A stretch of DNA of 64,000 nt from an uncultured Alphaproteobacteria bacterium. GTDB lineage: Bacteria > Pseudomonadota > Alphaproteobacteria > RF32 > CAG-239. Position 1 is the stretch's first letter. Every line of letters begins with the position of its first letter. Below the pieces are notes generated by a model. It was given only the letters and a program-made list of their open reading frames with translations, had not been told where the DNA came from and did not search any database. Shown in pieces: positions 1 through 64,000 of this stretch. The stretch lies in the NCBI GenBank assembly GCA_949297145.1, contig CASFQO010000013.1, positions 18,768 through 82,767 of the forward strand, given 5' to 3'. The translations under genes were made by a program, and so were the position numbers.

Positions 1-336
1 TATTCGGTTATCTTTCTTGGCGTATTCTTTTAAAATTTCCAAAGAGTTATCTGTTGAGCCATCATCAACGCAGATGATTTCTATTTCTTTTAAGGTTTGA
101 TTGACAACACTATCCAAACATTCCCTTAAATACTCCTCTACATTATATACAGGGATGATGACACTAACTTTCGGTGTGTAATTTATCTTGTTTTGAATCA
201 AAATCTTAGCTTCAGTATCCGGCTCACCTTCGGCATTTTTCACCGTTATCATCTGTTCAGCTTGTTTTTTTAATTTATTTTCTGCTTTAGCTAATTTTGA
301 TGCTTTGATGCCTTGCTTATTCTTCTGCTTTTTCAT
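1..336 (-). CDS. Family-2 glycosyltransferase, N-terminal part only (gene runs off the left edge)
   Basis: Absent from the ORF track because there is no stop in the window. Hand translation of the minus strand from ATG 336-334 gives MKKQKNKQGIKASKLAKAENKLKKQAEQMITVKN...PKVSVIIPVYNVEEYLRECLDSVVNQTLKEIEIICVDDGSTDNSLEILKEY, which is the GT2 signature VSVIIPxYN...DDGSTD. Confidence 0.8.
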   Translation of the reverse strand, partial: MKKQKNKQGIKASKLAKAENKLKKQAEQMITVKNAEGEPDTEAKILIQNKINYTPKVSVIIPVYNVEEYLRECLDSVVNQTLKEIEIICVDDGSTDNSLEILKEYAKKDNRI

Positions 337-367
337 GTCAAATCTTCCTAATTCTGCTTTAATGGGA

Positions 368-1663
368 TTATTTCATTTGTTGTTCTAATGCTTTGATTTC
401 GGCCTTGAGGCGGTCGCATTCTTCTTGTAATCGTATCGGATATTCCAATGCATAACGCAATTTTCCATACCAACTCATTTCTTCTATCTTCGGTTGGTTT
501 ATCTCTCCGCTCACACTGCTGTAATATCTGCCTTCTCTTTGTCCGTTGATGATATAGTGAACGAGTGGGCATATCCCCTTCTCTGCTACTTCCGGATAAT
601 CACTCAAATATTGGTTGCCATCAAATTTCGGACTGGGGTTGCGACCTTCTTTCCACCCATATTTCACATAGTGCTTAGCTGCTCCCAACTTTTTCTCTTT
701 CACATCCGGATTAACCGCAAGATACCACTTTGTATCAAACAAATCCGACGCTTTCACCAATTCTATCTGGCGTTTTTGATTATACTTTTCTTTGCTTATC
801 AGGTGAAACAGCCTGATAAACTTTAATATTGCTAATTTCATGCTTATTTCCTTTTCTTGTTTGTTTTTTATTCCTAATATTTTATAAAACTGTGTTTGAA
901 ACTGCTTATCTTTGGGGTAATCACTCAAACTTCTTATTAAAAATCTCTCATATTCATATAGTGCATTGTCTGTCAGAGTTTGCGCATCTCTCAACGCTAT
1001 TGCCTTTTGCAATACTTCTAAAATATCTTTTTTGCGCTTGGTTTGTTTGGCCTCATCCTTACCGATTGAATCTTCTTGGATGGTGTACTCGTAATTCGAC
1101 GAGGCGGTTAAAACAATGTTATTTGTCTGCAAAAACGCCTGCAGAACAAATAAGTTGTCTGCCGTATATAAACCTTCCGTAAAGCTGATATGTTTTGTAT
1201 CCAGATATTCTTTTTTATATAGTTTATCCCAAATCGCCCCGTTTTTCAGAACCTTAAACTTATCTGATTGATTTTGTATTTTCTGGAGCCGATGAGGGAT
1301 ATTATTGTATAGGCCGTATACAATATCGGCGTTTTCTGTTTTTGCTTGCTCATATAAACTTTCAAAATAATCTACCGGTATTTTATCGTCACAATCAAAA
1401 AAGCCTATATATTCTCCCTTGGCTTGTGCTAAGCCGATGTTTCTTGCGTGGTATGGCCCCTTATTTTCCGGACTTTTTATAATTTGAAAGCTATTATCGC
1501 CTTTGGTCTTTGCCAGCAGATATTCATACGTTTTATCACTTGAGCCATCATCAATGATAATAAACTCTATTTCTTTTAATGTTTGGGATTGCAGATTATC
1601 TAACAGATTTTCAACCCATTGTTCTCGATTGTATATCGGAGATATCACACTAACTTTTATCAT
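368..1663 (-). CDS. Family-2 glycosyltransferase with C-terminal extension
   Basis: 431-aa ORF. The N-terminus KVSVISPIYNREQWVENLLDNLQSQTLKEIEFIIIDDGSSD plus FFDCDD is GT2. The C-terminus has FDxxWYLxxNPDV...HYxxxGWKEGRNP-type repeats and a coiled-coil tail. The start overlaps the upstream gene by 14 nt, consistent with an operon. Confidence 0.85.
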   Translation of the reverse strand: MIKVSVISPIYNREQWVENLLDNLQSQTLKEIEFIIIDDGSSDKTYEYLLAKTKGDNSFQIIKSPENKGPYHARNIGLAQAKGEYIGFFDCDDKIPVDYFESLYEQAKTENADIVYGLYNNIPHRLQKIQNQSDKFKVLKNGAIWDKLYKKEYLDTKHISFTEGLYTADNLFVLQAFLQTNNIVLTASSNYEYTIQEDSIGKDEAKQTKRKKDILEVLQKAIALRDAQTLTDNALYEYERFLIRSLSDYPKDKQFQTQFYKILGIKNKQEKEISMKLAILKFIRLFHLISKEKYNQKRQIELVKASDLFDTKWYLAVNPDVKEKKLGAAKHYVKYGWKEGRNPSPKFDGNQYLSDYPEVAEKGICPLVHYIINGQREGRYYSSVSGEINQPKIEEMSWYGKLRYALEYPIRLQEECDRLKAEIKALEQQMK

Positions 1664-3452
1664 GCGCTATCTCCTTCGCATAAACAGGTATTTTACAGAT
1701 TTTAATGATTGTTTTGCCGGATTTGGTTTGCTTCTTCTGATAGAAAAAACGCTTAATGTAAAAATCCGCAATTTTGTAGATTAATTCACTAGTACTGGGC
1801 AAAATATTCTTTAACTTACGATTTATACGTATTGCCGCCCATCTTGCTCGTAGCAGTTTACCTTCTAAACTATAAGGTACTTCCTCAAATACTTTTTTCT
1901 TGATAATAGGAGAGCCTTGCTTAATTAAACTATGAGGGTATAATGTCAGATTACTATTTTTTCTTAAGCGATTATTACTCTCTATGCTCACATTCAAACC
2001 ACTTTCACTCTTAAAACCTTCTTTATATAGTAATTGACTTAATTGTACCTCATAATTTTCAATAACATCACGCACTTTCTTTTGTGGTTTTACCGAGGCT
2101 AAAAAGTTTTCAAATACTTTAGCCTTAAAGACTTGCGGACGGAAAACCATAAAATAACTTTGAATGTGTCGGGCAATTTCTATATTTTCGGTTATCCCCC
2201 AAAAATCTATCTGCTCATTTTGCATTTTATCAAATATTGGCTTAAACGGATGTATTGGTGCATAACAGCTGTCATTACACAAAATCAGCTCATCTATATC
2301 ATCTAATAGTCCATGCTCTTTGGCATACATAAAACCTCGTTTATAGGAACCAAAGTCATACTCTCCATGCTTTTCTGCTTTGATATAGTTGACTTCTTTG
2401 GAAATTTTTTCGGCTTCTCCGGCTATTAACTCATTATCTGCAATATAAATGATGTTATCGGCAATCTCTTGTAAAGCTCGGATATAGTAAATATCAGCTT
2501 TATCTACAAAGCCATCCGCATCGTATGCAGCATAGACGGCTAGTCTTCTCTTTTGGCTTGGATTTTTCTGAAATTCTTGTTCAATTTTGTGCGTTGGCAA
2601 AATCTCTTTACTCTGCCAAACTGGAATTTTACAAATCTTGATAATTTTTTTGCCATTTTTGGTGATTTTCTTCTGTACAGCAAAGCGCTTAACACTTGCC
2701 CACAATCTTGAGAACTGGTATTGCTTATATGTTACTCCTCTTATTTCATATCCTTGCGCGAGAACAGCAACTCCAAATAAACGCTCCAAACAGTGAGCCA
2801 GCATATAGTCATGAACTTTGCTCTGAACTTTTTCAAAATCTGTTATACGATAAGCTAAAAACGGTTTCATTAACTGAGCTCTTACCATAAACATTGTTCC
2901 GGCTATAAATGATATGGTATTAATATTGGGCAATAATATTTTTTGAGCCTCTTGATTAATACGCTTTTCCAGCATTTTATACGTCCATTCTTCATCGGTT
3001 AGGCTGAAGGAACTGCCGACCATACCAATTTGAGGATTTTCTGATAAAATGCTATAATTGTTTTTGACAACATCCAAACTACCTAGTAAAGCATCCCAAA
3101 GCATATTTGCCCAAGTTTTAGAATCTATACGCACTCCGTTAAAACAACCATAATCTCCGCCCTTTTTATTCTTGGTATGAACTTTGAGGATATAGGCATA
3201 GCTATCCAAATTGATTTTATGCAAGAAGTCTATAAACGGACCGATGTCATAACCGCGATTTTCAACTTGCCAGATAGTAGCTTTCGGAAAAGCTTGTTTT
3301 ATCTTAGTTTCTGCCTCCTCATCTTTTGCGGTCATTGTTACATATAAATCATAATCAATGCCGGCTTTATCCAGATTTTGCAGTTTGGAGATTATCTCGT
3401 GCAGTTGGTCCATATAGTATAAATGCAAATGTAGCGCTGTTTTCATCATCAC
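1650..3452 (-). CDS. Rhamnan-synthesis protein F (RgpF)-like polysaccharide biosynthesis protein
   Basis: 600-aa ORF. It has HLHLYYMDQL...DLYVT...NRGYDIGPF in the first half and AVYAAYDADG...ILCNDSCYAP...FWGIT...SYFMVFRPQVF in the second half, as I remember for the RgpF family. Both halves end in a near-identical KK(I/Q)TK(N/S)GK(K/T)IIKICKIPV(W/Y) motif. Confidence 0.7.
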   Translation of the reverse strand: MMMKTALHLHLYYMDQLHEIISKLQNLDKAGIDYDLYVTMTAKDEEAETKIKQAFPKATIWQVENRGYDIGPFIDFLHKINLDSYAYILKVHTKNKKGGDYGCFNGVRIDSKTWANMLWDALLGSLDVVKNNYSILSENPQIGMVGSSFSLTDEEWTYKMLEKRINQEAQKILLPNINTISFIAGTMFMVRAQLMKPFLAYRITDFEKVQSKVHDYMLAHCLERLFGVAVLAQGYEIRGVTYKQYQFSRLWASVKRFAVQKKITKNGKKIIKICKIPVWQSKEILPTHKIEQEFQKNPSQKRRLAVYAAYDADGFVDKADIYYIRALQEIADNIIYIADNELIAGEAEKISKEVNYIKAEKHGEYDFGSYKRGFMYAKEHGLLDDIDELILCNDSCYAPIHPFKPIFDKMQNEQIDFWGITENIEIARHIQSYFMVFRPQVFKAKVFENFLASVKPQKKVRDVIENYEVQLSQLLYKEGFKSESGLNVSIESNNRLRKNSNLTLYPHSLIKQGSPIIKKKVFEEVPYSLEGKLLRARWAAIRINRKLKNILPSTSELIYKIADFYIKRFFYQKKQTKSGKTIIKICKIPVYAKEIAHDKS

Positions 3453-4466
3453 CTACCCACGCCAATGTAACGCTAAATTGCAGGTTTTTAGCAGCAGATT
3501 GTTTTCTATCGGTAGCTTTGTCTTTTTCAGTAATTTTGATGAATTAACGCCACCGAACACAATAGCGTTTAAGCATCTTTTCACCAAATACCTGCCGCAT
3601 ACTTGGCTAAATTTTTGAGCAGGAACAAAAGGATGTTTTTGATTTGTCTCGTTGATTTTACTTAAAACTTGCTCTATCGCTTCTAAGGTTTGGATATCCT
3701 TGATATGACATTTTCCTTTGGTGACGTATTTATCAAAAATTTCCTTTTCCTCTTCTGTCAGCTCAATCCCCGCACATTCAAACCAATGCGTATGAAAATC
3801 ACATTGTTCCGCAAATATCTCCGGCTTCATCTTTTTAGAGACCATATCTTTATGGAAGCGATAGCGATACAAAACTTCTGACATATTCGCTAACTTCGCA
3901 TATTCGCCGATATCATAATAAAACTTACGGTCATTCAAACTCACATATTCTTCTTTGTAGCGGATATGGTGTTCCTCAACCAAGCTGCGACGATACATAG
4001 TGGTCGGGTGATGGATGCTTGATTTAAACAGTAACAAAGCCCTGATTTCCGCATCGTCTTTCGGGTTTTCTATGGTCTTAAAGCGATTGATTTCACCAAA
4101 TTTTTTATATGCTGTTCCAACTAATCCGACTTCCGGATGATTTTCAAGATAAGCTACTTGTTTCTCAAGACGTTGCGGTTGAGAGATATCATCATGATTC
4201 ATCACCGCAATAAATTCCCCTTTAGCCAAGTCCAATAAGCGATTGTAGCTCTTGGCCACACCTTGAGTTTGCTCATTTTCAAAATATCGGATACGGGCAT
4301 CTTGATAGGAGGATACGATTTCTTTTATATGCAAATTTTCAGGACTATCGTTTAGGATGATAAATTCATAATCCTCAAAACTTTGCGTCAAAATACTTGT
4401 AATCGCTTGCCTTAAATACTCGTCCTTTGTATTATATACAGGCATTATAACACTGACTTTAGGCAA
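3453..4466 (-). CDS. Family-2 glycosyltransferase
   Basis: 337-aa ORF with PKVSVIMPVYNTKDEYLRQAITSILTQSFEDYEFIILNDSP and MNHDD (DxD-like). It directly abuts the downstream gene (3452/3453). Confidence 0.88.
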   Translation of the reverse strand: MPKVSVIMPVYNTKDEYLRQAITSILTQSFEDYEFIILNDSPENLHIKEIVSSYQDARIRYFENEQTQGVAKSYNRLLDLAKGEFIAVMNHDDISQPQRLEKQVAYLENHPEVGLVGTAYKKFGEINRFKTIENPKDDAEIRALLLFKSSIHHPTTMYRRSLVEEHHIRYKEEYVSLNDRKFYYDIGEYAKLANMSEVLYRYRFHKDMVSKKMKPEIFAEQCDFHTHWFECAGIELTEEEKEIFDKYVTKGKCHIKDIQTLEAIEQVLSKINETNQKHPFVPAQKFSQVCGRYLVKRCLNAIVFGGVNSSKLLKKTKLPIENNLLLKTCNLALHWRG

Positions 4467-4761
4467 GATGTCTCTCCTTGTTTTTGTAAACCAGTACGAT
4501 AGAATCTATAATTGTTTGTTTAAATTTAACGATATTTCGCAGGTATCGTGATAAAATTTTCGCTTTTACGTGAGCATATAAAATGTCTATACAAGCACGC
4601 TTTGTATTGATTTCCTTATCTCTTGCAAGAAAGTAAATAGCATTTAAATAGCTGATTTTAATTGCATTTTTTATATTTTTCCGAATACAACTTCTATGCA
4701 TATCCCATCCATGTAGCTTAATAGACATTTTGTTTAATAAACTAACTTCTATTTTTAACAT
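4459..4761 (-). CDS. Hypothetical small basic protein (doubtful)
   Basis: 100-aa ORF overlapping the GT2 start by 8 nt. No recognisable motif. It is very AT-rich with no clear RBS and could be non-coding leader sequence. Confidence 0.25.
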   Translation of the reverse strand: MLKIEVSLLNKMSIKLHGWDMHRSCIRKNIKNAIKISYLNAIYFLARDKEINTKRACIDILYAHVKAKILSRYLRNIVKFKQTIIDSIVLVYKNKERHLA

Positions 4762-5060
4762 TAAGTAGAGGTATCATAGCAACAATTTTTATATTTTCAA
4801 GATAAATGTTTACGCTTTACATTCTTCGGCTGATATGATTTTTTTCGTTTTTATAGGGATTTAAAAAGTTCTATTTATGGCAATAGACCTCTTTTATGGT
4901 ATTTTGGAGACATATCTGTCTCTCGCACTTTTAACACAACAAAATCGTGTAATATCAATTTCTTGACTTACAAGTTTCATCTCAAAGACAAATTATAAAC
5001 ACCAAGATGCCATAACACGGTATATCTAAACAGAAAATAATCGTAGCTTTTTATATGCAC

Positions 5061-5678
5061 TTAAAGATTATCTTTATTATCCGGTTGTTGTCCATCATGT
5101 GCTTTCCATTGGCACGGTTGTATTTCCATATTTGTAAATGTTGCCGTAAATGATGATTCTTCCGGACTGCAGGCATAAATTCCAAATGAAATCTTATCGG
5201 TTGCCTTATGCAAATGGCAAATTCTCATTTGCTTAAAATGTTTTCCATCCGACGAGTTCTCAATGCAAAAATCATTATTTCTCCGGCTTAAGCGGTACCA
5301 CATGGATTTAATTCCGGCTGCAATCTCGGTTGTGGCCCAATCTGAGTATCCGCCATTGGTTACCACACTGCCTAAATGCTGCATTTGCTCATTTTCATAT
5401 TCTATGGAGGCTTTTAGCCAATTTTCACTATCTAAATAAACAACTACTCCGCACTGGTCAAAGCGATGTTTGCTCGCAAATTCGGTCTTCACCACAAAAG
5501 AAAAAAAATTTTCGTCCGTTTCTTGTTGCAAAACCGGCGCATTATCATTTTGAAAGTTGTAATATGTCCTCTGCCATAAATCCGTATGTGGAAGTGTGGT
5601 TATTTCTATTTTCTGGTCAGAAACAGTGTATTGTTGCGGTTCTCTTATCCAAAACAGCTTATCTGATACAAATTGCAT
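5061..5678 (-). CDS. DUF1349-like (concanavalin-A-like lectin/glucanase fold) protein
   Basis: 205-aa ORF. LPHTDLWQRTYYNF...FDQCGVVVYLDSENWLKASIEYE...SVVTNGGYSDWA...MWYRLSRR matches my memory of the DUF1349 family. Confidence 0.6.
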   Translation of the reverse strand: MQFVSDKLFWIREPQQYTVSDQKIEITTLPHTDLWQRTYYNFQNDNAPVLQQETDENFFSFVVKTEFASKHRFDQCGVVVYLDSENWLKASIEYENEQMQHLGSVVTNGGYSDWATTEIAAGIKSMWYRLSRRNNDFCIENSSDGKHFKQMRICHLHKATDKISFGIYACSPEESSFTATFTNMEIQPCQWKAHDGQQPDNKDNL

Positions 5679-5835
5679 TTTAGCCTCTTTTCTTTAATAA
5701 TTTATATGGAGATTACCGCATATTCTTTAATTTTATCCTAATTCCAGAGCCATCTCTCTTTATTCCCAAATTTCCATTTAGCTATAAAATTATCTTGCTG
5801 TATCAAAAATATTTGCTAATTTTTTAAATAAATCC

Positions 5836-5866
5836 TTGACTTAGAGTACACTCTAAAGGTTACGAT
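5836..5866 (+). promoter_or_regulatory. MerR-style promoter/operator: TTGACT-19 bp-TACGAT with dyad TTAGAGT-AC-ACTCTAA in the spacer
   Basis: Read directly: cTTGACTtagagtacactctaaaggtTACGAT, 34 nt upstream of ATG 5900 (RBS AAGGAG at 5886-5891). A near-identical copy lies at 22950-22981 on the minus strand. Confidence 0.55.
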
Positions 5867-5899
5867 AAGCTGAAAATTGATTTTTAAGGAGTTGAAAAT

Positions 5900-8353
5900 A
5901 TGTTCGGATGCGCCGTTACCACTTCTTTTTTGGGAAGTCTTGCCGCTTTATTGCTCTTTTGCAGATATTGCGCATTTGCTTCTGTCGGTATGGGGTGGAA
6001 AATAACTTTCTTTATCTTATTTATGTTGATTGCTTGCTTACCGATGTTGGCGGAATATAACTTTGAAGAATATTTAGGCAAATATTATGTTGCCTATCGT
6101 TATGTGCTTTATTTCCTATTTATCACCATGGTGATATTGTTTAGTTTGACGGTTGTACGCGATATTATTTGGGGGATTTTGAGAATCTTTTCTACCGAGT
6201 TTAAGCCCCTTGCCTCACCTCACTTAAATGTTATTAACGTCATCACGATTGTTTTGGCTTTTGTTATCGGCGGGTTTTCTCTTTATGACGGCATGAAAGT
6301 TCCCGCTACAAAATATATCAGTGTTAGCGATCCCAAAATTTTACAAGATAAAAAAATTGTTTTGTTACCGGATTTACATCTGCACCGCGCCTTAATGCCG
6401 GCTAAGCTGCAGGGAATTGTGGCGCAAACCAATGCGCAAAATCCGGATGTTATTTTGCTTATCGGGGATATGATTGACGATGATATTTCTCGGGTTTCGG
6501 AACAATTGAAAATTTTAGGGGGATTAAAAGCTAAATACGGCGTTTATTTTGTTTCCGGAAACCATGAATTTTATCACGATTTTAACAAAACCTCTCAGGC
6601 GCTTCAAAACTTAGGTTTTAAACTTTTAGAAAATGACGGCGTGCAGATTACAGAAGATTTGTATTTGGGAGGCGTTCCCGATATTCACTCTCAATCTTTA
6701 AGTCATAAAAAGCCGGATTTGGATAAAACTTTTGCAAAGGCTTTGCCTCAGCAATATAAAATTTTGATGTCTCATACCCCGGCAAATTTTGAAAAAACAC
6801 CTTTTGATTTGGAAGTTTCCGGTCATACACACGGTGGACAAATCTTTCCGTTTGTCTTTTTTATTTATGCGCATGCTCCTTATGTTGCCGGCTGGTATGA
6901 CTTAAACGAGACGGCTAAACTTTATGTTTCGCGTGGAGCCGGACAATGGGGACCGCAAATGCGCTTTTTGGCACCGGCTGAAATTGCGGTTTTGACGTTG
7001 AAAGCAGGAAATTCTGCGGCTGAAAACAAAACTTCAGCTACTTCTGACCACCAAAAACCTAAGGCTAAGGTCCATTTTACCTCTGAATTGACACCGGAAG
7101 CTTTGGTCAACATCTACAACAAGGTTAACCAAAATATCTCGGGTAAAGTTGCGATTAAATGGCACTCCGGCGAGCCGCACGGACCGAATATTCTCCCTAT
7201 CCCTATGGTGAAAGCCTTGCAAGAATCTATACCGAACAGTAATTTGGTGGAAACAAATACCCTCTATGAAGGGGGACGCCATACGACCGAAAAACATCGT
7301 GAGACCTTGAAAATCAACGGTTGGGATTTTTGTAAAGTGGATATTATGGATGAATTCGGAACGGTGATGCTGCCGGTTAAAGGCGGAAAGCACTTTAAGG
7401 AAATGTCTATGGGAAAAGGCATTTTAGATTATGATTCCATGGTGGTGCTTACTCATTTTAAGGGGCATCCGATGGGTGGTTTCGGCGGTTCTATTAAAAA
7501 TATCGCCATCGGCAATGCGGACGGCAAAATCGGTAAGGCTATGGTGCATGGGGCTGATAAATTTAGTCTTTGGAACGCAACACAATCTCTGCTCATGGAA
7601 AATATGGTTGAATCGGCAAAGGCTACTTTGGATCATTTTGGTCCGAAAATTACTTATATCAATGTGTTAAGAAATATGTCTGTTGATTGCGACTGTATGG
7701 GGACGGCCGCCGCTAAAGTTAAAATCCGTGATTTGGGGATTTTGGCCTCTACCGATATCGTGGCCTTGGATCAGGCTTCTATTGATTTATTAATGAAGCA
7801 GCCTGAAACCGAACTTCATGACATCAAAGAGCGTATTTTAAGTCGTGAAGGATTGCATCAGTTGGATTATGCCGAACAAATGGGCTTGGGAACTCGTGAC
7901 TATGTGTTGATTAACCTTGATTCTTCTCCATCCGGTTATGAGCAAGCTCTCCAAAAAATTAAAAATAACGATGCTTCCGCTGTCTTAGTTAAGGATAACC
8001 TTATGGTGGCACAAGGGCATGGAAAAGGTATTAGACCATTGATGGATCTTCATGATAAGTGGCCGGAACTTTTAGAAGATGCTTCCTTAATTGATAAAGT
8101 TATCGGAAGAGCGGCGGCTTTTATTGCCATTGATGGAAAAGCGCGGACGGTTTATGGTGAATTGATGAGCCAGGAAGCCTTTGATTTGCTCCAAAAGAAT
8201 CATATTCCTGCAACTTATGGAAAATTGGTGCCGCAAATCTTAAATCGCCACAAAGATGGTCTATGTCCGATGGAAGAAACCGTTGCGCATACGGATAATC
8301 CGAAAAAAGCTGTTGAACTTTTAAAACAAAAGATGGAAACTTTGGGACTATAA
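5900..8353 (+). CDS. Membrane-anchored metallophosphoesterase fused to DUF362-like and DUF1893-like domains
   Basis: Single 817-aa ORF with RBS AAGGAG. Four N-terminal TM segments, then calcineurin-like motifs (LLPDLHLH, LIGDMIDD, VSGNHE, VSGHTHGGQ). A low-complexity linker is followed by a DUF362-like region (KWHSGEPHGPN...LTHFKGHPMGGFGGSIKNIAIG...VDCDCMG). The C-terminus is DUF1893-like (VIGRAAAFIAI...CPMEE). Confidence 0.75.
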   Translation: MFGCAVTTSFLGSLAALLLFCRYCAFASVGMGWKITFFILFMLIACLPMLAEYNFEEYLGKYYVAYRYVLYFLFITMVILFSLTVVRDIIWGILRIFSTEFKPLASPHLNVINVITIVLAFVIGGFSLYDGMKVPATKYISVSDPKILQDKKIVLLPDLHLHRALMPAKLQGIVAQTNAQNPDVILLIGDMIDDDISRVSEQLKILGGLKAKYGVYFVSGNHEFYHDFNKTSQALQNLGFKLLENDGVQITEDLYLGGVPDIHSQSLSHKKPDLDKTFAKALPQQYKILMSHTPANFEKTPFDLEVSGHTHGGQIFPFVFFIYAHAPYVAGWYDLNETAKLYVSRGAGQWGPQMRFLAPAEIAVLTLKAGNSAAENKTSATSDHQKPKAKVHFTSELTPEALVNIYNKVNQNISGKVAIKWHSGEPHGPNILPIPMVKALQESIPNSNLVETNTLYEGGRHTTEKHRETLKINGWDFCKVDIMDEFGTVMLPVKGGKHFKEMSMGKGILDYDSMVVLTHFKGHPMGGFGGSIKNIAIGNADGKIGKAMVHGADKFSLWNATQSLLMENMVESAKATLDHFGPKITYINVLRNMSVDCDCMGTAAAKVKIRDLGILASTDIVALDQASIDLLMKQPETELHDIKERILSREGLHQLDYAEQMGLGTRDYVLINLDSSPSGYEQALQKIKNNDASAVLVKDNLMVAQGHGKGIRPLMDLHDKWPELLEDASLIDKVIGRAAAFIAIDGKARTVYGELMSQEAFDLLQKNHIPATYGKLVPQILNRHKDGLCPMEETVAHTDNPKKAVELLKQKMETLGL

Positions 8354-8394
8354 TTGCATCTTAAAACATACTATATCTATTGAGGAGATTAGTG

Positions 8395-8955
8395 ATGAAA
8401 AAAAGTATAGTCTTGATTATTGTCCTTCTGTTGGCGGTTTTACTTATTGTTTGGGGAGTTTTGATGATGAAGTCACAAGATGATGCTTTTCAGGTTACAA
8501 GTACGGATATTCAACCGAATACGATGCTTAGTCCGGCCCAAGTTTATAATGCGCACGGATGCAGCGGGCAAAATATTTCTCCTGAATTATCTTGGAGTAA
8601 TGCTCCAACCGGCACAAAAAGTTTTGCGATTATCTGTCATGATCCGGATGCGCCGCGTGAGCATGGATGGTATCATTGGCTGGTTGTCAATATTCCCTCT
8701 CACGTGTCTGAAATTAAAACTGGCGGCAATATCCCTGGCGCCCTCTCTACGATGACAGATTTTAAGGAAAATGCTTATGGCGGGGCTTGCCCTCCGGTTG
8801 GGCATGGGGTTCATCATTATAATTTTACGGTGTATGCCTTGAATACGGAAAAGCTTGATGTTTCCGCCCAAACAGCACCAACCGAAGTGGAAAAAGTGGT
8901 TAAACAACATGCTTTGGCTCAAGCAACCTTGACCGGTTTGTATGAGCGCAAATAA
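8395..8955 (+). CDS. YbhB/YbcL-family PEBP (phosphatidylethanolamine-binding-like) periplasmic protein
   Basis: ATG 8395 is preceded by GAGGAG. Signal/TM sequence MKKSIVLIIVLLLAVLLIV, then CHDPDAP...GWYHWLVVNIP...GPCPPVGHGVHHYNFTVYAL. Confidence 0.85.
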   Translation: MKKSIVLIIVLLLAVLLIVWGVLMMKSQDDAFQVTSTDIQPNTMLSPAQVYNAHGCSGQNISPELSWSNAPTGTKSFAIICHDPDAPREHGWYHWLVVNIPSHVSEIKTGGNIPGALSTMTDFKENAYGGACPPVGHGVHHYNFTVYALNTEKLDVSAQTAPTEVEKVVKQHALAQATLTGLYERK

Positions 8956-8982
8956 CTTGTTTCTTTACCTTAAAAAATCCTA

Positions 8983-9009
8983 AGAGCCTCGTTGTAGGCT
9001 CTTTTTTTA
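8983..9009 (+). terminator. Rho-independent terminator
   Basis: AGAGCCT-cgttgt-AGGCTCT stem followed by T7. Confidence 0.75.
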
Positions 9010-9180
9010 TACCTTTATGGTAACTTTTGAGTTCTTTTCCAATTTTTTCGCTATTTACACTTTATAAAATTTGTGGTATTCTTGGTTAATAGTAGTTTTG
9101 GAGGAGATTTATTATGGAAAACGATACTAATCAAGCAGAAAACGCAGATTTTGATAATTTTGTTTGTTCATGATGAAACT

Positions 9181-9909
9181 ATGCTAAAAGATAAAAGACG
9201 CCAAATTACTTTATATGTTCCAAAGGATATGATTGGGCTTATTATCGGTAAAGGCGGAAGTAAAATTAAGGAATTTGGCAAAAAATATAATAAATTCTTT
9301 AAGGTTGAACAAGATCCTGCCGAAAAGAAGCGCGATCAGCTTCGTGAGTTAAACGACAAAATTTCGCATATCATCTATAATGATGAAACGAAAAATCCAA
9401 TGGAGCAAATCAATGAGATTGTGGGCGCTTCCGAATGGCTTTCATCTCAGGAAAGAGACAACCTTTTGAAGGACTCTTCAGAAAAGTTAACGTCTTACGA
9501 AGCATATCGCAAAGAACAAGAAGTCGAGCGGCATAAAAATGGTGTTTTCCACTTAAAAATGAAGCTTTATGATTATTTCGGCGAGAATTTGGCTGATCAA
9601 AATAATCAACAGATAGATGAAGGTATTGCAAACTATTTACAACAAAATAAAGAGACTATATCGGTTATTCCGACTGTTGAGGAGCTGAATAAAATCCGCG
9701 ATGAATTTCGTGATGCTCGTGATCTAAATGTCAAACAGAGAGAGGCTCAAAAACAAGAAGAAATACGGAAAATGAATGATGCCGTACATCGTTTTATTGA
9801 CAATGCCGAGCAAGACGGCAAAAAGGCAGAGGCTCCGGCTGTTGAGCAATATATTAAAGAAAATTTTGCCGATAGCGCTTATATGCAAACTGTGCTTGAA
9901 GCTGGGTAG
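9181..9909 (+). CDS. KH-domain protein fragment (first ATG of the long frame)
   Basis: MLKDKRRQITLYVPKDMIGLIIGKGGSKIKEF contains the GxxG KH motif, followed by charged coiled-coil sequence. No RBS precedes ATG 9181. The ORF-track start at GTG 9073 adds an implausible hydrophobic extension. Confidence 0.6.
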   Translation: MLKDKRRQITLYVPKDMIGLIIGKGGSKIKEFGKKYNKFFKVEQDPAEKKRDQLRELNDKISHIIYNDETKNPMEQINEIVGASEWLSSQERDNLLKDSSEKLTSYEAYRKEQEVERHKNGVFHLKMKLYDYFGENLADQNNQQIDEGIANYLQQNKETISVIPTVEELNKIRDEFRDARDLNVKQREAQKQEEIRKMNDAVHRFIDNAEQDGKKAEAPAVEQYIKENFADSAYMQTVLEAG

Positions 9910-10113
9910 AAAGAAATTCAACTTCGTGAAGAACGTCGAATTATTAAAGAAAAAGCGGCTGAAAATTTTGATAAAGTCGTTAATGAGGAATTTGAGAGAT
10001 TTTTCCACGATCCGCTTCGCTCTGGCTCGCATGGGGCTTATTTCTTCTCTTCCGTTGGGAAAAACAGACGTATAAACGGTTATTCTAGTATTGCATATGC
10101 TACCGGTAAGCGC

Positions 10114-10506
10114 TTGAATTTGATACATGGCTCTTTTGATGAAGTTTCTGACTATTCACATCCTGAACATAAGGATTTTATGGAGCTGTTTTGCAAGGTT
10201 CGTACGTTTGAGGAAAACCGTCAGGCTGCTAATGAGCATAACGACGATGATGAGTATGTTGATATTAATGATTATATTGTTAACCCGTCTTCATCTTATT
10301 ATTCTGCCTATAATGAGGCAGAGCCGGAGGATAACCCAGTTGAATTAACACCTGAAGAAAAAGAAGCGCGTAAGCAGCAACTTAAATCTGCTAAAGCCGC
10401 AGCTAAAAAGGATATGACGGCTAAAGGACAAAAATCTAAGCAAGCTACAACGATAAAAGGCGGTCTGTCCGGATTGGCGGCTTTGCTTTCTTCTGAGCGC
10501 GAATAA
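10114..10506 (+). CDS. C-terminal continuation of the KH-domain gene (called as a separate ORF from TTG 10114)
   Basis: It is in the same frame as 9181..9909 (10114-9073 = 1041 = 347 x 3). The frame is open from 9910, and no RBS precedes TTG 10114. Confidence 0.4.
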   Translation: MNLIHGSFDEVSDYSHPEHKDFMELFCKVRTFEENRQAANEHNDDDEYVDINDYIVNPSSSYYSAYNEAEPEDNPVELTPEEKEARKQQLKSAKAAAKKDMTAKGQKSKQATTIKGGLSGLAALLSSERE

Positions 10507-10616
10507 TTTTAATTGTTGTTTGTCACGCCAAAGGGCTTTGAGAAATATCCCGAAGCCTTTTTTATACTCACATCATCCTTGTCTGCTCTGTATTTTTTTC
10601 TGACTAACTCTTAATT

Positions 10617-10646
10617 TTGCTTGTATTTCGTGTTGTGGTGTATAAT
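10617..10646 (+). promoter_or_regulatory. Sigma-70-like promoter TTGCTT-18-TATAAT upstream of gpsA
   Basis: Hexamers read directly from the sequence. Confidence 0.45.
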
Positions 10647-10692
10647 ATCGTTTTCATATGGATTTAATTATGTTGCTATAAAGGAACTTTTT

Positions 10693-11688
10693 ATGAAAAA
10701 AATAGCTGTCGTTGGTACCGGTATTTGGGGAACTGCTTTGGCTTTAACTGCGGCCAGAGCCGGTAATCAGGTCCTTTGCTGGGCAAGGGAACCTGAAGTT
10801 GTGGAAGCCATTAATCAATCACATGTCAATAAGGTGTTTTTGCCGGATATCCCTCTGCCGGATGCTATTCGGGCAACAAACAATATTGCTGACGTTTTTG
10901 ATTTTGCTGATGTTGTTTTGCTTACAGCTTCCGCACAATGGACGCGGGCTACCCTTAAATTGATGAAGCCGTTTGTTAAACCTTCCACAATTATCGTTCT
11001 TTGCGCTAAAGGAATTGAAGTTGATACGGGCAAAATGCTTTCGGAAATTGTTGATGAGGAGATTTCCGATGCTACAATTGCCATTCTTTCCGGTCCGGGA
11101 TTTGCTATTGATGTGGCGCAACGCAAGTTAGCTTCTGTTACCATTGCATGCGCAAAAGACGGTATTGCCACTCAGTTGGCTAATATGCTCGGAACCCCCT
11201 ATTTTCGCCCTTATACCACAACAGATATGATTTCTCCTCAAGTTGGCGGAAGTGTTAAAAACGTTATTGCTATTGCTTCCGGTGTGGTTGAAGGTGCGTC
11301 TTTAGGCGATGGTGCAAGAGCTGCTTTAATTACTCGTGGTTTTCATGAAATGGCTAAATTTGCGGACGCTCTTGGCGGTTCTCTTACGACGATGATGGGG
11401 ATGAGCGGTTTGGGGGATTTGGTTTTAACGGCCAGCTGTTCTCAATCTCGTAACTTTAGTTTTGGCTATGAAATCGGTGTTCAGGGGCATGCGAAAAAGT
11501 TAATTGAAGAAAATACACGTACTGTGGAGGGAATTTATACAGCTAAGGCAGTTATGCAACGCGCAAGAGCGCTTAGTATTGAAATGCCTATCTGCGAAAT
11601 GGTTAATCGGGTGCTCTTTAACGATATGGCTCTTAAAGACGCTATGGCAGAGTTGATGTCCAGACCTTATCGTGAGGAAGGTTTTTAA
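10693..11688 (+). CDS. gpsA: NAD(P)H-dependent glycerol-3-phosphate dehydrogenase
   Basis: MKKIAVVGTGIWGTALA Rossmann N-terminus, plus GPGFAIDVA and GGSVKNVIAIASG motifs. Start moved to ATG 10693. Confidence 0.92.
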   Translation: MKKIAVVGTGIWGTALALTAARAGNQVLCWAREPEVVEAINQSHVNKVFLPDIPLPDAIRATNNIADVFDFADVVLLTASAQWTRATLKLMKPFVKPSTIIVLCAKGIEVDTGKMLSEIVDEEISDATIAILSGPGFAIDVAQRKLASVTIACAKDGIATQLANMLGTPYFRPYTTTDMISPQVGGSVKNVIAIASGVVEGASLGDGARAALITRGFHEMAKFADALGGSLTTMMGMSGLGDLVLTASCSQSRNFSFGYEIGVQGHAKKLIEENTRTVEGIYTAKAVMQRARALSIEMPICEMVNRVLFNDMALKDAMAELMSRPYREEGF

Positions 11689-11704
11689 GTTTTTAGTCTT
11701 TTTT

Positions 11705-11738
11705 AGAGCTCCGTTTAATCTAGACGGAGCTCTTTTTG
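11705..11738. terminator. Bidirectional Rho-independent terminator between convergent genes
   Basis: AGAGCTCCGT-9 nt-ACGGAGCTCT perfect 10-bp stem, flanked by T/A runs. Confidence 0.85.
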
Positions 11739-11746
11739 TTGCTCTT

Positions 11747-12511
11747 TTATAGCTCTATGGTCATACCATCATAGGCCAATTCTACATTTTGAGGTAGAGA
11801 TGTTTGTATTGCATTATAATCCACACGACAAGATAAATGCGTTAAAATAACTCTTGAAGGGCAAATTTTCTCTATCACCTTTTTTACATTTTCTAAATCA
11901 CTATGTCCGTTCTTTTCCGGATACAAGCCATTGTTACATTCAATTACCAGCAACTTTATGCCCTTTAGCATATTAAGTCCCTGCTGGGGTATTGTTTCCC
12001 AATCGGTTACATAAGCAAAATCTTGATAACGAAAAGCTGAACAATGGAACTGATGATGCGGAACCTGAAAAGTTTGAAATTCAATCCCCTGACTGATAAA
12101 TGTTCCTAAATCCGGCAGTCTGCACCATTTTAATCCGACACTTTCATGTTCGGCGCCATTAAACATAAAACCATAAGTTTGGCGTAATTCTTTTTCTGTT
12201 TCTGCACTAGACCATATTTCTATGGTATGTCCTTTGCTGGAACTGGCTCGCGATAACTCCGGAACGCTTGCTATATGGTCATAATGTCCATGTGTTAGAA
12301 ACACCGAATCTATGTCGGTTATATTGTTCTCATTTATCTCAAGACGAAACTCAGGCCCTGTATCTATCACAAATTTTTTGTTTTCTATTTCCAAATATAA
12401 AGAAGCACGGTTACGGATATTTTTGGAATTTTTTGCGTCTAATAAATTCCATTGATTAAAAATCATCGGGCAACCATAAGCCGAACCGGAACCTAAAATT
12501 ACTATTTTCAT
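11747..12511 (-). CDS. MBL-fold metallo-hydrolase (PhnP-like)
   Basis: 254 aa with KIVILGSGSAYGCP and the THGHYDH motif. Confidence 0.8.
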   Translation of the reverse strand: MKIVILGSGSAYGCPMIFNQWNLLDAKNSKNIRNRASLYLEIENKKFVIDTGPEFRLEINENNITDIDSVFLTHGHYDHIASVPELSRASSSKGHTIEIWSSAETEKELRQTYGFMFNGAEHESVGLKWCRLPDLGTFISQGIEFQTFQVPHHQFHCSAFRYQDFAYVTDWETIPQQGLNMLKGIKLLVIECNNGLYPEKNGHSDLENVKKVIEKICPSRVILTHLSCRVDYNAIQTSLPQNVELAYDGMTIEL

Positions 12512-12598
12512 TATACTTCCCTTCTTTTTTAATGCACAATCTGTTTGATAACGCCTGCTCTTTTATCAAAAAATGCGCCTTGAGGCGCATTCTCTTGC

Positions 12599-12999
12599 TT
12601 AGAAATCAAGCGGATTGCCACCCATATCTATTCTTAATTGATGGGTGTCATAAATTATGGTTTCTTTGCAGATTTGGTTGTTTTCATTAAATTCAAACAC
12701 ATCGCACACTTCAAAGGTGGTATTTCTTCCATCTTTTACCGCCCAGTGATAGGTGAAATGTTTAATCATAACCGGTTTTCCTTCCGTGCTGATTAACGTG
12801 TTATGCGGTTTTTGCCAAGATTTTTCGACATCCGACAGTACACACATTTTTTCAAAGAACACTCTTGGTTCTAACCATCCCAACAAAGGCGAATAAACTT
12901 TTGCTTCCGGTGTAAATAAATTCCATCTAAATCATATTCCGCAAGAGCTTTCATATATTTTTGAATAATTTCTTCATAAATTGCTTCTTTACTCATCAT
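12599..12999 (-). pseudogene. SnoaL/NTF2-like protein gene with a 1-nt frameshift near 12911-12920
   Basis: RBS GGAG precedes ATGATG at 12999. That frame reads MMSKEAIYEEIIQKYMKALAEYDLDGIYLHRKQKFIRLCWDG*. The adjacent frame continues FTPEAKVYSPLLGWLEPRVFF... into ORF 12599..12886. Adding one T at ATTTATTTAC restores a single roughly 133-aa ORF. Confidence 0.65.
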
Positions 13000-13041
13000 T
13001 TTCTCCTGTTTATGTCTTGTTTTGATTATATTGGTGATTAT

Positions 13042-15453
13042 ATGGGGCTATATTTGAAAATAAAATGGATTTTTGGGGCTATGCTCAAGTTTTTGCAATT
13101 TGTTCTTTTGTTTTGGCTGTGCCTTATACCATATCATTTGGTCTGGGCTGATACAACCTATGCGCAAAGTGAGCAGGAACTTAAATTTAGCGAGGCAAAC
13201 AAAACTCTTGATGCCATCTTAAAAAGGCTTAAAGAACAAAATATCTCCCATGATGACAGTTATGGTGTTTTACAAGTCTTAAACCAGCTTCAATCACAAA
13301 TATTATCTCAGCAAAAAAGCGACAATGTTATGTATCAATCGCTTAAGCAAAAAATAACGGCTCTTGATGAACTTTCTCTCGGAAGCGGCAAAGATTTGCC
13401 GGAAGTTTCTAAAGAAAGGAAAAATCTCAACGCCGAACTTTCTCTTTATAAAGAAAAATTAGCTCAAGGTGCTTTTATTCTTACTAAAATTGATGAGGCT
13501 AATGCTTTGATTTTTGCTTCGCGCAATCAAGAACTGCTCTCTAATTTGCTCACTAAGCAAAACGCTCTTTTTGAACCACAACAATTTGTTGCTTCGCTTC
13601 ATGGATTTCAGCACTTCTTCTCAGAAGTTTCATCTTCGCCTCGTGTTTGGTATTCGGAATTAACGGCTTATCAAAAAGAACAAATTGCTTATCAGGGATT
13701 TAAGCTACTTATGCTCATGGGCGTGTTGCTTCTCGTGCTGATTTTTTTGAAAAAAATAATCTTAAAGCGCCATATTTCTTTCTATGCAAATCTTATACGT
13801 CCTAACTATCTGCAAAAAATAAAAAATGTTCTCTATATTTTTTTAACGTATGCTCTGATGCCTGTCGTTTTTTTATATGTTTTAAAAATGGCAAGCGTAC
13901 AATTGCTTTTCCAGAACTCCTCTCTTTTTGAGGTTTTGATTGCCAATGCTTTGCTATATCTTTGCTATTTCATCCTCATCAAAGTTTTAATCTACGCTGT
14001 GATTGCACCTGATTTTCCGGAATGGTCATTATTTGAAAATCTTGATGATAAATTTGCCAAACGTATTTATCAAACGCTCATGACAGCTTTGGTGCCTATT
14101 ATGCTTATTGCCTTTTTGCAACGCGTCATTACCCTTTTTCCGATGCAAAACGATATGGTGTATTCTTTTCAGCTCTTAAATAATGCCGTTAAGGCGTTTG
14201 CAATTATATGGGTTGTGCTCCGAATCCTTTACCGCACGCAGGAACTTTCTGATGAAGATGCTAATAATGATGATTTTCAACAACTTTCTTTTTCCTCGCA
14301 GGCTGCGTTGGCGATTGCCTTGTTTATAGGGCTTAGTTTCGGATGTTCGTTATTTGGATATCTTCAATTATCTTCGTATTTAATTAATCATTTTATCCTT
14401 TCGGTGGCTGTGATTGCTCTTATCTATGTCATTAAAAGATTGCTGCTTTTTTTGTACCATTGGTTTGTACATCGAAGATTTTGGATTTCTGCCTTTCGCA
14501 TCCGCCCGAGGACATTACTTAAGAGTGAGATTTGGTTTAATATCCTGCTAACCCCGATTATTTATTGTTTGGCGCTACTCTTTCTTTTAGCCTCTTGGGG
14601 CGTTTCGGTGGATATTCTTTTGGCACGCACAAAAGGGTTTTTAACCGGTTTTCATATCGGCGGTGTTTATGTTTCTATCTCTTCTATTTGCTTGGGAGGA
14701 TTGGCTTTCGGCATCGGGATGCTGCTTGTAAAATTACTTAAAAACAGTTTGATATCCGGCAATCTTAATAAACTTGATTTAGATGAGGGGATGAAAAGCT
14801 CTTTGATTTCGGGAATCGGATTTTTTGGCTTTATCTTTGCGGTTATTTTGGGAATCGCCGTGGCCGGCGGGAGTTTTCGTAGCTTGGCCATTATTGCCGG
14901 AGCTATTTCTTTTGGAGCCGGATTTGGTTTGCAAAATATGGTCAGCAACCTTGCTTCCGGATTGACTATTTTGTTTGAGCGTCCCATAAAAGTCGGGGAT
15001 ACGGTCATTATTAACGGTTTTGAAGGAATCGTTTCTAAAATCAGTATGAGAGCAACGACGCTTGAAACTTCTGATAAATCTAATGTTATTATTCCAAATG
15101 CTCTTATCATTTCCGGCTGTGTGGTTAATAAGACTTATGAAAACAGAATGACGCGCGTGGATATTCGAGTTGGGGTGGACTATAACTGTGATATACAAAA
15201 ACTTAAGCAACTCTTGTTACGAATCGCTCAAGATGATGCGGAAGTCTTGGCTTTTCCGGCCCCTACTCTGGCCTTTCTGGACTTTGGAGACGGGCAACTT
15301 AATTTTGTTCTCAGCTGTTTTACTTCTAACATTACTTTGAGTGCGGGAATGGCGTTTCGGCTTCGCGAAAAAATTATTGATGCGTTCAAAAAAGAGGGTA
15401 TTTCTCTCCCTTATCCGCAGCGTATTGTTCATCTTGAAAAAAATATTTCTTAA
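13042..15453 (+). CDS. Large mechanosensitive channel, MscS/MscK (KefA) family
   Basis: N-terminal signal, coiled-coil periplasmic region, many TM segments, and the MscS core GFGLQNMVSNLASGLTILFERPIKVGDTVII. The start is uncertain (ATG 13042 or 13081). The ORF-track start 12961 overlaps the neighbouring gene's 5' end. Confidence 0.85.
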   Translation: MGLYLKIKWIFGAMLKFLQFVLLFWLCLIPYHLVWADTTYAQSEQELKFSEANKTLDAILKRLKEQNISHDDSYGVLQVLNQLQSQILSQQKSDNVMYQSLKQKITALDELSLGSGKDLPEVSKERKNLNAELSLYKEKLAQGAFILTKIDEANALIFASRNQELLSNLLTKQNALFEPQQFVASLHGFQHFFSEVSSSPRVWYSELTAYQKEQIAYQGFKLLMLMGVLLLVLIFLKKIILKRHISFYANLIRPNYLQKIKNVLYIFLTYALMPVVFLYVLKMASVQLLFQNSSLFEVLIANALLYLCYFILIKVLIYAVIAPDFPEWSLFENLDDKFAKRIYQTLMTALVPIMLIAFLQRVITLFPMQNDMVYSFQLLNNAVKAFAIIWVVLRILYRTQELSDEDANNDDFQQLSFSSQAALAIALFIGLSFGCSLFGYLQLSSYLINHFILSVAVIALIYVIKRLLLFLYHWFVHRRFWISAFRIRPRTLLKSEIWFNILLTPIIYCLALLFLLASWGVSVDILLARTKGFLTGFHIGGVYVSISSICLGGLAFGIGMLLVKLLKNSLISGNLNKLDLDEGMKSSLISGIGFFGFIFAVILGIAVAGGSFRSLAIIAGAISFGAGFGLQNMVSNLASGLTILFERPIKVGDTVIINGFEGIVSKISMRATTLETSDKSNVIIPNALIISGCVVNKTYENRMTRVDIRVGVDYNCDIQKLKQLLLRIAQDDAEVLAFPAPTLAFLDFGDGQLNFVLSCFTSNITLSAGMAFRLREKIIDAFKKEGISLPYPQRIVHLEKNIS

Positions 15454-15549
15454 TTTTGATAAATTTTATTTGAAACTAACTTGTTGATTTTACTAATCTT
15501 TATCTCTTAATTTTCCTTCTTCTCAAAAAAAATCAAAAAATTATTTTGC

Positions 15550-15566
15550 CTTAAGCGTTTCTTAAG
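15550..15566 (+). promoter_or_regulatory. PmrA/QseB-type direct-repeat box CTTAAG-N5-CTTAAG
   Basis: Read directly: CTTAAGcgtttCTTAAG, about 70 nt upstream of the ygiW-like start codon. It matches the YTTAAK-N5-YTTAAK consensus. Confidence 0.55.
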
Positions 15567-15636
15567 TTTACAATGCAGAATTAAAGTTGTTCTGATAAAC
15601 AAACTTTATTTACAACTTTTATTTAGGAGAAAAATT

Positions 15637-15999
15637 ATGAATAAAATTTTAGCTGTTTCTGCTCTTGTTTTAACTTTCGCTGTTGCTTCTAATGCTCAAG
15701 CTCAAATGAATATGGGTGGTGGTTTCCAAGGACCGACTATCGCTTCTACCACTGTTGCCGATGCTCTTAAAATGAATGATGATACTCCGGTTGTTTTGGT
15801 TGGTAACATTCAAAAGAATTTGGGTAATGAAAAATATCAATTCGCCGATAAAACTGGTACAATCGTTGTTGAAATTGATGATGAAGATTGGAGAGGCCAA
15901 GTTGTTAAACCGGAAAACACCGTTGAAATCAGAGGTGAAATCGATAAAGAATTGCTCGGCACACCTGAAGTTGACGTTGACTCCATTATCTTGAAATAA
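15637..15999 (+). CDS. ygiW: YgiW/YdeI-family periplasmic OB-fold (BOF) stress protein
   Basis: 120 aa with signal peptide ...[26 protein letters not shown]...[20 protein letters not shown], and RBS AGGAG. Confidence 0.85.
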
Positions 16000-16019
16000 T
16001 CCTCTTGAAAGGATTGGCG

Positions 16020-16676
16020 ATGAGAGTGCTTTTAATTGAAGATGACAGTCTTATCGGGGACGGAATTAAAGTCGGGCTTTCTAAGCTCGGCTTTACCGTC
16101 GATTGGTTTGATGATGGGGCTGACGGCAAAGAGGCTTTATTGCAAACGCCTTATGACGCCGTTATCTTAGACCTGGGACTGCCTACCATTGAAGGTTTGG
16201 ATATCTTGAAAGCATGGCGTAACGCCGGAATTGATACGCCGGTTCTCATTTTAACCGCCAGAGGTGATGTCGATGAGCGCATTAAAGGCTTGAATTCCGG
16301 TGCCGATGATTATCTCGGCAAGCCTTTTGCGCTTAGAGAAGTACAAGCACGGCTTAATGCCCTTATTCGGCGGCGTAACGGCGTTACAAAACCGCTTATC
16401 CATTTCAAAAATATTACTTTTGCCCCGGATACCAAGACCGTTACGCTTAATGGGGAAAAAGTTACTTTAGCCCCGCGTGAAGTAGCGTTGTTAGAACTAC
16501 TGTTGCTCAATAAGAATAAAGTTTTATCTAAGGAGACGATTGAAAATAAACTTTATTCTTGGGATGATGATGTGGCGAGCAACGCTGTTGAAGTTCATGT
16601 CCACCATTTGCGTAAAAAACTTGGCAAAGATATTGTCAAAACCATCAACAAAATCGGATATACTTTGGAGGATTGA
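16020..16676 (+). CDS. qseB: OmpR-family response regulator, QseB/PmrA-like
   Basis: [30 protein letters not shown]...[10 protein letters not shown]...LILTARG...[12 protein letters not shown] closely parallels E. coli QseB as I recall it. It has a winged-helix C-terminus. Confidence 0.85.
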
Positions 16677-16679
16677 TAT

Positions 16680-18095
16680 ATGCTTAAGGTTGTCCCCTAT
16701 CTTGCTGATTTTTGCAAAAAAATTGATATCAAAAAGCTGAAATTCAGTTTGTGTTTTCGGCTCATGTTCTTTTTTGTGGTGATATCTGCCATTGTGTGGG
16801 GAATTGCCGGCTATATTTCTTATAAGGAAACTAGAGAAAGTATTGATGAGTTTTTTGATACCTATCAACTTGCGCTCAGCCGTCAGTTGGCGGCGGCAGA
16901 CTGGAGCGCTGTTTCGCAAAATACGCAAGATGTGACGGATAAACTTATTAAAAATGTTGAAAATGCCGACGACGATGATGATGCTATCGGGTTTGCTATT
17001 TTTACGCGTGACGGCAAAATGATTTTTCATGATGATGAAAACGGCAAATATTTTCCGCTCAATACCACCGCTTTCGGCACATTTGTTAATGAGCGGTTGG
17101 AGCGTGAAGGAGATAAATGGCGGTTGCTTCGTTTATATTCGGCAGACGGACGTTATATTATTACCGTCGGGCAAGAACTGGAATATCGTGAAGACTTAGC
17201 GATGGATATTGTTGAGGAGTTTTTGACTCCGTGGCTCTTTGGCTTTATCTTTTTGTTACTTTCTATTGCCGGACTGACTTATTTTGAATTTAGACCGCTT
17301 AAAAAGTTGGCGGCCTCTATTAATAATCGTTCGGCAGATGATTTGGCTCCGGTTAATATGGATAACGCGCCGGTTGAGGTGAAACCGCTAATTGGTGCTA
17401 TGAACCATATGTTTCAGAAAATTACAAATCTGCTTAAACGTGAACGTAGCTTTATTTCTGATTCTGCTCATGAACTCCGCACACCTTTGACCGCGCTTAA
17501 AATACAACTTGAAATTGCACAAATGGCTGATGATGATGCATCCATGCGTCAACAGGCTTTGGATAAACTGCAAAAGGGGATTGAACGTGCCGAACGTTTG
17601 GTGGAGCAACTCTTGGCGCTTTCTCGTTTGGAAGCAGACAACGGGCACTATGACAATGTTGAGATATTGAACTGGAATGAAATCTGCTCGCACTTGATTG
17701 ATGAATATAGATTGATGGTCAAAAATAAGACCATTGTCCTTGAAGCTGATGATAAAGCTCAACCGCCCTTTTGCACCGGAAACCATATTTTAACAGCTTT
17801 GCTTATTCGCAATCTTTTGGATAATGCCGTTAAATATAGTCCTGAAAACGCACGTATTACTCTTAAAATCGCTGATGGGAAATTTACGGTCACTAATTCT
17901 GATACCGTGGTTAATGAAAATATTTTACAAAGACTGACTGAGCGTTTCTTCCGTCCGGCCGGACAAAAAGAAACCGGCAGCGGATTGGGGTTGGCCATTA
18001 CGGAAAGAATTGCCGAACTCTACCATTGTCAATTAGTATTTGCCAACACTGATGAAGGCTTTGCCGTTACCATTCAGGCAAAAGAGGATATTTAA
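16680..18095 (+). CDS. qseC: Sensor histidine kinase, QseC/PmrB-like
   Basis: Two TM segments, H-box SDSAHELRTPLTAL, N box LLDNAVKYSP and G box GSGLGLAI. It starts 4 nt after the regulator gene. Confidence 0.85.
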   Translation: MLKVVPYLADFCKKIDIKKLKFSLCFRLMFFFVVISAIVWGIAGYISYKETRESIDEFFDTYQLALSRQLAAADWSAVSQNTQDVTDKLIKNVENADDDDDAIGFAIFTRDGKMIFHDDENGKYFPLNTTAFGTFVNERLEREGDKWRLLRLYSADGRYIITVGQELEYREDLAMDIVEEFLTPWLFGFIFLLLSIAGLTYFEFRPLKKLAASINNRSADDLAPVNMDNAPVEVKPLIGAMNHMFQKITNLLKRERSFISDSAHELRTPLTALKIQLEIAQMADDDASMRQQALDKLQKGIERAERLVEQLLALSRLEADNGHYDNVEILNWNEICSHLIDEYRLMVKNKTIVLEADDKAQPPFCTGNHILTALLIRNLLDNAVKYSPENARITLKIADGKFTVTNSDTVVNENILQRLTERFFRPAGQKETGSGLGLAITERIAELYHCQLVFANTDEGFAVTIQAKEDI

Positions 18096-19222
18096 TATTT
18101 AAGGGCTATGCCGGTAATGATGGCGTAGCCTTTATTATTGTTATTGCTTGCTCGTGCATAACCTTTTGAATTGCGATAGGCATTTACCCAATACAATTCT
18201 ACATATTTATTTAGCTGATACTTATTGGACTGTACCCATATATCATCCCGATGACGCGTATTTTCCGCTTCCGTATGCAAATAAGCTAAATTACTCTCAA
18301 ACTTTCCAAAATTGTAGCCAATACTGAAATCCCACGCTTGACCTTCTCTATAATTATCAAAATACGCCGGCAGGTGCTCATTTTGAGCTGTTGTTGATAT
18401 CGGATTTTTATGACCATCTATCCACGATTTTTTATAGCCGCCGGACATTTTTAAACCTTTATAAATCCAGCGTATGCCGCCTGACCATACGTTATCGGTG
18501 CGATTATACAGCCCATAGCCTGTTGACGTGTATAATTCTCCATACGGCAAATTCCAATGATTTTGCATAGAGGCGGTATATCCGTCTTGTGTTGTTTCAT
18601 AATTGCTGTAGCGGCTCGTCATACCGCGTCTGGAGGCGTTATCCGGCGTATAACTGAAACCTAATATGGTGTTGCCTATTTCCGGCGTGAAGTAACTCAA
18701 CTTGAAAGCACGTCCGTCATCTAAAATGGTTGTTGATTTGGGCGTAGCAAATTTCGTTTTTTTCTGGCCGTTCGACCAGTTAGCGCTGCTTAAAAAATAT
18801 GAAATGTTACTATCTTGTATGCCAACCCAGGTGATGTCTTGTGCCCCAACGTGCATAATTCTTGCGGCATTATAAGTATAACCTACCGTCATCTGCCCTT
18901 TTCTTTCATCAAAAACGTGTGCGTAGGGGTAAAACCGCCAATCCCCTTGCTCATAGTCCTTGTCATGTTGACGCATGACGATGGTATAATCTGCATTTAA
19001 CCCTATTTTTGTTTGTTGTGAGAACGGATAGTATCCGCTTATTTTGCCATCTGCCCGAAAAACGAGGCGATTGGCCATATTATCTAAATTATTATCTTCT
19101 TTTGTTTCCATTATACCGTAGTATATGCCGGCAATGCCTGACTGTGACAGGGTCCAATCTTTTGCTTCTGAAACTTCTGCCGCAATAGTCATCAGCCCTA
19201 GCGGTATTAATATTCTTTTCAT
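18092..19222 (-). CDS. Outer-membrane beta-barrel porin-like protein
   Basis: Start moved to ATG 19222 (RBS GAGAGGA). Signal peptide MKRILIPLGLMTIAAEVSEA, Tyr/Gly/Asn-rich alternating strands, and a C-terminal ...GIALKY aromatic terminus. Confidence 0.7.
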   Translation of the reverse strand: MKRILIPLGLMTIAAEVSEAKDWTLSQSGIAGIYYGIMETKEDNNLDNMANRLVFRADGKISGYYPFSQQTKIGLNADYTIVMRQHDKDYEQGDWRFYPYAHVFDERKGQMTVGYTYNAARIMHVGAQDITWVGIQDSNISYFLSSANWSNGQKKTKFATPKSTTILDDGRAFKLSYFTPEIGNTILGFSYTPDNASRRGMTSRYSNYETTQDGYTASMQNHWNLPYGELYTSTGYGLYNRTDNVWSGGIRWIYKGLKMSGGYKKSWIDGHKNPISTTAQNEHLPAYFDNYREGQAWDFSIGYNFGKFESNLAYLHTEAENTRHRDDIWVQSNKYQLNKYVELYWVNAYRNSKGYARASNNNNKGYAIITGIALKY

Positions 19223-19245
19223 TCGTCCTCTCTTGTGTTGAGTAT

Positions 19246-19273
19246 ATTGTACAGAATACTTTATTTTTTGCAA
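19246..19273 (-). promoter_or_regulatory. Sigma-70-like promoter TTGCAA-16-TACAAT for the porin gene
   Basis: Hexamers read on the minus strand, about 25 nt upstream of the RBS. Confidence 0.4.
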
Positions 19274-19442
19274 TCTGTTTTTATGGCTTGACTTTTTTAT
19301 CTTTTCCTGTATCTTATAATCGTTCTTGGTGCTTGCAGGGCTTATAAGCACGGAACTTTGGTAAACTGAGCCGGTTTAATGAGATTTGATTTGAGTACTC
19401 TTTATGAGTTTCATTGGCGGCTCCTTTTAAGGAGTTTTTTTT

Positions 19443-19985
19443 ATGACTGAATATAAATACAAACATGGTTTGAGCATTATGCGGGCGCAACCTTTTCATA
19501 TCGGTCATCAAAAGTTGATTGATAAGATGCTTAAGGAATGCGAACATGTTACTATTGTTCTCGGTTCTATCCAAGAACAGGGAACAGCCAGAAATCCTCT
19601 TAACTATACCACTCGCAAAAAGATGATCCAAAATATCTATCGGGCAAAACCTGAATATGATAGGTTGAAAATCGTTGGTATTTTTGATATTAATAATCCG
19701 GCAGAATGGGGGGAATATGTTCTTGATTTTATTCAAGAGAGCTTTCCTAACCTCCCGAAACCCGATGTTTATTATGCGGGGTCTTCTTATGATGCACATT
19801 GGTTTAGAGAGTGTTTTCAAAATATTGAATTGGTTGATCGTACGGATCCTAGTTTTCCGTTTGTTACCGGTACGATGGTTCGTGATATGATTAAATTTGG
19901 CGATGAACGATGGAAAAACTTTGTCGCACCCGAAAATCATCATATCATTGAAGAATACTTTAACAAGAAAAAAGGTATTATTTAA
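19443..19985 (+). CDS. Nicotinamide-nucleotide adenylyltransferase, NadM-like
   Basis: 180 aa. RAQPFHIGHQKLIDKML (the (T/H)xGH motif), VLGSIQEQGTARNPLNYTTRKKMI and TGTMVRDMI (ISGT-like) parallel archaeal/bacterial NMNATs. RBS AAGGAG. Confidence 0.75.
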   Translation: MTEYKYKHGLSIMRAQPFHIGHQKLIDKMLKECEHVTIVLGSIQEQGTARNPLNYTTRKKMIQNIYRAKPEYDRLKIVGIFDINNPAEWGEYVLDFIQESFPNLPKPDVYYAGSSYDAHWFRECFQNIELVDRTDPSFPFVTGTMVRDMIKFGDERWKNFVAPENHHIIEEYFNKKKGII

Positions 19986-20073
19986 TTTTTTTTTAGCCTA
20001 TCATCTGCGTCTTCTGAAGGGCTTATAGAAGACAGATGTTTTAACCCCAATAAGCCTGAAGGGATTTTTTCTT

Positions 20074-20697
20074 ATGAATAACCGTATTTTAATGCGAATT
20101 GATTTTCAAAACGATTTTGTTCATTCACATGGTGCGCTTACGGTAAATGCGCCGGAATTGATTGAGAAACATCAGAAATTTGCCGATAATCTGTTCTTAG
20201 ACAGTTTTGATAAAATTATTGATACTTATGATACGCATTTTTCCGAAACTTATCCGCACACCATTGAGGCACAAAGCTTTCCTCTGCATTGTGTTTTCGG
20301 GTCTTGGGGATGGCAGCAGGCGGCTCCGTTTAAGCCCGAGCTTAATGTCGTTAAAATGTATAAATCAACAACAAATATTTGGAACGAGGTTCGCTCTTAT
20401 CAAGATTTGGCACAAGATTGGAGGGGCAAAAATGTTTATCTTTGCGGGGTTTTAAGCAATATTTGTGTGCAACAAGCCATGAACGGATTGCTTAAAAAAG
20501 GGGCTAATGTTACTGTCATTGAAGATTTATGTTTGGGTAAAGACAAACAAATTAAAGATATTCTGCAAGATGATGTTTATGTTCCTTTTATTAAACAAGG
20601 GAAATTGAAAACGATTACCACCGCGCAGTTCTTTCGTTCTACCCTTTTAGAAAAGAAAATGCAACATCAGTTTATCAGCAGAGCTTTTGAAAAATAG
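20074..20697 (+). CDS. Isochorismatase-family hydrolase, nicotinamidase (PncA)-like
   Basis: RIDFQNDFVHSHGALTV near the N-terminus and the catalytic-Cys region LCGVLSNICVQQAMNGL. Confidence 0.65.
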   Translation: MNNRILMRIDFQNDFVHSHGALTVNAPELIEKHQKFADNLFLDSFDKIIDTYDTHFSETYPHTIEAQSFPLHCVFGSWGWQQAAPFKPELNVVKMYKSTTNIWNEVRSYQDLAQDWRGKNVYLCGVLSNICVQQAMNGLLKKGANVTVIEDLCLGKDKQIKDILQDDVYVPFIKQGKLKTITTAQFFRSTLLEKKMQHQFISRAFEK

Positions 20698-20756
20698 AAA
20701 AAGCTTGTTTATTCACCTTTTGGGAGCCATGCTCCGCGTTACTTTTAGGAGATTTA

Positions 20757-21539
20757 ATGATGGAAAAGATTTGGAAAAAACTTCAGCAAGGTTTGATTGA
20801 TTATTGTCAAAAATATGGCTTTCAACAAGTTATCTTAGGCCTTTCGGGCGGACTTGATTCAGCTATTACGGCCGTTTTGGCGGCGGATGCGCTGGGCGGG
20901 CAAAATGTGATGGCGCTTATGATGAAGACGCGCTATACTTCCGATTTAAGCCTTAATATCGCAAAACGTATTGCCGAACTCAATCATCTTCATTTTCAAG
21001 AACTGGATATTGAACCGCTGGTACAAGCGCATACAAATTTTCTTAAAAATGCGTTTCATGAAAATGTTAATGGGCTTACTTTAGAAAACTTGCAAGCCCG
21101 AATTCGCGGGCAAATTCTTATGGCTTATTCTAACCAACAAGGCGGTTTGGTTTTGGCTTGTGGCAATAAATCTGAAGCTTTAACCGGATATTGCACACTT
21201 TATGGTGATACTTGCGGCGGTTTAATGCCTATCGGGAATTTGTATAAAAGTACGATTTTTGATCTGGCGAAATGGCGTAACAATCAAAATATTATCCTTC
21301 CCGAAGAGGTTATTTCGCGCGCGCCGTCTGCCGAATTGGCTGAAGGGCAAAAAGATGAAAATACACTTCCGCCTTATGGAGTTTTGGATGCTATACTCAA
21401 ATTGATGGTAGATGAAAACAAATCTGCGGAAGAAATTTGTCATCAAGGTTTTGATTTGTCTTTGGTTCAACGCGTGCAAAAATTGGTTTGCAATTCTTCG
21501 TTCAAGCGTAAGCAAATGGCTGAAATATTACCTTTGTAA
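20757..21539 (+). CDS. nadE: Ammonia-dependent NAD+ synthetase
   Basis: VILGLSGGLDSA PP-loop, then NLQARIRG and GNKSEALTGYCTLYGD. 260 aa. Confidence 0.92.
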   Translation: MMEKIWKKLQQGLIDYCQKYGFQQVILGLSGGLDSAITAVLAADALGGQNVMALMMKTRYTSDLSLNIAKRIAELNHLHFQELDIEPLVQAHTNFLKNAFHENVNGLTLENLQARIRGQILMAYSNQQGGLVLACGNKSEALTGYCTLYGDTCGGLMPIGNLYKSTIFDLAKWRNNQNIILPEEVISRAPSAELAEGQKDENTLPPYGVLDAILKLMVDENKSAEEICHQGFDLSLVQRVQKLVCNSSFKRKQMAEILPL

Positions 21540-21562
21540 CATTACCATAACGATTATAAAAA

Positions 21563-21592
21563 ACACCTCCGTTTGGGGAGGTGTTTCTTTTT
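21563..21592. terminator. Bidirectional Rho-independent terminator
   Basis: ACACCTCC-gtttgg-GGAGGTGT stem, flanked by an A run and a T run, between convergent genes. Confidence 0.8.
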
Positions 21593-22439
21593 ACTTTAAT
21601 TCCGCTTTTAATATTCGGAGGGCTTTTAAGCCATTGGGAAAACCGACATAAGGCATACACTGGATTATGGCTGCCGTTATTTCTGCCAGCGTGTTGCCTG
21701 CTTTTAGGCTTCCTTTGATATGGCTTGACAATGTGTCCCAATTACCAGCAGTTACAAGGATACTTATGGTTAAAAGCTCTCTGGTTTTCATATCTAAAAC
21801 GCCACGCGTGCAGATGTCGCCAAAATAAACTTCCGTCAACAGGCGTGCGGCCTCTTTGCCCATATCTTCCGGCAATCCGGACAACGCATCTTTGATTTCT
21901 GTTCCATATAAAGGTTGCTGCAAGGCCAGACCTTTTTCGTGACGATTTTCTTCGGTCACTTTATTTTGGTTCTCTAAAGGCAGCTTTATATTATTTTCTG
22001 CGAAGACTTCATTGATGGTATTCAGCGCATTTAGGGTTTTCGGAAAGCCTATAAACGGTGCACATTGATAAACTGCCTCACGTAGCTCCAACGGGGTTAC
22101 GCCGGCATTTAATGCGGCTTGGGCGTGGGCCTTTAACTGGGGCAAGGTTTGCTGCGTGCTTAAAGAAACAACGGTTAGCATTTCTCTGGTTTTTATCGGT
22201 AAATCACCTATGGTAAAGACTTCTCCAAAAATATATTTTTGCAAAATTTGCATCATCTCCGGATCGGTTCCCGTATCGGTTAAGGCCTCGCCTTTAAATA
22301 AAATACGATAATTTCTTTTACATATTTCTGTTCTGGTCATATCTTTTTCTCCATTGGTTTGCGCAAATGTTGTCGTGGAAATGGAAAACAACATCATGAT
22401 ACTTAATAGCGCTCTTAAAAATTTTTTACTTTGATGCAT
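21591..22439 (-). CDS. Secreted tandem carboxymuconolactone-decarboxylase (CMD/AhpD-like) family protein
   Basis: Signal peptide ...TTTFAQT, then two CMD-like halves (KTREMLTVVSLSTQQTLPQLKAHAQAALNAGVT...; KTRELLTISILVTAGNWDTLSSHIKGSLKAGNT...). Confidence 0.75.
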   Translation of the reverse strand: MHQSKKFLRALLSIMMLFSISTTTFAQTNGEKDMTRTEICKRNYRILFKGEALTDTGTDPEMMQILQKYIFGEVFTIGDLPIKTREMLTVVSLSTQQTLPQLKAHAQAALNAGVTPLELREAVYQCAPFIGFPKTLNALNTINEVFAENNIKLPLENQNKVTEENRHEKGLALQQPLYGTEIKDALSGLPEDMGKEAARLLTEVYFGDICTRGVLDMKTRELLTISILVTAGNWDTLSSHIKGSLKAGNTLAEITAAIIQCMPYVGFPNGLKALRILKAELK

Positions 22440-22917
22440 TCTTTCCTCCGACTTTGTGTTTGATAATCTCTACAATCGTTTTTTCATCCTCTTGAGATAG
22501 TATCCCATATAGCGGTACGGCAAATGAGGTAAATTCGCCATTATGCTTTTGCAAAAAGTTATAGTGATATTCTATATTTTCACGTGGGTGCAAAATAAGA
22601 ACTTTATATTTTTGAAAGCAGCAATGAACTTCTTTTTCTTCAATTCCTGCAATATCTTTCCACTTTAGTTTATTGCTCATATCCAGTTTGATACCTTCAT
22701 CATCCACAACGACAGCCTGATGCTTGAGGACATATTTCCATATCCAGCCGAGCCAAGATAATATGCATAAACCTATTAAAATTTGTGTTTGTATCCAATA
22801 GAGCAAGCATACACACTTAATGCTCCAGTAACCTAACGTTATGGTTAGAGCTAAATTTAAAATTAGCCAAGCGTTTATCTTGTTGAATTTGTAGTAAAAA
22901 ATTTGTTTTTCTATCAT
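22426..22917 (-). CDS. Membrane protein, two TM segments plus a small cytoplasmic (PH-like?) domain
   Basis: 163-aa ORF with RBS GGGAGAG. Hydrophobic N-terminal half. No confident family assignment. Confidence 0.6.
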   Translation of the reverse strand: MIEKQIFYYKFNKINAWLILNLALTITLGYWSIKCVCLLYWIQTQILIGLCILSWLGWIWKYVLKHQAVVVDDEGIKLDMSNKLKWKDIAGIEEKEVHCCFQKYKVLILHPRENIEYHYNFLQKHNGEFTSFAVPLYGILSQEDEKTIVEIIKHKVGGKNASK

Positions 22918-22949
22918 CGTTTCTCTCCCTTTTTATCGATTCTTGTTTT

Positions 22950-22981
22950 AGTGTAACTCTTAGAGTTTGCTCTAAGTCAAG
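22950..22981 (-). promoter_or_regulatory. Second copy of the MerR-style promoter/operator: TTGACT-19 bp-TACACT
   Basis: The minus strand reads cTTGACTtagagcaaactctaagagtTACACT. 15 of 19 spacer positions match the copy at 5836-5866. It lies about 33 nt upstream of ATG 22917. Confidence 0.55.
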
Positions 22982-23055
22982 TATTTTCTTTTAATTTCTT
23001 GGCTTGATTATTTTTGTTTCTCTGGTATTTTGATTTTATGGCAACGAAAGGTTTG

Positions 23056-23628
23056 ATGATGCTCTATTCTTCTACATATATTTCACCGTTTGGGAGTCTC
23101 TTTTTAGAAAGCGACGGGCAGGTTTTGACTGGTCTTAAAAACGGCTTTGCTCAACAACAAATTAAGTATATGGATGTTTCGGCTTCTGACGGTCAAAACC
23201 TTTTTTGCATCAAAAAAACCAAAGAGTGGCTAGATATTTATTTTTCAGGAAAAAATCCTTCCTTTGTTCCGCCGCTTGCTTTATCCGGTACGGATTTTCA
23301 AAAGGAGGTTTGGAAGTTACTCTTGCAAATTCCTTATAGTAAACTCGTTACTTATGGTGAGCTTGCACGACAAATTGCACAAGAACGCGGCTTAAAATCT
23401 ATGTCAGCTCAAGCGGTCGGCGGCGCTGTGGGGGCAAACCCTATTGCCATTATTGTTCCCTGTCATCGGGTTATCGGGAAAAACAATAATCTCGTTGGGT
23501 ACGCCGGTGGTTTAAGTTTTAAATCTAAACTATTGCAATTAGAGAAAATTCCTGTTTCCTCGCTTATTATGCCGAAAAAGAGCCGTTTTTTAGAAACAAC
23601 TTGTGATGCCTTTGATAACACGTTATAA
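23056..23628 (+). CDS. ogt: Methylated-DNA--protein-cysteine methyltransferase
   Basis: FQKEVWKLLLQIPYSKLVTYGELA...NPIAIIVPCHRVIG (PCHRV active site). The start is ambiguous (ATG 23038 or 23056). Confidence 0.88.
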   Translation: MMLYSSTYISPFGSLFLESDGQVLTGLKNGFAQQQIKYMDVSASDGQNLFCIKKTKEWLDIYFSGKNPSFVPPLALSGTDFQKEVWKLLLQIPYSKLVTYGELARQIAQERGLKSMSAQAVGGAVGANPIAIIVPCHRVIGKNNNLVGYAGGLSFKSKLLQLEKIPVSSLIMPKKSRFLETTCDAFDNTL

Positions 23629-23727
23629 ATTTTTGTTATACGCTAAAAGAGCTATTGACATCTGCAAATCATTATTATATGCTGTAGGGTATGTTTAATG
23701 TATTTGAGGTAGTTCAAAAATAATCAC

Positions 23728-25059
23728 ATGAGTCCCGTTTATGGCTATGTCTTTAATTTATTTTTAGTTTTAGTTTTAGTTTTTTGTAATGCTTTTTTCG
23801 TTGTTTCTGAATTTGCTATTGTTAAAATTCGTCGCACAAAGCTTGAAGAGTTGTCTCACGCCGGTAATAAATCGGCTAAAATAGCACTCAAAATCAATGA
23901 GCATATGAATACTTATTTAAGTGCTATTCAGCTTGGTATTACGTTGGCTTCATTGGGCTTAGGTTGGCTTGGTGAACCGGCTGTTTCTCGCTTGTTGGAA
24001 GATCTGTTCTCGGGATTTTTTGCCGATAATAAAATTTTGTTGCACTCGTTGAGCTTTGGTATTGCCTTTACGTTTATTACCCTTTTACACGTTGTGTTTG
24101 GTGAATTGGTGCCAAAGTCTATGGCTATTCAGGATACAGAACGCTATGCCATGATTATTGCACGCCCTCTTTATACGTTTAATAAAATTTTTGCACCGTT
24201 TATTTGGGTGTTTGACCATGTTACGATGTGGATTTTGAAATTGATGGGCGTTAAGCAAACAGATGAAAATGAAGATGCTCACTCTGAAGAAGAAATCAAA
24301 TTGATTATTGATGCTTCGCAGAAAGGCGGGGTGATTGACGACACGGAAAGTGAGATTATTCAAAATGCCATTTGCTTTTCGGAAATTTCCGCACACGAAA
24401 TTATGATACCTCGTCAAGAGATGAAATGTATTTATCAAAACAGCAGCTATAACGAGATTATGGAATTTGTTAAACAACATAAACATACTCGTTTTCCGCT
24501 CTGTAACGGTGATAAAGACCAAATTATCGGGATGATTCATATTCGTGATTTGTTAGAGTGCAAAAACTCTCCGCATAAAGATATTTTAAGCAAGATTGTT
24601 CGCAATATTTTGTTTGTGCCGGAAAATAAATCAATCTCTGAAATTTTGCATGAGATGATGAAAAAGAGAATCCATTTGGCCGTTGTGGTTGATGAATATG
24701 GCGGAACAGCCGGTCTTCTTTCTATGGAAGATATTTTGGAAGAGCTGGTGGGTGATATTCAGGACGAACATGATGAAATTACCGATACACCGGTTAAAAA
24801 AATCAATGAAAAAGTTTGCGAATTTGACGGATTGTATTTGGTAGAAGATGCGTATGAGTGCTTAGGTTTGCCATATTGCGAACATGAAGAAAGCACCATG
24901 GGCGGATATGTGTTTAACCTCTTGGGGCGTGAACCGGTTGTCGGCGACAAGACAGAAGATGATTATTGCATCTATGAAGTTTTGGAAGTTGACAATATGC
25001 GTATTGCTCGGGTTAAGACCACCGTCAAAGAGCAATGCCAAATGATTAGCGCCGAGTAG
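23728..25059 (+). CDS. CNNM/TlyC-family membrane protein (DUF21-CBS pair-CorC_HlyC)
   Basis: 443 aa with four N-terminal TM segments (SEFAIVKIRR), a CBS region, and a C-terminal GGYVFNLLGREPVVGD transporter-associated domain. Confidence 0.88.
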   Translation: MSPVYGYVFNLFLVLVLVFCNAFFVVSEFAIVKIRRTKLEELSHAGNKSAKIALKINEHMNTYLSAIQLGITLASLGLGWLGEPAVSRLLEDLFSGFFADNKILLHSLSFGIAFTFITLLHVVFGELVPKSMAIQDTERYAMIIARPLYTFNKIFAPFIWVFDHVTMWILKLMGVKQTDENEDAHSEEEIKLIIDASQKGGVIDDTESEIIQNAICFSEISAHEIMIPRQEMKCIYQNSSYNEIMEFVKQHKHTRFPLCNGDKDQIIGMIHIRDLLECKNSPHKDILSKIVRNILFVPENKSISEILHEMMKKRIHLAVVVDEYGGTAGLLSMEDILEELVGDIQDEHDEITDTPVKKINEKVCEFDGLYLVEDAYECLGLPYCEHEESTMGGYVFNLLGREPVVGDKTEDDYCIYEVLEVDNMRIARVKTTVKEQCQMISAE

Positions 25060-25092
25060 TATTTTTACAATAATAAGTTATTGGGAGTGGCA

Positions 25093-25629
25093 ATGGTTTC
25101 TTATAAGCAATTAACTTTTTGGGTTTTGGCTTTGACCGTTGCCTCTTTTTTTGATGCGCAAGCAGTTGATAAGGTTAAAACTCGTCAAAAATATGGGGCA
25201 GAACTTTCTGCTACAGGTGAGATTTATGCCAAAATTGTCGCTCCGGTTGCAGTGACTTCTTCCAATGATTTACGGTTCGGGACGATTGTAACAAATAACG
25301 CCGGAGATGTTACCGTTGATGAAGCAGGAAACCGAACGACAACCGGTCCGGGGTTGGCGACAAGCGGTTATTCATCAGGAGCTATTCACCTTAGCGGCCC
25401 TAGGGCGCAGGCGGTGTCTGTGGCTATTCCGGGGGCGCACATTTATGACAATGACGATAATTCTATCAATGTTCATTCGTTCACAACGAGCGCAGATAGC
25501 GACAAGCTCATTACGCTAGGCTCGCAAGACGGAAAAGCGGACATCAATGTCGGGGCGACACTCAACGTCTCCGATACGGCAAAAAGTGGTGTTCGTTCAG
25601 GGGTATATCGCATACAAACTTCATACTAA
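25093..25629 (+). CDS. Secreted DUF4402-type putative fibre subunit 1
   Basis: ATG 25093 follows GGGAG. Signal peptide ...FFDAQA, then ATGEIYAKIVAPVAVTSSNDLRFGTIV, with the C-terminus ...SGVYRIQTSY. Confidence 0.7.
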   Translation: MVSYKQLTFWVLALTVASFFDAQAVDKVKTRQKYGAELSATGEIYAKIVAPVAVTSSNDLRFGTIVTNNAGDVTVDEAGNRTTTGPGLATSGYSSGAIHLSGPRAQAVSVAIPGAHIYDNDDNSINVHSFTTSADSDKLITLGSQDGKADINVGATLNVSDTAKSGVRSGVYRIQTSY

Positions 25630-25723
25630 TTAATTATTTATTTTTTTCATTTTATTTTAAACCGAATTTTAACAATTTTCTCTTATAGTTAGATTGAAAT
25701 TACTTATTGCTTTTAGGGGAAAA

Positions 25724-26221
25724 ATGATGAAAAAGAATTTACTTTTGACAGTGGCCGTGGCTGTTTTGGCTTTAGGTAGCTCTGCTGCTCAAGCCGCTGA
25801 AGAATCGGCTACAGGAAACATTAAGGCAAAAATTGTTGCTCCGGTTAGCATTTCCGAACAAGATTCTCTTGATTTTGGTACAATGATTGCGCCGACAGAT
25901 ACATCAAAAAAAGTAACTATTGCTACTAATGGTACAAGAAGTGGTGACTCTTCTATTTTAGTTGGAAACGGTGGTCAGGCCGGTTTGTTTAATGTGACAG
26001 GTGCTGATCGTCAATCTATGACTATTTCGGTTACAGATTCTACAACTTTGACAGGTGCCGGTGATCCTATGACCGTTAATAATTTTGTTACAGAACCTGC
26101 CAGCACACTTACTCTTACAGGCACAAGCGGACAAATTAAAGTTGGTGCAGATTTGACTGTCGGTCAAGGACAAGCTGAGGGTGACTATACCGGTACGTAC
26201 GAGGTTACAGTTAGCTACTAA
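25724..26221 (+). CDS. Secreted DUF4402-type putative major fibre subunit 2
   Basis: Signal peptide MMKKNLLLTVAVAVLALGSSAAQA, then ATGNIKAKIVAPVSISEQDSLDFGTMI, with the C-terminus AEGDYTGTYEVTVSY. Confidence 0.75.
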   Translation: MMKKNLLLTVAVAVLALGSSAAQAAEESATGNIKAKIVAPVSISEQDSLDFGTMIAPTDTSKKVTIATNGTRSGDSSILVGNGGQAGLFNVTGADRQSMTISVTDSTTLTGAGDPMTVNNFVTEPASTLTLTGTSGQIKVGADLTVGQGQAEGDYTGTYEVTVSY

Positions 26222-26250
26222 TTTTGGTTTAGTTTATTATTAGGTATGCT

Positions 26251-26274
26251 ACAAAAAAATGACCCTTTTTTATC
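26251..26274. repeat. Left arm of a 24/23-nt inverted repeat
   Basis: ACAAAAAAATGACCCTTTTTTATC. Its reverse complement matches 26379-26401 except for one extra A in the A run. Confidence 0.9.
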
Positions 26275-26350
26275 AGCAGGGCAGTTAAGAAAATGATTGT
26301 AAATTAAATGGGATAAGTCTTTATTCTTGTTAATAAAAAGTTAATCTTAA

Positions 26351-26378
26351 TTGCTTTGGGGAGAAATCTTTTTATATT
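26351..26378 (+). promoter_or_regulatory. Sigma-70-like promoter TTGCTT-16-TATATT inside the IR-bracketed segment, pointing at the downstream genes
   Basis: Hexamers read directly. The predicted transcription start falls inside the right IR arm. Confidence 0.45.
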
Positions 26379-26401
26379 GATAAAAAAGGGTCATTTTTTG
26401 T
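26379..26401. repeat. Right arm of the inverted repeat
   Basis: GATAAAAAAGGGTCATTTTTTGT. It ends 1 nt before GTG 26402 and contains the only RBS-like AAGGG for that gene. Confidence 0.9.
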
Positions 26402-27334
26402 GTGAAAAATATGTTTAGAAGATGTGTCTGTTTTCTTTTATTTACTTCTGTTTTTAAAGTAGCATCGTGTTGGGCTGTTGATGCTGATTATGTTAGTGTT
26501 ATTCAAAATCTAAATTTTGGAACGTTTATACAAACTTCAGAAAATGCTCAAATTGTTTTAGATTATAATGGGGCTGTCTCTAGTTCTTCTGGTATTACGC
26601 TTCTTAAAAATGGCAATGAAGCAAGACTTGAATATGAAGCGGGACGTTGGTCTGCTGCACATCGAATTTATATGCCTGAAGATTTAAGTTTAACTCTTAA
26701 CGCTAATGGTTGTTCTATATTAATTCATAATTTTTCTTTTTCTGCTTCCTCTCTTTATTTTATCATTGCTGGTGCAACTGATGAGGTTTCTGTTGGCGCG
26801 ACATTAGATATTCAAGGATGGTGTAAAGGTTCTAATGGCAGTTTAGTTGATACGCCTTTTACTGCAACTCAAATTATAGCTCCTACTGCTAATTTGGGTT
26901 ATAATGTTGAAACGGCAAATTTACAAATAAATTTTACCATTGAAGAAAAAATTAGTATTACAAATATACAAGATTTAAATTTTGGCTCCATGATGTCTCC
27001 TTCTAGCAATTCTAGTGTAACAATTTCTCTGGATGGGCAAAGACTTTCTACTGGAGGTATTTATTTAATGGAAAACGCTTCTGTAACAAATGGTCTTTTT
27101 ATTATTGATGGGCAGATTGGAAGAACTGTCTATATTAATTTACCAGATAAGGTTCTTATTTATAATGAATATGGTGATACACTAACAGTTGATAATTTTA
27201 TTTCAAACAAAGGTTCTTCCTTTGTTTTGGATGCAAATTCTGTTGATGCTTATATTGGGGCGACTTTAACTGTTCCTCGTAATGCTGCTGAAGGTAATTA
27301 TTCCGGTACGTATACGGTCACGGTTTCTTATTAG
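26402..27334 (+). CDS. Two-module DUF4402-like secreted protein (candidate tip/adhesin subunit)
   Basis: 310 aa with a signal peptide. Each half carries an LNFG(T/S) motif (VIQNLNFGTFI; ITNIQDLNFGSMM). The C-terminus AEGNYSGTYTVTVSY matches the small subunits. The start is GTG 26402 or ATG 26411. Confidence 0.65.
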   Translation: MKNMFRRCVCFLLFTSVFKVASCWAVDADYVSVIQNLNFGTFIQTSENAQIVLDYNGAVSSSSGITLLKNGNEARLEYEAGRWSAAHRIYMPEDLSLTLNANGCSILIHNFSFSASSLYFIIAGATDEVSVGATLDIQGWCKGSNGSLVDTPFTATQIIAPTANLGYNVETANLQINFTIEEKISITNIQDLNFGSMMSPSSNSSVTISLDGQRLSTGGIYLMENASVTNGLFIIDGQIGRTVYINLPDKVLIYNEYGDTLTVDNFISNKGSSFVLDANSVDAYIGATLTVPRNAAEGNYSGTYTVTVSY

Positions 27335-27353
27335 TCTTTGAAAGGAAGAACTT

Positions 27354-28139
27354 ATGTTAAAAAAAATTTGCAAAATCTATCTCTTGTTTTCTGTTCTTAT
27401 GATGCCGACACTTGCTTTTGCTAATATTTCGGTCTTTCCTTATAGTATTGATTTTGAGGCTAATTCAAAAAAGCGCGTGCAAAGTGTGCGTATTATCAAT
27501 ACTTCTCAGGAAACTCAAACGTATCGTGTTTCTATGGTGAATTTTGTGCAGGATGCTAACGGGAAACTTACTGAAACAAAGGACCCCTCTCCTTTTTATG
27601 CCAATAAATATTTAACTTGGTCGCCACGACAGTTTACTCTGAAACCTAATGAGGTGCAAACTATCAATATTGCCCGCAGAAGTTTGGCGCAAGCTCCGGA
27701 TGGGGAATTTGTTTCTCATCTCAAAATTAGCGAGGTTTTGTTGGGTGCGCCTAAGCTCAAAAGTAAAGATGGCGGGCAATCTAACACCATATCCATGCAG
27801 TTGCGCGCTCTTTTTGCTATCACTATTCCGGTTACCATTACCAAGGGGGATAACCTCTTTAGTAAAACGGAAGTGGTTAGCTATAAATTATTGCCTAACA
27901 ATCAACTCAACCTGGTCTTAAAGCGTTTGGGGAACAAATCTTCCCGCTTTAATGTGGTTGTTGCGGATCAAAAGGATAAAGATATCGGGAGGGTTAACGG
28001 ATTGAAGATTTATATGTCTACGGACACGCTCTCGGTCAATGTACCTCTTGATAAAAATGTTCAAATAAAAAATGCGGTTTTGAAACTTGAAGATGCTAAA
28101 ACGAAGGAAGAAATATTGCGGAAGGCTATATCGCTATAG
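27354..28139 (+). CDS. PapD-like periplasmic pilus chaperone
   Basis: Signal peptide ...PTLAFA, then NISVFPYSIDFEANSKKRVQSVRIINTSQETQTYRVSMVNF and WSPRQFTLKPNEVQTINI, which fit the two-Ig-domain chaperone pattern. 261 aa. Confidence 0.7.
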   Translation: MLKKICKIYLLFSVLMMPTLAFANISVFPYSIDFEANSKKRVQSVRIINTSQETQTYRVSMVNFVQDANGKLTETKDPSPFYANKYLTWSPRQFTLKPNEVQTINIARRSLAQAPDGEFVSHLKISEVLLGAPKLKSKDGGQSNTISMQLRALFAITIPVTITKGDNLFSKTEVVSYKLLPNNQLNLVLKRLGNKSSRFNVVVADQKDKDIGRVNGLKIYMSTDTLSVNVPLDKNVQIKNAVLKLEDAKTKEEILRKAISL

Positions 28140-31086
28140 TTTACTATTTCTTTTGCTTGGCGCCTTCTTTTCTCCGTGGGGCAAAGCCGAAGATTTAACC
28201 GATTATAGTGAAGATCCTCTTATCTTGGAACCTATTATTCAGGGTTTCAATTTAGATGATTATGCCTATGTTTATGAAAAAAACACTAAGCAATATATTT
28301 CTTTGCCGCAAATTGCATCTTATTTGGGAATTAAGTATTCTCTTTCTGATAATGTCATTCGCGGCTATTGGGTCAATACACCGGATAAACCGTTTGTTAT
28401 CAATCTCAATAGCTATACCGTTGAACAAGATGGCGAAGTTACACCTTTTGCTACTAATGAAGTGATTGTGGTTGATAACACTATCTTTTTTGCAGCTGAT
28501 TTCTATATCCGTGTGCTCCATATCAATATTAAGATTGACTCACTTAATATGCAGATGTTGATTACGGCACAAGATGAATTTCCGACTACTCTTAAGCGTA
28601 AAGCGGAGAAAAAAAGAGGCAAAAATAATTTTTCATTCAGAAAAGACAGTTTCAAAAATTATGAATTCGATAACCGTTGGTTTGGCGCTCCGGTGGTTGA
28701 TTTAACCCTCGGAAAAGGCTGGAGCCGCTATGATAGCGTTGATAAGAGTTTTAACAGTGATTCTTATTCTTTGAATGTGGCTATGCTCGCGGCCGGATTG
28801 GATGTTAATGCGTATATTTTTGGAGATTCATATAATGACAGGCAGCCGAGAATCCGCTTAACCGGCAGCAGAACTTTTTTGGATGAACCGGGAAATGCGC
28901 TTAACCTGAAAACATTAAAAGTTGGTGATATCAGCGGGCTTAATTCTTCTTATTTTGCAGATGCATCTTATGGACGAGGTGTTGCGGTCAGCAGCTTTAA
29001 AAACTTAGTTATGTCCGCGAATAAAACAATTGATATTACCGGTCCGCTTTTAGATGGGTGGCAGGTTGAGCTCTATTGGAACGAACAATTGGTTGGATAT
29101 CGTCAAAGCGGTGTGAACGGGCAATATAACTTCCCCGATATTCCGGTTTCGTATGGCTTAAATACGTTTAAACTCGTTTTTTATGGACCTTATGGTGAAA
29201 CACGGACTGAATATGAGCGCTATTATTCCGGTACAAGTCCGGTTAAAAAAGGTGAATTCGGATATACGGCTTCTGCTTATCAACCTTATAGATATCTCTT
29301 TGAAAATAATGAGCCGTTCACTTATAGCGGTGACGATACACCAGTGCTCGATTTTACCGGTTATTATGGTGCCACGGATCATTTGACACTTATGGGCGGT
29401 TTGACGCAAACGCCCGATGCTGAAACGGGAACGGAAACTCAACGTTTTGCTATGGCCGGTGCACAAGTTGCCGTTAAAGGTAGCTCTTTACAATACAACT
29501 TAGAGCAAAATTTGGATACGGATGATTTTGCCCATCACGCAGAATGGCAAGGCGACGTCTATATCGGGTCTATCTATGCCGGATATGATAAATTTAATAA
29601 TATTCACTCGCCGGTTTCTTTTTATGGTGATGAGTATTTAGATGAGCAATTTGAAGCTCGTTTATCCGGTATGTTACCATGGAGAGTGCCGTATTATTTG
29701 AGTTGGCGGCAGGGAACTCTTGAAAGCGATGAAACGTCTTTTAATAATGTTACGGCCAGACTTTCTAAACAGTTGATGAATAGCTTGAATTTGACTTTAG
29801 AAGATAGCTATTACGACTATAACAGCTCTCGCGGTGCTTATAATACCGTACGCTTCGGCGCTTATAAATGGTGGGGAGATTTTTCTTCTGAAACTTGGTT
29901 GACGTATGAAACCTCTCCAGAATCCCGCTTTACGGAATTTTCAACACGTCTTGATTGGCGAACCGGACGAAATACTTATCTTTCCGGAAAATATACTCGC
30001 AACTTAATTGAAGATATGGATTATCTCTCTTTTTCGGGCGGACAAATCTTTCCTTTCGGCGGATTGACGGCCACCCTTGAATTTGATCGAGATTTTAATA
30101 TCAGTTCCTATCTGACTTATAATATCAGCTTTGCTAAGGCGCCGAATTCTATGGATGTGATTACTTCGGCTAACTCAAAACTCAGTAATACCGGTACGAT
30201 GTATGTTCAGGCAACCGATGAGTCCGGTCAACCTTTGGAGGGTATTGGCCTTAACGCTAATGGCTTGGAAAAAGAAATTTATACGGATGAAAATGGTGTA
30301 GCGGTTTTGACCGATTTGCAAACTTATGAAAAAACGGTACTTAACGTTGATACGGAAACGCTATTGGATATTGCATTGCAACCGGTTTATGATGAGAAAA
30401 AGTTAGTTTTAAGACCGGGAACTATCCGAACTGTTTCTATTCCGTTTACGCATCGGGGTGCGGTTGAAGGTAAAATTGAAAACATTGATGATACGCGTAT
30501 GTTTGGATACCAAATTATTGCGCTTGATGCGGACAATAAAGAAATTGCTTCCACTTTTGCTGATATTGAGGGTTTCTTTATCTTGGATGCGGTTCCTTAT
30601 GGAACATATAAAATTGTTATCTCTAAAGATGGAAATCAACTGGCTGAATTGCAAGATGTTAAAGTTGATGATGTTTCTATCTATCTTCCTGATGAGATTA
30701 AACTTGATAAAAAAGCTCTTGATTTCTTTGCTGAAAAAGATAGTGCGGATGAACTTCAATTTGTAGAAGAACAACATGATCTCGGCTATAATAATGTTGA
30801 CTACAGAAACAGAGATTTACCTATAGATATTCCTCAAGCGGTTTCTGAGCCTCAACCGCATATGCCTAAAATTCAAATTGAAGAAATTGAAAAAGATATT
30901 TTTGTGCAGACTGAAGCTCCGGTCTTTCAATCTGTTGCTTCCGTACAATCTTTTGATAGATACACAACCGTGCAAGATATTGAAAAAGGTATTTTCGCGG
31001 TAGCAACTCAGAATAGTTCTGTTTCTTATATTCTGCATGACTTGGAATATAATGTTGCACTTCAAGATGTTTTGGAAAAAGAATAG
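28093..31086 (+). CDS. Large outer-membrane usher-like protein
   Basis: About 998 aa; it overlaps the chaperone gene by about 47 nt. After the signal peptide, the N-terminus LILEPIIQGFNLDDYAYVY...YISLPQIASYLGI resembles an usher N-terminal domain. The middle is long and Tyr/Gly/Asp-rich, as for a beta-barrel. Two CarboxypepD_reg-like beta-sandwich modules follow (MYVQATDESGQPLEG...; GAVEGKIEN...GFFILDAVPYGTYKIVI). Confidence 0.6.
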   Translation: MLKRRKKYCGRLYRYSLLFLLLGAFFSPWGKAEDLTDYSEDPLILEPIIQGFNLDDYAYVYEKNTKQYISLPQIASYLGIKYSLSDNVIRGYWVNTPDKPFVINLNSYTVEQDGEVTPFATNEVIVVDNTIFFAADFYIRVLHINIKIDSLNMQMLITAQDEFPTTLKRKAEKKRGKNNFSFRKDSFKNYEFDNRWFGAPVVDLTLGKGWSRYDSVDKSFNSDSYSLNVAMLAAGLDVNAYIFGDSYNDRQPRIRLTGSRTFLDEPGNALNLKTLKVGDISGLNSSYFADASYGRGVAVSSFKNLVMSANKTIDITGPLLDGWQVELYWNEQLVGYRQSGVNGQYNFPDIPVSYGLNTFKLVFYGPYGETRTEYERYYSGTSPVKKGEFGYTASAYQPYRYLFENNEPFTYSGDDTPVLDFTGYYGATDHLTLMGGLTQTPDAETGTETQRFAMAGAQVAVKGSSLQYNLEQNLDTDDFAHHAEWQGDVYIGSIYAGYDKFNNIHSPVSFYGDEYLDEQFEARLSGMLPWRVPYYLSWRQGTLESDETSFNNVTARLSKQLMNSLNLTLEDSYYDYNSSRGAYNTVRFGAYKWWGDFSSETWLTYETSPESRFTEFSTRLDWRTGRNTYLSGKYTRNLIEDMDYLSFSGGQIFPFGGLTATLEFDRDFNISSYLTYNISFAKAPNSMDVITSANSKLSNTGTMYVQATDESGQPLEGIGLNANGLEKEIYTDENGVAVLTDLQTYEKTVLNVDTETLLDIALQPVYDEKKLVLRPGTIRTVSIPFTHRGAVEGKIENIDDTRMFGYQIIALDADNKEIASTFADIEGFFILDAVPYGTYKIVISKDGNQLAELQDVKVDDVSIYLPDEIKLDKKALDFFAEKDSADELQFVEEQHDLGYNNVDYRNRDLPIDIPQAVSEPQPHMPKIQIEEIEKDIFVQTEAPVFQSVASVQSFDRYTTVQDIEKGIFAVATQNSSVSYILHDLEYNVALQDVLEKE

Positions 31087-31169
31087 CTCTTTCTTTTAAC
31101 TTTTTTTATACATAAAAAAGCAGCCTTTTAATAGACTGCCTTTTTACTTTACCTGTTTTGATAAGTTAT

Positions 31170-31847
31170 TTATTCTGGTAACAGCGGGGTTAAATATTCC
31201 ATATACGGATCATCTTCACCGGATGTCAAGGTTAAACTTCCATCTTTATTTTTTGTTTTAGAATCTATCTGATTATATGCATAACCATCAAAGTCATTCA
31301 AATCAGCCTTTTGAGTACCGTCTAAGTATATATTTTTAATTGTTACCTTGCCTGGGTTAGAATCAAAATCTATACGTACTCTAAAGACCTTATCCGACGG
31401 AATTACAACGCTATATTTATGAGTTCCTGCTTCTCCCGCATATTCTACAACATGACTAGCATCGTACCATACTTCTCTTTTTACCGTATAAAATACTTGA
31501 TAATTCAACGGTTTTTCTGAAGTTGCTTCAAAAGTTAACACAGAATTCTTCGGCTCTACTTCTATGATTTCTTTCGTTATTTCCGGAAGCTTTTGCCCTT
31601 CCTCAGCCTTTTGAGGTGTTTTCTCTTCTTTGGGCTCCGCCTTAACCTTTGCTTCTGCTTTGAGTTCTGCTGTTTTTGCAGCTTTTTCAGGCAATTTCTC
31701 TTCTACTTTTATCGGAGCCGACGTTGTTTTTGCTGGCTCGTTTTTCTCTCCGCTAAATACGGATACAAGTAAAATGACTGCAACGGCAACAATGATGCCT
31801 GCAACAATTTTTTGCTTTTTGGTAATTTTTATTTCTTTATCTTCCAT
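31170..31847 (-). CDS. Membrane-anchored protein with Lys/Glu/Pro-rich linker and beta-rich C-terminal domain
   Basis: 225-aa ORF with a single N-terminal TM (IVAGIIVAVAVILLVSVF). No family recognised. Confidence 0.6.
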   Translation of the reverse strand: MEDKEIKITKKQKIVAGIIVAVAVILLVSVFSGEKNEPAKTTSAPIKVEEKLPEKAAKTAELKAEAKVKAEPKEEKTPQKAEEGQKLPEITKEIIEVEPKNSVLTFEATSEKPLNYQVFYTVKREVWYDASHVVEYAGEAGTHKYSVVIPSDKVFRVRIDFDSNPGKVTIKNIYLDGTQKADLNDFDGYAYNQIDSKTKNKDGSLTLTSGEDDPYMEYLTPLLPE

Positions 31848-31916
31848 AAAATCTCTCCCTTTTCTATTAACTTATGAAAGTTTATGCAATATTTTTTTTA
31901 TTTTCAACTCTTTTAT

Positions 31917-31951
31917 GCAAAACCCTCTCTTTTTGTATCCATTAGAGAGGG
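31917..31951 (-). terminator. Rho-independent terminator after pyrG
   Basis: The minus strand has CCCTCTCT-13 nt-AGAGAGGG followed by TTTTG. Confidence 0.6.
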
Positions 31952-31967
31952 CTTTACTCGACTTTAT

Positions 31968-33611
31968 CTAGACCAGACGGCTTTGTTTAATCGCCGCTTT
32001 AACAAACTCTACAAATAGAGGATGTGGCGCAAATGGTCTTGATTTTAATTCCGGATGGAACTGAACGCCTATAAACCACGGATGATCCGGACGTTCTACA
32101 ATTTCTGGCAACTTTCCGTCCGGTGATGTACCGGAGATTATCATACCACCCTTCTCTAACTCATCTTTGTATTTGATATTAACTTCATAGCGATGGCGGT
32201 GACGTTCAGAAATGTGTTCACACCCATAAACTTCGGCTGCTTTTGAACCTTTCTTTAAGACCGCTTCATAAGCACCTAAACGCATGGTTCCACCCAAATC
32301 TCCATCTTTATGACGAATTTGTTTGGCACCGTCTTTATCCCATTCTGTCATTAAGCCGACAACAGCTTCGCAATTTTCATCCAACTCTGTCGTATTTGCA
32401 TTTTTGACGCCCAAAACATTGCGCATTGTTTCAATAACGGCCATCTGCATACCGAAACAAATACCTAAAAACGGTATTTTGTGCTCACGAGCATATTTTA
32501 CTGCGGCTATTTTTCCGGCTGTTCCACGTAGTCCAAATCCCCCTGGTACCAGTATGCCGCTCACATCGGATAAAATAGAATCGACATCACCTTTCTCTAA
32601 ATCTTCGGCGTCAATCCACTTGATGCGAACTTTGTATTTATTCGCGATACCACCGTGAGTTAAGGCCTCACCTAATGATTTGTATGCCTCTAACAATTTA
32701 ACATACTTACCAACAACGGCTATTTTTACTTCTCCTTCCGGAGCTTTTATTGTTTCTACAATGTTTTCCCAGCGGCTCAAATCGGCTTCAGGACAATGCA
32801 AATTAAAGTGATCGCATACCGCCTTATCCATACCCTCTTTCGAATAAGCCAGCGGTACTTGATAAATATTACTTACATCCAAAGCTTGAATAACATTACT
32901 TTCTTTAATATTGCAGAATAAAGCGATTTTTTTACGCTCATTTTCAGGAATCGGCATTTGTGAACGACAGAGCAGCATATCCGGCTGTATTCCATATTCT
33001 TGTAACTTCTTCACAGAGTGTTGGGTCGGTTTGGTCTTTAACTCTCCGGCGGTCGGAATATAGGGTAATAAGGTCAGATGCAAAAACATTGTCCGCTCGC
33101 GTCCTAAATCATAGGCTAGTTGACGAATCGCTTCCAGATATGGTTGACCTTCAATATCCCCCACGGTTCCGCCGATTTCGCATAAAACAAAATCTTCATC
33201 TTCCAAATCGCTCACAATGAAATTTTTGATTTCATTTGTAACATGCGGAATGACTTGTATGGTTGAACCTAAATAATCGCCGTGGCGTTCTTTATCTATA
33301 ACCCGTTGATAAATTTTGCCGGTCGTGGTGCTGTCGCTCCTTTTGGCTGAAACGCCGGAAAATCTTTCATAGTGTCCTAAATCCAAATCTGCTTCCGTGC
33401 CATCATCGGTTACAAAAACTTCGCCATGTTGAAATGGGCTCATTGTTCCCGGATCCACATTCAAATACGGATCTAATTTTCTTAATCTTACCTTAAACCC
33501 GCGACATTGCAAAATGGAGGCTAAAGAGGCTGAAGCTAAACCTTTTCCCAGTGATGACACTACACCACCCGTGATAAAAATAAATTTTGTTTTTGGATTT
33601 AAACTAGACAT
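31968..33611 (-). CDS. pyrG: CTP synthase
   Basis: 547 aa with [16 protein letters not shown] and the glutaminase domain GICFGMQ...HRHRYE. Confidence 0.97.
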
Positions 33612-33696
33612 TTTTCTTCCTTTATTTCAGTTTTTTGCAGTGAAAAAGGCACCTCCTTGAAAAGGTGCCTCTATTTTGTTTTTTGTAACCATCCTT

Positions 33697-34104
33697 CTAT
33701 TCCGCCGTCGGTACTGTTGGCGCTGCTGCTGTATCTGCCGCAGGCGTGGTCGGCATTGGAGTTGTCGGAGCCGGTGTTTCTGCCGTATTAGCGGCTGCAT
33801 CAGGAACAGTCGGAACCGTCGGCTCTGTTTGAACCAAAGGAGCTACATCCGTAATTGATTCCGGCTTTCTTGTTTCTCCTTTGTAGTACAGAGATAATAA
33901 AATTGATGTGATAAAGAATATTGTAGCCAATATCGCTGTTGTGCGGGTCATTAAGTTGCCTTTACCACGGGCTGACAAAAAGCTGTCTGCTCCGTTGCCA
34001 CCGCCTAAACCGCTCAACGCATTGCCGGAATTTCTTTGCATTAATATTAAAATAACCAGCAACAGGGCTACCATTAAATGAATTACTAACAATACTGATC
34101 CCAT
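33697..34104 (-). CDS. secG: Preprotein translocase subunit SecG with Pro/Thr/Ala-rich C-terminal extension
   Basis: The first roughly 75 aa are typical SecG: two TM segments with a Gly-rich loop (LILMQRNSGNALSGLGGGNG). A PT-rich tail follows. Confidence 0.85.
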   Translation of the reverse strand: MGSVLLVIHLMVALLLVILILMQRNSGNALSGLGGGNGADSFLSARGKGNLMTRTTAILATIFFITSILLSLYYKGETRKPESITDVAPLVQTEPTVPTVPDAAANTAETPAPTTPMPTTPAADTAAAPTVPTAE

Positions 34105-34121
34105 TTTTATTTCCTTGTTAT

Positions 34122-34883
34122 TTATTGTTTACTTGCTTCGCCGATTGCCATGAAATCTGCTACTTTTAAGCTTGCGCCGCCGATTAAACCACCGTCTACA
34201 TCCGGTAATGCTAAAAGCTCTTTAGCATTTGACGGTTTCATGCTGCCGCCATATAAAATACGCATTTTATTAGCATTGGCTCGACCCAGTTTTTTAGCTA
34301 CGACTTTACGAATTGCAGCATGAACTTCTTCAACTTCCGCAGTTGTCGGGGTTCTTCCCGTGCCGATAGCCCATACCGGTTCATACGCGATGACCGTATT
34401 TTGTCCGTTTGAAATTTCCGGAACGGAACCTTCTATTTGTGCGCTGCAAACGGCAATTGTTTTGCCTGCATCTTTTTCTGCTTCTGTTTCACCAATGCAG
34501 ATGATAACTTTCAGGCCGGCATTGATGGCTGCTTCTGCTTTTTTCTTAATCAATTCATTTGATTCATAGTGATTGGTGCGGCGTTCTGAGTGTCCAACAA
34601 TAACATATTGGCACCCTAAATCTTTCAACATAACAGGACTGATATCACCTGTGTGTGCGCCTTTTTCAGCATAATGGCAATCTTGTGCCCCAAGCATAAC
34701 TTTTGAACCTTTAATTGCTTTTTTTGCCGAACTTAACAATGTAAACGGCGGACATATCAAAAATTCACAATCTTTTCTACCCGCTTTTTTTACTTCTTGC
34801 GCTACACCTTTGGCAAGTGCAACGCCATCTTCTAAAAGACCATTCATTTTCCAGTTGCCGGCAATTAAAGTTTTCCTTACCAT
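34122..34883 (-). CDS. tpiA: Triosephosphate isomerase
   Basis: IAGNWKMN, VGHSERR, AYEPVWAIGTG and GGASLK motifs. Confidence 0.97.
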   Translation of the reverse strand: MVRKTLIAGNWKMNGLLEDGVALAKGVAQEVKKAGRKDCEFLICPPFTLLSSAKKAIKGSKVMLGAQDCHYAEKGAHTGDISPVMLKDLGCQYVIVGHSERRTNHYESNELIKKKAEAAINAGLKVIICIGETEAEKDAGKTIAVCSAQIEGSVPEISNGQNTVIAYEPVWAIGTGRTPTTAEVEEVHAAIRKVVAKKLGRANANKMRILYGGSMKPSNAKELLALPDVDGGLIGGASLKVADFMAIGEASKQ

Positions 34884-35089
34884 CTTAATTATCCTTATAT
34901 TAAAATATCAAATTGAATTTAACTTTTCTTCTTTTAGCACACCTTTTTTTATTTTCCACATAAAAAAAAAGTTGTTTACAGAAAAATCATCAGTCTCGAA
35001 AAATATAAAAAAGTATGAACATATTTATATTTCAGATTGCATAAATTTTTTTGACCTTTATAATAAGCCGCAATCACACTATTTTTGGG

Positions 35090-36982
35090 ATGGAAAAAAT
35101 GATAAGTAAATTAGCTAAAGCTCACGAAAGTTGGATTTTTAAACTTATTTCTGCGGCGGTTGCCGTCAGCTTTATTTCTCTGTTCGGCGTGACAGGTTAT
35201 ATTAATAGTGCCAGCCAAAACCAAACCGTTGTGGATGTTGACGGGATTAAAACAACTCAAAGTGAATTTTCTTATCGCTTGCAAAAAGAATTAAATGCCT
35301 TAAAGAATCTGACAAGCGATGATTTTGAATTAACCGATGATATGCGTAACGCCATTACCGAGGGCGTTCTTAAACAAATTATTGATGAAAGCGTTTTAGA
35401 CCAAACGATGCTTTCTTATAATATTTCTTTTCCGAAAGCCTTTATCCAACAGGTTATTTTTTCTCAACCTGAATTTGCTAACCCGCTTAACGGTCAGTTT
35501 AATCCGGATATCTTTAAGCGTTATCTGTCTACGGCCGGTTTGAGCGAAGAAGAATACGTTAGCATGATTAAGAGATTGATGGCTCAAAAAATGCTCGTTA
35601 CAGATTTGGTTCAGCCTTTTGCGGTTCCGGCTGTTTTGAGTAATGCTATTCATAAAATGGATAACCAACGCAAATCTTTTAAATATGTTTTGGTTTCTCC
35701 TCAAGATGTGAAGATTGAACGTCAAATTACAGATGATGAAGTTGCTCAATATTTTGAAGATTTTTCGGAAAACTTTATGTTGCCTGAAACAAGAAATGCA
35801 CAAATCGTTTTCATTCCTAATGACGTTGTTTTGAAAAAATATGCTGCAACGGATAAGATGGTTGCCGATTATTATAAACAAAATGAGAAGGACTTTGACC
35901 AACCGGAAAAGAGAGAAGTTTTGCAGATGGTCTTTATGGATAAGGCAACAGCAGAAAAAGCTCTTGCCGAAGTTAATGCCGGTAAAGCGTTTGAAACAGT
36001 TGCCAAAGAGCTTAAGGCTGAAAATGCCGATGAGCCGACTTTAGGGCTTGTGACGCAAGATGAATTGGCGGAAGATTTGGCTTATGATACTTTTGAAATG
36101 GCCGTTAACCAACCGAAACTTTTGCAAGTTGCCGACACATGGCAGGTCGTCAGCGTCAAACAAATTGTTCCTGCGAAAAAAATGACTTTTGAAGAAGTTA
36201 AGCCACAAATTATTGAAATTTTGAACAATGACAATCTTTATGATGCTTTACGCGATGCCAGAGCTGACATTGACGATGCCGTTAACGGCGGAAAATCTTT
36301 GGCAGAAGTTGGGCAAATGTTTGGTGTTGCTCCCGTTGAAGTGAAAAATATTCCGGAAACATCACAAGTTACTAATTTACCGGAAACTTTAAAATCTTTG
36401 GCTAACACCTTGGATTTGAATGAATTGGTATTCTCTTATGGCGTCAATGAAATCAGTTCTGCCGAAGAGTTTGATGAAGGAATTGTTGTGGCTCAAATTA
36501 CAGCCATTAACGATGCTCATTTACCGGAAATTGCTGATGTCAAAGATAAAATTATTGAAATGTGGACCGTTCAGGAAAAAGATGCTTTGGCTAAAGAGCT
36601 TGCTGACGGAATTATGGCAGATGCTGAAAACGGTAGTCAGTTGGGCGATACAGCTAAAGCCAGAAATTTGGAAATGTTCCGTTCTGAACCGATTAGCCGT
36701 AACGAAACTTTTGCAAATTTAACACCGGCGGAAATCAGTGACTTATTCTTGGCACAACAAGGTGAAGTTAAGATTTATGAGCATGACGGCAATAGTTTTG
36801 TTATCGCAACACCTTTTGAAACCGTTAACTATAGCGATGAATTAAATTCTACTTCTCTTGACGAGGTTAAAAAACGTGCTTCTACGCTTATGCTTTCGGA
36901 TATGATGAGAAGTGCTTTGGATGCCTATGCGGAAGGTATGAAAATCAAAGTTGACTATAAACGTGCGGGATTTTCTGAATAA
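35090..36982 (+). CDS. PpiD-like periplasmic chaperone (SurA-N domain / parvulin-like)
   Basis: N-terminal TM anchor, about 630 aa, and an architecture typical of PpiD. The start is ATG 35090 or 35099. Confidence 0.75.
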   Translation: MEKMISKLAKAHESWIFKLISAAVAVSFISLFGVTGYINSASQNQTVVDVDGIKTTQSEFSYRLQKELNALKNLTSDDFELTDDMRNAITEGVLKQIIDESVLDQTMLSYNISFPKAFIQQVIFSQPEFANPLNGQFNPDIFKRYLSTAGLSEEEYVSMIKRLMAQKMLVTDLVQPFAVPAVLSNAIHKMDNQRKSFKYVLVSPQDVKIERQITDDEVAQYFEDFSENFMLPETRNAQIVFIPNDVVLKKYAATDKMVADYYKQNEKDFDQPEKREVLQMVFMDKATAEKALAEVNAGKAFETVAKELKAENADEPTLGLVTQDELAEDLAYDTFEMAVNQPKLLQVADTWQVVSVKQIVPAKKMTFEEVKPQIIEILNNDNLYDALRDARADIDDAVNGGKSLAEVGQMFGVAPVEVKNIPETSQVTNLPETLKSLANTLDLNELVFSYGVNEISSAEEFDEGIVVAQITAINDAHLPEIADVKDKIIEMWTVQEKDALAKELADGIMADAENGSQLGDTAKARNLEMFRSEPISRNETFANLTPAEISDLFLAQQGEVKIYEHDGNSFVIATPFETVNYSDELNSTSLDEVKKRASTLMLSDMMRSALDAYAEGMKIKVDYKRAGFSE

Positions 36983-37899
36983 TGAAAATTGTTTTTATGG
37001 GCACACCGGATTTTGCCGTTCCGGTACTGGAAGCTCTTGCTAAGGAGCATGATGTTGTTGCTGTTTATACACGTGCTCCAAAGGAAAGCGGTCGTGGAAA
37101 AAAAATAAACAAGACACCGGTTCATCTGTTGGCCGAGAGGTTGGGCATTGAAGTGAGGACGCCTCGGACGTTGAGAAACGATGATGAGCTTAATGTGCTT
37201 AAATCTTTTCAGGCTGATATAGCTATTGTGGCGGCGTATGGTTTATTATTGCCACAGACGGTTTTGGATGCTTTTCCTAAGGGGTGTATTAACGTACATG
37301 CTTCTTTGCTCCCAAGATGGCGGGGCGCCGCTCCTATCCAACGTGCTATTGAGGCAGGTGATGCGCAGAGCGGTATCTCTATCATGAAAATGGCGTTAGC
37401 TCTTGATGCCGGTGATGTTTTGAGGCAAGCTATTGTACCTATTTCTGACACGATGACCGGGGGCGATTTGCATGACAAGCTTTCGGTTGTGGGAGCGGAT
37501 TTGCTTATTCAGGTGCTTCGGGATTTAGATACCATTGTTCCGATGAAACAAGATGAGGCTCTGGTAACGTATGCCGAAAAGCTAGATAAATCTGAGTGTT
37601 TGCTCAACTTTAATCAGGATGCGGAAGTTCTTTGTCGCAAAATTCGCGCCTTTTCCCCCTACCCTGCGACTTACTTTATGTATCATGGCGAGCGTTTTAA
37701 GGTTTATCAAACAAGTGTTGTAGATGGTGTCGGTGAAGCTGGAGAAATTCTTGAAGGTTGCCATAAATTGGTTGTAGCCGTTGCTTCCGGCAAAGCCTTG
37801 CAAATAGAAAAAATTCAGCGAGAAGGTAAACAGCCGATGGCTATTTCCGAATTGCTTAAAGGATTTACTTTTGCCGAAGGCGAGATGCTCAACTCTTAA
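36982..37899 (+). CDS. fmt: Methionyl-tRNA formyltransferase
   Basis: MKIVFMGTPDFAVPVLEAL, HASLLPRWRGAAPIQRAI. Confidence 0.96.
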   Translation: MKIVFMGTPDFAVPVLEALAKEHDVVAVYTRAPKESGRGKKINKTPVHLLAERLGIEVRTPRTLRNDDELNVLKSFQADIAIVAAYGLLLPQTVLDAFPKGCINVHASLLPRWRGAAPIQRAIEAGDAQSGISIMKMALALDAGDVLRQAIVPISDTMTGGDLHDKLSVVGADLLIQVLRDLDTIVPMKQDEALVTYAEKLDKSECLLNFNQDAEVLCRKIRAFSPYPATYFMYHGERFKVYQTSVVDGVGEAGEILEGCHKLVVAVASGKALQIEKIQREGKQPMAISELLKGFTFAEGEMLNS

Positions 37900-37980
37900 A
37901 TAAATCTTGTTTATATTGTTTTTTTGCTTGATTATATAAAAATGTTGTATATACTCGTGGCAAATTTGTGGTTGTAATCC

Positions 37981-38064
37981 GCGGGCGTGGTGAAATTGGT
38001 AGACACGCTAGACTTAGGATCTAGTGGCTTTGCTGTGAGAGTTCGAGTCTCTCCGCCCGCACCA
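37981..38064 (+). tRNA. tRNA-Leu (anticodon UAG)
   Basis: Acceptor stem GCGGGCG/CGCCCGC. Anticodon arm CTAGA-CTTAGGA-TCTAG. Long variable arm, T-arm GTTCGAGTC, and an encoded CCA. Confidence 0.93.
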
Positions 38065-38103
38065 TTTCTTTATTGAAGTGGTCTTTTTGGAAGAGATTAA
38101 AAA

Positions 38104-39432
38104 ATGAAAATTAAAGAATTAAAAGCAGACGGTTTGTGCCGTGAATATAATGTTACAATCAGTGCTGCTGATTTTAATGCTGAAGTTGAAAAAAAATTAC
38201 ACTCAATTGCTAAAAACGTTAGTATGGCTGGTTTCCGTGCCGGCAAAGTTCCTTTTGCTATGGTACAGAAAAAATATCAACCGACCGCTATGAGCGAAGC
38301 TTTAGACGATATGGTTCGTGACGGTGTCAACGAACTCTTAAAAGAAAAAGAATTACGTCCAGTTTTCACTCCTGATGTTGAATTGAGCAAGTTTGAAGAA
38401 GGTAAAGATATTGAATTCAAAGTTTCTATGGAAGTTATGCCGAAAATTGAATTGAAAGATTTCTCTTCCATTAAACTTGAAAAAGTTGTTGCCGATGTTC
38501 CTGCCGAAGAAGTTGAAAAGGCTTTGAATTATATGGCAGAAAGCCGTCGCGATACAATCAAAGTTGAAGAAGACCGCGCAACCGTTAAAGGTGATGTTGC
38601 CGTTATTGATTTTGTCGGTTCTATTGACGGTGTTGAATTTACGGGTGGAAAAGGCGAAGCTTATCCTTTGGAAATCGGTTCTAATTCCTTTATTCCGGGA
38701 TACGAAGATCAACTTATCGGAAAGAAAGTTGGCGAAGTTGTTAATGTTAAAGCTACTTTTCCTGAAAATTATCATGCTAAAGATTTGGCTGGTAAAGAAG
38801 CTCTTTTCGTTACAACCATTAAAGAAATCAGAGAAATTAAAAAAGCTGAAATTAACGACGAATTCGCTAAATCTTTGGGCGAAGAAAATTTGGATAAGTT
38901 AAAAGAAACTGTTAAGTCTAAAATTGCTCAAGACTACGAAGCTGCTTCTAAGATGAAATTAAAGCGCGCTTTGTTGGATGCTTTGGATAAGGCTTATAAG
39001 TTTGATGTTCCGGCTAAATTGGTTGATATGGAATATGATTCCATTGTTAAACAATATGAAAATGCTAAAAAGAATAATCAGCTTGATGAAGAAGAAAAAG
39101 CTAAAAAAGAAGAAGATTTACTCAAAGAATATAAAGATATTGCTGTTCGCAGAGTAAAACTCGGTTTGTTGCTCGCTGAAGTCGGAAATGAAGCTAAAGT
39201 TGAAGTTACTCAAGAAGATATCAACAAAGCTATTATGGGTGAAGCTCAACGTTACCCAATGCAAGCTAAAGCTATCTTTGATTTCTATTTGAAGAATAAA
39301 GAAGCTATTGAACGCTTACGTACTTCTGTTTATGAAGAAAAAGTTATTGACTATGTTCTTTCTAAAGTTGAAACAAAAGAAAAGAAAGTTTCTGTTGAAG
39401 AACTCTATAACTTTGACGAAAAAGCTGCTTAA
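38104..39432 (+). CDS. tig: Trigger factor
   Basis: 442 aa with the FRxGKxP motif (MAGFRAGKVPFAMV), an FKBP-like middle, and the conserved tRNA-Leu-tig context. Confidence 0.95.
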   Translation: MKIKELKADGLCREYNVTISAADFNAEVEKKLHSIAKNVSMAGFRAGKVPFAMVQKKYQPTAMSEALDDMVRDGVNELLKEKELRPVFTPDVELSKFEEGKDIEFKVSMEVMPKIELKDFSSIKLEKVVADVPAEEVEKALNYMAESRRDTIKVEEDRATVKGDVAVIDFVGSIDGVEFTGGKGEAYPLEIGSNSFIPGYEDQLIGKKVGEVVNVKATFPENYHAKDLAGKEALFVTTIKEIREIKKAEINDEFAKSLGEENLDKLKETVKSKIAQDYEAASKMKLKRALLDALDKAYKFDVPAKLVDMEYDSIVKQYENAKKNNQLDEEEKAKKEEDLLKEYKDIAVRRVKLGLLLAEVGNEAKVEVTQEDINKAIMGEAQRYPMQAKAIFDFYLKNKEAIERLRTSVYEEKVIDYVLSKVETKEKKVSVEELYNFDEKAA

Positions 39433-39460
39433 TTACTATTCTTTCACTCTAGGAAGAATT

Positions 39461-39492
39461 AAGCCCTTGCGCAAGTGAGGGCTTATTTTTTT
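39461..39492 (+). terminator. Rho-independent terminator after tig
   Basis: AAGCCCT-10 nt-AGGGCTT followed by ATTTTTTT. Confidence 0.8.
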
Positions 39493-39612
39493 ATTTGTAA
39501 GCGTCAAGTACCTTTACTCTGTACAATGTGGATGCTATTTTTTTATCTAATTTATGTTGCATCTTTTTATTTTTGTGATATGTGGAAGTTGTAGATTTTA
39601 AATTATTTAGTT

Positions 39613-40200
39613 ATGAAAAAGTTATGTATTTTATTTGTTGTTGGTATAACAACTTTTTGTTCTTGTATTCAGAGATCCGACAACAAAGAAGAGACATCCT
39701 CAGCAGATACGGTTGTCTCCAACAATGATCAGGCTAATATGGTTTCTCCTCCAAACGAAGGGCATATCACTGGTATGGTCGGAAATGATACGGTTGTTGC
39801 GGCAATGATTGCTCAAGGACGTACCTATTCAACGGATCCCAGTGTTGCTTATGTTCTCCTTTCTAGCGGAAGAGTCTTGTGCTTTGATAATGCTGTTAAT
39901 ATTATTCCGTTTACTCTTTATGAGGCAAAAATTCTTTTGACAGCGATGGCCAAGGAAATTCCTGCACATAAACAGAATATTGATACTTGTGCGTCAAGTG
40001 AAAATTCTGTTGTGACCACGTTGATTGCTCATGGACGCACTACTTCTGCCTCTCCGAGCGTTGCCTATGTACTTCTGTCTAGCGGTCGTGTCTTGTGTTT
40101 TGATAATGCTGCTGTTACCGATCCTTTTACCCTAATGGAAGCAAGAATTCTCTTAGAAGCCAAGGCTCAAGGAAAACTTGTTTATAATAGTGCAGACTAG
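39613..40200 (+). CDS. Secreted/lipoprotein-like protein with an internal tandem duplication
   Basis: Signal sequence MKKLCILFVVGITTFCSC. Two roughly 55-aa repeats: VVAAMIAQGRTYSTDPSVAYVLLSSGRVLCFDNAVNIIPFTLYEAKILL and VVTTLIAHGRTTSASPSVAYVLLSSGRVLCFDNAAVTDPFTLMEARILL. Confidence 0.65.
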   Translation: MKKLCILFVVGITTFCSCIQRSDNKEETSSADTVVSNNDQANMVSPPNEGHITGMVGNDTVVAAMIAQGRTYSTDPSVAYVLLSSGRVLCFDNAVNIIPFTLYEAKILLTAMAKEIPAHKQNIDTCASSENSVVTTLIAHGRTTSASPSVAYVLLSSGRVLCFDNAAVTDPFTLMEARILLEAKAQGKLVYNSAD

Positions 40201-40217
40201 TGTTATTTTCTTTATTT

Positions 40218-40246
40218 AGACGGTCCATTGTGACCGTCTTTTTTTA
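40218..40246 (+). terminator. Rho-independent terminator
   Basis: AGACGGTC-cattgt-GACCGTCT followed by T7. Confidence 0.85.
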
Positions 40247-40316
40247 TTGACAAAATATTTATTACGAATATGATGTTCGCCGATTAAACATTATTCTAGG
40301 ACTAAATTTTACTATT

Positions 40317-40460
40317 ATGAACAAGACTGAATTGAAACATGTTGGGAAAATTATCTTAGCATTTTCGCTGTTTTTTATTATCGCTATTTTAGCCATTGCC
40401 TGCGTCCATTTTATTGGAAGTACGCAACCGATACATCACTTTGGGTGTCATGTTTGGTAA
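40317..40460 (+). CDS. 47-aa single-TM small protein (below the ORF-track cutoff)
   Basis: Hand translation gives MNKTELKHVGKIILAFSLFFIIAILAIACVHFIGSTQPIHHFGCHVW*. It is followed by its own strong terminator. No clear RBS. Confidence 0.4.
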   Translation: MNKTELKHVGKIILAFSLFFIIAILAIACVHFIGSTQPIHHFGCHVW

Positions 40461-40479
40461 AATACGATATGTATTGCAA

Positions 40480-40517
40480 AAGACTGTTTGAAAAAACTCA
40501 AACGGTCTTTTATTTTT
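40480..40517 (+). terminator. Rho-independent terminator
   Basis: AAGACTGTTTGA-6 nt-TCAAACGGTCTT (one G-U pair) followed by TTTATTTTT. Confidence 0.75.
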
Positions 40518-40641
40518 GTAAGATAGTGCGGTTGACAGGCTTTTTTATATTTTCTCTTTAAAATTCGATTGACAAAACATGTTTCATTTTCTATCATTTT
40601 GGCAAAATAAAATTATTGTAAAATTTAAATTTTTGTGTGTT

Positions 40642-41586
40642 ATGAAAAATACTATTCTTAAACAAATTAACGTTGTTGGCGCTGTGCTTGGCTATCCTTT
40701 TTACATTTATCCAGATGGGACATGTGGTAAAAACTTTATTTTCCAAAATGAACAAGCGGCTGCCGTGGTTAAATGTAAATTTCCTATGGGGGAATTGAAA
40801 TCGAAATTTGCGACTTCCTCTCCGGAAGATGAAAAGAATGTCCTAAAATATCTTTCTCATATCGGAAAGAACATCGGTTTTCCTTTTTATATTCTTCCTG
40901 ATGGTACTTGTTCAAAATCCTCTTTTGATAAAGATAATTTTGATATCAAAACTGCTAGTTCTTCTGCTATGATTGTACAACATCCATTTAATGTTGCACA
41001 AATTCTTGTTAATCCTAATCTCTGCGGTTCTTTATTTAACTCTTCTTCAGATGATGACGATGATTGTGTTGCAACGGTTTCTGTGGACGGAAATCTTATT
41101 TCATATGCTGCCAGTACGCCTTTTAAACCGACAATGTATGATTTACTACATTTGGAGAAAATTCGGAAAGAACTTCTTAGATCCCCGTCTTCTTCTTATA
41201 TATTGCGTAATTCTGATGATGAACGTGTTATGATTTGCTTTGGTCTTGTTCGTGATTTGAAAAATTATTTTTCGCATCATCTCACTTCTGAAAAAGGACC
41301 TATCTATCTTATTATGAGAAATGATTGGGGGGCTTTTAAAGCATATTTTAAATCCTTTTCCTTTTTTCAGGAGCATGAACGTTTGTTGATCAACTATTGC
41401 AGCGAATACGTTGTTATGCTCTACATGGAACGCCATGGTCTTTACGCTAGAGCACAACGACTGATGGTGCAACAATGTTCCGATAATCTTATCAAGGCTT
41501 TTCAAAAAAAGTACTTCTTGGATTATGGGGCTAAAATTCTTCTACAGAAAAGGGAGGAAAATTTCTTTAGCTTGCTCCATCTGTAA
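40642..41586 (+). CDS. Hypothetical cytoplasmic protein with duplicated G(Y/F)PFYI(Y/L)PDGTC motif
   Basis: Start moved to ATG 40642 (MKNTILKQ...). It contains VLGYPFYIYPDGTCGK and NIGFPFYILPDGTCSK, a poly-Asp linker, and a helical C-terminal half. No family recognised. Confidence 0.6.
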   Translation: MKNTILKQINVVGAVLGYPFYIYPDGTCGKNFIFQNEQAAAVVKCKFPMGELKSKFATSSPEDEKNVLKYLSHIGKNIGFPFYILPDGTCSKSSFDKDNFDIKTASSSAMIVQHPFNVAQILVNPNLCGSLFNSSSDDDDDCVATVSVDGNLISYAASTPFKPTMYDLLHLEKIRKELLRSPSSSYILRNSDDERVMICFGLVRDLKNYFSHHLTSEKGPIYLIMRNDWGAFKAYFKSFSFFQEHERLLINYCSEYVVMLYMERHGLYARAQRLMVQQCSDNLIKAFQKKYFLDYGAKILLQKREENFFSLLHL

Positions 41587-41606
41587 CTTATATGCATCTT
41601 AAATAG

Positions 41607-41634
41607 GCTTTCTCTTCGTGAGAAAGCTTTTTTT
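41607..41634 (+). terminator. Rho-independent terminator
   Basis: GCTTTCTC-ttcgt-GAGAAAGC followed by T7. Confidence 0.85.
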
Positions 41635-41724
41635 ATTTGTCTCGGCAATTTTATTTTTTAGTTGCAAAAATATCTTAGTTTTGATAGATATGTCTTTAGT
41701 TTGTTTTATTTCCAAGAGGTTGCT

Positions 41725-42588
41725 ATGTTTAAGGTCGGTATGGATGTATTGATGGATTCATTGTACGAAACTTTAGCCTTGTTTCCGTATCTGTTTCTGA
41801 CTTATTTGGCGCTGGAATTTCTTGAACATAAGATGTCGCGTAAAACGCTGGCTTATATACGTAAATCCGGCAAATATGGACCTATTATCGGCGGCATTCT
41901 CGGGCTTATCCCACAATGTGGTTTTTCTGTTGCTGCGGCTAACCTCTATACAACCGGAATTATTACACTTGGTGCGCTTTTAGCGATTTTTCTTTCGACC
42001 TCGGATGAAATGTTGCCGATTTTAGTTTCCGGTGGTGTCAGTGTTCCAATCATCACTAAAATTCTTTGCTTAAAAGTTTTTTTTGCAATTATCAGCGGCG
42101 TGTTGATTGATATGTTTTTACCTCAAAAATTTATTCGGCATAAACGTGAACCGGAAATTGAAGCTTTTTGTAAACGTGAAAATTGTTTATGTGAAGATAA
42201 AGACAATATTTGGTATTCGGCTTTTAAACATACCGAAAAAATCAGCTTATTTATCTTTTTCTTTTCACTTATTATCAATGCGCTGTTTGTTTTGGGCGGA
42301 CGGGATACTATTCATAATATGTTGGTAGGCTTTCCGATTTTCAGCAAATTTATTGCTGCAGCCGTGGGCTTGATTCCAAGTTGTTATCCATCTGTTTTGT
42401 TATCACAGCTTTATCTCGATAATGCTATTTCACTCGGGACGATGCTGGCTGGAACTCTCAGCAATGCCGGATTAGGGTATTTTGTGCTTTATCGTGTTAA
42501 CCCTGATAAACGCGAGAATTTGCGTATCCTCGCGCTATTATATGTTTTGGGTGTCGGATTTGGTATTATTGCCGAACTATTTGCTTAG
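41725..42588 (+). CDS. Polytopic membrane protein, ArsP_2-like putative 10-TM metal exporter family
   Basis: Start at ATG 41725 (RBS AAGAGG). GGILGLIPQCGFSVAAANLY in the first half and GLIPSCYPSVLLSQLY in the second suggest an internal pseudo-repeat. The family assignment is from memory. Confidence 0.6.
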   Translation: MFKVGMDVLMDSLYETLALFPYLFLTYLALEFLEHKMSRKTLAYIRKSGKYGPIIGGILGLIPQCGFSVAAANLYTTGIITLGALLAIFLSTSDEMLPILVSGGVSVPIITKILCLKVFFAIISGVLIDMFLPQKFIRHKREPEIEAFCKRENCLCEDKDNIWYSAFKHTEKISLFIFFFSLIINALFVLGGRDTIHNMLVGFPIFSKFIAAAVGLIPSCYPSVLLSQLYLDNAISLGTMLAGTLSNAGLGYFVLYRVNPDKRENLRILALLYVLGVGFGIIAELFA

Positions 42589-43428
42589 TTACTCTTTATA
42601 ATTGCGACGTAATAAATCTATTTCTTTGGCGTACCCATCCAGCTCATTTGGGGTCTCTAAGTTAAGCGGTATCCCTCTTAAGGCCGGATGATTGATAAAG
42701 CGAATGAGCGCCTCTGTTCCTAAACTTCCTTTACCTAAGCACTCATGACGGTCCTTATGAGAATTGAATTCTGTCATACTGTCGTTTAAGTGAATTGCCT
42801 GCAAACGATCTAATCCGATCACCTTATCAAATTCTTCCAAGACATCATCCAAGCGGTTTACAATATCATATCCCGCTGAATAAACATGGCAAGTATCTAA
42901 GCATACGCCCAGCTTCTTCGTATCATTGATTTTTGCTTTGCTTATAATCTCGGCCAGTTCTTCAAAACGTGAGCCAACTTCGCTCCCTTTGCCTGACATT
43001 GTTTCCAAGAGGACTGTTGTATTTTTAGCTTCCGGCATAACAGCATCCAGTATTTCTACAATTTGAGGAATCGCAACATCCACGCCCTGCCCTACATGTG
43101 AGCCGGGGTGAAAATTATATAAATTTCCCGGGATATTTTCCATTCTTTGTAAATCATCCGCAAAAACATTTTGCGCAAATTCTCTTATTGAAGCATCTTT
43201 TGAGCATGGGTTTAAGGTATAGGGTGCATGAGCCAATATCTTGCCGAATTTGTTTTCTATTGCTATCTTTTTATATTCCGCTATATCTTCTTGCTTTATA
43301 TCCTTTGCGGCGCCTCCACGCGGATTACGCAAAAAGAATTGAAATGTGTTAGCGTGTATTTTTACAGCCGTTTTTCCCATTGCTGCAAAGCCGCCGGCCG
43401 ATGATAAATGACATCCGAGATATAGCAT
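42589..43428 (-). CDS. nfo: Deoxyribonuclease IV (endonuclease IV)
   Basis: 279 aa with [28 protein letters not shown] and IHLNDS motifs. Confidence 0.93.
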
Positions 43429-43516
43429 TGTTCCCTCTTTCGTTGGTTAATTTCTTCTATTGCTAGCCCTTTTTATAAAAATCGTCAATTTTTTTTGTGA
43501 ACATATCAAAAAAAGC

Positions 43517-43545
43517 TTGTAATCTTATTTTTTTTTGTGTAGATA
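43517..43545 (+). promoter_or_regulatory. Sigma-70-like promoter TTGTAA-17-TAGATA upstream of tRNA-Pro
   Basis: Hexamers read directly, 16 nt upstream of the tRNA 5' end. Confidence 0.4.
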
Positions 43546-43561
43546 TATTGTCGTTGAACAT

Positions 43562-43638
43562 CGGAACGTAGTTCAGCCTGGTAGAACGCTGCGTTCGGGT
43601 CGCAGAGGTCAGTGGTTCGAATCCACCCGTTCCGACCA
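43562..43638 (+). tRNA. tRNA-Pro (anticodon CGG)
   Basis: Acceptor stem CGGAACG/CGTTCCG. Anticodon arm CTGCG-TTCGGGT-CGCAG. T-arm GGTTCGAATCC and an encoded CCA. 77 nt. Confidence 0.93.
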
Positions 43639-43645
43639 TCTTTAT

Positions 43646-43668
43646 ACCGCTCTTCGGAGCGGTTTTTT
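43646..43668 (+). terminator. Rho-independent terminator after tRNA-Pro
   Basis: ACCGCTC-TTCG-GAGCGGT followed by T6. Confidence 0.85.
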
Positions 43669-43741
43669 ATACTGTTTTTTTGTGCATGCTATAGTGAAAA
43701 TACAAAACTATTGATTATATAGCTCCTAAGGAGTTTTACTG

Positions 43742-44158
43742 ATGGTCAAAGTTTTTGTTTCCGGCTGTTTTGATGTTTTACATAGCGGGCATGTGCGCTT
43801 TTTTGAAGAGGCAGCGCAATATGGAGATTTATACGTTTCTATCGGCTCGGATAAAACGGTTTTTGAGTTAAAACATCGGCCTACCCTCTATAATGAACGT
43901 GAACGTCTTTATATCATCTCTGCACTCAAATATGTCCATCGCGCTTTTATTGCTCAAGGACATGGAAAACTTGATTTTTTAGAGGAGCTACAAACTATCT
44001 GTCCCGACATCTTTTTTGTAAATTCTGATGGGGACAGTATTGAAAAAAGACAAGCTGTTGAAGCTCTCGGTATTCGCTATATCGTGGGGCGCCGTCTTCC
44101 TAAAGAGTTACTCCCCGTGCGCTCAACCACGGCTATTCGGCAAAACCTTCAGAAATGA
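43742..44158 (+). CDS. Cytidylyltransferase-like (TagD/RfaE-II-type) nucleotidyltransferase
   Basis: 138 aa with VFVSGCFDVLHSGHVRFFEEA (HxGH motif) and RBS AAGGAG. Confidence 0.8.
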   Translation: MVKVFVSGCFDVLHSGHVRFFEEAAQYGDLYVSIGSDKTVFELKHRPTLYNERERLYIISALKYVHRAFIAQGHGKLDFLEELQTICPDIFFVNSDGDSIEKRQAVEALGIRYIVGRRLPKELLPVRSTTAIRQNLQK

Positions 44159-44172
44159 TTTTTTATACGAAA

Positions 44173-44197
44173 AACCCCGCTTGATTGCAGCGGGGTT
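44173..44197. terminator. Bidirectional Rho-independent terminator
   Basis: AACCCCGC-9 nt-GCGGGGTT flanked by an A run and a T run, between convergent genes. Confidence 0.85.
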
Positions 44198-44219
44198 TTA
44201 TTTTCCTATGAGCTATGCC

Positions 44220-44603
44220 CTAGTCTGCATTCTTTTTGTTTTGTGCGGACAAATCGTCTGCAATACGTGCAGAACGACCACGCAATGCGCGCAAGAAGTA
44301 TAATTTTGCTCTTCTTACTTTACCAACACGGGTAACTTCAATTTTGGCTACATTCGGAGAGTACAACGGAAATACACGTTCTACACCTTCACCAAATGAA
44401 ATCTTACGAACCGTAAATGATGAATTTAAGCCATCATTCTTACGGGCAATGCATACACCTTCGTAAATTTGGATACGTTCACGATCGCCTTCTTTTACTT
44501 TGGTGTGAACTTTAAGGGTATCACCAGCTTTGAAATCAGGAATATTCTTTCCTTCAGTCAATTTGGCTACTTGCTCTTGTTCAATATTCTCTATAATATT
44601 CAT
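44220..44603 (-). CDS. rplS: 50S ribosomal protein L19
   Basis: Start moved to [11 protein letters not shown]... It contains [30 protein letters not shown]. Confidence 0.95.
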
Positions 44604-44642
44604 CAGTTTTACCTTTTTATAAAATTTTTTAACTTTATACAC

Positions 44643-45335
44643 CTAACTATTTTTAGAATCAAGATATTTCTTAAACAGGTCAGGCCGTTTAGCTTTTGTT
44701 GCGAGTTCTGCTTGTTCTCTTCGCCATTCTTCTATTTTTTGATGATGGCCTGATAGCAATATTTCCGGAACTTTCCGCCCCTTCCATTCTATCGGACGGG
44801 TGTATTGCGGATATTCCAATAAACAGCTTTCAAAGCTCTCATCTTCTATAGATGCTTCATTTCCTAACACGCCGGGCAATAATCTGATTATTGAATCTAA
44901 CATTATTTGCGCCGCTTGTTCGCCTCCGGTTAAAATGTAGTCGCCTATGCTTATCTCTTCCACATTATATTCTTCTATGATACGCTCGTCTATACCTTCA
45001 AAACGTCCGCATATTATCGTTATGTTCTCTTCTTTTGAAAGTTCATGACTTAACTCTTGCGTCAGCGGTCTGCCTTTTGGGCTCATATATATCATGCGGC
45101 CGCCTTGGTAATTGGCATCTATCGCTTTTCCCAATATATCCGCACGCATTATCATGCCGGCGCCTCCGCCACAAGGGGTATCATCGACCGATTTGTGTTT
45201 GTCTTCAGCATAATCGCGAATGTTTATCGCGTCTATTTGCCACTTCTTTTCTTCTAACGCTTTTCCGGTTAAGGAATATCCCAAAAATCCGGGGAACACC
45301 TCTGGAAACACCGTCAGAACTTTTACACTTAGCAT
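44643..45335 (-). CDS. trmD: tRNA (guanine37-N1)-methyltransferase
   Basis: VLTVFPEVFPGFL, GGGAGMIMRADI and ICGRFEGIDERI motifs, in conserved operon order. Confidence 0.96.
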   Translation of the reverse strand: MLSVKVLTVFPEVFPGFLGYSLTGKALEEKKWQIDAINIRDYAEDKHKSVDDTPCGGGAGMIMRADILGKAIDANYQGGRMIYMSPKGRPLTQELSHELSKEENITIICGRFEGIDERIIEEYNVEEISIGDYILTGGEQAAQIMLDSIIRLLPGVLGNEASIEDESFESCLLEYPQYTRPIEWKGRKVPEILLSGHHQKIEEWRREQAELATKAKRPDLFKKYLDSKNS

Positions 45336-45865
45336 TCTTTAGAATCCTCTTCGTCTTCTATGAACACCATACCGGTGGATGCAACAATAATATAGCCTTC
45401 TTCAAGATTTATTTCCGGTACATAACCTTTATTAAAAGGCAACATCTCCGAACGTCCGCTCTTTAACTTAATTTCTAAGATGTCACCGGCACCGAAATTA
45501 TAAAATCCCGTTACCTTGGCGACCTCTTTCTTTTCAGCATCAAGTACTTTTAAGCCGAGCAAATCAGTTTCATAGTACTCTTCTTCCGTCTTAATTTCCG
45601 GAAGAACGCCTCGGGGTGCATAAAGCTCCGTTCCTATCAGAGTTTCTGCAACCATACGATCTTCTACTCCGGAGATTTTTACGCGAAGCAAATCTTTTGA
45701 ATGGCCGGTAACCTTTAGGTTAAAATGCTTTGTTGAGGTTTTGTCTTCCAACATGCCATAGCTTGCGATGTCTTTGTCTACAACTGTGTAGCTTTTGACT
45801 TTGACTTCGCCTTTTATGCCATGAACGCCGACAATCTTGCCTAAACAAACGCGCTTTTCACTCAT
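45329..45865 (-). CDS. rimM: 16S rRNA processing protein RimM
   Basis: GKIVGVHGIKGEVKVKSYT, a PRC-barrel C-terminus, and a 7-nt overlap with trmD. Confidence 0.93.
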   Translation of the reverse strand: MSEKRVCLGKIVGVHGIKGEVKVKSYTVVDKDIASYGMLEDKTSTKHFNLKVTGHSKDLLRVKISGVEDRMVAETLIGTELYAPRGVLPEIKTEEEYYETDLLGLKVLDAEKKEVAKVTGFYNFGAGDILEIKLKSGRSEMLPFNKGYVPEINLEEGYIIVASTGMVFIEDEEDSKEC

Positions 45866-45914
45866 CGGATTACCTATCGCAACATATTCTTATTTTTTAC
45901 AAAAGAAACTCAGA

Positions 45915-46307
45915 TTAAGCTTCTGCAGATGCTTCTTCAGCAGCTGCTGCGGCTGCTTCTGCAGCGGCTTTGGCTTTTTCTTCTTTTTCTTTAATTCTCT
46001 CTAAAGCTTTTGCTTTCGGAGCAGATTTCTTTGGCTGATTGTGAATTTTCGGTGCTTCACAAATTCCTAAATTTGCAAACAATTTTTGCAATCTTTCTGT
46101 CGGTTGTGCACCTTTTGCAAGCCAAGATTTTACTTTTTCAATATCAAGAACTAATCTGTCTTGATGATCTTGCGGCAATAATGGATTGTAAGAACCCAAT
46201 TTTTCAATAAATCTACCGTCACGAGGAGCTCTTTGATCGGCTGCTACAACGCGATAGTATGGGTGCTTCTTTGATCCACCGCGAGAAAGTCTAATACGAA
46301 CTGTCAT
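45915..46307 (-). CDS. rpsP: 30S ribosomal protein S16 with Lys/Ala-rich C-terminal tail
   Basis: MTVRIRLSRGGSKKHPYYRVVAADQRAPRDGRFIEKLGSYNP. Confidence 0.96.
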   Translation of the reverse strand: MTVRIRLSRGGSKKHPYYRVVAADQRAPRDGRFIEKLGSYNPLLPQDHQDRLVLDIEKVKSWLAKGAQPTERLQKLFANLGICEAPKIHNQPKKSAPKAKALERIKEKEEKAKAAAEAAAAAAEEASAEA

Positions 46308-46348
46308 TTTTTTCCTTTCCAGTTATTTATTTGTTTCGTTTCTTCCGC

Positions 46349-47731
46349 TTAAAACGGAAATTTGTTGTTAAACCCGCCAAAGGAATTTCCCCCGAACGGA
46401 TTGTTTTTCATAAAACGGGTTGCAAGAGAGTTCATCCCCCCCAGCTTTCCCATTCTTTTCATCATGGTTGACATTTGCTCATAGGATTTAAGCAACTTGT
46501 TAACTTCATGAACTTCTACACCGGCTCCGGCGGCTATTCTTTTTTTGCGGGAGGCTTTGATAATATCCGGATTGCGGCGCTCGCCCTTGGTCATAGACAA
46601 GATAATTGCCTCTTGTCTTTTCATCATTGCATCTGCATTTGCCGCTTCTATTTGTTCTTTATATTTACTTAATCCGGGAAGCATCCCCATTATATTGGAT
46701 ACGGAGCCCAATTTCTTCATCTGGCGAATTTGATTGAGCATGTCCTCTAAATCAAATTTGCCTTTCATCATCTTTTTGGCCATAGCTTCTGTTTCTTCTT
46801 TATCCAGATTTTCTACGGCTTTTTCTACAAGGCTGACAACATCACCTTTGTCTAATATTCTGCCGGCTAGTCTATCAGCATGAAATTCTTCTAAATCTTC
46901 TAATTTTTCACCGGTTCCCAAGAACTTTAACGGCGCTCCGGAAACCATCTTCATGGATAATGCGGCACCGGCACGAGATGAACCGTCTATTCTGGTCAAA
47001 ACTAACCCGGTAATACCGACTTTTTCATTAAATTCTTTTGCAACATTGCAGGCTTCTTGCCCGATAAGAGAATCGGCTACCAACAAAGTTTCGGTCGGGT
47101 TAGCCAACTTCTTAACCGCGGCCACTTCGTCCATTAATTTTTCATCTATTTGTAAACGGCCGGCCGTATCCAAAATCAAAACATCATAAACACCTTTTTG
47201 ACCGGCAGCTATTGCGCGTTTGGTTATTTCTAACGGCTTTTCTCCGGCAACTATCGGCAGAACATCAACATTGATTTGTTTTCCTAACTGTGCCAGTTGT
47301 TCTTGGGCTGCGGGACGGTAAACGTCTAAAGATGCCATTAACACACGTTTATTCTTTTTTAATTTTAAGGCTATCTTTGCAGATGTGGTCGTTTTACCGG
47401 AACCTTGCAGACCTACCATTAAAATAACCGCCGGCGGAACGGCTTTGAAATTTAATTCCGTATTATCACCACCCAACAGCTCTATCAACTCGTCATAAAC
47501 AATTTTTACAAGTTGCTGATCTGGGCGGATGGATTTAATTACTTTTTCGCCAAGAGCTTTTTCTTTTACTCTGGCCATAAATTCTTTAACAACACTCAAG
47601 GAAACATCTGCTTCCAATAATGCTAAGCGAATCTCTCTTAAACCCTCTTCAATATCCTTTTCTTTAAGGACACCGCGAGAGCCTAAACGACTGAATATGT
47701 CACTCAACTTTGTTGTTAATGCGTCAAACAT
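46349..47731 (-). CDS. ffh: Signal recognition particle protein Ffh
   Basis: GLQGSGKTTT, DTAGR and the Met-rich M domain. Confidence 0.97.
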   Translation of the reverse strand: MFDALTTKLSDIFSRLGSRGVLKEKDIEEGLREIRLALLEADVSLSVVKEFMARVKEKALGEKVIKSIRPDQQLVKIVYDELIELLGGDNTELNFKAVPPAVILMVGLQGSGKTTTSAKIALKLKKNKRVLMASLDVYRPAAQEQLAQLGKQINVDVLPIVAGEKPLEITKRAIAAGQKGVYDVLILDTAGRLQIDEKLMDEVAAVKKLANPTETLLVADSLIGQEACNVAKEFNEKVGITGLVLTRIDGSSRAGAALSMKMVSGAPLKFLGTGEKLEDLEEFHADRLAGRILDKGDVVSLVEKAVENLDKEETEAMAKKMMKGKFDLEDMLNQIRQMKKLGSVSNIMGMLPGLSKYKEQIEAANADAMMKRQEAIILSMTKGERRNPDIIKASRKKRIAAGAGVEVHEVNKLLKSYEQMSTMMKRMGKLGGMNSLATRFMKNNPFGGNSFGGFNNKFPF

Positions 47732-47763
47732 TTGTTTCCTTTTTGTTTTTCCTCACTATTAGT

Positions 47764-47804
47764 AAAAAAAATTGCGCCAGTGTGCGAACCCTCGCTGACT
47801 GACG
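47764..47804 (-). terminator. Intrinsic-terminator-like two-tier hairpin plus U8 inside the ffh leader
   Basis: The minus strand reads CGTCAGT-CA-GCGA-GGGT-TCGC-ACA-ACTGGCG-CAA-TTTTTTTT. It lies between a good promoter (47846-47873) and the ffh start codon. Confidence 0.5.
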
Positions 47805-47845
47805 GCACTCCGTAGAGTGTTATTTTTTTACTTAAATCTGCCTAG

Positions 47846-47873
47846 ATACTAGGGATTTTTTCCTAAGAGTCAA
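47846..47873 (-). promoter_or_regulatory. Sigma-70-like promoter TTGACT-16-TAGTAT directed toward ffh
   Basis: The minus strand reads gacTTGACTcttaggaaaaaatcccTAGTATctagg. Confidence 0.55.
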
Positions 47874-47931
47874 GTCTTTTTTTTAGGCTATTTTACTTTT
47901 AAATTGCTACTTCTTTTGCGAAAATTTATAC

Positions 47932-47959
47932 TTGCATATTCCTTTTTATTTGTTATTAT
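47932..47959 (+). promoter_or_regulatory. Sigma-70-like promoter TTGCAT-16-TATTAT for prfC
   Basis: Hexamers read directly, about 40 nt upstream of ATG 48002. Confidence 0.45.
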
Positions 47960-48001
47960 GCGCTTAACTTTAGTATATTATCCGTTTTTTTGAGAAAAAT
48001 T

Positions 48002-49591
48002 ATGCCAGAAAATATTGTGAATAAAAGAAAAACTTTTGCGATTATTTCGCACCCTGATGCCGGTAAAACAACTTTAACCGAAAAACTCCTTTTGTTTGGC
48101 GGAGCCATTCAACAAGCTGGAGCGGTGAAAGCCCGCGGTGAAAACAGACGTGCACACTCCGATTGGATGAAAGTGGAACAAGAACGCGGTATTTCCGTTG
48201 CTTCTTCCGTGATGACGTTTGAATATAAGGATATTACGTTTAATCTTTTGGATACTCCGGGGCACGAGGACTTTTCCGAAGATACTTATCGTGTATTAAC
48301 AGCGGTTGATTCGGCTGTTATGGTGATTGATTCGGCTAAAGGTATTGAAGCGCAGACAAAAAAATTGTTTGAAGTTTGCCGTTTGAGAAATATCCCTATT
48401 ATCACCTTTATTAACAAAATGGATAGAGAAGGACTTGATCCGTTTGTGCTTCTTGATGACATCGAAAAGACTTTGGCTCTTGATGTTTGTCCGGCCAGTT
48501 GGCCTATCGGCAGCGGTAAAGACTTCCTCGGGTGTTATGACTTGCTTAATGACCAACTGATTTTAATGAATAAAACCGGTAACAAAGGACAAATCAACTC
48601 GGTTATTGAAACTTGCAAAGGACTGGATGACCCGAAATTGGATGAATTGCTTCCGGCTTATGCTGTGGCTAAATTGCGTGAAGATGTTTTGATGGTCAAA
48701 GAGCTATGCCCGAAATTTGACCGTGAACTCTATCTTGCCGGTGCTTTAACCCCTGTTTTCTTTGGAAGTGCCATTAATAATTTTGGTGTTAAAGAGGTTT
48801 TGGAAGGATTGCATACACTTGCACCAACACCTAGACCTCAACCTGCTGTTGAACGGATGGTTAATGCCGATGAGAAAAAAGTTACCGGTTTCATCTTCAA
48901 AATTCAAGCTAATATGGATCCGAAACATCGTGACCGAATTGCATTTATGCGTATCTGTTCCGGACATTTCAAACGTGGTATGACACTTTCGCAAATTCGC
49001 ACAGGTAAGCCTATTAAAATACCAACTCCGGTTATGTTCCTCGCGCAAGAACGTGAATTGGCCGAAGATGCCTATGCCGGTGATATTATCGGTATCCCTA
49101 ACCATGGGCAACTGCGTATCGGTGATACATTAACCGAAGGCGAAAAATTACACTTTACGGGCATCCCTAGTTTTGCTCCGGAATTACTTAAATCCGTGCG
49201 TGCACTTGACCCGCTTAAATCCAAACATTTGGGTAATGCACTGCAACAAATTGCCGAAGAAGGCGGAGCAAGCGTCTTCAAGCCGGTTATCGGTTCGGAA
49301 TGGATTGTCGGGGTTGTCGGTGTTTTGCAATTTGAAGTTATGGCTGACCGTATTCGTACCGAATTTAATATTCCGGTGGTATTTGAACCAACTCAATACT
49401 ATACGGCTCGTTGGATTTCTTCTAACGATAAAAACGCATTAGCTAAATTTATTGATGCTAACCAAGCAAATATTGCACAGGATCACGACGGAGAAACCGT
49501 CTTCTTAGCGCGTAATGCTTGGCACCTTAATAAAGCCAAAGAAGATTTTCCGCAAGTTGAACTAAAAACAACGCGTGAACAAGTTTTTTAA
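48002..49591 (+). CDS. prfC: Peptide chain release factor 3
   Basis: RKTFAIISHPDAGKTTLTEKLLLFGGAIQ, DTPGHEDF and NKMDR motifs. Start moved to ATG 48002. Confidence 0.96.
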   Translation: MPENIVNKRKTFAIISHPDAGKTTLTEKLLLFGGAIQQAGAVKARGENRRAHSDWMKVEQERGISVASSVMTFEYKDITFNLLDTPGHEDFSEDTYRVLTAVDSAVMVIDSAKGIEAQTKKLFEVCRLRNIPIITFINKMDREGLDPFVLLDDIEKTLALDVCPASWPIGSGKDFLGCYDLLNDQLILMNKTGNKGQINSVIETCKGLDDPKLDELLPAYAVAKLREDVLMVKELCPKFDRELYLAGALTPVFFGSAINNFGVKEVLEGLHTLAPTPRPQPAVERMVNADEKKVTGFIFKIQANMDPKHRDRIAFMRICSGHFKRGMTLSQIRTGKPIKIPTPVMFLAQERELAEDAYAGDIIGIPNHGQLRIGDTLTEGEKLHFTGIPSFAPELLKSVRALDPLKSKHLGNALQQIAEEGGASVFKPVIGSEWIVGVVGVLQFEVMADRIRTEFNIPVVFEPTQYYTARWISSNDKNALAKFIDANQANIAQDHDGETVFLARNAWHLNKAKEDFPQVELKTTREQVF

Positions 49592-49625
49592 TTTGTTCTT
49601 ATTAGCAAAATTTTCTACATAAAAA

Positions 49626-49677
49626 GATAAGACCACACTTGTATCTGCCAACTGTGGTCTTATTTTTTGGAACTCTT
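49626..49677. terminator. Terminator hairpin between convergent genes
   Basis: ATAAGACCACA-25 nt-TGTGGTCTTAT followed by T6. The loop is large. Confidence 0.55.
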
Positions 49678-49688
49678 TTGCTTGCTTC

Positions 49689-50150
49689 TTATTTGTAAAA
49701 TTGAGGGTGGAAGTTTTGCGCGAATACTTTTTTATCCATTCCGTTGATGCTGGTTATCTGAGGATTTTCCATAATCTCTTCTAGCTCTGTGGTACAAAAT
49801 GTGCTGCGTTCATCTGCTCCTTCTACAAAAGCATTGATGTTTCCCTTGGCTTCTTTGATGTATCTTGATGAGGCTATTCTCCAAATTTTGGTTATTTCTT
49901 CCCCTACCTCATCCACACGACCATCAAGCCCTAATCCGATTAGAGCTTGACCGCACGGCGTGTCATCCAACATTTTTGCCTTTTCATGGGTTTGAATAAA
50001 CGCTTTTGCCGCCTCTTTGTTTTTAGAATTAGGCATATAGCTTACACTGTAGACTACGGCATAATCCGGCTCTGTTGCTACACTTTCATGTTTTGCAATT
50101 TCATATGCCTTTTCCAGACAATTATTCATCTTTTTTATCTTCTTTTGCAT
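49689..50150 (-). CDS. Hypothetical protein; tentative ADP-ribosyl cyclase/CD38-like (NAD glycohydrolase-like) core
   Basis: 153 aa (or 146 aa from the second Met). MLDDTPCGQAL resembles TLEDTL(L/P)GY. KIWRIASSRYIKEAKGNINAFVEGA resembles (F)W..(A)S..(F/Y)A..A.G.V..M(L/V)(N/D)GS. STFCTTELEEI resembles STFGSVEVHNL, which holds the catalytic Glu of CD38. This comparison is from memory, not a search. Confidence 0.35.
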   Translation of the reverse strand: MQKKIKKMNNCLEKAYEIAKHESVATEPDYAVVYSVSYMPNSKNKEAAKAFIQTHEKAKMLDDTPCGQALIGLGLDGRVDEVGEEITKIWRIASSRYIKEAKGNINAFVEGADERSTFCTTELEEIMENPQITSINGMDKKVFAQNFHPQFYK

Positions 50151-51366
50151 CTAATGTTTTATCGTCTTGTGCTTCTGCTGATAGCGCCGCTGGTGTCGCT
50201 ATCTCCTCTGCTTTTTCTTTACTCGGTGTAAAATTAAACACGGTAATTTCTGATGGCGCAAAAATTCTTATTGGCGGCCCCCAATATCTTGTTCCTCTGG
50301 ATACATACATCTCTACGCCGTTTTTATTATAAAATCCGGCAAGAACACCTCCATTGGCACGCTCCGCAAAATAATGAAACGGGTAGATTTGTCCACCATG
50401 TGTATGTCCCGATAATTGTAAATCTACATTATCTTTATTAACCCCCGCAGCTATCTGCGGAGTGTGAGACAGTAATATTACATAATCGTCTTTTTCTGCC
50501 TTATAAAGTGCGTTGCTGATATTTACTTTCATCTTTGCCCATTCGGCCGCACGAATATCCGGAATACCTGCTATATAAATCCCCGTGTTTCCAAGCTTTG
50601 CCCCGTAATTATTCAGAAATTCAAACCCTAATTGGGCAAAACCTACCGCCCATTGCATGGCTCCGGAATAAAATTCGTGATTTCCTAAAACAACATACAC
50701 ATGATCCCTTGGTGATAACTGTTTTAGTTCCATCATCTGAGCAAATAATTTTCCCGGGGCATTATCAATAATGTCTCCGACTAACACAACGGCATCCGGT
50801 TTTAAGGAATTAACTTTATCAACTAATTTCTTAACGGTTTTCGGTGAAGTATCTGCATCTATATGTAAATCTGACAACATAACGACTTTTGTTGCTTCTT
50901 TAATTTTAGGGGAGCTTATGTCATATGTTTTTATGGCTGGCATCTTTTCAGCTTCATATAGACCATACAAGCAGAACAGCAGGCAGAATACAATCGTTCC
51001 GACATTCACTTTATTTAATAACGCCGTATTTTTTAAATCTGAAACCGGAACGCGTCTGATAAAATCAATCAGCGCCCAAATCATGTCGCGTATTACCGTT
51101 ATGGCAAATAAGAAAAAGACAAATCCAAACCAGAAATAAAGTATCTTAGTTATATATACAAAACTATCTTCTAAGCTGGTGCGGTGAACAGCAAAACCGA
51201 TGAGCGGCGCAAACCACCCAAAGGCTACAAACAAAAAGCACCCTAGTTTTGTATACCAATGATATTCCCCATACCCGACATAAGTTTTATACGTGATGGC
51301 GATTGCAGCAAGAGCTACAACTAAAAAAGCTACTTCTACAGGCATAAATCTTCTCCCTCTTTTCAT
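50122..51366 (-). CDS. Membrane-anchored metallophosphoesterase (paralog of the N-terminal part of 5900..8353)
   Basis: Four N-terminal TM segments, then MLSDLHID, LVGDIIDN, LGNHEF and LSGHTHGGQ. The acidic/Lys-rich C-terminal tail overlaps the next gene by 8-29 nt. Confidence 0.85.
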   Translation of the reverse strand: MKRGRRFMPVEVAFLVVALAAIAITYKTYVGYGEYHWYTKLGCFLFVAFGWFAPLIGFAVHRTSLEDSFVYITKILYFWFGFVFFLFAITVIRDMIWALIDFIRRVPVSDLKNTALLNKVNVGTIVFCLLFCLYGLYEAEKMPAIKTYDISSPKIKEATKVVMLSDLHIDADTSPKTVKKLVDKVNSLKPDAVVLVGDIIDNAPGKLFAQMMELKQLSPRDHVYVVLGNHEFYSGAMQWAVGFAQLGFEFLNNYGAKLGNTGIYIAGIPDIRAAEWAKMKVNISNALYKAEKDDYVILLSHTPQIAAGVNKDNVDLQLSGHTHGGQIYPFHYFAERANGGVLAGFYNKNGVEMYVSRGTRYWGPPIRIFAPSEITVFNFTPSKEKAEEIATPAALSAEAQDDKTLDAKEDKKDE

Positions 51367-51376
51367 TGCCTAACAA

Positions 51377-51937
51377 TTATGCTTCTGCAACTTTCTCTTC
51401 TTCTTTTTTTGCCTTGCGCGGTGTGCTTATTCTTCTTCTCACGGTCCGCTTTGGCTTGCTTTCATTTTCCGGTTGTGGTTCTTCGGCTATTTCTACAACC
51501 TTAAAGTTTTTGACATTTGTTTTTTCAACAGCCGGTAAAGTTTCTACATAGCCGTTTGCTTCCGGTATCGGTTCTATTGGTGCAGTATCTTCTGCTTTTA
51601 CCTCATCTTCTTCTGAAGATGTATCTTCAGCACTATCTTCTGCATCGCTTTCGTTATTCTCTTCCACGCGATTTTGCTGCTCTTGTCTAAACTGACGGCG
51701 CTCATTAATCTCGGTGACAATTTTACGATAGTGTTCAGCATACTGACGATATATTTCCATATCTACATAATTTCCACTGCCCTGAGCTTCTTTGGCCAAA
51801 TCATTATACTTTCTGATTAAATCTAGAGCAGTACCGCTTATCTTGCCGGCGATGCTTACGCTATCAAATTTATAGTTCAGCGTGTAACCATTATTGTTAC
51901 CGCCATTGTTACGAAATCTATTATTTTGCTTTTTCAT
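51377..51937 (-). CDS. DUF4167 domain protein
   Basis: N-terminal Asn/Gly-rich segment, then LIRKYNDLAKEAQGSGNYVDMEIYRQYAEHYRKI, with an acidic then basic tail. It lies downstream of prmC, as is typical in Alphaproteobacteria. Confidence 0.75.
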   Translation of the reverse strand: MKKQNNRFRNNGGNNNGYTLNYKFDSVSIAGKISGTALDLIRKYNDLAKEAQGSGNYVDMEIYRQYAEHYRKIVTEINERRQFRQEQQNRVEENNESDAEDSAEDTSSEEDEVKAEDTAPIEPIPEANGYVETLPAVEKTNVKNFKVVEIAEEPQPENESKPKRTVRRRISTPRKAKKEEEKVAEA

Positions 51938-52078
51938 ATATTCCTACATTCATCATAGAGCGCTCGGCTCTTTTCTAATTCATCATAAAAAAAGGAAACT
52001 TCTTGATATGCCTAAACAAAAACCGCATATCACTTCTTACAGGTTTTGATATTATAGGCTAAAAATTTTTTTTGCAAC

Positions 52079-52909
52079 CTATTTTTTTAATATCACACAT
52101 CTGTTTATCCCTCCTAAATCTTGGACGATTTTTTGTAATACTAATCCTTCATTTTCAAATATTTCTCCGATTTTTTCTGCTTGTCCTATTCCTGCCTCTA
52201 TTAGAATATATCCCTCCTTTTTTAGCATAGAAGGCGCAAGCTTTGCTATTTCTCTATAACACTGATAACCATCCTTGCCACCATCTAAAGCAATCTTGGG
52301 ATCGTAGGTTTTGACTTCTTCCTCTAAATTTGCAATTTCACTGCTTTCTATATACGGCGGATTGGTTACAATCATATCTAGGCTATTATCTAACTCTTTC
52401 AACTGCATCCAGGAGCAATTCTTAAATGTACATCTTGTGGCAACCTCTAATCTTTCCGCGTTCTCTTTCGCTACGTCTAATGCTTTTTTTGAAATATCAA
52501 CCCCTATTCCGCGGAGCTTCGGATATTCTTTTAATATTGACAGCAAGATACAGCCACTGCCGGTTCCTAAATCTAAAACAGTGCCCTCATTTTTATCCTT
52601 GAGCAGATTGATTGCCTCTTCCACTAAAATTTCTGTATCCGGTCGCGGCGTCAATACATCTTGATTAACCTTAAATACAGATTTATAAAATTCTCTCTCC
52701 CCTATTATCTTATCCAGTGGCTCATGATTTATTCTTCTTTTGAGCATTTCATAAGCTTTCGCTCTCTCTGTTTGGTTCACCTCCGGATATGATGGGGCTG
52801 CGTGTTTTAGAATAATATCTGTTTCTAACCGCGGAGAAGGAATTCCCGCTTTAATCAGCGTTGATATTATTTCTTCGCGCAAATTCCCTATTTTCGCATT
52901 TTCAGTCAT
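52079..52909 (-). CDS. prmC: Release-factor glutamine methyltransferase
   Basis: VLDLGTGSGCI and the IVTNPPY motif. 276 aa. Confidence 0.92.
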   Translation of the reverse strand: MTENAKIGNLREEIISTLIKAGIPSPRLETDIILKHAAPSYPEVNQTERAKAYEMLKRRINHEPLDKIIGEREFYKSVFKVNQDVLTPRPDTEILVEEAINLLKDKNEGTVLDLGTGSGCILLSILKEYPKLRGIGVDISKKALDVAKENAERLEVATRCTFKNCSWMQLKELDNSLDMIVTNPPYIESSEIANLEEEVKTYDPKIALDGGKDGYQCYREIAKLAPSMLKKEGYILIEAGIGQAEKIGEIFENEGLVLQKIVQDLGGINRCVILKK

Positions 52910-52913
52910 CTTA

Positions 52914-53810
52914 TTATGCTGCCATGGCCTTTTTTACTTCTGCCGATAGTTTTTCAAAGGCTTTCTTTTCTATCTGACGAACACGCTCGCGACTGATATT
53001 AAAGTGCGTTCCTATATCATCCAACGTCACAGGATTTTCTGTTAACATTCTGTTTTTTATAATATATTGCTCGCGTTCATCTAATTTCTTTAGGCATTGA
53101 GCCAAAATTTTAGCTTTATATGCTTGTTCTTGACGTGCCGCTAATTTACCTTCAATATTTTCACGGCCGTCTATAACCATATCTATTTTTTCGCGACCGT
53201 CTTCATCGTCCCCGACATTAACATTTAACGAGCTGTCTCCACCGATACGACGGTTCATCTCGGTTACATCTTTTTCATCAACAACCAACTCTTTGGCTAT
53301 TTCTTTAACAACTTTGGGCTCCAGCTCTTTATTTTCGTATATACCCAAACGCGCCTTAATACGGCTTAAATTATAAAATAATTTCTTTTGCGCGGCTACC
53401 GTGCCAATTTTTACCAATGACCATGAACGCAAAATGTAATCGTTTATAGCGGCTTTGATCCACCAAATGGCATATGTTGCCAAGCGAACTTTTTTATCCG
53501 TATCAAATTTTTTCACTGCCTGCATTAAGCCAATATTTGCCTCAGAAATAACATCAGACATCGGTAAGCCATAACGACGATAAGTTAAGGCTATTTTGGC
53601 GGCCAAGCGTAAATGCGACGTTATCAGCTTTTGGGCTGCCATTAAATCACCTTTGGTTTGAAACTCTTCAATCAGCTTTTTTTCTTCGTCTTCGGTTAGC
53701 ACCGGAAAGCGTTTAATCTGCTCCAAATAGGTATATAACCCATTTTCCTCAACCACCATAGGCAGTTGCGGTTTGGGATTGACGACGACTAAATTTTTAT
53801 GTTCACTCAT
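52914..53810 (-). CDS. rpoH: RNA polymerase sigma-32 (heat-shock sigma factor)
   Basis: Region 2 (LRLAAKIALTYRRYGLPMSDVISEANIGLMQAVKKFD), an RpoH-box-like AAQKKLFYNLSRIKARL, and region 4 (ISRERVRQIEKKA). Confidence 0.9.
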   Translation of the reverse strand: MSEHKNLVVVNPKPQLPMVVEENGLYTYLEQIKRFPVLTEDEEKKLIEEFQTKGDLMAAQKLITSHLRLAAKIALTYRRYGLPMSDVISEANIGLMQAVKKFDTDKKVRLATYAIWWIKAAINDYILRSWSLVKIGTVAAQKKLFYNLSRIKARLGIYENKELEPKVVKEIAKELVVDEKDVTEMNRRIGGDSSLNVNVGDDEDGREKIDMVIDGRENIEGKLAARQEQAYKAKILAQCLKKLDEREQYIIKNRMLTENPVTLDDIGTHFNISRERVRQIEKKAFEKLSAEVKKAMAA

Positions 53811-53880
53811 ACCTTTTCCTTACAGACTTTCTTACACACAGTTTTGTTTATTTAGGGTGTGCCTCAAGCTTTCGCAAGTT

Positions 53881-54387
53881 TTATTTATATAAAAATGATG
53901 TCTCTTTGCCGGAAGGCTTTAATTCTAAATTGATAACATCCACACGATAACTTTCCCCTTCCGGATAAACTAACAAATATAATTTTCCGGCTTCATCATT
54001 TAGGCTTTGATTTTTACACAACAGCATATTTTCTTCTGCCACGCTTTTATTGATGATGCGGTCGGCTATAATATCCGATACGGGTTTTGTGCTTTCTGTT
54101 TTATAGTTGGCAATGTTTTCTTTTGCAAATTTATCCAGATTATGCATTACAAAGTAACGATGTCTGCGTTGTTTTACGTTTTTATTCTGATCGTTTTTAT
54201 AAAATTCTGAAACAAACTCTTTGGTGGCAGTCAACAATTTTTCATCATTGCATGTCGGCATCGGCACTATTTGCTTTTCAACTTGATGAACAATTACTTC
54301 TTGTTGGGCCGTGGTTTCTTCTGCAGCCACGGTTACTTGCAAAGGCATGAGCAATAGCGCCGCTAGTCCAAAGAGTTTGTTTCTCAT
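53881..54387 (-). CDS. Secreted hypothetical protein
   Basis: 168 aa with signal peptide MRNKLFGLAALLLMPLQVTVAAE. No family recognised. Confidence 0.6.
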   Translation of the reverse strand: MRNKLFGLAALLLMPLQVTVAAEETTAQQEVIVHQVEKQIVPMPTCNDEKLLTATKEFVSEFYKNDQNKNVKQRRHRYFVMHNLDKFAKENIANYKTESTKPVSDIIADRIINKSVAEENMLLCKNQSLNDEAGKLYLLVYPEGESYRVDVINLELKPSGKETSFLYK

Positions 54388-54396
54388 GTGTTTCTC

Positions 54397-55785
54397 CTAA
54401 AAGTTTAGTGATTTCGGTGTTCTCGGGAACGGGATAACATCACGAATATTGGCAATACCCGTCAATAACATCATCATCCGCTCAAAGCCCAATCCGAAAC
54501 CTGCGTGTGGAACGGAACCGTATTTACGCGAATCGAGGTACCATCCATAATCTTCTTCGTGCATCCCCAATTCTTCAATACGCTTTTTCAACAAATCATA
54601 TCTTTCTTCTCTTTGGGAACCGCCGATTAGCTCACCTATTCTCGGAACAAGAACATCCATGGCGGCGACGGTTTTGTTATCTTCGTTCATGCGCATATAA
54701 AAGGCTTTAATTTCTTTTGGATAATCGCGTACAATCACCGGCCGCTTAAAGTGTTCTTCGGCTAAAAAGCGCTCATGCTCTGTTTGCATGTCTATGCCAT
54801 ATTCCGGTTCATATTCAAATTTTTTACCGGACTTTTTCATTATCTCTATAGCCTCTGTATAGGTAATGCGTGCAAAACTGTTATTTTTAATGGTGTTTAG
54901 GGTATCCATTAACGTCGGATCTACAAATTTTGCAAAAAGCTCTATATCATCATGACAATTTTCCATCACATCCGTTACACAATAACGAACCATATCTTCG
55001 GCTAAATCCATATCATCATAAATATCAGCAAATGCCATTTCCGGCTCTATCATCCAAAACTCTGCCGCGTGACGCGCCGTATTGGAGTTTTCGGCTCTGA
55101 AGGTCGGACCAAAGGTATAAATATCGCCTAATGCACAAGCATACATTTCTCCGTTTAATTGTCCGGAAACCGTCAAATGTGCCGGCTTGCCGAAAAAGTC
55201 TTGGCTATAATCAATATCACCATTTGGCAACCGCGGCGGATTTTTGATATCTAAGGTTGTTACTTGGAACATCTCGCCGGCGCCTTCGCAGTCTGAACCG
55301 GTAATAATCGGCGTATGAACATACTTAAAGCCGCGTTCTTGGAAAAATTTGTGAATAGCATAAGACAGTGCCGAGCGAACTCTGAAGGCCGCACCATATT
55401 TATTGGTTCTTGGACGGAGGTGAGCGATGGTGCGCAAATACTCATCAGAGTGTTTCTTTTTTTGAAGCGGAAAATCTTCCGGAGCTAAGCTATATATCTC
55501 AATCTTTTTGGCAACGACTTCATATTTTTGGTTGCCGCCTTGCGACTCTACTAATGCGCCGGTAACGGCTACTGATGATCCGGTAGAAAGATTTTTTACT
55601 TCATTATAATTGGGGAGATTATTATGAGCGATTATTTGCAAATTCTTTAAACATGAACCGTCGTTTATTTCTATAAATGAAAAATCTTTGGCATCTCTTC
55701 TGGTTCTAACCCAACCTTTTGCCAAAACTTCCGGTTGCGTCGTTTCTGATTTCAATAAATCTACAATTTTTGTTCTTCTTAACAT
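54397..55785 (-). CDS. asnS: Asparagine--tRNA ligase
   Basis: Start moved to [11 protein letters not shown]... OB-fold N-terminus, [21 protein letters not shown], and [15 protein letters not shown]. Confidence 0.95.
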
Positions 55786-55887
55786 TTTCAATAATTCCCC
55801 ATTTGTTAAATGTTGTTTTTTAAAGCAAACAGGAGCATAGAACATTTTGTTTTAAATGTAAACAGATTTATCTTTTTGTGTTTTATA

Positions 55888-56709
55888 TTATTTTTCTTTT
55901 TTACCTTTCTTTGCGGCAATACGGCTTAACCATTCCGTCACGGTTAATTCTTGACTTTGCGGGGATAGACTTTCGTATGCTTTTTGTGCGTATGTTCTAT
56001 AATAGATTTTGTCTTGTGTTTGTTCTGTTTTTTGTTCAGCTTTGCAGACGGCGATTATGCTTTTATACAGGGCATTTTTGCTCTGAGATTTTATCTCTAA
56101 ATTCTTAAAACAAATTTCCGCTTTTGTTATTTCGGCGATGCGCTTTAATACGAAAGGTTTGGCTATTTCATCTGCCGTATTGAGGCAATAACATTGCTGT
56201 GCGTAGCTTTGACGGCGTACAACCAACTCTGTGCTGCTACCATTGGGTAGACGTGCTTGGTTGATATGGGGGTGTTTATATATATATTCAAACCACTCTG
56301 CCAATCTTTCTGAAGTGTACTTTTTATATTCCTTTCCCCTGTTTCCTACTTTATGAAATATTTTGGCACAATCTCTTGGTGTTAGCTCTCCGAATTGTTT
56401 TTCCGGCAAATTCTCCGGTTCTTCTTTTTCTGGACAATACTTACAATTTGCCCATTTTGCAAAGGCTTGGATAATTTCTTGACGATATTTTGAAGTGTTT
56501 AAGCAGTACATGATCTTGTTATTGACGCCCAATCTTTCTACAATAATCGGAAGCTTAATCCCTGATATCATACATATATTATCTTTCGGGCGTTCATACA
56601 GTTTTCTGAACAATCCATTCAACCGGTCTTGCTTTTTAAAACCTGACAGTTTTTTGCCATCCTCTGATTTGACATCATTCAATAAATGTTTGGTATCGCT
56701 TACAATCAA
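55888..56709 (-). CDS. Repeat-domain protein, downstream fragment (repeats 2 and 3)
   Basis: The 273-aa ORF is called from TTG 56709 and has no RBS. It contains two copies of a roughly 90-aa module that is also present in the upstream ORF. Confidence 0.55.
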   Translation of the reverse strand: MIVSDTKHLLNDVKSEDGKKLSGFKKQDRLNGLFRKLYERPKDNICMISGIKLPIIVERLGVNNKIMYCLNTSKYRQEIIQAFAKWANCKYCPEKEEPENLPEKQFGELTPRDCAKIFHKVGNRGKEYKKYTSERLAEWFEYIYKHPHINQARLPNGSSTELVVRRQSYAQQCYCLNTADEIAKPFVLKRIAEITKAEICFKNLEIKSQSKNALYKSIIAVCKAEQKTEQTQDKIYYRTYAQKAYESLSPQSQELTVTEWLSRIAAKKGKKEK

Positions 56710-57061
56710 CTCTCCTGTTTTTTTTCGCTTCCGGGCGCCCTAAACGGCATGTAATTTTCATTTGTTTGGCAAACGCTTCTAATATTTCTTCTTGAGGGGC
56801 CTCCGATGTATTTAGATAATAGGCGGAGGCTCTGCCTTCTTGTCTATGGTGCACGACAATCGGAACGACTTTTCCATCCGACAAAGTACATTTGTTCTTT
56901 TCTTTATTTTGATATAATTTCGCAAACAAAAAACGCAGATGACCACGTTTTTCGCTCTGCGTTAGTTTTTCTCCGTTTTCATTTCTGATGTTATCAAAAA
57001 ATTTAACGGCTTCGGATGCGTTTAATTCGCCTTCTTGTTTTATCTCAACGTTCTCTGTCAT
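56675..57061 (-). CDS. Repeat-domain protein, upstream fragment (repeat 1)
   Basis: 128-aa ORF with a good promoter and an AAAGG RBS. It ends 35 nt inside the next ORF, in another frame, just after an A8 tract. Confidence 0.55.
   Translation of the reverse strand: MTENVEIKQEGELNASEAVKFFDNIRNENGEKLTQSEKRGHLRFLFAKLYQNKEKNKCTLSDGKVVPIVVHHRQEGRASAYYLNTSEAPQEEILEAFAKQMKITCRLGRPEAKKNRRVDCKRYQTFIE
56718..56725 (-). repeat. A8 homopolymer (coding strand) at the junction of the two repeat-protein ORFs
   Basis: GAAGCGAAAAAAAACAGGAGAGTTGATTGTAAGC. Removing one A joins ...RPEAKK to TGELIVSDTKHLL... in a single frame. Confidence 0.9.
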
Positions 57062-57088
57062 TTTCGGTTACCTTTTGCAATTTATGCC

Positions 57089-57117
57089 AATATAGCATAT
57101 TTTATCTTATTAGGCAA
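57089..57117 (-). promoter_or_regulatory. Sigma-70-like promoter TTGCCT-17-TATATT for the repeat-protein gene
   Basis: The minus strand reads gtgTTGCCTaataagataaaatatgcTATATTggc. Confidence 0.5.
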
Positions 57118-57131
57118 CACGATTTTATGAC

Positions 57132-57467
57132 TTAAAACATAAAGCGCATCAATTGTATCCAGTAGGCATAAACAGCAATGGCTATGATTTTATACAACAC
57201 GGCCAAGCTCATCAATGTGCCGCTTAGCACGACGACCTCTATAATTATGGCTGCAATAACCGCCACACCCAACATTTCCAGCCAATAATACTTTTGCTTT
57301 ATCAATAACAATGAGGCGATGACAGCGGTTAAAGCAATGTACATATTTTGCATTGCAGCAAATGTCCGCGCAACCGGAGCTGTTACCGGGCTGAAATTTA
57401 TAACAAAAGATGCCATCATCACGATGGTTGCAATGATAAAAATAATAAAACTACTTCTTCTTGACAT
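57132..57467 (-). CDS. Small integral membrane protein (3-4 TM)
   Basis: 111-aa hydrophobic ORF overlapping the upstream methyltransferase gene by 17 nt. Confidence 0.6.
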   Translation of the reverse strand: MSRRSSFIIFIIATIVMMASFVINFSPVTAPVARTFAAMQNMYIALTAVIASLLLIKQKYYWLEMLGVAVIAAIIIEVVVLSGTLMSLAVLYKIIAIAVYAYWIQLMRFMF

Positions 57468-58200
57468 TTTTTTCTCCTTTTGGGGTTTTCTTGATACTTT
57501 TTGCCGATGATTTAGCTTTTACTTTCGTTTGATCTGAGGTTTTCGTCTTTTTAACCTCTGCTTTTTTAGATTTTACCGAAGTTTGTTTTGGTGTGGTCTT
57601 TTGCTTTGATACGCGCTTCTCGGCTTTGGGCTTTTTATATACAAAAATCTTTTCTGGAACGCCATATATTGATGACTCTATTTGTTTTGTCTCCTCAAGG
57701 TGGCCAAGCGGAAACATCTCCGAGATCACCACACAGCTCTCTTTGATATTGTCTGCCAAAATTTTGCCTAAAGGGTCTCCTGTTACTTTCAAGACATAGC
57801 ACATGATTAAATCCATATCTTTATAGTCTTGCTTCATGTAATCGCCTTTAACAAAGGTGATGTTCTTTAGGCCGGCAGCTTTTATCTTTCCCATTGTCAG
57901 AGGCACTATATCCCATTCATAACCGATAAATTCGTGTTCCGGAAATTCTTTTGCCAAAGGCAATAAAAGCGCACCGCTGCCGCAACCTAAGTCGGTGACT
58001 TTCATTTTGTGTTTGGCTTTTTTCAAAACACTTCTTGCCTCTTCTATCATATCTTCCTTGATTTTTCCGTATGATGATACAAAAGGTCCATACTTGCCGC
58101 AACCGCATTTGATGTATGAATATGTTTGATACAGCAAATATACGATGGCCGCAAAACCTATTAACAACGCAAATATTACAATTATTCCGTTACAACACAT
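57451..58200 (-). CDS. Membrane-anchored class I SAM-dependent methyltransferase with Lys-rich tail
   Basis: N-terminal TM, motif I VTDLGCGSGALLL, and a roughly 60-aa C-terminal Lys/Thr/Ser-rich tail. Confidence 0.75.
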   Translation of the reverse strand: MCCNGIIVIFALLIGFAAIVYLLYQTYSYIKCGCGKYGPFVSSYGKIKEDMIEEARSVLKKAKHKMKVTDLGCGSGALLLPLAKEFPEHEFIGYEWDIVPLTMGKIKAAGLKNITFVKGDYMKQDYKDMDLIMCYVLKVTGDPLGKILADNIKESCVVISEMFPLGHLEETKQIESSIYGVPEKIFVYKKPKAEKRVSKQKTTPKQTSVKSKKAEVKKTKTSDQTKVKAKSSAKSIKKTPKGEKNVKKK

Positions 58201-58305
58201 TACTTGTTCTCCACGATATAAAAAAGTTGCATCTTTTTGTTGGTGTTATATATAGTAAAAATTGTTTAAGAAAACATTTAAGTTTTATTCTTTATGGAGC
58301 GTTGT

Positions 58306-59025
58306 ATGCGGCAAAAATATAATCGTATTATCTTTCTGACCGGTGCCGGTATCTCGGCAGAATCGGGCTTGGCTACTTTTAGAAGTGAAGATGGTTTGTG
58401 GAACCATCATCGGGTGGAAGATGTTGCAACTATTGAAGCCTATTATCGTAATCCCGATTATGTCCATGATTTTTATAACAATATGAAGCCTGAACTATGG
58501 AATGCCAAACCTAACGCCGGGCATCTGGCCATTACACGTTTGCAACAAGAATATCCGGCGGAAGTGAATATCGTGACACAAAATATTGATACGCTTCATG
58601 AAAAAGCTAAAAGCAAAAATGTTTTTCATATTCATGGGCAGATTAACCAAGCTGTTTGTATGAATTGCGGTCATATTTTAGAAACTTGGGGCGACGTTAC
58701 TTCGGAAACTTGTTGCGATAACTGTCATGTGATGGGGATGATGAAACCTAACATCGTCTTTTTTGGAGAAAATCTCCTTTATATGGACAAGGTTGAGACT
58801 TTGCTTAAAACCTCTGATTTGTTTGTTTCGGTCGGGACGTCCGGTGTGGTTTATCCGGCGGCCGGTTTTGTACAAACGGCTAAGTATTATGGGGCAGATA
58901 CGATTGAATTTAATTTGGAGCCGACTTCAAATAATTTCTTTTTTGATAAACATGTGATGGGAAAAGCCGGCGATACGTTGCCTAAATTTGTTGATGAACT
59001 TTTAGCCGCCCTTAAGGGCAATTAA
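58306..59025 (+). CDS. cobB: NAD-dependent protein deacylase (Sir2/CobB family), copy 1
   Basis: IIFLTGAGISAESGLATFRSEDGLW, VTQNIDTLHEKA, HIHGQ, and Zn ribbon CMNCG...CDNC. Start moved to ATG 58306. Confidence 0.9.
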   Translation: MRQKYNRIIFLTGAGISAESGLATFRSEDGLWNHHRVEDVATIEAYYRNPDYVHDFYNNMKPELWNAKPNAGHLAITRLQQEYPAEVNIVTQNIDTLHEKAKSKNVFHIHGQINQAVCMNCGHILETWGDVTSETCCDNCHVMGMMKPNIVFFGENLLYMDKVETLLKTSDLFVSVGTSGVVYPAAGFVQTAKYYGADTIEFNLEPTSNNFFFDKHVMGKAGDTLPKFVDELLAALKGN

Positions 59026-59869
59026 TCTTTAGCAGATTTTTATAAAACGGAACTGTGAAAACATTTTTATCACCAAGCATTTGCAATTTTTCACAGGCAT
59101 TTGCTTGATAGAATTTTTGTGGATTTTGCGGAGATATTCTTTTTCCCATTTTTTCTCTTATAATAACATTTCCGTCTTCATAGCTTGCTTGATAATATTT
59201 TTTACTGGCGCCGTTTCGCTCCAACACATCATCTTTGAGCGCTGCAAATTTTGCTCCCGAAAACAACATTGCCAACCAAAAATCCCAATCCTCACTGGTT
59301 TTTAATTTTTCATCATAATGTATTTGGTGTTGCTTTGCAAAAGCACTTCTATACATCACGTTAGCATTTCCGAAATTATTATATTGGATTAGGCCCATGG
59401 CTATATTGTCATGATTTTCCGGTATGCGCGGCAGACCTTTAATTTGTCCGGCAACCACTGAAATATCTTTATGTTTCTCCAGAAAATCTACTTGCTTTGC
59501 CATTCTTTCAGGTTCGCTTTTATCATCATCATCCATAATCATAATATACTCACCACGTGCCAAATTTGCCGCTTTGTTACGTGAATAAGCTATGCCGCGA
59601 TTTATGTCATTTTTATAATAGCGAATGCGTCTGTCTTGATAATTTTTAACAACCTGCTCCGTCTTATCTGTTGAGCCGTCATTGATAATTATCAGTTCAA
59701 AATTTTTATACGTTTGCCCCAAAATACTCTCTATTGCTTGCGGCAAAATCGTTTCACGTTGGTACGTTAACATGACAACGGATACCTTTGGCTTTGCTTG
59801 CCAAAGATATCCGCCATATATTCCGATTGCCAGCACAACACCGGCTATGAGAACTCTTTTGATATTCAT
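59012..59869 (-). CDS. Family-2 glycosyltransferase with N-terminal TM anchor
   Basis: KVSVVMLTYQRETILPQAIESILGQTYKNFELIIINDGSTD and IMDDDD motifs. Confidence 0.88.
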   Translation of the reverse strand: MNIKRVLIAGVVLAIGIYGGYLWQAKPKVSVVMLTYQRETILPQAIESILGQTYKNFELIIINDGSTDKTEQVVKNYQDRRIRYYKNDINRGIAYSRNKAANLARGEYIMIMDDDDKSEPERMAKQVDFLEKHKDISVVAGQIKGLPRIPENHDNIAMGLIQYNNFGNANVMYRSAFAKQHQIHYDEKLKTSEDWDFWLAMLFSGAKFAALKDDVLERNGASKKYYQASYEDGNVIIREKMGKRISPQNPQKFYQANACEKLQMLGDKNVFTVPFYKNLLKINCP

Positions 59870-60322
59870 TTATTGTGCGATAACACGATTGGTGCTTCCG
59901 AACAAAACGAGACAACGTTGTCCGACACCTAAGGCTTGTCCTGTACCTTGTGTTATGCTTATTACTTGTCCATTGTCTAATTTAACAATATATTCCAAAC
60001 CGGTTTGTGTTGACAGACCTTTTTCAGCTGCATTACCGACAACGCCGCCCAATAGCGCACCACCAACGGCACCTAATGTATGGGCTGTGCTGCCTCCGCC
60101 GATTGTTGAACCGGCAACACCTCCGGCCAATCCGCCAATCAAAGTACCGGCGCCACTATCGCTATCTACCGTTACATAACGTACGCTTAATACCGTGCAT
60201 TGTGCTACAGTGGATACTCTGCCGGCTTGATTGGTGTAATAGTGATCTGAATTGATATTATCTGCGCAACCTGCCAACAATAAAGCTGTGCATGCTATTC
60301 CTAACATTGTTTTGTACATCAT
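59870..60322 (-). CDS. Glycine-zipper outer-membrane lipoprotein (SlyB/17-kDa-antigen-like)
   Basis: Lipobox LLLAGC, then GTLIGGLAGGVAGSTIGGGSTAHTLGAVGGALLGGVVG. Its stop codon abuts the next gene's start. Confidence 0.8.
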   Translation of the reverse strand: MMYKTMLGIACTALLLAGCADNINSDHYYTNQAGRVSTVAQCTVLSVRYVTVDSDSGAGTLIGGLAGGVAGSTIGGGSTAHTLGAVGGALLGGVVGNAAEKGLSTQTGLEYIVKLDNGQVISITQGTGQALGVGQRCLVLFGSTNRVIAQ

Positions 60323-60410
60323 AAATCTCCTCTAAAACTTTATTTTCTAATAATGTAGTTGATTATTTTCTGTTGTCAATCTTTTTTCAAAGTTACTTTT
60401 TCTCTATCAA

Positions 60411-61343
60411 TTAGGCTTGTTTGCGGTGTAATTCTTCTAAAATACGTTTTTCATGTTCCGGTTGATCTTGTTTGGCCTCGATGACATCTTTTCGTATCTT
60501 TTGGGTACGCTTAAATAACTCAAACATTTTATCCCCCTCATCCCAGCGGATATTTCTTTCTAGAGCCACCAAATCTTCTATAAACCTTTGTATCAACTCT
60601 AAAACCGTTTGTTTGTTGGTCAAAAATATGTCGCGCCACATGGTTGGGTCTGAGCCGGCAATACGCGTGAAATCACGAAAACCTCCGGCGGAATATTTGA
60701 TTATCTCTTTATGCTCATAACCTTCTAAATCCGCCACCGTTACAACGATAGAATATGCAATAAGCTGCGGCAAATGGGATACGGCTGCCATTACTTTATC
60801 GTGGTGTGCAGGCGCCATGGTATCCACTTTCATATCACAGCTTTCCCACATTTTGGTTAATTTTTCTATTGCTTCCGGTGTGGAATTTTCATCTGGGGTT
60901 AAGATGCACCAGCGGCCTTTAAATAATGATGCAAAACCATTCTCGGGGCCTGATTTTTCAGTTCCTGCAACCGGATGGCCACCCACAACTATAGTGCCTG
61001 TCGCTTTATTGAGGTATTTTTCAATTTCTTGCAGACTATATTGTTTCACCGAACCGACATCGCTCACAATCGCGCCTTTTTTGATATATTTGGCAATTTC
61101 TTTTGCCAGTTCGCCAAACGAACATACCGGCGTTGCTAAAATAATCAAATCAGCGTCTTTTGCACCTTCTTCAATGCTTGTTGTATAAACATCCGCTAGG
61201 TTTAAACTTTTTGCTTTTTCTAAATTTTCTTTATTTTTATCATACACAACCAATGTCTTCACCAGTTGTTTTTCTTTTAAATTTCGTGCCAGTGACGAGC
61301 CGATTAACCCAATACCTAAAATGAACGCTTTACTAAATAGCAT
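60411..61343 (-). CDS. tyrA: Prephenate/arogenate dehydrogenase
   Basis: ILGIGLIGSSLA Rossmann motif, then DVGSVK and GGHPVAGTEKSG. Confidence 0.9.
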   Translation of the reverse strand: MLFSKAFILGIGLIGSSLARNLKEKQLVKTLVVYDKNKENLEKAKSLNLADVYTTSIEEGAKDADLIILATPVCSFGELAKEIAKYIKKGAIVSDVGSVKQYSLQEIEKYLNKATGTIVVGGHPVAGTEKSGPENGFASLFKGRWCILTPDENSTPEAIEKLTKMWESCDMKVDTMAPAHHDKVMAAVSHLPQLIAYSIVVTVADLEGYEHKEIIKYSAGGFRDFTRIAGSDPTMWRDIFLTNKQTVLELIQRFIEDLVALERNIRWDEGDKMFELFKRTQKIRKDVIEAKQDQPEHEKRILEELHRKQA

Positions 61344-61538
61344 TATTTTTCCCCTTTGTTTAACTTGCGTGTTAATTTAGCAACACCTCCCTGTTATGTC
61401 AATGTTTTCACTTTCTCTATCCTCTTTTCTTTCTTGACAGTATTTATTTACGACGTATGATATTTTTGTTTTCTTAAATTTATGTTTTATTATTCAGAGG
61501 ATTAGGAAAGGACCGAACCTCTTTTAAAAAATTTTTTT

Positions 61539-62234
61539 ATGCAAAATATTTATCATAAAATTGTTTTTTTAACCGGCGCCGGTATTTCCGAAGAATCCGG
61601 TTTGGCGACTTTTCGTGATGCCGATGGATTATGGAATAAATATGATGCCGAGACGGTGGCTTCTCTCTGTGGTTTTGAAGAGAACCCTCCCTTGGTGCAC
61701 CAATTTTATAATGAACTACGGCAACAAATGTTTGTGGCTCAACCTAATCCCGCGCATTTGGCTATCACTTATTTGCAACAGAAAATTTCTGCAGATGTTC
61801 ATGTTATTACCCAAAATATTGATACTCTGCACGAAAAAGCGTCTACTCAAAATGTTTGGCATATTCATGGTCAGATTAACCAGCTCAAGTGCTTGTCTTG
61901 CGGGAAAATTTCTGAAACTTGGGGATATTCAACGCCCAATTCATCTTGTCCTTATTGCAAAGGGAAGCTCAGACCGAACATTGTCTTTTTTGGAGAAGAG
62001 ATTTTCTTTTCTTCACAAATTGAAAATTTGCTTAAAAATGTAGATTTATTCGTTGCTGTGGGTACGTCCGGCACCATCCCTCCGGCTTCTTCTTTTGTTT
62101 GTGAAGCTAAGCAACATCATGCTTTGACTGTCGCCTTAAATTTGGAACGTCCTGCTAACTTTGATAATTTTGACATTTTTATACAAGGCCGCGTTGCAGA
62201 AACTCTACCTTTGTTTGTTCAAGATTTTTTTTAG
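61539..62234 (+). CDS. cobB: NAD-dependent protein deacylase (Sir2/CobB family), copy 2
   Basis: IVFLTGAGISEESGLATFRDADGLW, ITQNIDTLHEKA, HIHGQ, and Zn ribbon CLSCG...CPYC. By eye it is about half identical to copy 1. Confidence 0.9.
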   Translation: MQNIYHKIVFLTGAGISEESGLATFRDADGLWNKYDAETVASLCGFEENPPLVHQFYNELRQQMFVAQPNPAHLAITYLQQKISADVHVITQNIDTLHEKASTQNVWHIHGQINQLKCLSCGKISETWGYSTPNSSCPYCKGKLRPNIVFFGEEIFFSSQIENLLKNVDLFVAVGTSGTIPPASSFVCEAKQHHALTVALNLERPANFDNFDIFIQGRVAETLPLFVQDFF

Positions 62235-62243
62235 TTATCATAT

Positions 62244-62282
62244 CAAAAAAAACAGGTTCTCTTGTGAGAACCTGTTTTTTAT
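62244..62282. terminator. Bidirectional Rho-independent terminator
   Basis: A8-AACAGGTTCTC-ttgt-GAGAACCTGTT-T6, between convergent cobB copy 2 and tsf. Confidence 0.9.
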
Positions 62283-62299
62283 TTCCTTCAAGGATAAAC

Positions 62300-63232
62300 T
62301 TATGCGGATTTACCTAATTGTGCAGCAACTTCTGCAGCGAAGTCTTCTTCTTTCTTTTGTAAGCCTTCACCAAGTTTGAAGCATACAAAACCGCCAAGTT
62401 TGATATCTGCATTATATCCTTTTGCATATTCTGCAATGACATCTTTAACTTTCTTTTCTGGATCCATGATGTAAGCTTGTTCTTCAAGAACTACTTCTTC
62501 ATAATATTTACGGATACGGCCTTCTACCATCTTTTCTACAATATTTGCCGGTTTGCCAGATGCTAAGGCTTGTTCGCTGAAAATATTCTTTTCATGCTCA
62601 ACGGCTTCTGCCGGTACTTCTGCAATGGTCATTGCTATCGGATTTGTTGCGGCAATGTGCATAGCAATGTGTTTACCCAATTCTTGCATCTTTGCTTTAT
62701 CAGCATTACCTTCTAAGCTAACCAATACACCAATTTTGCCAACATTCGGACGTACGGCATTGTGAATATATGAACATACAACACCATTATTGACACTTAA
62801 ATATGCCGCACGACGCAAATTCATATTTTCACCAATCTTTGCAATCATATCTGTTAAAATGCAGCCCATTTCTTTGCCGCATACCGGACATGTGTATGAT
62901 TTTAATGCTTCAATGTCACCTTTTACAGCTAATGCAGCTTTGGCTGAATTTTCTACATAATCTTGGAAAATATCATTCTTTGCAACGAAGTCTGTTTCTG
63001 AATTTACTTCAACAACTGCTCCGGCATTTCCTTCTACATATACTGCAACTAAGCCTTCTGCTGCGATACGACTTGCTTTTTTGGCTGCAGATGCTAAACC
63101 TTTTTTACGAAGCCAGTCTATTGCTTCTTCCATATTACCTTCTGTTGCTACCAGCGCCTTTTTGCAATCCAACATGCCGGCACCAGAGGTCTCTCTTAAA
63201 CTTTTTACCATAGCTGCGGTAATTTCTGCCAT
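62300..63232 (-). CDS. tsf: Elongation factor Ts
   Basis: MAEITAAMVKSLRETSGAGMLDCKKAL. 310 aa, downstream of rpsB. Confidence 0.97.
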   Translation of the reverse strand: MAEITAAMVKSLRETSGAGMLDCKKALVATEGNMEEAIDWLRKKGLASAAKKASRIAAEGLVAVYVEGNAGAVVEVNSETDFVAKNDIFQDYVENSAKAALAVKGDIEALKSYTCPVCGKEMGCILTDMIAKIGENMNLRRAAYLSVNNGVVCSYIHNAVRPNVGKIGVLVSLEGNADKAKMQELGKHIAMHIAATNPIAMTIAEVPAEAVEHEKNIFSEQALASGKPANIVEKMVEGRIRKYYEEVVLEEQAYIMDPEKKVKDVIAEYAKGYNADIKLGGFVCFKLGEGLQKKEEDFAAEVAAQLGKSA

Positions 63233-63315
63233 TCTTTTTCCCCTTGTCTTGATTGTCTTTAATACATCAACTCGGCGGCAGCTTTACGCCACCGCCGTTT
63301 TTACTTAATCCTAAA

Positions 63316-64000
63316 TTAAGCGTTTTCTACATTTTCAAATGTGTTATCAGATGATGCAACGACATCGTCAACTTTAACGCCTTGTGCTGCAACTTCTGCT
63401 TGCATACCATCCAAAATGGCTGATGACATCAATTCACAGTACAATTGAATTGCACGAATTGCATCATCATTTCCCGGTACAGGATAATCTACATCATTCG
63501 GATTTGCATTTGTATCGGTAATGCCAATTACAGGAATACCCAATTTTTTAGCTTCTTTGATGGCTAATGCTTCTTTCGGAGTGTCAATTACGAACAATAA
63601 ATCCGGTTGACCACCCATGTTTTTAATACCATCCAAAGAAAGAGCAAGCTTTTCTTGTTCTTTTTTGATGTTTTGCATTTCTTTTTTGGTGTACCCTTCG
63701 TATGCGTTCTTTTCTTCCATTTCGTTTAATTTAACGAGACGGTTGATTGACTTGTTAACTGTCTTCCAGTTGGTCAACATACCACCTAACCAACGATAGT
63801 TAACATAGTACTGTCCACATCTTTCAGCACTTTCTTTAACAATATCTTGTGCTTGACGTTTGGTTGCGACGAACAATACTTTTCCGCCTTTTGCTGCAAC
63901 GTCACGTGCTACTGCCAATGCTGTATACAACATTGGATATGTCTTTTGAAGGTCTATAATGTGAACATTATCTTTTTTACCATAAATGTATGGTGCCATT
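63316..64000 (-). CDS. rpsB: 30S ribosomal protein S2 (5' end beyond the right edge)
   Basis: APYIYGKKDNVHIIDLQKT...LFVATKRQAQ...RWLGGMLTNW. The Met at 63999 is internal in S2 homologs, so the gene is truncated by the window. Confidence 0.95.
   Translation of the reverse strand, partial: MAPYIYGKKDNVHIIDLQKTYPMLYTALAVARDVAAKGGKVLFVATKRQAQDIVKESAERCGQYYVNYRWLGGMLTNWKTVNKSINRLVKLNEMEEKNAYEGYTKKEMQNIKKEQEKLALSLDGIKNMGGQPDLLFVIDTPKEALAIKEAKKLGIPVIGITDTNANPNDVDYPVPGNDDAIRAIQLYCELMSSAILDGMQAEVAAQGVKVDDVVASSDNTFENVENA

Follow-up and report, generated by a model that had tools for sequence, protein, structure and literature searches.

The window, i.e., the whole stretch of 64,000 nucleotides analysed here, harbors two distant operons encoding envelope proteins, and comparison with other genomes strongly supports the view that the sites preceding them are genuine MerR-type promoters, conserved across species and belonging to the NmlR/AdhR branch, which define a small envelope-protein regulon within the window. 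In particular, it is very likely that both sites are sigma-70-type promoters dependent on a MerR regulator of the NmlR/AdhR type.

The mechanism itself is a known one, that of the textbook MerR type. With an over-long spacer of 19 bp, the -35 hexamer would be out of phase with the -10; a dimer of the regulator would sit on the TTAGAG-N4-CTCTAA dyad and, once activated, would untwist and bend the DNA, making both hexamers usable by RNA polymerase. The switch would most likely be the modification of a hinge cysteine by a reactive electrophile (aldehyde, dicarbonyl, nitrosative or oxidative species), and the regulator would be encoded elsewhere in the genome, acting in trans. If the same regulator acts at both sites, operons 1 and 2 would be co-induced, and the presence of NmlR/AdhR-type sites at both promoters suggests that the two envelope operons probably share one chemical-stress response. 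Two unrelated and poorly characterised envelope operons would thus be tied to one regulator class of known mechanism, and a testable induction condition (reactive electrophiles) would be available for DUF362, DUF1893, the PEBP protein, and an unannotated family.

Architecture of the Two Promoters

The coordinates of the two promoters and of the genes that follow them are reported in Table 1. Site 1, on the forward strand, reads cTTGACT-tagagtacactctaaaggt-TACGAT, with a spacer of 19 nt (5842-5860); site 2, on the reverse strand, reads cTTGACT-tagagcaaactctaagagt-TACACT, also with a spacer of 19 nt (22974-22956). The re-reading of both sites confirmed what an earlier note on this DNA had described, namely the TTGACT and TACGAT hexamers of site 1 with their 19-bp spacer and internal dyad, the second copy on the minus strand at 22950-22981 (where the -35, the spacer, and the -10 are all located), and the identity of the two spacers at 15 of 19 positions. 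At both sites the hexamers are 19 bp apart, within the 19-20 bp of MerR-type promoters, and an inverted repeat is embedded in the spacer or overlaps it, as in these promoters; each dyad starts with the last base of the -35 and has its centre 7.5 bp after it. The distance from the end of the -10 to the ATG of the first gene is 34 nt in both cases, in the correct orientation, and a good Shine-Dalgarno sequence is located just ahead of the ATG of each operon's first gene. The transcription start of promoter 1 is predicted to lie near 5872-5874. A standard promoter scan (16-18-bp spacers) of both intergenic regions disclosed nothing better than these two sites. Lastly, when up to two mismatches are allowed, the window contains the core TTGACTTAGAGNNNACTCTAA exactly twice, whereas 100 dinucleotide-preserving shuffles yielded no match at all.

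Table 1. Coordinates of the promoters, operators, and genes of the two operons in the window.
Feature	Position	Strand	Remarks
-35 TTGACT, promoter 1	5836-5841	+	C at 5835 precedes
-10 TACGAT, promoter 1	5861-5866	+	19 bp past -35
Operator dyad TTAGAG-TACA-CTCTAA, site 1	5841-5856 (TTAGAG 5841-5846, CTCTAA 5851-5856)	.	fits YYNGAGNNNNCTCNRR
Shine-Dalgarno AAGGAG, first gene of operon 1	5886-5891	+	
Operon 1, first gene: 817-aa membrane protein, Metallophos + DUF362 + DUF1893 (TM1506)	5900-8353	+	family matches
Operon 1, second gene: PEBP / YbhB-YbcL family, N-terminal hydrophobic leader	8395-8955	+	
Terminator-like hairpin + T-run, end of operon 1	8982-9003	+	
-35 TTGACT, promoter 2	22980-22975	-	
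-10 TACACT, promoter 2	22955-22950	-	19 bp past -35
Operator dyad TTAGAG-CAAA-CTCTAA, site 2	22960-22975	.	fits YYNGAGNNNNCTCNRR
Operon 2, first gene: 163-aa protein, no Pfam or NCBIfam match	22917-22426	-	two membrane helices (by eye)
Operon 2, second gene: 282 aa, two CMD (AhpD-like) domains	22439-21591	-	signal-peptide-like N-terminus (by eye)
Terminator of operon 2: 10-bp-stem hairpin, then TTTT	21586-21561	-	common to convergent gene

Distribution of the Motif in Other Genomes

An exact-pattern scan of the core motif, carried out on one genome per prokaryote species, retrieved at least 120 loci, which were examined as 8-kb loci. Among the matches listed, the motif-bearing species belong to about ten phyla, including Bacillota, Pseudomonadota, Actinomycetota, Chloroflexota, Cyanobacteriota (with Gastranaerophilales), Fusobacteriota, Elusimicrobiota, Verrucomicrobiota, Armatimonadota, and others. 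The analysis of 120 loci among these matches revealed that TAnnnT is located exactly 19 bp past TTGACT in 107 of them, and that the positions left unfixed by the pattern are conserved as well (T26 in 98%, A27 in 92%, and T31 in 95% of the loci); a C directly precedes TTGACT in 66% of the loci and at both window sites. In 86 of the same 120 loci, a small MerR-like ORF is present inside the 8-kb locus, mostly beside the site. An HMM re-search of the loci returned 88 MerR-like ORFs, again among the matches listed; in the loci bearing these hits, the ORF is the first gene downstream (hence autoregulated) in 28, divergent in 28, on the same strand and ending just upstream in 17, further down the operon in 5, and elsewhere in the locus in 8.

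The recurrence of a -10 at a fixed distance and of adjoining MerR genes across phyla rules out a repeat unrelated to promoters, which the earlier note had named among the findings that would overturn its reading of the site as a MerR-type promoter/operator; the comparison supports that reading and ties the site to one MerR lineage.

A variant arrangement was observed in seven loci of Mycobacterium/Actinomycetota (L008, L025, L080, L085, L086, L112, and L120), in which a second TTGACT replaces the TAnnnT 19 bp downstream. In five of them (L025, L085, L086, L112, and L120), the divergent MerR bears a C-terminal cluster, CTCPSI(D/E)xCTCG; judging from this cluster, these regulators possibly represent a different branch acting on the same dyad and sensing through a metal or redox cluster.

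Operator Consensus and Regulator Class

The operator consensus reported for the NmlR of Haemophilus influenzae (HiNmlR) is 8'-YYNGAGNNNNCTCNRR-8, in which the G-C pair at position 5 is a distinctive contact, and the DNA-reading residues of the protein are Tyr17, Arg20, Phe21, and Lys24 (PMC5001606). Swapping G and C at position 5 lowers the affinity of HiNmlR by a factor of 10 to 190. Both window sites fit this consensus exactly (TT-A-GAG-TACA-CTC-T-AA and TT-A-GAG-CAAA-CTC-T-AA). Three matches to YYNGAGNNNNCTCNRR exist in the window, versus 0.25 expected; the third one (CTTGAGGGGCCTCCGA, 56791-56806) lies inside an ORF (56675-57061, minus strand), has no -35/-10, and was judged to be a chance match.

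The regulators adjoining the operator in other genomes point to the same class. The regulator of a gut alphaproteobacterium (locus L106) has its best matches in the H. influenzae NmlR structures 5D8C, 5D90, and 5E01 (E = 2e-31), followed by 3GPV and 3GP4, with CueR, MtaN, and TipA far weaker. The NCBIfam model for NmlR (NF041849) is the top one for this and two other operator-adjacent regulators, a diverse set, with 99-151 bits, all three falling below its equivalog cut-off of 175 bits; the CueR, ZntR, CadR, MerR, and SoxR models score 38-63 bits on the linked regulators (cut-offs 117-168).

The conservation of the HiNmlR residues was counted in 74 operator-adjacent MerR regulators taken from the matches listed. 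Arg20 is conserved in all of them (74/74), Phe21 is Y/F in 73/74, Lys24 is K/R in 68/74, and Tyr17 is H/Y in 63/74. As for the cysteines, a counterpart of Cys54 is present in 28/74, including the three gut-alphaproteobacterial regulators of the set (3/3), and Cys71 is not kept. Since the remaining 46 of these 74 regulators have no Cys54 equivalent, the operator type alone leaves the signal unfixed. The hinge cysteine, which is Cys54 in HiNmlR and Cys52 in AdhR, occurs in an IECLK context in every gut-alphaproteobacterial regulator examined, that is, in those of L106, L108, and L115, in eight further homologues, and in the P0095 cluster; the gut-alphaproteobacterial regulators are small, have a single cysteine, and lack both a C-terminal metal loop and the SoxR cluster.

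On the basis of these sequences, the regulator lineage is NmlR/AdhR-like, though not the NmlR equivalog, and broader than the cysteine-bearing clade of a 2016 review, according to which the clade comprises mainly Gram-positives, plus Neisseria and a few Pasteurellaceae (PMC4776306). Operators of the NmlR/AdhR type occur, in fact, in many Gram-negative and other phyla. CueR, ZntR, and SoxR had been named as examples in the earlier note; the linked regulators are not of these types, being closest to NmlR and having neither a metal site nor a SoxR cluster.

The Two Operons and Their Counterparts in Other Genomes

Operon 1. The family matches agree with the previous description of the genes behind the first copy of the motif, i.e., a metallophosphoesterase-DUF362-DUF1893 fusion and a PEBP gene. 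The 817-aa fusion protein has an N-terminal membrane segment (judged by eye), and its orthologue in L052 (79% amino acid identity) is located behind the same operator. Parts of the fusion also recur under the motif: the membrane phosphoesterase half is motif-driven in L106, L014 (where it is fused to a cupin), L115, and L055, and the DUF362 part in L022, L064, L021, and L057.

In an Elusimicrobiaceae MAG (L023), a DUF362-type ORF located 1973-1022 nt upstream of the motif shares 64% identity with residues 362-674 of the window's 817-aa fusion, a value unusually high between phyla, which suggests a horizontal transfer of the DUF362 module. A DUF1349 gene of the window (5061-5678, minus strand) contains a variable segment (5312-5476): two metagenome runs contain an additional contig, differing in depth, that has the same flanks, with 163 bases replaced by 166 others, and this divergent contig probably belongs to a co-resident relative or strain.

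Operon 2. The two genes of this operon overlap by 14 nt. The family of the 163-aa protein is small (40 proteins), and a homologue sharing 47% identity opens the operon that follows this operator in L108, where it adjoins a MerR gene. Homologues of the CMD gene are motif-driven in many loci, and each of the three informative targets of the window has homologues under the motif in other genomes. The neighborhood of the 163-aa gene is maintained in L143 and L145, where it is flanked on its two sides by a CNNM transporter and an NAD synthase; the CMD gene follows the 163-aa gene in the window and in L143 and is absent from L145, which indicates that the second gene of operon 2 was gained or lost between close species.

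Regulon content. The first non-regulator genes behind the motif were tallied in 91 loci taken from the matches listed. Within this set, the most represented family is that of the aldo-keto reductases (21 of 91 loci), followed by short-chain dehydrogenases (SDRs; 14), CMD proteins (11), PNPOx-like proteins (5), Fe-alcohol dehydrogenases, DXS paralogues, and FMN reductases (4 each), cupins (3), and DUF362 proteins and flavodoxins (PF12682) (2 each). YraC, a CMD protein, is an experimentally known target of AdhR (PMC4776306), and the CMD gene of operon 2 belongs to the YraC family; adhC, estD, and adhA are not among the motif-driven genes of the window. Other contigs of gut Alphaproteobacteria have the regulator gene facing away from either a membrane Metallophos gene or an operon of a DXS paralogue and a cupin, and in the three divergent loci that were scanned (L157, L167, and L169) an operator of this type lies between the genes.

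A full-length DXP synthase paralogue, in some loci followed by a small cupin, was observed in L009, L028, L106, L069, L157, and L177-L187. In gut Alphaproteobacteria and Gastranaerophilales, this paralogue repeatedly occupies the first place behind the operator, although a thiamine-dependent enzyme is a puzzling member of an electrophile regulon.

Nature of the signal. Judging from the regulator family, reactive electrophiles sensed via the hinge cysteine are the putative effector. It might be argued that the promoters are indeed MerR-dependent and that the signal is instead a metabolite, or a redox change perceived through a cysteine-free mechanism, given that the Cys54 equivalent is lacking in 46 of the 74 adjacent regulators among the matches listed, that the mycobacterial regulators bear a C-terminal Cys cluster in its place, and that the genes targeted in the window encode functionally uncharacterised envelope proteins rather than aldehyde dehydrogenases. 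Such a signal appears unlikely, however, in view of the IECLK hinge cysteine of all the gut-alphaproteobacterial regulators examined and of the pooled regulon, dominated (among the matches listed) by carbonyl/quinone reductases and CMD proteins.

A broader reading, which may be entertained as a tentative and rather doubtful extension of the electrophile-responsive NmlR/AdhR-type regulon, is that the operator belongs to a nearly invariant, cross-phylum stress regulon extending far beyond the described NmlR clade, which would have been rewired to the envelope in gut Alphaproteobacteria. Its basis is that at least 120 species share all 18 bases specified in the motif, together with the fact that most of the regulators (46/74, among the matches listed) are without the "absolutely conserved" cysteine. 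If this were true, the rewired targets would comprise a DXS paralogue, a PEBP of the periplasm, a membrane protein with two helices, a tandem AhpD/CMD protein that is exported, and membrane metallophosphoesterases fused either to DUF362 and DUF1893 or to a cupin; these functionally uncharacterised families would thereby be placed in a physiological context for the first time, under an unlinked global regulator.

Conservation of the Sites and Search for the Regulator

The 31-bp block embedding promoter and operator was compared in orthologous loci. For site 2, the block is identical in L143 (31/31; 163-aa protein 83% identical, flanks diverged) and nearly so in L145 (28/31; protein 74% identical, flanks unalignable); for site 1, it is maintained at 30/31 positions in L052, where the fusion protein is 79% identical and the flanks have diverged. 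The persistence of the block in the face of diverging flanks argues that the sites are still bound. In the orthologous loci L143-L146, no MerR gene was found up to a distance of about 4 kb, nor was one found in the 8-kb locus of L052, and it therefore seems that an unlinked regulator is the rule in this subclade.

The window itself was searched by tblastn with six MerR queries, with no significant result, and by scanning all its stop-to-stop ORFs of at least 40 aa with an HMM of the 74 operator-adjacent MerRs, whose best match had E = 0.007. This match (15776-15991) is a coiled-coil-only alignment in a frame overlapping a longer ORF and was regarded as due to chance. Both searches thus agree with the earlier note as to the lack of a MerR-like gene in the window.

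Metagenomes are rich in close homologues of the regulator of L106 (967 proteins at E <= 1e-20), and the few examined are of gut-type Alphaproteobacteria. Eight of them (P0044, P0105, P0119, P0064, P0260, P0201, P0262, and P0261) were considered as the organism's own regulator, and none could be tied to this genome: seven come from samples that differ from those carrying the window's exact proteins, the exception being P0261, which shares the single sample ERZ17292905, and the P0105 and P0119 loci have a tetranucleotide correlation with the window of r = 0.88-0.90, versus 0.98 within the window. The candidate that comes closest is the P0095 cluster (147 or 145 aa, MIECLKATGM), from a relative of similar composition (r = 0.96-0.97); its gene is divergent there from a DXS paralogue and is not demonstrably from this genome. 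The organism, an uncultured gut alphaproteobacterium, is present in the metagenome series ERZ16268095-16268244 / ERR10610492-10610631 and a few others, with depths of 28.9, 13.1, 13.9, and ~7 in the four best runs. The search for RNA evidence retrieved a single run, of unspecified kind, that carries the sequence of a relative. Among the metagenome contigs aligned to the L106 merR gene, none displayed the window's depth pattern across four runs; the DNA identity between orthologues being only 73-76%, this alignment is not sensitive enough.

These results bear on whether the two sites are orphan operators, i.e., whether the regulator has been lost from the genome and the sites persist as weak constitutive promoters or relics. 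The missing regulator gene, both in the window and around the orthologous loci, and the eight candidates without a tie to this organism, would fit such a loss. The 31-bp block, on the other hand, is nearly unchanged between species whose proteins are 74-83% identical and whose flanks are unalignable, and close regulator homologues are as numerous as reported above; a loss of the regulator is thus very unlikely, and a regulator encoded elsewhere in the genome is preferred.

In a related species (L181, 9427-12438, and L183, 4243-7324), a defence-like island adjoins the regulator locus. It encodes KwaA together with a restriction enzyme of the EcoO109I type, and also a protein of 414 aa in which a MerR-HTH and a DNA-methylase domain are combined.

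Comparison with Known MerR-Family Systems

Canonical MerR-family promoters. In the Tn501 PmerT promoter and in the E. coli PcopA/CueR and PzntA/ZntR systems, the spacer is 19-20 bp long, the centre of the dyad lies about 7-8 bp past the -35, and activation takes place by DNA distortion (PMC5045206, PMC5001606). The window sites have the same spacer-centred geometry, and differ in the sequence of the half-sites and in the effector class, which would not be metals; the linked regulators, unlike the canonical metal-sensing MerRs, are without the metal-binding loop. The shared 19-bp-spacer architecture could also be taken as a hint that the two operons form a metal- or superoxide-sensing regulon of the CueR, ZntR, MerR or SoxR type. 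This is highly improbable: the linked regulators score far lower on the CueR, ZntR, CadR, MerR, and SoxR models than on that of NmlR, those of gut Alphaproteobacteria contain just one cysteine and lack a metal loop at the C-terminus, no metal pump or chaperone is present among the targets in the window and in the matches listed, and the G-C at position 5 of the dyad is an NmlR-type signature.

The idea that the motif is a dispersed repeat or a chance similarity devoid of promoter function, to which only its occurring twice would lend itself, has a practically negligible probability, since both copies are 34 nt ahead of a first-gene start codon in the right orientation, none is expected by chance (0 in 100 shuffles), the fixed-distance -10 and the adjoining MerR genes recur across phyla, and the sole other consensus match (56791) is inside an ORF and has no hexamers.

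H. influenzae NmlR. A close counterpart of the two sites is the PadhC-estD/nmlR system of H. influenzae NmlR (HI_0186), which has the same consensus YYNGAGNNNNCTCNRR, with G-C at position 5 (PMC5001606). The linked regulators keep R20, Y/F21, and K24 and, in gut Alphaproteobacteria, the Cys54 equivalent; the Cys71 equivalent, in contrast, is absent. The promoter layout differs. H. influenzae has a pair of divergent promoters that overlap, with their -35 elements within the dyad (PMC5001606), whereas in the window the dyad is in the spacer, with a one-base overlap with the -35, and there is no divergent regulator gene. The central bases of the window dyads are TACA and CAAA, so that the -35 is not embedded in the centre of the repeat as it is in H. 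influenzae and Neisseria. Moreover, neither adhC nor estD is among the window targets.

B. subtilis AdhR. According to Nguyen et al. (2009), the inverted repeat of B. subtilis AdhR reportedly lies between the -35 and the -10, as it does in the window. AdhR (YraB) is a small MerR protein that lacks a sensor domain and in which one cysteine, Cys52, is essential; formaldehyde and methylglyoxal act as inducers, and its regulon (adhA-yraA, yraC) includes a CMD-family protein, YraC, like the one encoded by the second gene of operon 2 (PMC4776306). Unlike in the AdhR regulon, the motif in the window precedes neither a thiol-dependent formaldehyde dehydrogenase gene nor one of the DJ-1/PfpI type, and the window organism, in contrast to B. 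subtilis, is a Gram-negative gut alphaproteobacterium. FtsR and GloR were also considered as relatives of the operator system and turned out to be unrelated to it.

Follow-up and report, generated by a model that had tools for sequence, protein, structure and literature searches.

A five-gene operon of a gut bacterium known only from metagenomes very probably gives rise to a surface fibre, assembled by the chaperone-usher route from subunits of the uncharacterised DUF4402 family. With good confidence we assign the operon to a previously undescribed clade of chaperone-usher pilus systems, and we regard it as a new deep-branching variant of the pathway; the locus is, in addition, probably phase-variable. 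The organism is uncultured and the system is known here from its genes and from models, from which we infer the fibre itself. The window analyzed was a stretch of 64,000 nucleotides, in which ORF calls place all five genes on the + strand (Table 1), where a preliminary description had put them. The five co-oriented genes it reported are genuine. Both small proteins, given there as 179 and 166 aa, are present as ORFs and have 178 and 165 aa, the stop codon having been counted. The gene order of the locus is repeated in dozens of unrelated genomes. The proposal of a chaperone-usher fibre locus built from DUF4402 subunits is supported by the fold of the chaperone, the collinearity of the usher, the subunit model, the donor strand and the gene linkage, and a literature search for DUF4402 or PF14352 found no mention of either, in keeping with the claim that such a fibre was previously undescribed.

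Table 1. Features of the DUF4402 operon, in positions of the window
Feature	Position	Strand	Basis
Subunit 1, DUF4402 pilin-like, 178 aa from ATG	25093..25629	+	ORF; Pfam DUF4402
Subunit 2, canonical DUF4402 pilin, 165 aa, 141 aa mature	25724..26221	+	Pfam; AlphaFold2; Foldseek; hhalign
Left inverted-repeat arm IRL, AAAAAATGACCCTTTTTTATCA	26254..26275	.	Perfect 22-nt inverted repeat
Invertible segment, 102 bp, between subunit 2 gene and tip gene	26276..26377	.	Flipped in L085
Right inverted-repeat arm IRR, TGATAAAAAAGGGTCATTTTTT	26378..26399	.	Perfect 22-nt inverted repeat
Two-domain DUF4402 protein, predicted tip, 307 aa	26411..27334	+	Two DUF4402 stretches
Periplasmic two-domain PapD-like chaperone, non-classical type, 261 aa	27354..28139	+	AlphaFold2; Foldseek; family profile
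Outer-membrane usher, highly divergent, 997 aa	28093..31086	+	Family profile alignments
Usher C-terminal transthyretin-like domain (CarboxypepD_reg, aa 793-861), at usher CTD2 position	30463..30669	+	Pfam 1.1e-11
Usher acidic C-terminal tail, poorly conserved, about 130 aa	30694..31083	+	No conserved consensus in alignment A2

DUF4402 subunits and the donor strand

The three subunits belong to DUF4402, as had been recognized: against the Pfam model (PF14352, cut-off 25.2 bits) subunit 1 scores 72.6 bits (6e-20), subunit 2 95.2 bits (6.3e-27) and the two-domain protein 135.7 bits (1.9e-39), all far above chance. The family, described before as mostly alphaproteobacterial, is not confined to that class: members are present in Bacteroidota, Elusimicrobiota, Acidobacteriota, Verrucomicrobiota and Gammaproteobacteria as well. 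The N-terminal motif noticed in both small proteins is there (ATGEIYAKIVAPVAV...LRFGT and ATGNIKAKIVAPVSI...LDFGT), while the C-terminal one is complete in subunit 2 (GDYTGTYEVTVSY) and in the two-domain protein (GNYSGTYTVTVSY) but fits only partially in subunit 1 (GVRSGVYRIQTSY), the C-terminus of which is divergent (GVYRIQTSY). Subunit 1, whose mechanical ORF begins at TTG 25081, consists of a signal peptide, an extra N-terminal stretch of about 16 aa and the donor-strand motif ATGEIYAKIVAPV, and related gut loci (L009-L013 and L016) have a gene of its type at the equivalent place. Its role is probably that of a minor or adaptor subunit, and that of subunit 2 probably the major subunit of the stalk.

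The subunit 2 model (AlphaFold2, pLDDT 94.7) has a pilin-like fold. Its best 50 Foldseek matches in the PDB are all chaperone-usher pilins (Caf1, CsuA/B, CfaB, FimA/F/G, PapA/H), with Caf1 at the top, at weak E-values of which the best is 7e-3 and none is <= 1e-3. Residues 1-17 of the model are unpaired and outside any strand, and the N-terminal extension, ATGNIKAKIVAPV, falls outside the Pfam domain. This alternating-hydrophobic donor-strand extension is conserved across the family, likewise outside the Pfam domain: it is found in 164 of 196 single-domain DUF4402 ORFs, with strict alternation (HMM positions 32, 34 and 36 are 95-99% hydrophobic, positions 33 and 35 only 9-19%) and with Gly30 in 146 of the 164. 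CsuA/B polymerises through the equivalent strand AVTGQVDVKLNI (PMC4654587).

The donor strand carried by single-domain subunits is missing at the N-terminus of the two-domain protein. The latter ends at 27334 and starts at GTG 26402 (310 aa) or at ATG 26411 (307 aa), the start used in public assemblies; its two modules, as described before, are seen as two DUF4402 stretches. Two-domain homologues agree in this (11 of 11): their first domain begins at HMM position 38-46, leaving the donor-strand columns empty, and the second, preceded by an alternating-hydrophobic strand, begins at position 17-35 and covers some or all of those columns (positions 28-40). The earlier suggestion of a tip subunit agrees with this arrangement, and CsuE was placed at its tip by the same logic of an absent donor strand (PMC6003481).

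Linkage was surveyed in 63 DUF4402 loci from at least six phyla, a check the preliminary description had proposed. A chaperone gene is present in 57 and chaperone plus usher genes in 51, in nearly all such loci directly downstream of DUF4402 and co-oriented with it. The exceptions are mostly cut contigs, and all loci with a chaperone gene and no usher gene are on short or cut contigs. Many homologous operons, for example that of Kiloniella, hold a single subunit gene together with chaperone and usher genes.

Chaperone and usher

Pfam searches with the five proteins, as had been proposed, returned DUF4402 in all three subunits; no window protein reaches the cut-offs of Fimbrial, PapD_N, PapD_C or Usher. 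Assignment of the window chaperone and usher needed structure prediction and profile-profile comparison. The chaperone model (AlphaFold2, pLDDT 89.8) shows the PapD-like fold of two beta-sandwich domains, with 336 Foldseek matches in the PDB at E<=1e-3. The best are CfaA (2e-11) and CsuC (1.5e-10, TM 0.62), followed by YadV, Caf1M, FimC and PapD, all at 1e-8 to 1e-9. The PapD-type fold expected for the protein is confirmed, but its nearest relatives are the non-classical (archaic and alternative) chaperones and not PapD. The family profile matches Csu-type chaperones (98.1%, E 1e-13), 26 of 58 family members match PapD_N and one homologue, P0068, exceeds the PapD_N cut-off. The stretch F154-A-I-T-I-P-V-T-I162, in which Pro159 is invariant, is predicted to be the G1 donor strand; at the position of Arg89, the carboxylate-anchoring residue of CsuC, the window chaperone has Val and the family consensus Arg.

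The large protein, starting at 28087 or 28093 (999 or 997 aa), had been described as an outer-membrane protein of about 998 aa with an usher-like N-terminus, and profile comparison argues for an usher. Its family profile A5 is collinear end to end with six Csu-type ushers over 725 columns (98.6%, E 5e-16; 99.7%, E 6e-25 in global mode) and is also collinear with four classical E. coli ushers over 496 columns (97.8%, E 1e-12), while a reversed template gave 2.2% and all reversed and cross-family controls <= 2.2%. Alignment to FimD and CsuD (999-aa ORF numbering) places the N-terminal domain at about aa 41-160, the barrel at about 200-695, the plug at about 300-390 and CTD1 at about 700-790, a barrel-with-plug architecture predicted from sequence profiles. 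The motif VELYWNEQLVGYRQSGVNGQYNFPDIPVSYGLNTFKLVFYGPYGE aligns with the plug of Csu-type ushers, and plug and CTD1 motifs are recognizable. Only 3 of 40 family ushers match Pfam Usher at all; the homologue P0105 (55% identical) is over the cut-off at 27.5 versus 27.1 bits. CarboxypepD_reg is found in 37 of the 40, with SdrD_B in 31 as well; window residues 798-838 align to CsuD 751-789. Some homologues end, in place of the acidic tail, in a peptidoglycan-binding domain that is either OmpA-like (PF00691 in P0140, P0141 of Elusimicrobium minutum Pei191, P0144 and P0147) or SPOR (PF05036 in P0139 and P0148).

On a rival reading, the large protein is a barrel of the outer membrane other than an usher, furnished with transthyretin-like domains; the DUF4402 proteins, periplasmic or on the surface, form no polymers, and any likeness to chaperone-usher systems is superficial. 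CarboxypepD_reg is indeed the sole Pfam match of the large protein, PDB sequence searches found no usher, and public names of its homologues are 'carboxypeptidase regulatory-like domain-containing protein', 'Outer membrane protein' or 'OmpA family protein'. Such a reading is nevertheless highly improbable in view of the collinearity with both Csu-type and classical ushers against the low controls, the plug and CTD1 motifs, the Usher score of P0105 and the constant pairing of the large protein with a PapD-fold chaperone and pilin-fold proteins. Alternatively, true chaperone-usher machinery could yield something other than a discrete pilus, namely a Caf1-like capsule, a polyadhesin or a coat like Myxococcus spore coat protein U. 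We consider this quite unlikely, although no structure matches the subunit better than Caf1, the nearest sequence family, SCPU, is named after a spore-coat protein and Kiloniella-like operons resemble a minimal caf system. Against it stand the dedicated two-domain protein lacking a donor strand, the hallmark of a tipped fibre, and the nearest characterized relatives, Csu and CupE, which form thin pili (PMC9452303, PMC10104325).

An invertible segment inside the operon

The operon also contains an invertible element that the preliminary description had missed. Its 22-nt arms occur in only these two copies in the window, where none is expected by chance, and the end of IRR lies 3 nt upstream of GTG 26402 and 12 nt upstream of ATG 26411, the two possible starts of the tip gene. 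The core of IRL, A6-TGACCC-T6, is palindromic with an asymmetric centre. The repeat is conserved in this location in L010, L013 and L016, and imperfectly so in L009, L011 and L012. Both orientations of the segment exist. In L085 (ERZ16268241 scaffold_124, 112 kb) the segment is the exact reverse complement, with 90 of 90 12-mers reversed, arms identical and flanks collinear at 98.5-99.6%; all other assemblies spanning the segment have the window orientation (L076-L080, L083, L084, L086, L087, L090, L092, L009, L010 and L013). The final base of the 325-kb scaffold L082 is also the final base of IRL, and the Logan contig L089 opens with the first base of IRR, breaks of the kind that a mixture of the two orientations should produce. 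A search of the segment for consensus promoters and terminators was negative in both orientations, and we know of no recombinase site matched by the design A6-YGAYCC-T6.

The 102 bases, flipped in another natural sample, suggest an on/off switch. Being inside the operon, after the two pilin genes, the segment would gate the tip and the machinery and not the upstream pilins; probably it makes expression of tip, chaperone and usher phase-variable, for which a promoter, a terminator or an RNA structure may be the means. The repeat might instead act as an RNA hairpin only, an attenuator or mRNA stabiliser setting the ratio of pilin to machinery, with the L085 flip as an assembly artefact. Stem-loops are common 3' of the major pilin gene in fimbrial operons, the hairpin predicted here is very stable (-58.3 kcal/mol, z -7.0), the flipped state is in one assembly only and no recombinase gene was found in the 64-kb window. 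Yet an artefact fits poorly with an exact inversion bounded precisely by the arms in a long scaffold with collinear flanks, with two independent assemblies breaking at those same boundaries, with arms that are each palindromic around an asymmetric core, like a recombinase site, and with an arm design retained in relatives with changed inner sequence. A hairpin without inversion is therefore unlikely; hairpin and invertible switch, in turn, are compatible and do not exclude each other.

Proposed assembly model and relation to known systems

Taking the operon as a phase-variable pilus system, we propose the following model. The three DUF4402 proteins would be exported by Sec, and in the periplasm each pilin domain would form an Ig-like sandwich lacking its last (G) strand, held by the G1 strand of the chaperone (FAITIPVTI) inserted in the open groove. 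At the usher, the N-terminal extension (xTGxAxAxIVxP) of the incoming subunit would displace the chaperone strand; this donor strand exchange would join subunits head to tail, and the fibre would exit through the usher barrel. Because it lacks an N-terminal donor strand, the two-domain protein would enter first and form the distal tip. Its domain 1 is probably completed in cis by a donor-like strand of the interdomain linker (NLQINFTIEEK); the groove of domain 2 would then stay free to accept the subunit that follows. Subunit 2 would then build the stalk, probably with subunit 1 as minor subunit, and inversion of the segment that precedes the genes for tip, chaperone and usher would probably toggle assembly on and off within the population.

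The probable switch resembles invertible promoter switches such as E. coli fimS and gut invertons: it is short, lies between inverted repeats immediately 5' of genes for fimbrial assembly, and is found in both orientations in natural populations. Gut-bacterial invertons cluster near surface-structure genes (PMC11892184, PMC11602134). It differs from them in its intra-operonic position after two pilin genes and in that no adjacent recombinase gene or recognizable promoter was found. With the classical type 1 (Fim), P (Pap) and F1 capsule (Caf1) systems the operon shares the general mechanism, with a chaperone of PapD fold and an usher that has a plug and CTD1. The subunit model matches Caf1 and FimA/F/G, and the usher profile aligns well, whereas the subunit profile gives only 14.9% (E 2e-3) against Fim-type subunits. 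Among the alternative systems, CFA/I (CfaA/B/C/E) provides the best structural match of the chaperone, CfaA, and with CfaB one of the subunit matches. The chaperone profile also matches EcpB/EcpE of the E. coli common pilus (EcpA-E; 93.5%, E 2e-7), but the subunit profile is unrelated to EcpA (2%), the usher match to EcpC is weak (49.5%, E 2e-4) and the Pfam families of both alternative systems differ.

The closest known systems are the archaic (sigma) Csu pilus of Acinetobacter baumannii (CsuA/B-A-B-C-D-E), CupE of Pseudomonas aeruginosa and the SCPU family (PF05229). The statement that the subunits are unlike Csu/SCPU is true only at the HMM-to-sequence level, where the SCPU HMM matches 0 of 212 DUF4402 proteins and a Csu-type usher HMM 1 of 56 ushers. 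Profile against profile (hhalign), the two families align over 132 columns (95%, E 3.6e-8; reversed control 0.5%), which makes DUF4402 a distant relative, free of cysteines, of the Csu/SCPU pilins: the two cysteines of 14 of 14 SCPU pilins are missing in 141 of 170 DUF4402 pilins. In both kinds of pilin there is a signal peptide, an alternating donor strand that contains TG, and the L-x-F-G motif, and the sequence closes with G-x-Y-x-x-T-x-x-V-T-V-x-aromatic at or beside the C-terminus. The operons are built alike too: besides chaperone and usher, each codes for several small subunits and for a tip of two domains that lacks a donor strand. The G1 'SIP' motif and proline of the chaperone align with Tyr116-Ser-Ile-Pro of CsuC. 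The tip gene, however, precedes the chaperone gene, whereas in Csu it follows the usher gene, and the N-terminal domain of the tip is a second pilin-like domain in place of the mixed alpha/beta finger domain of CsuE. Unlike the Csu usher, the usher here has a recognizably transthyretin-like domain at the CTD2 position and, in the family, a C-terminus often extended by OmpA, SPOR or SdrD_B repeats; it is far more distant from Csu-type ushers than these are from classical ones (E 4e-41). For all components, Csu-type is nonetheless the nearest family by profile (subunits 4e-8, chaperones 1e-13, ushers 5e-16).

The operon and its pilin-like subunits

The preliminary description had read this locus as five co-oriented genes, and five ORFs were confirmed on the plus strand of the window (see the table), with gene lengths taken from public assemblies of the same strain and intergenic gaps of −47 to +189 nt. 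The host is an uncultured human-gut alphaproteobacterium, and the second of the two single-domain subunits (subunit 2) is 100% identical to its counterpart in the MAG CALXTN01, isolate BRZ_QQ__bin90. The locus is chromosomal and flanked by housekeeping neighbours, a CNNM/CorC transporter gene upstream and pyrG, secG and tpiA downstream. Immediately after the usher gene comes a convergent ORF whose product, membrane-anchored and Lys/Glu/Ala-rich, has no Pfam match on record. Elsewhere in the window, Rfam matches two tRNA genes and, directly before the ffh gene, an ffh sRNA/leader element that scores 38.7 bits where 35 is required; all are ordinary housekeeping context. A metallo-beta-lactamase-fold protein with precomputed PF23023 (Anti-Pycsar Apyc1) and Lactamase_B matches is probably a generic cyclic-nucleotide phosphodiesterase fold.

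Table. Positions of the operon genes, the inverted repeat and other features mentioned in the text
Feature	Position	Strand	Remark
CNNM/CorC stop codon to subunit 1 ATG	25060-25092		33 nt
Subunit 1 ORF	25081/25093-25629	+	178 aa in public gene calls
Subunit 2 ORF	25694/25724-26221	+	165 aa in public gene calls
Inverted repeat, left arm	26254-26275		22 nt, perfect
Segment between the arms	26276-26377		102 nt
Inverted repeat, right arm	26378-26399		22 nt, perfect
Two-domain DUF4402 (tip) ORF	26402/26411-27334	+	307 aa in public gene calls
Chaperone ORF	27354-28139	+	261 aa in public gene calls
Chaperone Val120 codon	27711-27713
Usher ORF	28087/28093-31086	+	997 aa in public gene calls
Usher C-terminal tail	30694-31083		about 130 aa
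Convergent ORF	31170-31847	-	225 aa
Metallo-beta-lactamase-fold protein	11747-12511	-	254 aa; L093:5068-5832
tRNA gene	37981-38061	+
tRNA gene	43562-43635	+
ffh sRNA/leader element	47767-47810	-
ORF without look-up record	54397-55845

Membership of the three subunits in the DUF4402 family, initially recognized by eye, was upheld by Pfam (PF14352) with 72.6, 95.2 and 135.7 bits against a gathering cut-off of 25.2, and two DUF4402 domains were found in the third protein (310 aa when counted from the GTG). The motifs first used to recognize them are present, with the reservation that the C-terminal one fits subunit 1 only partly. Mature subunit 2 was modelled with AlphaFold2 from a 148-sequence alignment, which gave an all-beta model with a pLDDT of 94.7. 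In this monomer model the C-terminal strand VTVS (strand F) is the last one, and residues 1-17 (AEESATGNIKAKIVAPV) are unpaired and in no strand. The best 50 PDB matches to the model (Foldseek) are all chaperone-usher pilins or pilin domains, among them Caf1, CsuA/B, CfaB, FimA/F/G/H, PapA/H/G, SafA and CsuE, with weak E-values (best 7e-3) and a TM of about 0.5.

It had been claimed that these subunits do not resemble the Csu/SCPU type. At the level of HMMs the separation holds: Pfam treats DUF4402 and SCPU as separate families, the SCPU HMM matches 0/212 DUF4402 ORFs, and SCPU (PF05229) is absent from the Pfam search of the window proteins at E<=1, a search in which PF00419 Fimbrial, PF00345/PF02753 PapD and PF00577 Usher are likewise unlisted; an NCBIfam search returned nothing useful. 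An unrelated fold, the stronger sense of the claim, did not stand. Comparison by hhalign of the DUF4402 profile with a profile of 14 SCPU pilins gave 95% and an E-value of 3.6e-8; the aligned stretch of 132 columns begins at the donor strand and extends to the C-terminus, and the reversed control gave 0.5%. For scale, SCPU and Fim-type subunit profiles match at 5e-9. Judged by this profile match, DUF4402 is a distant sister of the archaic (SCPU) pilins. Comparisons of a family profile with a single sequence (FimC, FimD or CsuA/B, the last checked against PDB entry 7zl4) were too weak in hhalign, which was informative only with Csu-type, classical and broader family profiles. Cysteines are absent from mature subunits 1 and 2, from 141/170 DUF4402 pilins and from 133/148 of those in the DUF4402 pilin alignment A3, and all 14 SCPU pilins carry two.

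A candidate donor strand, the stretch xTGxAxAxIVxP, lies outside the Pfam DUF4402 domain and is present in 164/196 single-domain DUF4402 ORFs from 63 loci. Its residues alternate, positions 32, 34 and 36 being hydrophobic in 95-99% and positions 33 and 35 in 9-19%, and it contains a near-invariant glycine (146/164). Polymerization of CsuA/B runs through the equivalent strand, AVTGQVDVKLNI (PMC4654587). In all 11 two-domain homologues, domain 1 directly follows the signal peptide and the donor-strand columns are empty, and a donor-like strand with larger hydrophobic residues precedes domain 2 (L-Q-I-N-F-T-I in the window protein). Since a subunit lacking an N-terminal donor strand could be positioned only at the distal end, the two-domain protein is predicted to be the distal tip subunit, and the placement of CsuE at the tip was argued likewise from donor-strand absence (PMC6003481). 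The linker strand would fold back and complete tip domain 1 in cis. Such a layout would correspond to that of engineered self-complemented pilins, e.g. 6fm5, which carry the donor strand as a C-terminal addition. A lipoprotein nature of the tip was ruled out, as a Lys precedes the VASC motif and close homologues do not have the Cys.

The putative chaperone and usher

In Pfam the window chaperone has weak Ig-like matches only, and PDB sequence searches with it gave nothing significant. Its AlphaFold2 model, built with 32 homologues, consists of two beta-sandwich domains (pLDDT 89.8, pTM 0.79) and retrieves 336 PDB matches at E<=1e-3 with Foldseek, the best being CfaA (2e-11), CsuC (1.5e-10, TM 0.62), YadV, Caf1M, FimC and PapD; pilus chaperones dominate the top of this list, in which Enterococcus WxLIP proteins occupy ranks 5, 8 and 11. 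As modelled, the chaperone has the PapD-like two-domain Ig fold. Across the family, Pfam PapD_N is matched by 26/58 members, with the homologue P0068 above the cut-off (26.3 against 23), and a Csu-type chaperone HMM by 27/61. The family profile aligns with that of Csu-type chaperones at 98.1% and E 1e-13, the reversed control giving 0.06%.

Archaic chaperones are distinguished here by a carboxylate anchor, Arg89, Arg174 and Tyr196 in CsuC, together with a register-shifted G1 motif. The predicted G1 strand, F154-A-I-T-I-P-V-T-I162 with an invariant proline, aligns with the Tyr116-Ser-Ile-Pro donor motif of CsuC (PMC4654587), 'ITIP' being matched to 'YSIP'. CsuC Arg89 aligns with the Arg of the family consensus GEYRSHL (alignment A6); at this position the window chaperone has Val120, and Val is found throughout the gut-alphaproteobacterial clade. 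By eye, Arg198 of the window protein corresponds to CsuC Arg174, and it is not conserved across the family. Every member of the family has Arg191 in domain 2, and this, taken with the Val for Arg replacement in the gut clade, suggests that the carboxylate-anchoring mode may differ within the family.

The sole Pfam match of the window usher is CarboxypepD_reg, and in public records its homologues are labelled 'carboxypeptidase regulatory-like', 'Outer membrane protein' or 'OmpA family'. Six of the 38 close homologues touch Pfam Usher and four touch CooC_C; one of 55% identity, P0105, lies just above the Usher cut-off (27.5 against 27.1, profile positions 298-527). PDB sequence searches with the chaperone, the usher and the profiles A1, A2, A3 and A5 found transthyretin-like domains only, and no chaperone, usher or pilin. 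Three usher profiles were built: A5 from 40 sequences of the genome survey, a Csu-type one from six sequences in annotated plasmid operons, and a classical one from four E. coli sequences. The A5 profile matches the Csu-type profile collinearly over 725 columns in local mode (98.6%, 5e-16) and over 750 columns in global mode (99.7%, 6e-25), and the classical profile over 496 columns (97.8%, 1e-12); against the reversed Csu-type template the control gave 2.2% and 0.021 over 63 columns. On the residue map that results, the plug would span about 300-390 and CTD1 about 700-790, with CarboxypepD_reg (793-861) at the position of CsuD CTD2, which points to a barrel-and-plug architecture. The CTD1 motif TDxxGxAxL...Y...D...L.D was recovered by alignment to FimD alone. 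Between the Csu-type and the classical ushers the match is at 4e-41, which makes the DUF4402-linked ushers an outlier to both. The Pfam Usher model is matched by only 3/40 family ushers, and surveys based on it would therefore miss most of them; the sigma-usher HMM is matched by 1/56.

The C-termini of these proteins vary. Some of the homologues P0139-P0148 carry OmpA-like (PF00691) or SPOR (PF05036) peptidoglycan-binding C-termini, Novosphingobium ushers of 1,200-1,370 aa contain SdrD_B repeats, and the window usher ends in a non-conserved acidic tail. Since FimD and PapC have their C-termini in the periplasm, the OmpA and SPOR domains would tie the usher to peptidoglycan, and we know of no characterized system with peptidoglycan-anchored ushers.

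An invertible element upstream of the tip gene

Between the subunit 2 and tip genes lies a 180-nt gap with a folding energy of −58.3 kcal/mol (z −7.0), which is due to a perfect inverted repeat; nothing unusual was seen on folding the other intergenic regions. Both arms are palindromes of the form A6-YGAYCC-T6, asymmetric at the core. The repeat keeps its position in related species, also in those with a different inner sequence; with this conservation and only two copies in the window, a MITE was ruled out as its source. In one assembly, L085 (ERZ16268241 scaffold_124, 112 kb), the inner 102 nt are the exact reverse complement of those in the window, between identical arms and collinear flanks (L085:1344-1489). 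Every other assembly spanning the segment (L076-L080, L083, L084, L086, L087, L090 and L092) has the window orientation, as do L009, L010 and L013. Moreover, the 325-kb scaffold L082 stops exactly where the left arm does, the Logan contig L089 begins exactly where the right arm does, and two more contigs are broken within the element. Taken together, these assemblies, with the flipped state in L085 only, are direct evidence that site-specific inversion takes place in natural populations.

None of the genes called in the window has a recombinase or integrase family in its Pfam table; such an enzyme could be encoded at another place in the genome and act in trans. A look-up of the ORF at 54397-55845 gave nothing on record. 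Scans of the segment in both orientations found neither a sigma-70 consensus promoter nor a terminator consensus, and around the operon the frequency of such consensus sites was no higher than in shuffled sequence. A weak promoter candidate, TTGCTT-N16/17-TATATT, was picked by eye and is directed towards the tip gene in the window orientation. By analogy with fimS, inversion probably exerts on/off control of the genes for tip, chaperone and usher. Subunit 1 starts very close to the CNNM/CorC stop codon, a consensus promoter scan of the short stretch between them found none, and both pilin genes may be co-transcribed with the CNNM/CorC gene. If so, the inverton would be left controlling only the tip and the machinery.

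Distribution and relation to known chaperone-usher classes

The survey was a pattern-based scan of one genome per species that yielded 63 DUF4402 loci, whose ORFs were then searched with HMMs; its query, a 15-sequence DUF4402 subset, biases the survey towards proteins with the Y[TS]GTYxVTV motif. The linkage raised in the preliminary description was borne out, with a chaperone of the same family in 57 of the loci and DUF4402, chaperone and usher genes together in 51, the remainder being mostly cut contigs. All six loci with a chaperone and no usher are cut contigs, and L054, L065 and L066 look like true orphan DUF4402 loci. The machinery genes lie just downstream and co-oriented in nearly all loci, L018, L033 and L069 being among the few in which they are on the opposite strand or elsewhere in the locus. 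The number of DUF4402 genes ranges from one in Kiloniella to seven in Novosphingobium (L026, L028, L034 and others); operons of gut Alphaproteobacteria and Elusimicrobia consist of subunits plus a two-domain tip, and in Draconibacterium a two-gene DUF4402 pair is repeated three times in tandem before the chaperone gene (L014, 8033-12870). Hosts include Alphaproteobacteria, Gammaproteobacteria, Bacteroidota (Draconibacterium, Segetibacter), Acidobacteriota (Thermoanaerobaculia), Verrucomicrobiota (Lentimonas) and Elusimicrobiota (Endomicrobiaceae; Elusimicrobium minutum Pei191), and a search with subunit 2 retrieved 3,397 clusters at 50% identity (E<=1e-3).

That no DUF4402 fibre had been described agrees with a literature search, in which no mention of DUF4402 or PF14352 and no prior description were found. 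We class the system as one more deep clade within the chaperone-usher pathway; in the present operon it includes an internal inverton. We are slightly inclined to go further and to regard the DUF4402 operons as an unrecognized major, deep-branching chaperone-usher class of a rank similar to the classical, alternative and archaic ones, with a fibre that, in uncultured human-gut Alphaproteobacteria, is phase-variable through a new intra-operon recombinase site. Such a class would span at least six phyla, Bacteroidota, Elusimicrobiota and Acidobacteriota among them, with about 3,400 clusters at 50% identity; it would have cysteine-free pilins, a naturally cis-complemented tandem-pilin subunit at the tip, and ushers missed by current models, some with peptidoglycan-binding C-termini. 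A pilus function for these operons would assign a role to a large domain-of-unknown-function family and extend the known range of the pathway, and the system also occurs in phyla in which chaperone-usher pili have been little studied. The system would offer natural experiments in archaic-like pilins without a disulfide, in a tip resembling a natural version of an engineered self-complemented subunit, and in ushers fused to peptidoglycan-binding domains. In gut microbiology, a probably phase-variable adhesin is suggested for uncultured human-gut Alphaproteobacteria, and the prediction can be tested directly in cultured bacteria with homologous operons, namely Novosphingobium, Kiloniella majae, Erythrobacter sp. 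YT30 and Elusimicrobium minutum.

The window proteins lie below the cut-offs of the classical Pfam families Fimbrial, PapD and Usher, and only the homologues P0068 (PapD_N) and P0105 (Usher) pass. In its workings the system resembles a chaperone-usher pilus, and the closest known kind is the archaic (Csu, CupE) class, in which an invariant cysteine pair in the pilin domain is a characteristic trait (PMC4654587, Figure 1 legend). The DUF4402 system differs from that class in having neither the SCPU domain, nor the cysteine pair, nor, by HMM and profile comparison, a grouping with the sigma-ushers.

Follow-up and report, generated by a model that had tools for sequence, protein, structure and literature searches.

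The window considered here, a stretch of DNA of 64,000 nt from an uncultured gut alphaproteobacterium, encodes on its forward strand a pilus operon that contains a short intergenic element, which we interpret below as an inversion switch. Upstream of this element lie two genes for DUF4402 pilin-like subunits, the first encoding a protein of 178 aa as called (positions 25097-25629; Pfam PF14352, E of 6e-20) and the second, which is directly upstream of the switch, a protein of 165 aa (25724-26221; PF14352, E of 6e-27). The first gene past the switch (26411-27334) encodes a two-domain DUF4402 protein of 307 aa, in which two stretches match PF14352 (E of 2e-39) and which we regard as a putative tip adhesin. 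This gene is followed by those for a PapD-like periplasmic chaperone of 261 aa (27354-28139) and for an usher-like outer-membrane protein of 997 aa (28093-31086), the start of which overlaps the end of the chaperone gene. The chaperone was assigned from an AlphaFold2 model with a pLDDT of 89.4 and from a homologue, P0068, that carries PF00345. The best PDB folds for this model were CsuC and CfaA, followed by Caf1M, FimC and PapD (E of ~1e-10, probability of 1.00), and the 261-aa protein is accordingly modeled as a pilus chaperone of PapD/CsuC-like fold. The 997-aa protein itself matches a CarboxypepD_reg domain only, and its homologues P0101, P0103 and P0105, which are 55% identical, carry the Usher domain PF00577; comparison of the protein and of the usher family profile with PDB sequences yielded no match to solved structures. 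Taken together, the chaperone fold and the presence of PF00577 in the homologues indicate that the tip, chaperone and usher labels applied to these genes in an earlier note on this DNA are reasonable, for what would be a very divergent system. No mention of the DUF4402 family was found in the literature searched, an NCBIfam search returned nothing informative, and no relative of the tip protein was found among genome contigs.

Using the neighboring CNNM gene as a query, we retrieved 41 related loci, of which 40 are from metagenome-assembled genomes of uncultured Alphaproteobacteria and the farthest, at 30% identity, is from a Sphingobacteriales genome. Judging by their record titles, the relatives come from gut sources and include UMGS1453, 'Acetobacter sp. 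46_36', MGBC and the ruminant RGIG and RUG genomes (rumen, colon or rectum). The lineage is probably the order named RF32 in GTDB. In many of the related species the pilus operon lies between CNNM and pyrG, and in others it is missing. Where the operon is present, the tip protein is 32-42% identical between strains or species with chaperones that are 82-99% identical (window, L023, L024, L025, L026 and L060); the neighboring pilin is conserved as well in L026 and L060, at 99-100% identity. From the sequences, this divergence looks like the outcome of allelic replacement or of diversifying selection on the adhesin. A separate rearrangement was observed in L022 (11354-13007 of CALXWH010000006.1, a GTDB species representative), where residues 1-94 of subunit 1 are fused to residues 535-999 of the usher and ~4.9 kb are lacking, which comprise the second pilin, the switch, and the tip and chaperone genes. 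The deletion may have arisen naturally as a loss of this part of the locus, or it may be an artifact of assembling the genome bin.

Within the intergenic DNA between the pilin stop at 26221 and the tip-gene start at 26411, a repeat finder identified perfect inverted arms at 26254-26275 (AAAAAATGACCCTTTTTTATCA) and 26378-26399 (TGATAAAAAAGGGTCATTTTTT), which are 22 nt long and 100% complementary. The arms are separated by 102 nt, and arms and segment together form an element of 146 bp (26254-26399). An inverted repeat of 24 and 23 nt had been described at this place, and it corresponds to the perfect 22-nt arms extended over a single A/T homopolymer length difference. The segment that this repeat was said to bracket also exists, with the qualification that in the perfect-arm version it measures 102 bp (26276-26377, annotated without strand) rather than 104 bp; it contains no gene. 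The pair of arms is the sole long-range inverted repeat of at least 18 nt within the 64 kb, and the 22-mer arm is found at two sites only in the window when up to 3 mismatches are allowed, compared with 0 matches in 100 shuffles. Copies of the inverted repeat elsewhere were found neither in the remainder of the 64-kb window nor in the flanks of 62 loci.

Each arm sits within a dyad-symmetric site of ~32 bp, in which A/T-tract arms surround an asymmetric 6-bp core, TGACCC. The left site (26247-26278; TGCTACAAAAAAA-TGACCC-TTTTTTATCAGCA) has its core at 26260-26265 and includes the perfect arm at 26254-26275, and the right site (26375-26406; TATTGATAAAAAA-GGGTCA-TTTTTTGTGTGAA) has its core at 26388-26393 and includes the perfect arm at 26378-26399; neither site carries a strand. 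The switch occupies the same place in species with usher identity of just 57-83%, and the architecture of the sites is kept. The core varies among species, yet positions 2-6 are identical between the partner sites of every locus, while position 1 is frequently mismatched (L013, L023, L026, L024 and L035). For example, the sites of L054 have perfect 32-nt arms (TGCTATAAAAAAA-TGATCC-TTTTTTTGTAGCA) with GGATCA as the partner core, the cores of L035 are CGTTCC paired with GGAACA, and those of L028 and L059 are CGACCC paired with GGGTCG, the right site being a perfect 14-6-14 dyad. Conservation in orthologous loci, which the earlier note had listed among the points to check, is seen as a site architecture that recurs in diverged species with cores that co-vary between left and right. 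No further switch with an A5-N6-T5 layout was found besides the present one in all retrieved loci. A search of metagenome contigs with the pattern AAAAAATGACCCTTTTTT, which is insufficiently specific, returned at least 120 single unrelated matches, and among the matches listed none was this locus or had a second site. Core-to-core distances of 119, 128, 128, 130 and 139 bp were recorded for the window (26260/26388) and for L054, L035, L028, L024, L025 and L060; these distances step by ~10 bp, so that both sites would keep the same helix face, although the sample is small.

The segment had also been reported to bear a forward-facing promoter, TTGCTT-16-TATATT. Both hexamers are indeed present in that direction at 26351-26378 on the forward strand, where they occupy the right end of the segment and face the tip gene, and their match to the consensus (8/12) is below the threshold of a promoter scan; the element is treated here as a putative sigma-70-type promoter. 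The -10 hexamer of this element extends into the inner half of the right site. When the segments of 8 loci were oriented alike and aligned, they shared three blocks, which are a central motif, the -35 block (TTGCTT, TTGCCT or TTTACT) and the -10 block (TATATT, TATTGT or TATGCT), the last of which straddles the boundary between segment and site. The 16-17 nt between the hexamers are unconserved across these 8 loci, and the combination of conserved hexamers with an unconserved spacer is the pattern expected of a promoter. The distant segments of L054, L035, L028 and L059 aligned better to the window when reversed than in the forward direction. The central motif (26313-26336, annotated without strand; ATAAGTCTTTATTCTTGTTAATAA) spans columns 10-25 of the segment alignment, lies 14 nt upstream of the -35 hexamer, and appears on the opposite strand in L054, L035, L028 and L059 as TTATCAACA..TATAA. 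The motif may act as an UP element, or it may bind an activator or an architectural DNA-bending protein.

Two further claims concerned the boundary between the right arm and the tip gene, namely that the arm ends 1 nt before the start codon and that it contributes AAGGG (26385-26389) as the Shine-Dalgarno sequence. Both are probably wrong. The start that is conserved, and that the gene caller selected, is the ATG at 26411 (MFRR..., 307 aa) rather than the GTG at 26402, which is in frame in the window strain only. With the start at 26411, AAGGG lies 21 nt upstream, which is too distant for a ribosome-binding site and makes this role unlikely.

To find the element in other genomes, exact pilin and tip protein sequences were looked up in public assemblies, which gave 17 places; a look-up of the 482-aa tRNA synthetase as called in the window returned no record. 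L011 (ENA ERZ16268241), a scaffold of 112 kb, has the same arms as the window, and the 102 nt that they enclose are present as the precise reverse complement. BLAST of L011 against the window aligned 146 nt at 100% on the opposite strand within a 6.9-kb locus that is 98.5% identical, and L011, which belongs to the same strain group as the window, is likewise flipped relative to L008-L010. A homologous segment of 113 bp is flipped in a sister species, where L024 differs in orientation from L025 and L060 (158 nt at 95.6% in reverse, with flanks that are ~88% identical). The inverted orientation that the earlier note proposed to seek in related metagenomes thus occurs both in the same strain group and in a sister species, and these flipped copies are independent, as they come from two lineages and different studies. 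Among complete contigs, 12 have the window orientation and 2 are flipped.

Incomplete contigs also mark the switch. The contig of L007 ends with the last base of the left arm (...TTTTTTATCA; window position 26275), and that of L015 starts with the first base of the right arm (TGATAAAAAAGGG; window position 26378). Three more contigs have ends at the switch, with L006 stopping 8 nt into the segment and L014 and L017 beginning within it. L007 and L014 are two big scaffolds from one sample that are split at the switch. A contig break at the point where two orientations diverge would be expected from the assembly graph of a mixed population, which suggests that both orientations were present in a single sample. 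We conclude that the inverted repeat is a genuine DNA inversion switch, both orientations of which occur in natural gut samples.

The contrary position is that there is no programmed switch, and that the flipped copies reflect assembly errors, rare RecA-mediated inversion at a chance repeat, or a miniature transposable element. The low number of complete flipped contigs (2 versus 12) fits this position, as does the lack of a recombinase nearby (see below). However, the k-mers used in final assembly rounds are longer than the arms of 22-24 nt, and reads should therefore be needed to support a flipped path; moreover, the flips arose independently in two lineages from different studies, contig breakpoints fall exactly at the arm boundaries, and the position and site architecture are the same across species with ushers that are 57-83% identical. 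Miniature inverted-repeat transposable elements are expected in many genomic copies and with target-site duplications. The present element is a single copy in the 64-kb window with none elsewhere in the flanks of 62 loci, and it has no target-site duplication, its flanks GGTATGCTAC and GTGTGAAAAA not being direct repeats, so a transposable element was rejected. We consequently give the absence of a programmed switch next to no credence.

The direction of the predicted promoter provides a means of assigning states to the two orientations of the inversion switch. It faces the tip gene in the window and in L001-L005, L008-L010, L012, L013, L016, L023, L025, L026 and L060. In L011, L024, L028, L059, L189, L190, L054 and L035 it points instead toward the pilin gene, at its 3' end. 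Because the putative promoter of the window faces the tip, chaperone and usher genes, we infer that the window is in the ON state, an assignment that, like promoter activity itself, is drawn from the sequence. By this assignment, all four contigs of the L028 lineage, together with L054 and L035, would be OFF. This excess of the OFF state plausibly fits a phase-variable pilus, and it would equally fit a wrong assignment of ON and OFF.

Several individual loci depart from the common arrangement of sites. L035 (mouse gut MGBC103325) contains three like sites within 14069-14313, with site A (14069-14100) inverted relative to B (14152-14183) and direct relative to C (14280-14313), which could represent a relic duplication or a two-segment switch. 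L016 (~1270-1290; ENA ERZ16268139) has a left arm that lacks 2 bases of the T-tract (ATGACCCTTTTATCA) and a right arm with the sequence TGATAGAAAAGGG; this switch may be damaged and locked, or the difference may be a homopolymer error. In L028 (12806-12829), L059, L189 and L190, which constitute the 'Acetobacter sp. 46_36'/UMGS1453 lineage, the left-site arms are TTTAAA (ATTTAAA-CGACCCC-TTTAAAT) and the right site has an A-tract. One orientation is present in 4/4 of these contigs, and switching may be locked or biased in this lineage. L013 (2810-3000) resembles L004/L026 in its outer flanks and in the left arm's outer half, and it shares with the window strain an identical segment and identical inner halves of the arms, a mosaic which suggests inter-strain recombination at or around the switch.

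The earlier note offered two readings of the repeat, of which the first, a fimS-like invertible promoter, is supported by the flipped copies, the breaks at the arm boundaries, the promoter hexamers that are conserved and move with the segment, and the chaperone/usher-like genes downstream. The second held that the repeat is mainly a long-range mRNA stem that stabilizes or terminates the pilin transcript and hides the next start region, in which case inversion would be incidental. RNA folding is partly in line with this second reading, as the sense RNA in the window orientation is predicted to form a stable fold of -56.7 kcal/mol (z of -6.0, far more stable than shuffled sequence) with the arms pairing, compared with -36.0 kcal/mol (z of -1.7) for the flipped orientation. 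The arms also co-vary among species, as pairing would need. However, the segment is flipped in two lineages, and the arms in L004/L026, L013 and L023 differ non-compensatorily, including a C opposite an A. Furthermore, dyad-symmetric arms around an asymmetric core fit a site for a protein dimer and are needless for a stem, and in L185, a distant operon that lacks the repeat, 24 nt separate the pilin gene from the tip gene. No terminator-like hairpin with a T-run was found on the sense strand in either orientation, Rfam gave no match at the switch at E up to 1, and the likely start codon is 12 nt beyond the perfect arm, which ends at 26399. These results weaken the mRNA-stem reading, which is not needed to account for the primary function and which we consider very unlikely in that role. 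A stem would still form in read-through transcripts and may have a secondary effect; because it would form in pilin read-through but not in transcripts from the switch promoter, one could speculate that it uncouples both transcript classes.

Read-through also bears on how strictly an inverting promoter would act. With co-directional pilin genes upstream and no terminator before the tip gene, read-through in the OFF state could express the downstream genes, and the switch could thus be a modulator instead of a strict on/off device. An alternative is that the segment inverts but acts on read-through from the pilin promoter, with one orientation forming an RNA structure that attenuates the transcript entering the tip, chaperone and usher genes, causes it to be processed or blocks its translation. 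The cwpV and flgB switches act on read-through in this manner, without a promoter in the segment. The location of the switch mid-operon amid co-directional genes would suit such a mechanism, as would the far greater stability of the RNA in the window orientation (-56.7 versus -36.0 kcal/mol) and the weakness of the candidate promoter, which matches 8/12 consensus positions. On the other hand, neither orientation has a hairpin and T-run on the sense strand, and across species both promoter hexamers are conserved and keep a fixed distance from each other while the spacer sequence varies, which a purely structural RNA would not predict. We therefore judge action through read-through alone to be unlikely and prefer inversion of a promoter.

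We also searched for the enzyme responsible for inversion of the segment. The statement that no recombinase gene is present in the window was borne out by Pfam searches of its ORFs, by phmmer and by a motif check. In the region from 4.1 kb before the window to ~9 kb past its end, ~78 kb in total, no recombinase was found using Pfam on ORFs and the Pfam tables of the flanking contigs. Likewise, phmmer searches of every ORF in the window and in 62 loci, for which approximate XerD, FimB and Hin sequences served as queries, found no recombinase at the locus, and no H-x-x-R...Y motif was found in the seven window proteins without Pfam matches. Across the 41 related genomes, no recombinase was found within 10 kb of the locus except for a Hin-like gene in a species that lacks the operon. 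This serine recombinase gene (L032, 1607-2227; phmmer E of 1.5e-13) lies 8 kb upstream of CNNM. A second target site was not found in the ~78 kb either. The lack of a recombinase gene within ~78 kb suggests that the enzyme is unlinked. Unlinked recombinases have precedent in the serine recombinase Mpi of Bacteroides fragilis and the tyrosine recombinase RecV of Clostridioides difficile, whose genes lie apart from the promoter or leader that is inverted (PMC5903667). The present lineage belongs to another phylum. Both Mpi and RecV operate in gut bacteria and control surface structures, and the present repeat is presumably unrelated to their sites.

The form of the sites gives some indication of enzyme type. 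Like the sites of XerCD (dif, 11-6-11) and loxP (13-8-13), the present sites, at ~13-6-13, have inverted arms around a short asymmetric center. In core sites of tyrosine recombinases, the asymmetric center gives polarity and must match between partners. In the present sites core positions 2-6 always match, whereas position 1 often differs between partners, which distinguishes them from dif and loxP; in sequence, we take them to be dissimilar to dif. The arm-6 bp-arm layout and the matching of the asymmetric core between partners lead us to favor a tyrosine recombinase by a slight margin over other types of enzyme. A 12-2-12 layout of the serine-invertase type is possible. In L054, a serine-type 2-bp crossover would be centered on the palindrome AT, which would yield a site without polarity. 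The Hin and Gin systems have an invertase gene and an enhancer in or beside the segment and use 26-bp crossover sites of 12-2-12 form. A system of this kind was rejected, as the 102-bp segment holds no gene and the Hin phmmer search was empty at the locus.

Comparison with known switches places the element among familiar devices and sets it apart in several respects. It shares with fimS of Escherichia coli type 1 fimbriae (FimB/FimE), mrp of Proteus and mad of Photorhabdus a short intergenic segment flanked by inverted repeats, with a promoter that is putative here; in those systems the orientation of the segment determines whether chaperone-usher pilus genes are expressed, which results in phase variation, and the same is proposed here. 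fimS precedes the major pilin gene, and fimB and fimE adjoin it. By contrast, the present switch lies downstream of both pilin genes, between these and the tip, chaperone and usher genes, with no recombinase within ~78 kb, and the pilus proteins are DUF4402 proteins and a very distant chaperone and usher rather than Fim homologues. With 22-nt arms and a 102-bp segment, it is also much shorter than fimS, which has 9-bp repeats and a segment of ~296 bp, and than the mad switch of 266 bp (PMC5903667). The lack of an adjacent recombinase, the different repeats and the position downstream of the pilin genes place the switch outside the fimS/FimBE family. The operon resembles those of archaic (Csu) and alternate (CFA/I) chaperone-usher pili in the predicted CsuC/CfaA-like fold of its chaperone and in the gene order of pilins, tip, chaperone and usher, and it differs from them in the ~15% identity of the chaperone and in its DUF4402 pilins. 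Surveys have found invertons to be widespread and often beside genes for surface structures (PMC11602134; PMC11892184), so the kind of device is well known.

Taken together, we consider it highly probable that 26254-26399 is an inverton, a site-specific switch by DNA inversion, and that it lies within the DUF4402 chaperone-usher-like pilus operon described above; on the sequence evidence it most likely turns the assembly genes of this uncharacterized pilus on and off. We propose that recombination between the two inverted sites of ~32 bp, each with A-tract arms around a TGACCC core, flips the 102-bp segment with its outward-facing putative promoter. In the window orientation (ON), the promoter would fire across the right site into the genes for the tip adhesin, chaperone and usher. 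In the flipped orientation (OFF), the assembly genes would be left without a promoter of their own, and transcription antisense to the pilin gene may occur, with a conceivable effect on that gene. The inversion would be catalyzed by an unlinked recombinase, probably of the tyrosine type. A more elaborate model is a two-way toggle, in which one orientation drives the assembly genes and the other runs antisense into the pilins, so that no unchaperoned pilin would be made. Inversion of so small a segment would then need a DNA-bending protein at the central motif as well as helical phasing, as suggested by the spacings of 119, 128, 130 and 139 bp, and could be carried out by a housekeeping Xer-like enzyme or an unrecognized recombinase, in view of the dif-like arm-6 bp-arm sites and the lack of a linked dedicated gene. 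We hold this combination, taken as a whole, to be doubtful.

What is new in the simpler promoter-inversion proposal is the presence of an inversion switch in an uncultured lineage that is known from metagenome-assembled genomes only, and in an unstudied pilus family. Its mid-operon position and very short segment are unusual, and its apparently unlinked enzyme is a further notable feature. The mechanism itself is classical, and the gain therefore concerns where such a switch operates rather than a new principle. A phase-variation switch would imply that the pilus is under on/off selection in the gut, with which the hypervariable tip protein agrees. In addition, the 146-bp element is a clonable substrate for finding the recombinase, and the case illustrates that an inversion can be proven from nothing more than public assemblies, by contigs in the flipped orientation together with contig ends that fall at the repeat.

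Two minor observations concern related lineages and the remainder of the window. In sister lineages that lack the inverted repeat, the tip gene is preceded by TTG and then by 14-35 consecutive A residues. Such poly-A tracts lie at 5377-5395 in L039, at 13461-13489 in L048, which also has a second tract, at 12632-12648 in L052, and at position 1 in L191, L194 and L195; the pilin genes of L039, L048 and L052 are divergent. The last three loci are independent contigs that begin in or beside the tract. The tracts may provide phase variation by strand slippage at the regulatory point that the switch occupies elsewhere, or the observation may simply reflect homopolymer trouble in assembly. Finally, Rfam matched an ffh sRNA at 47767-47810 on the reverse strand of the window, with 38.7 bits against a gathering score of 35, beside the SRP54 gene at 46349-47731.
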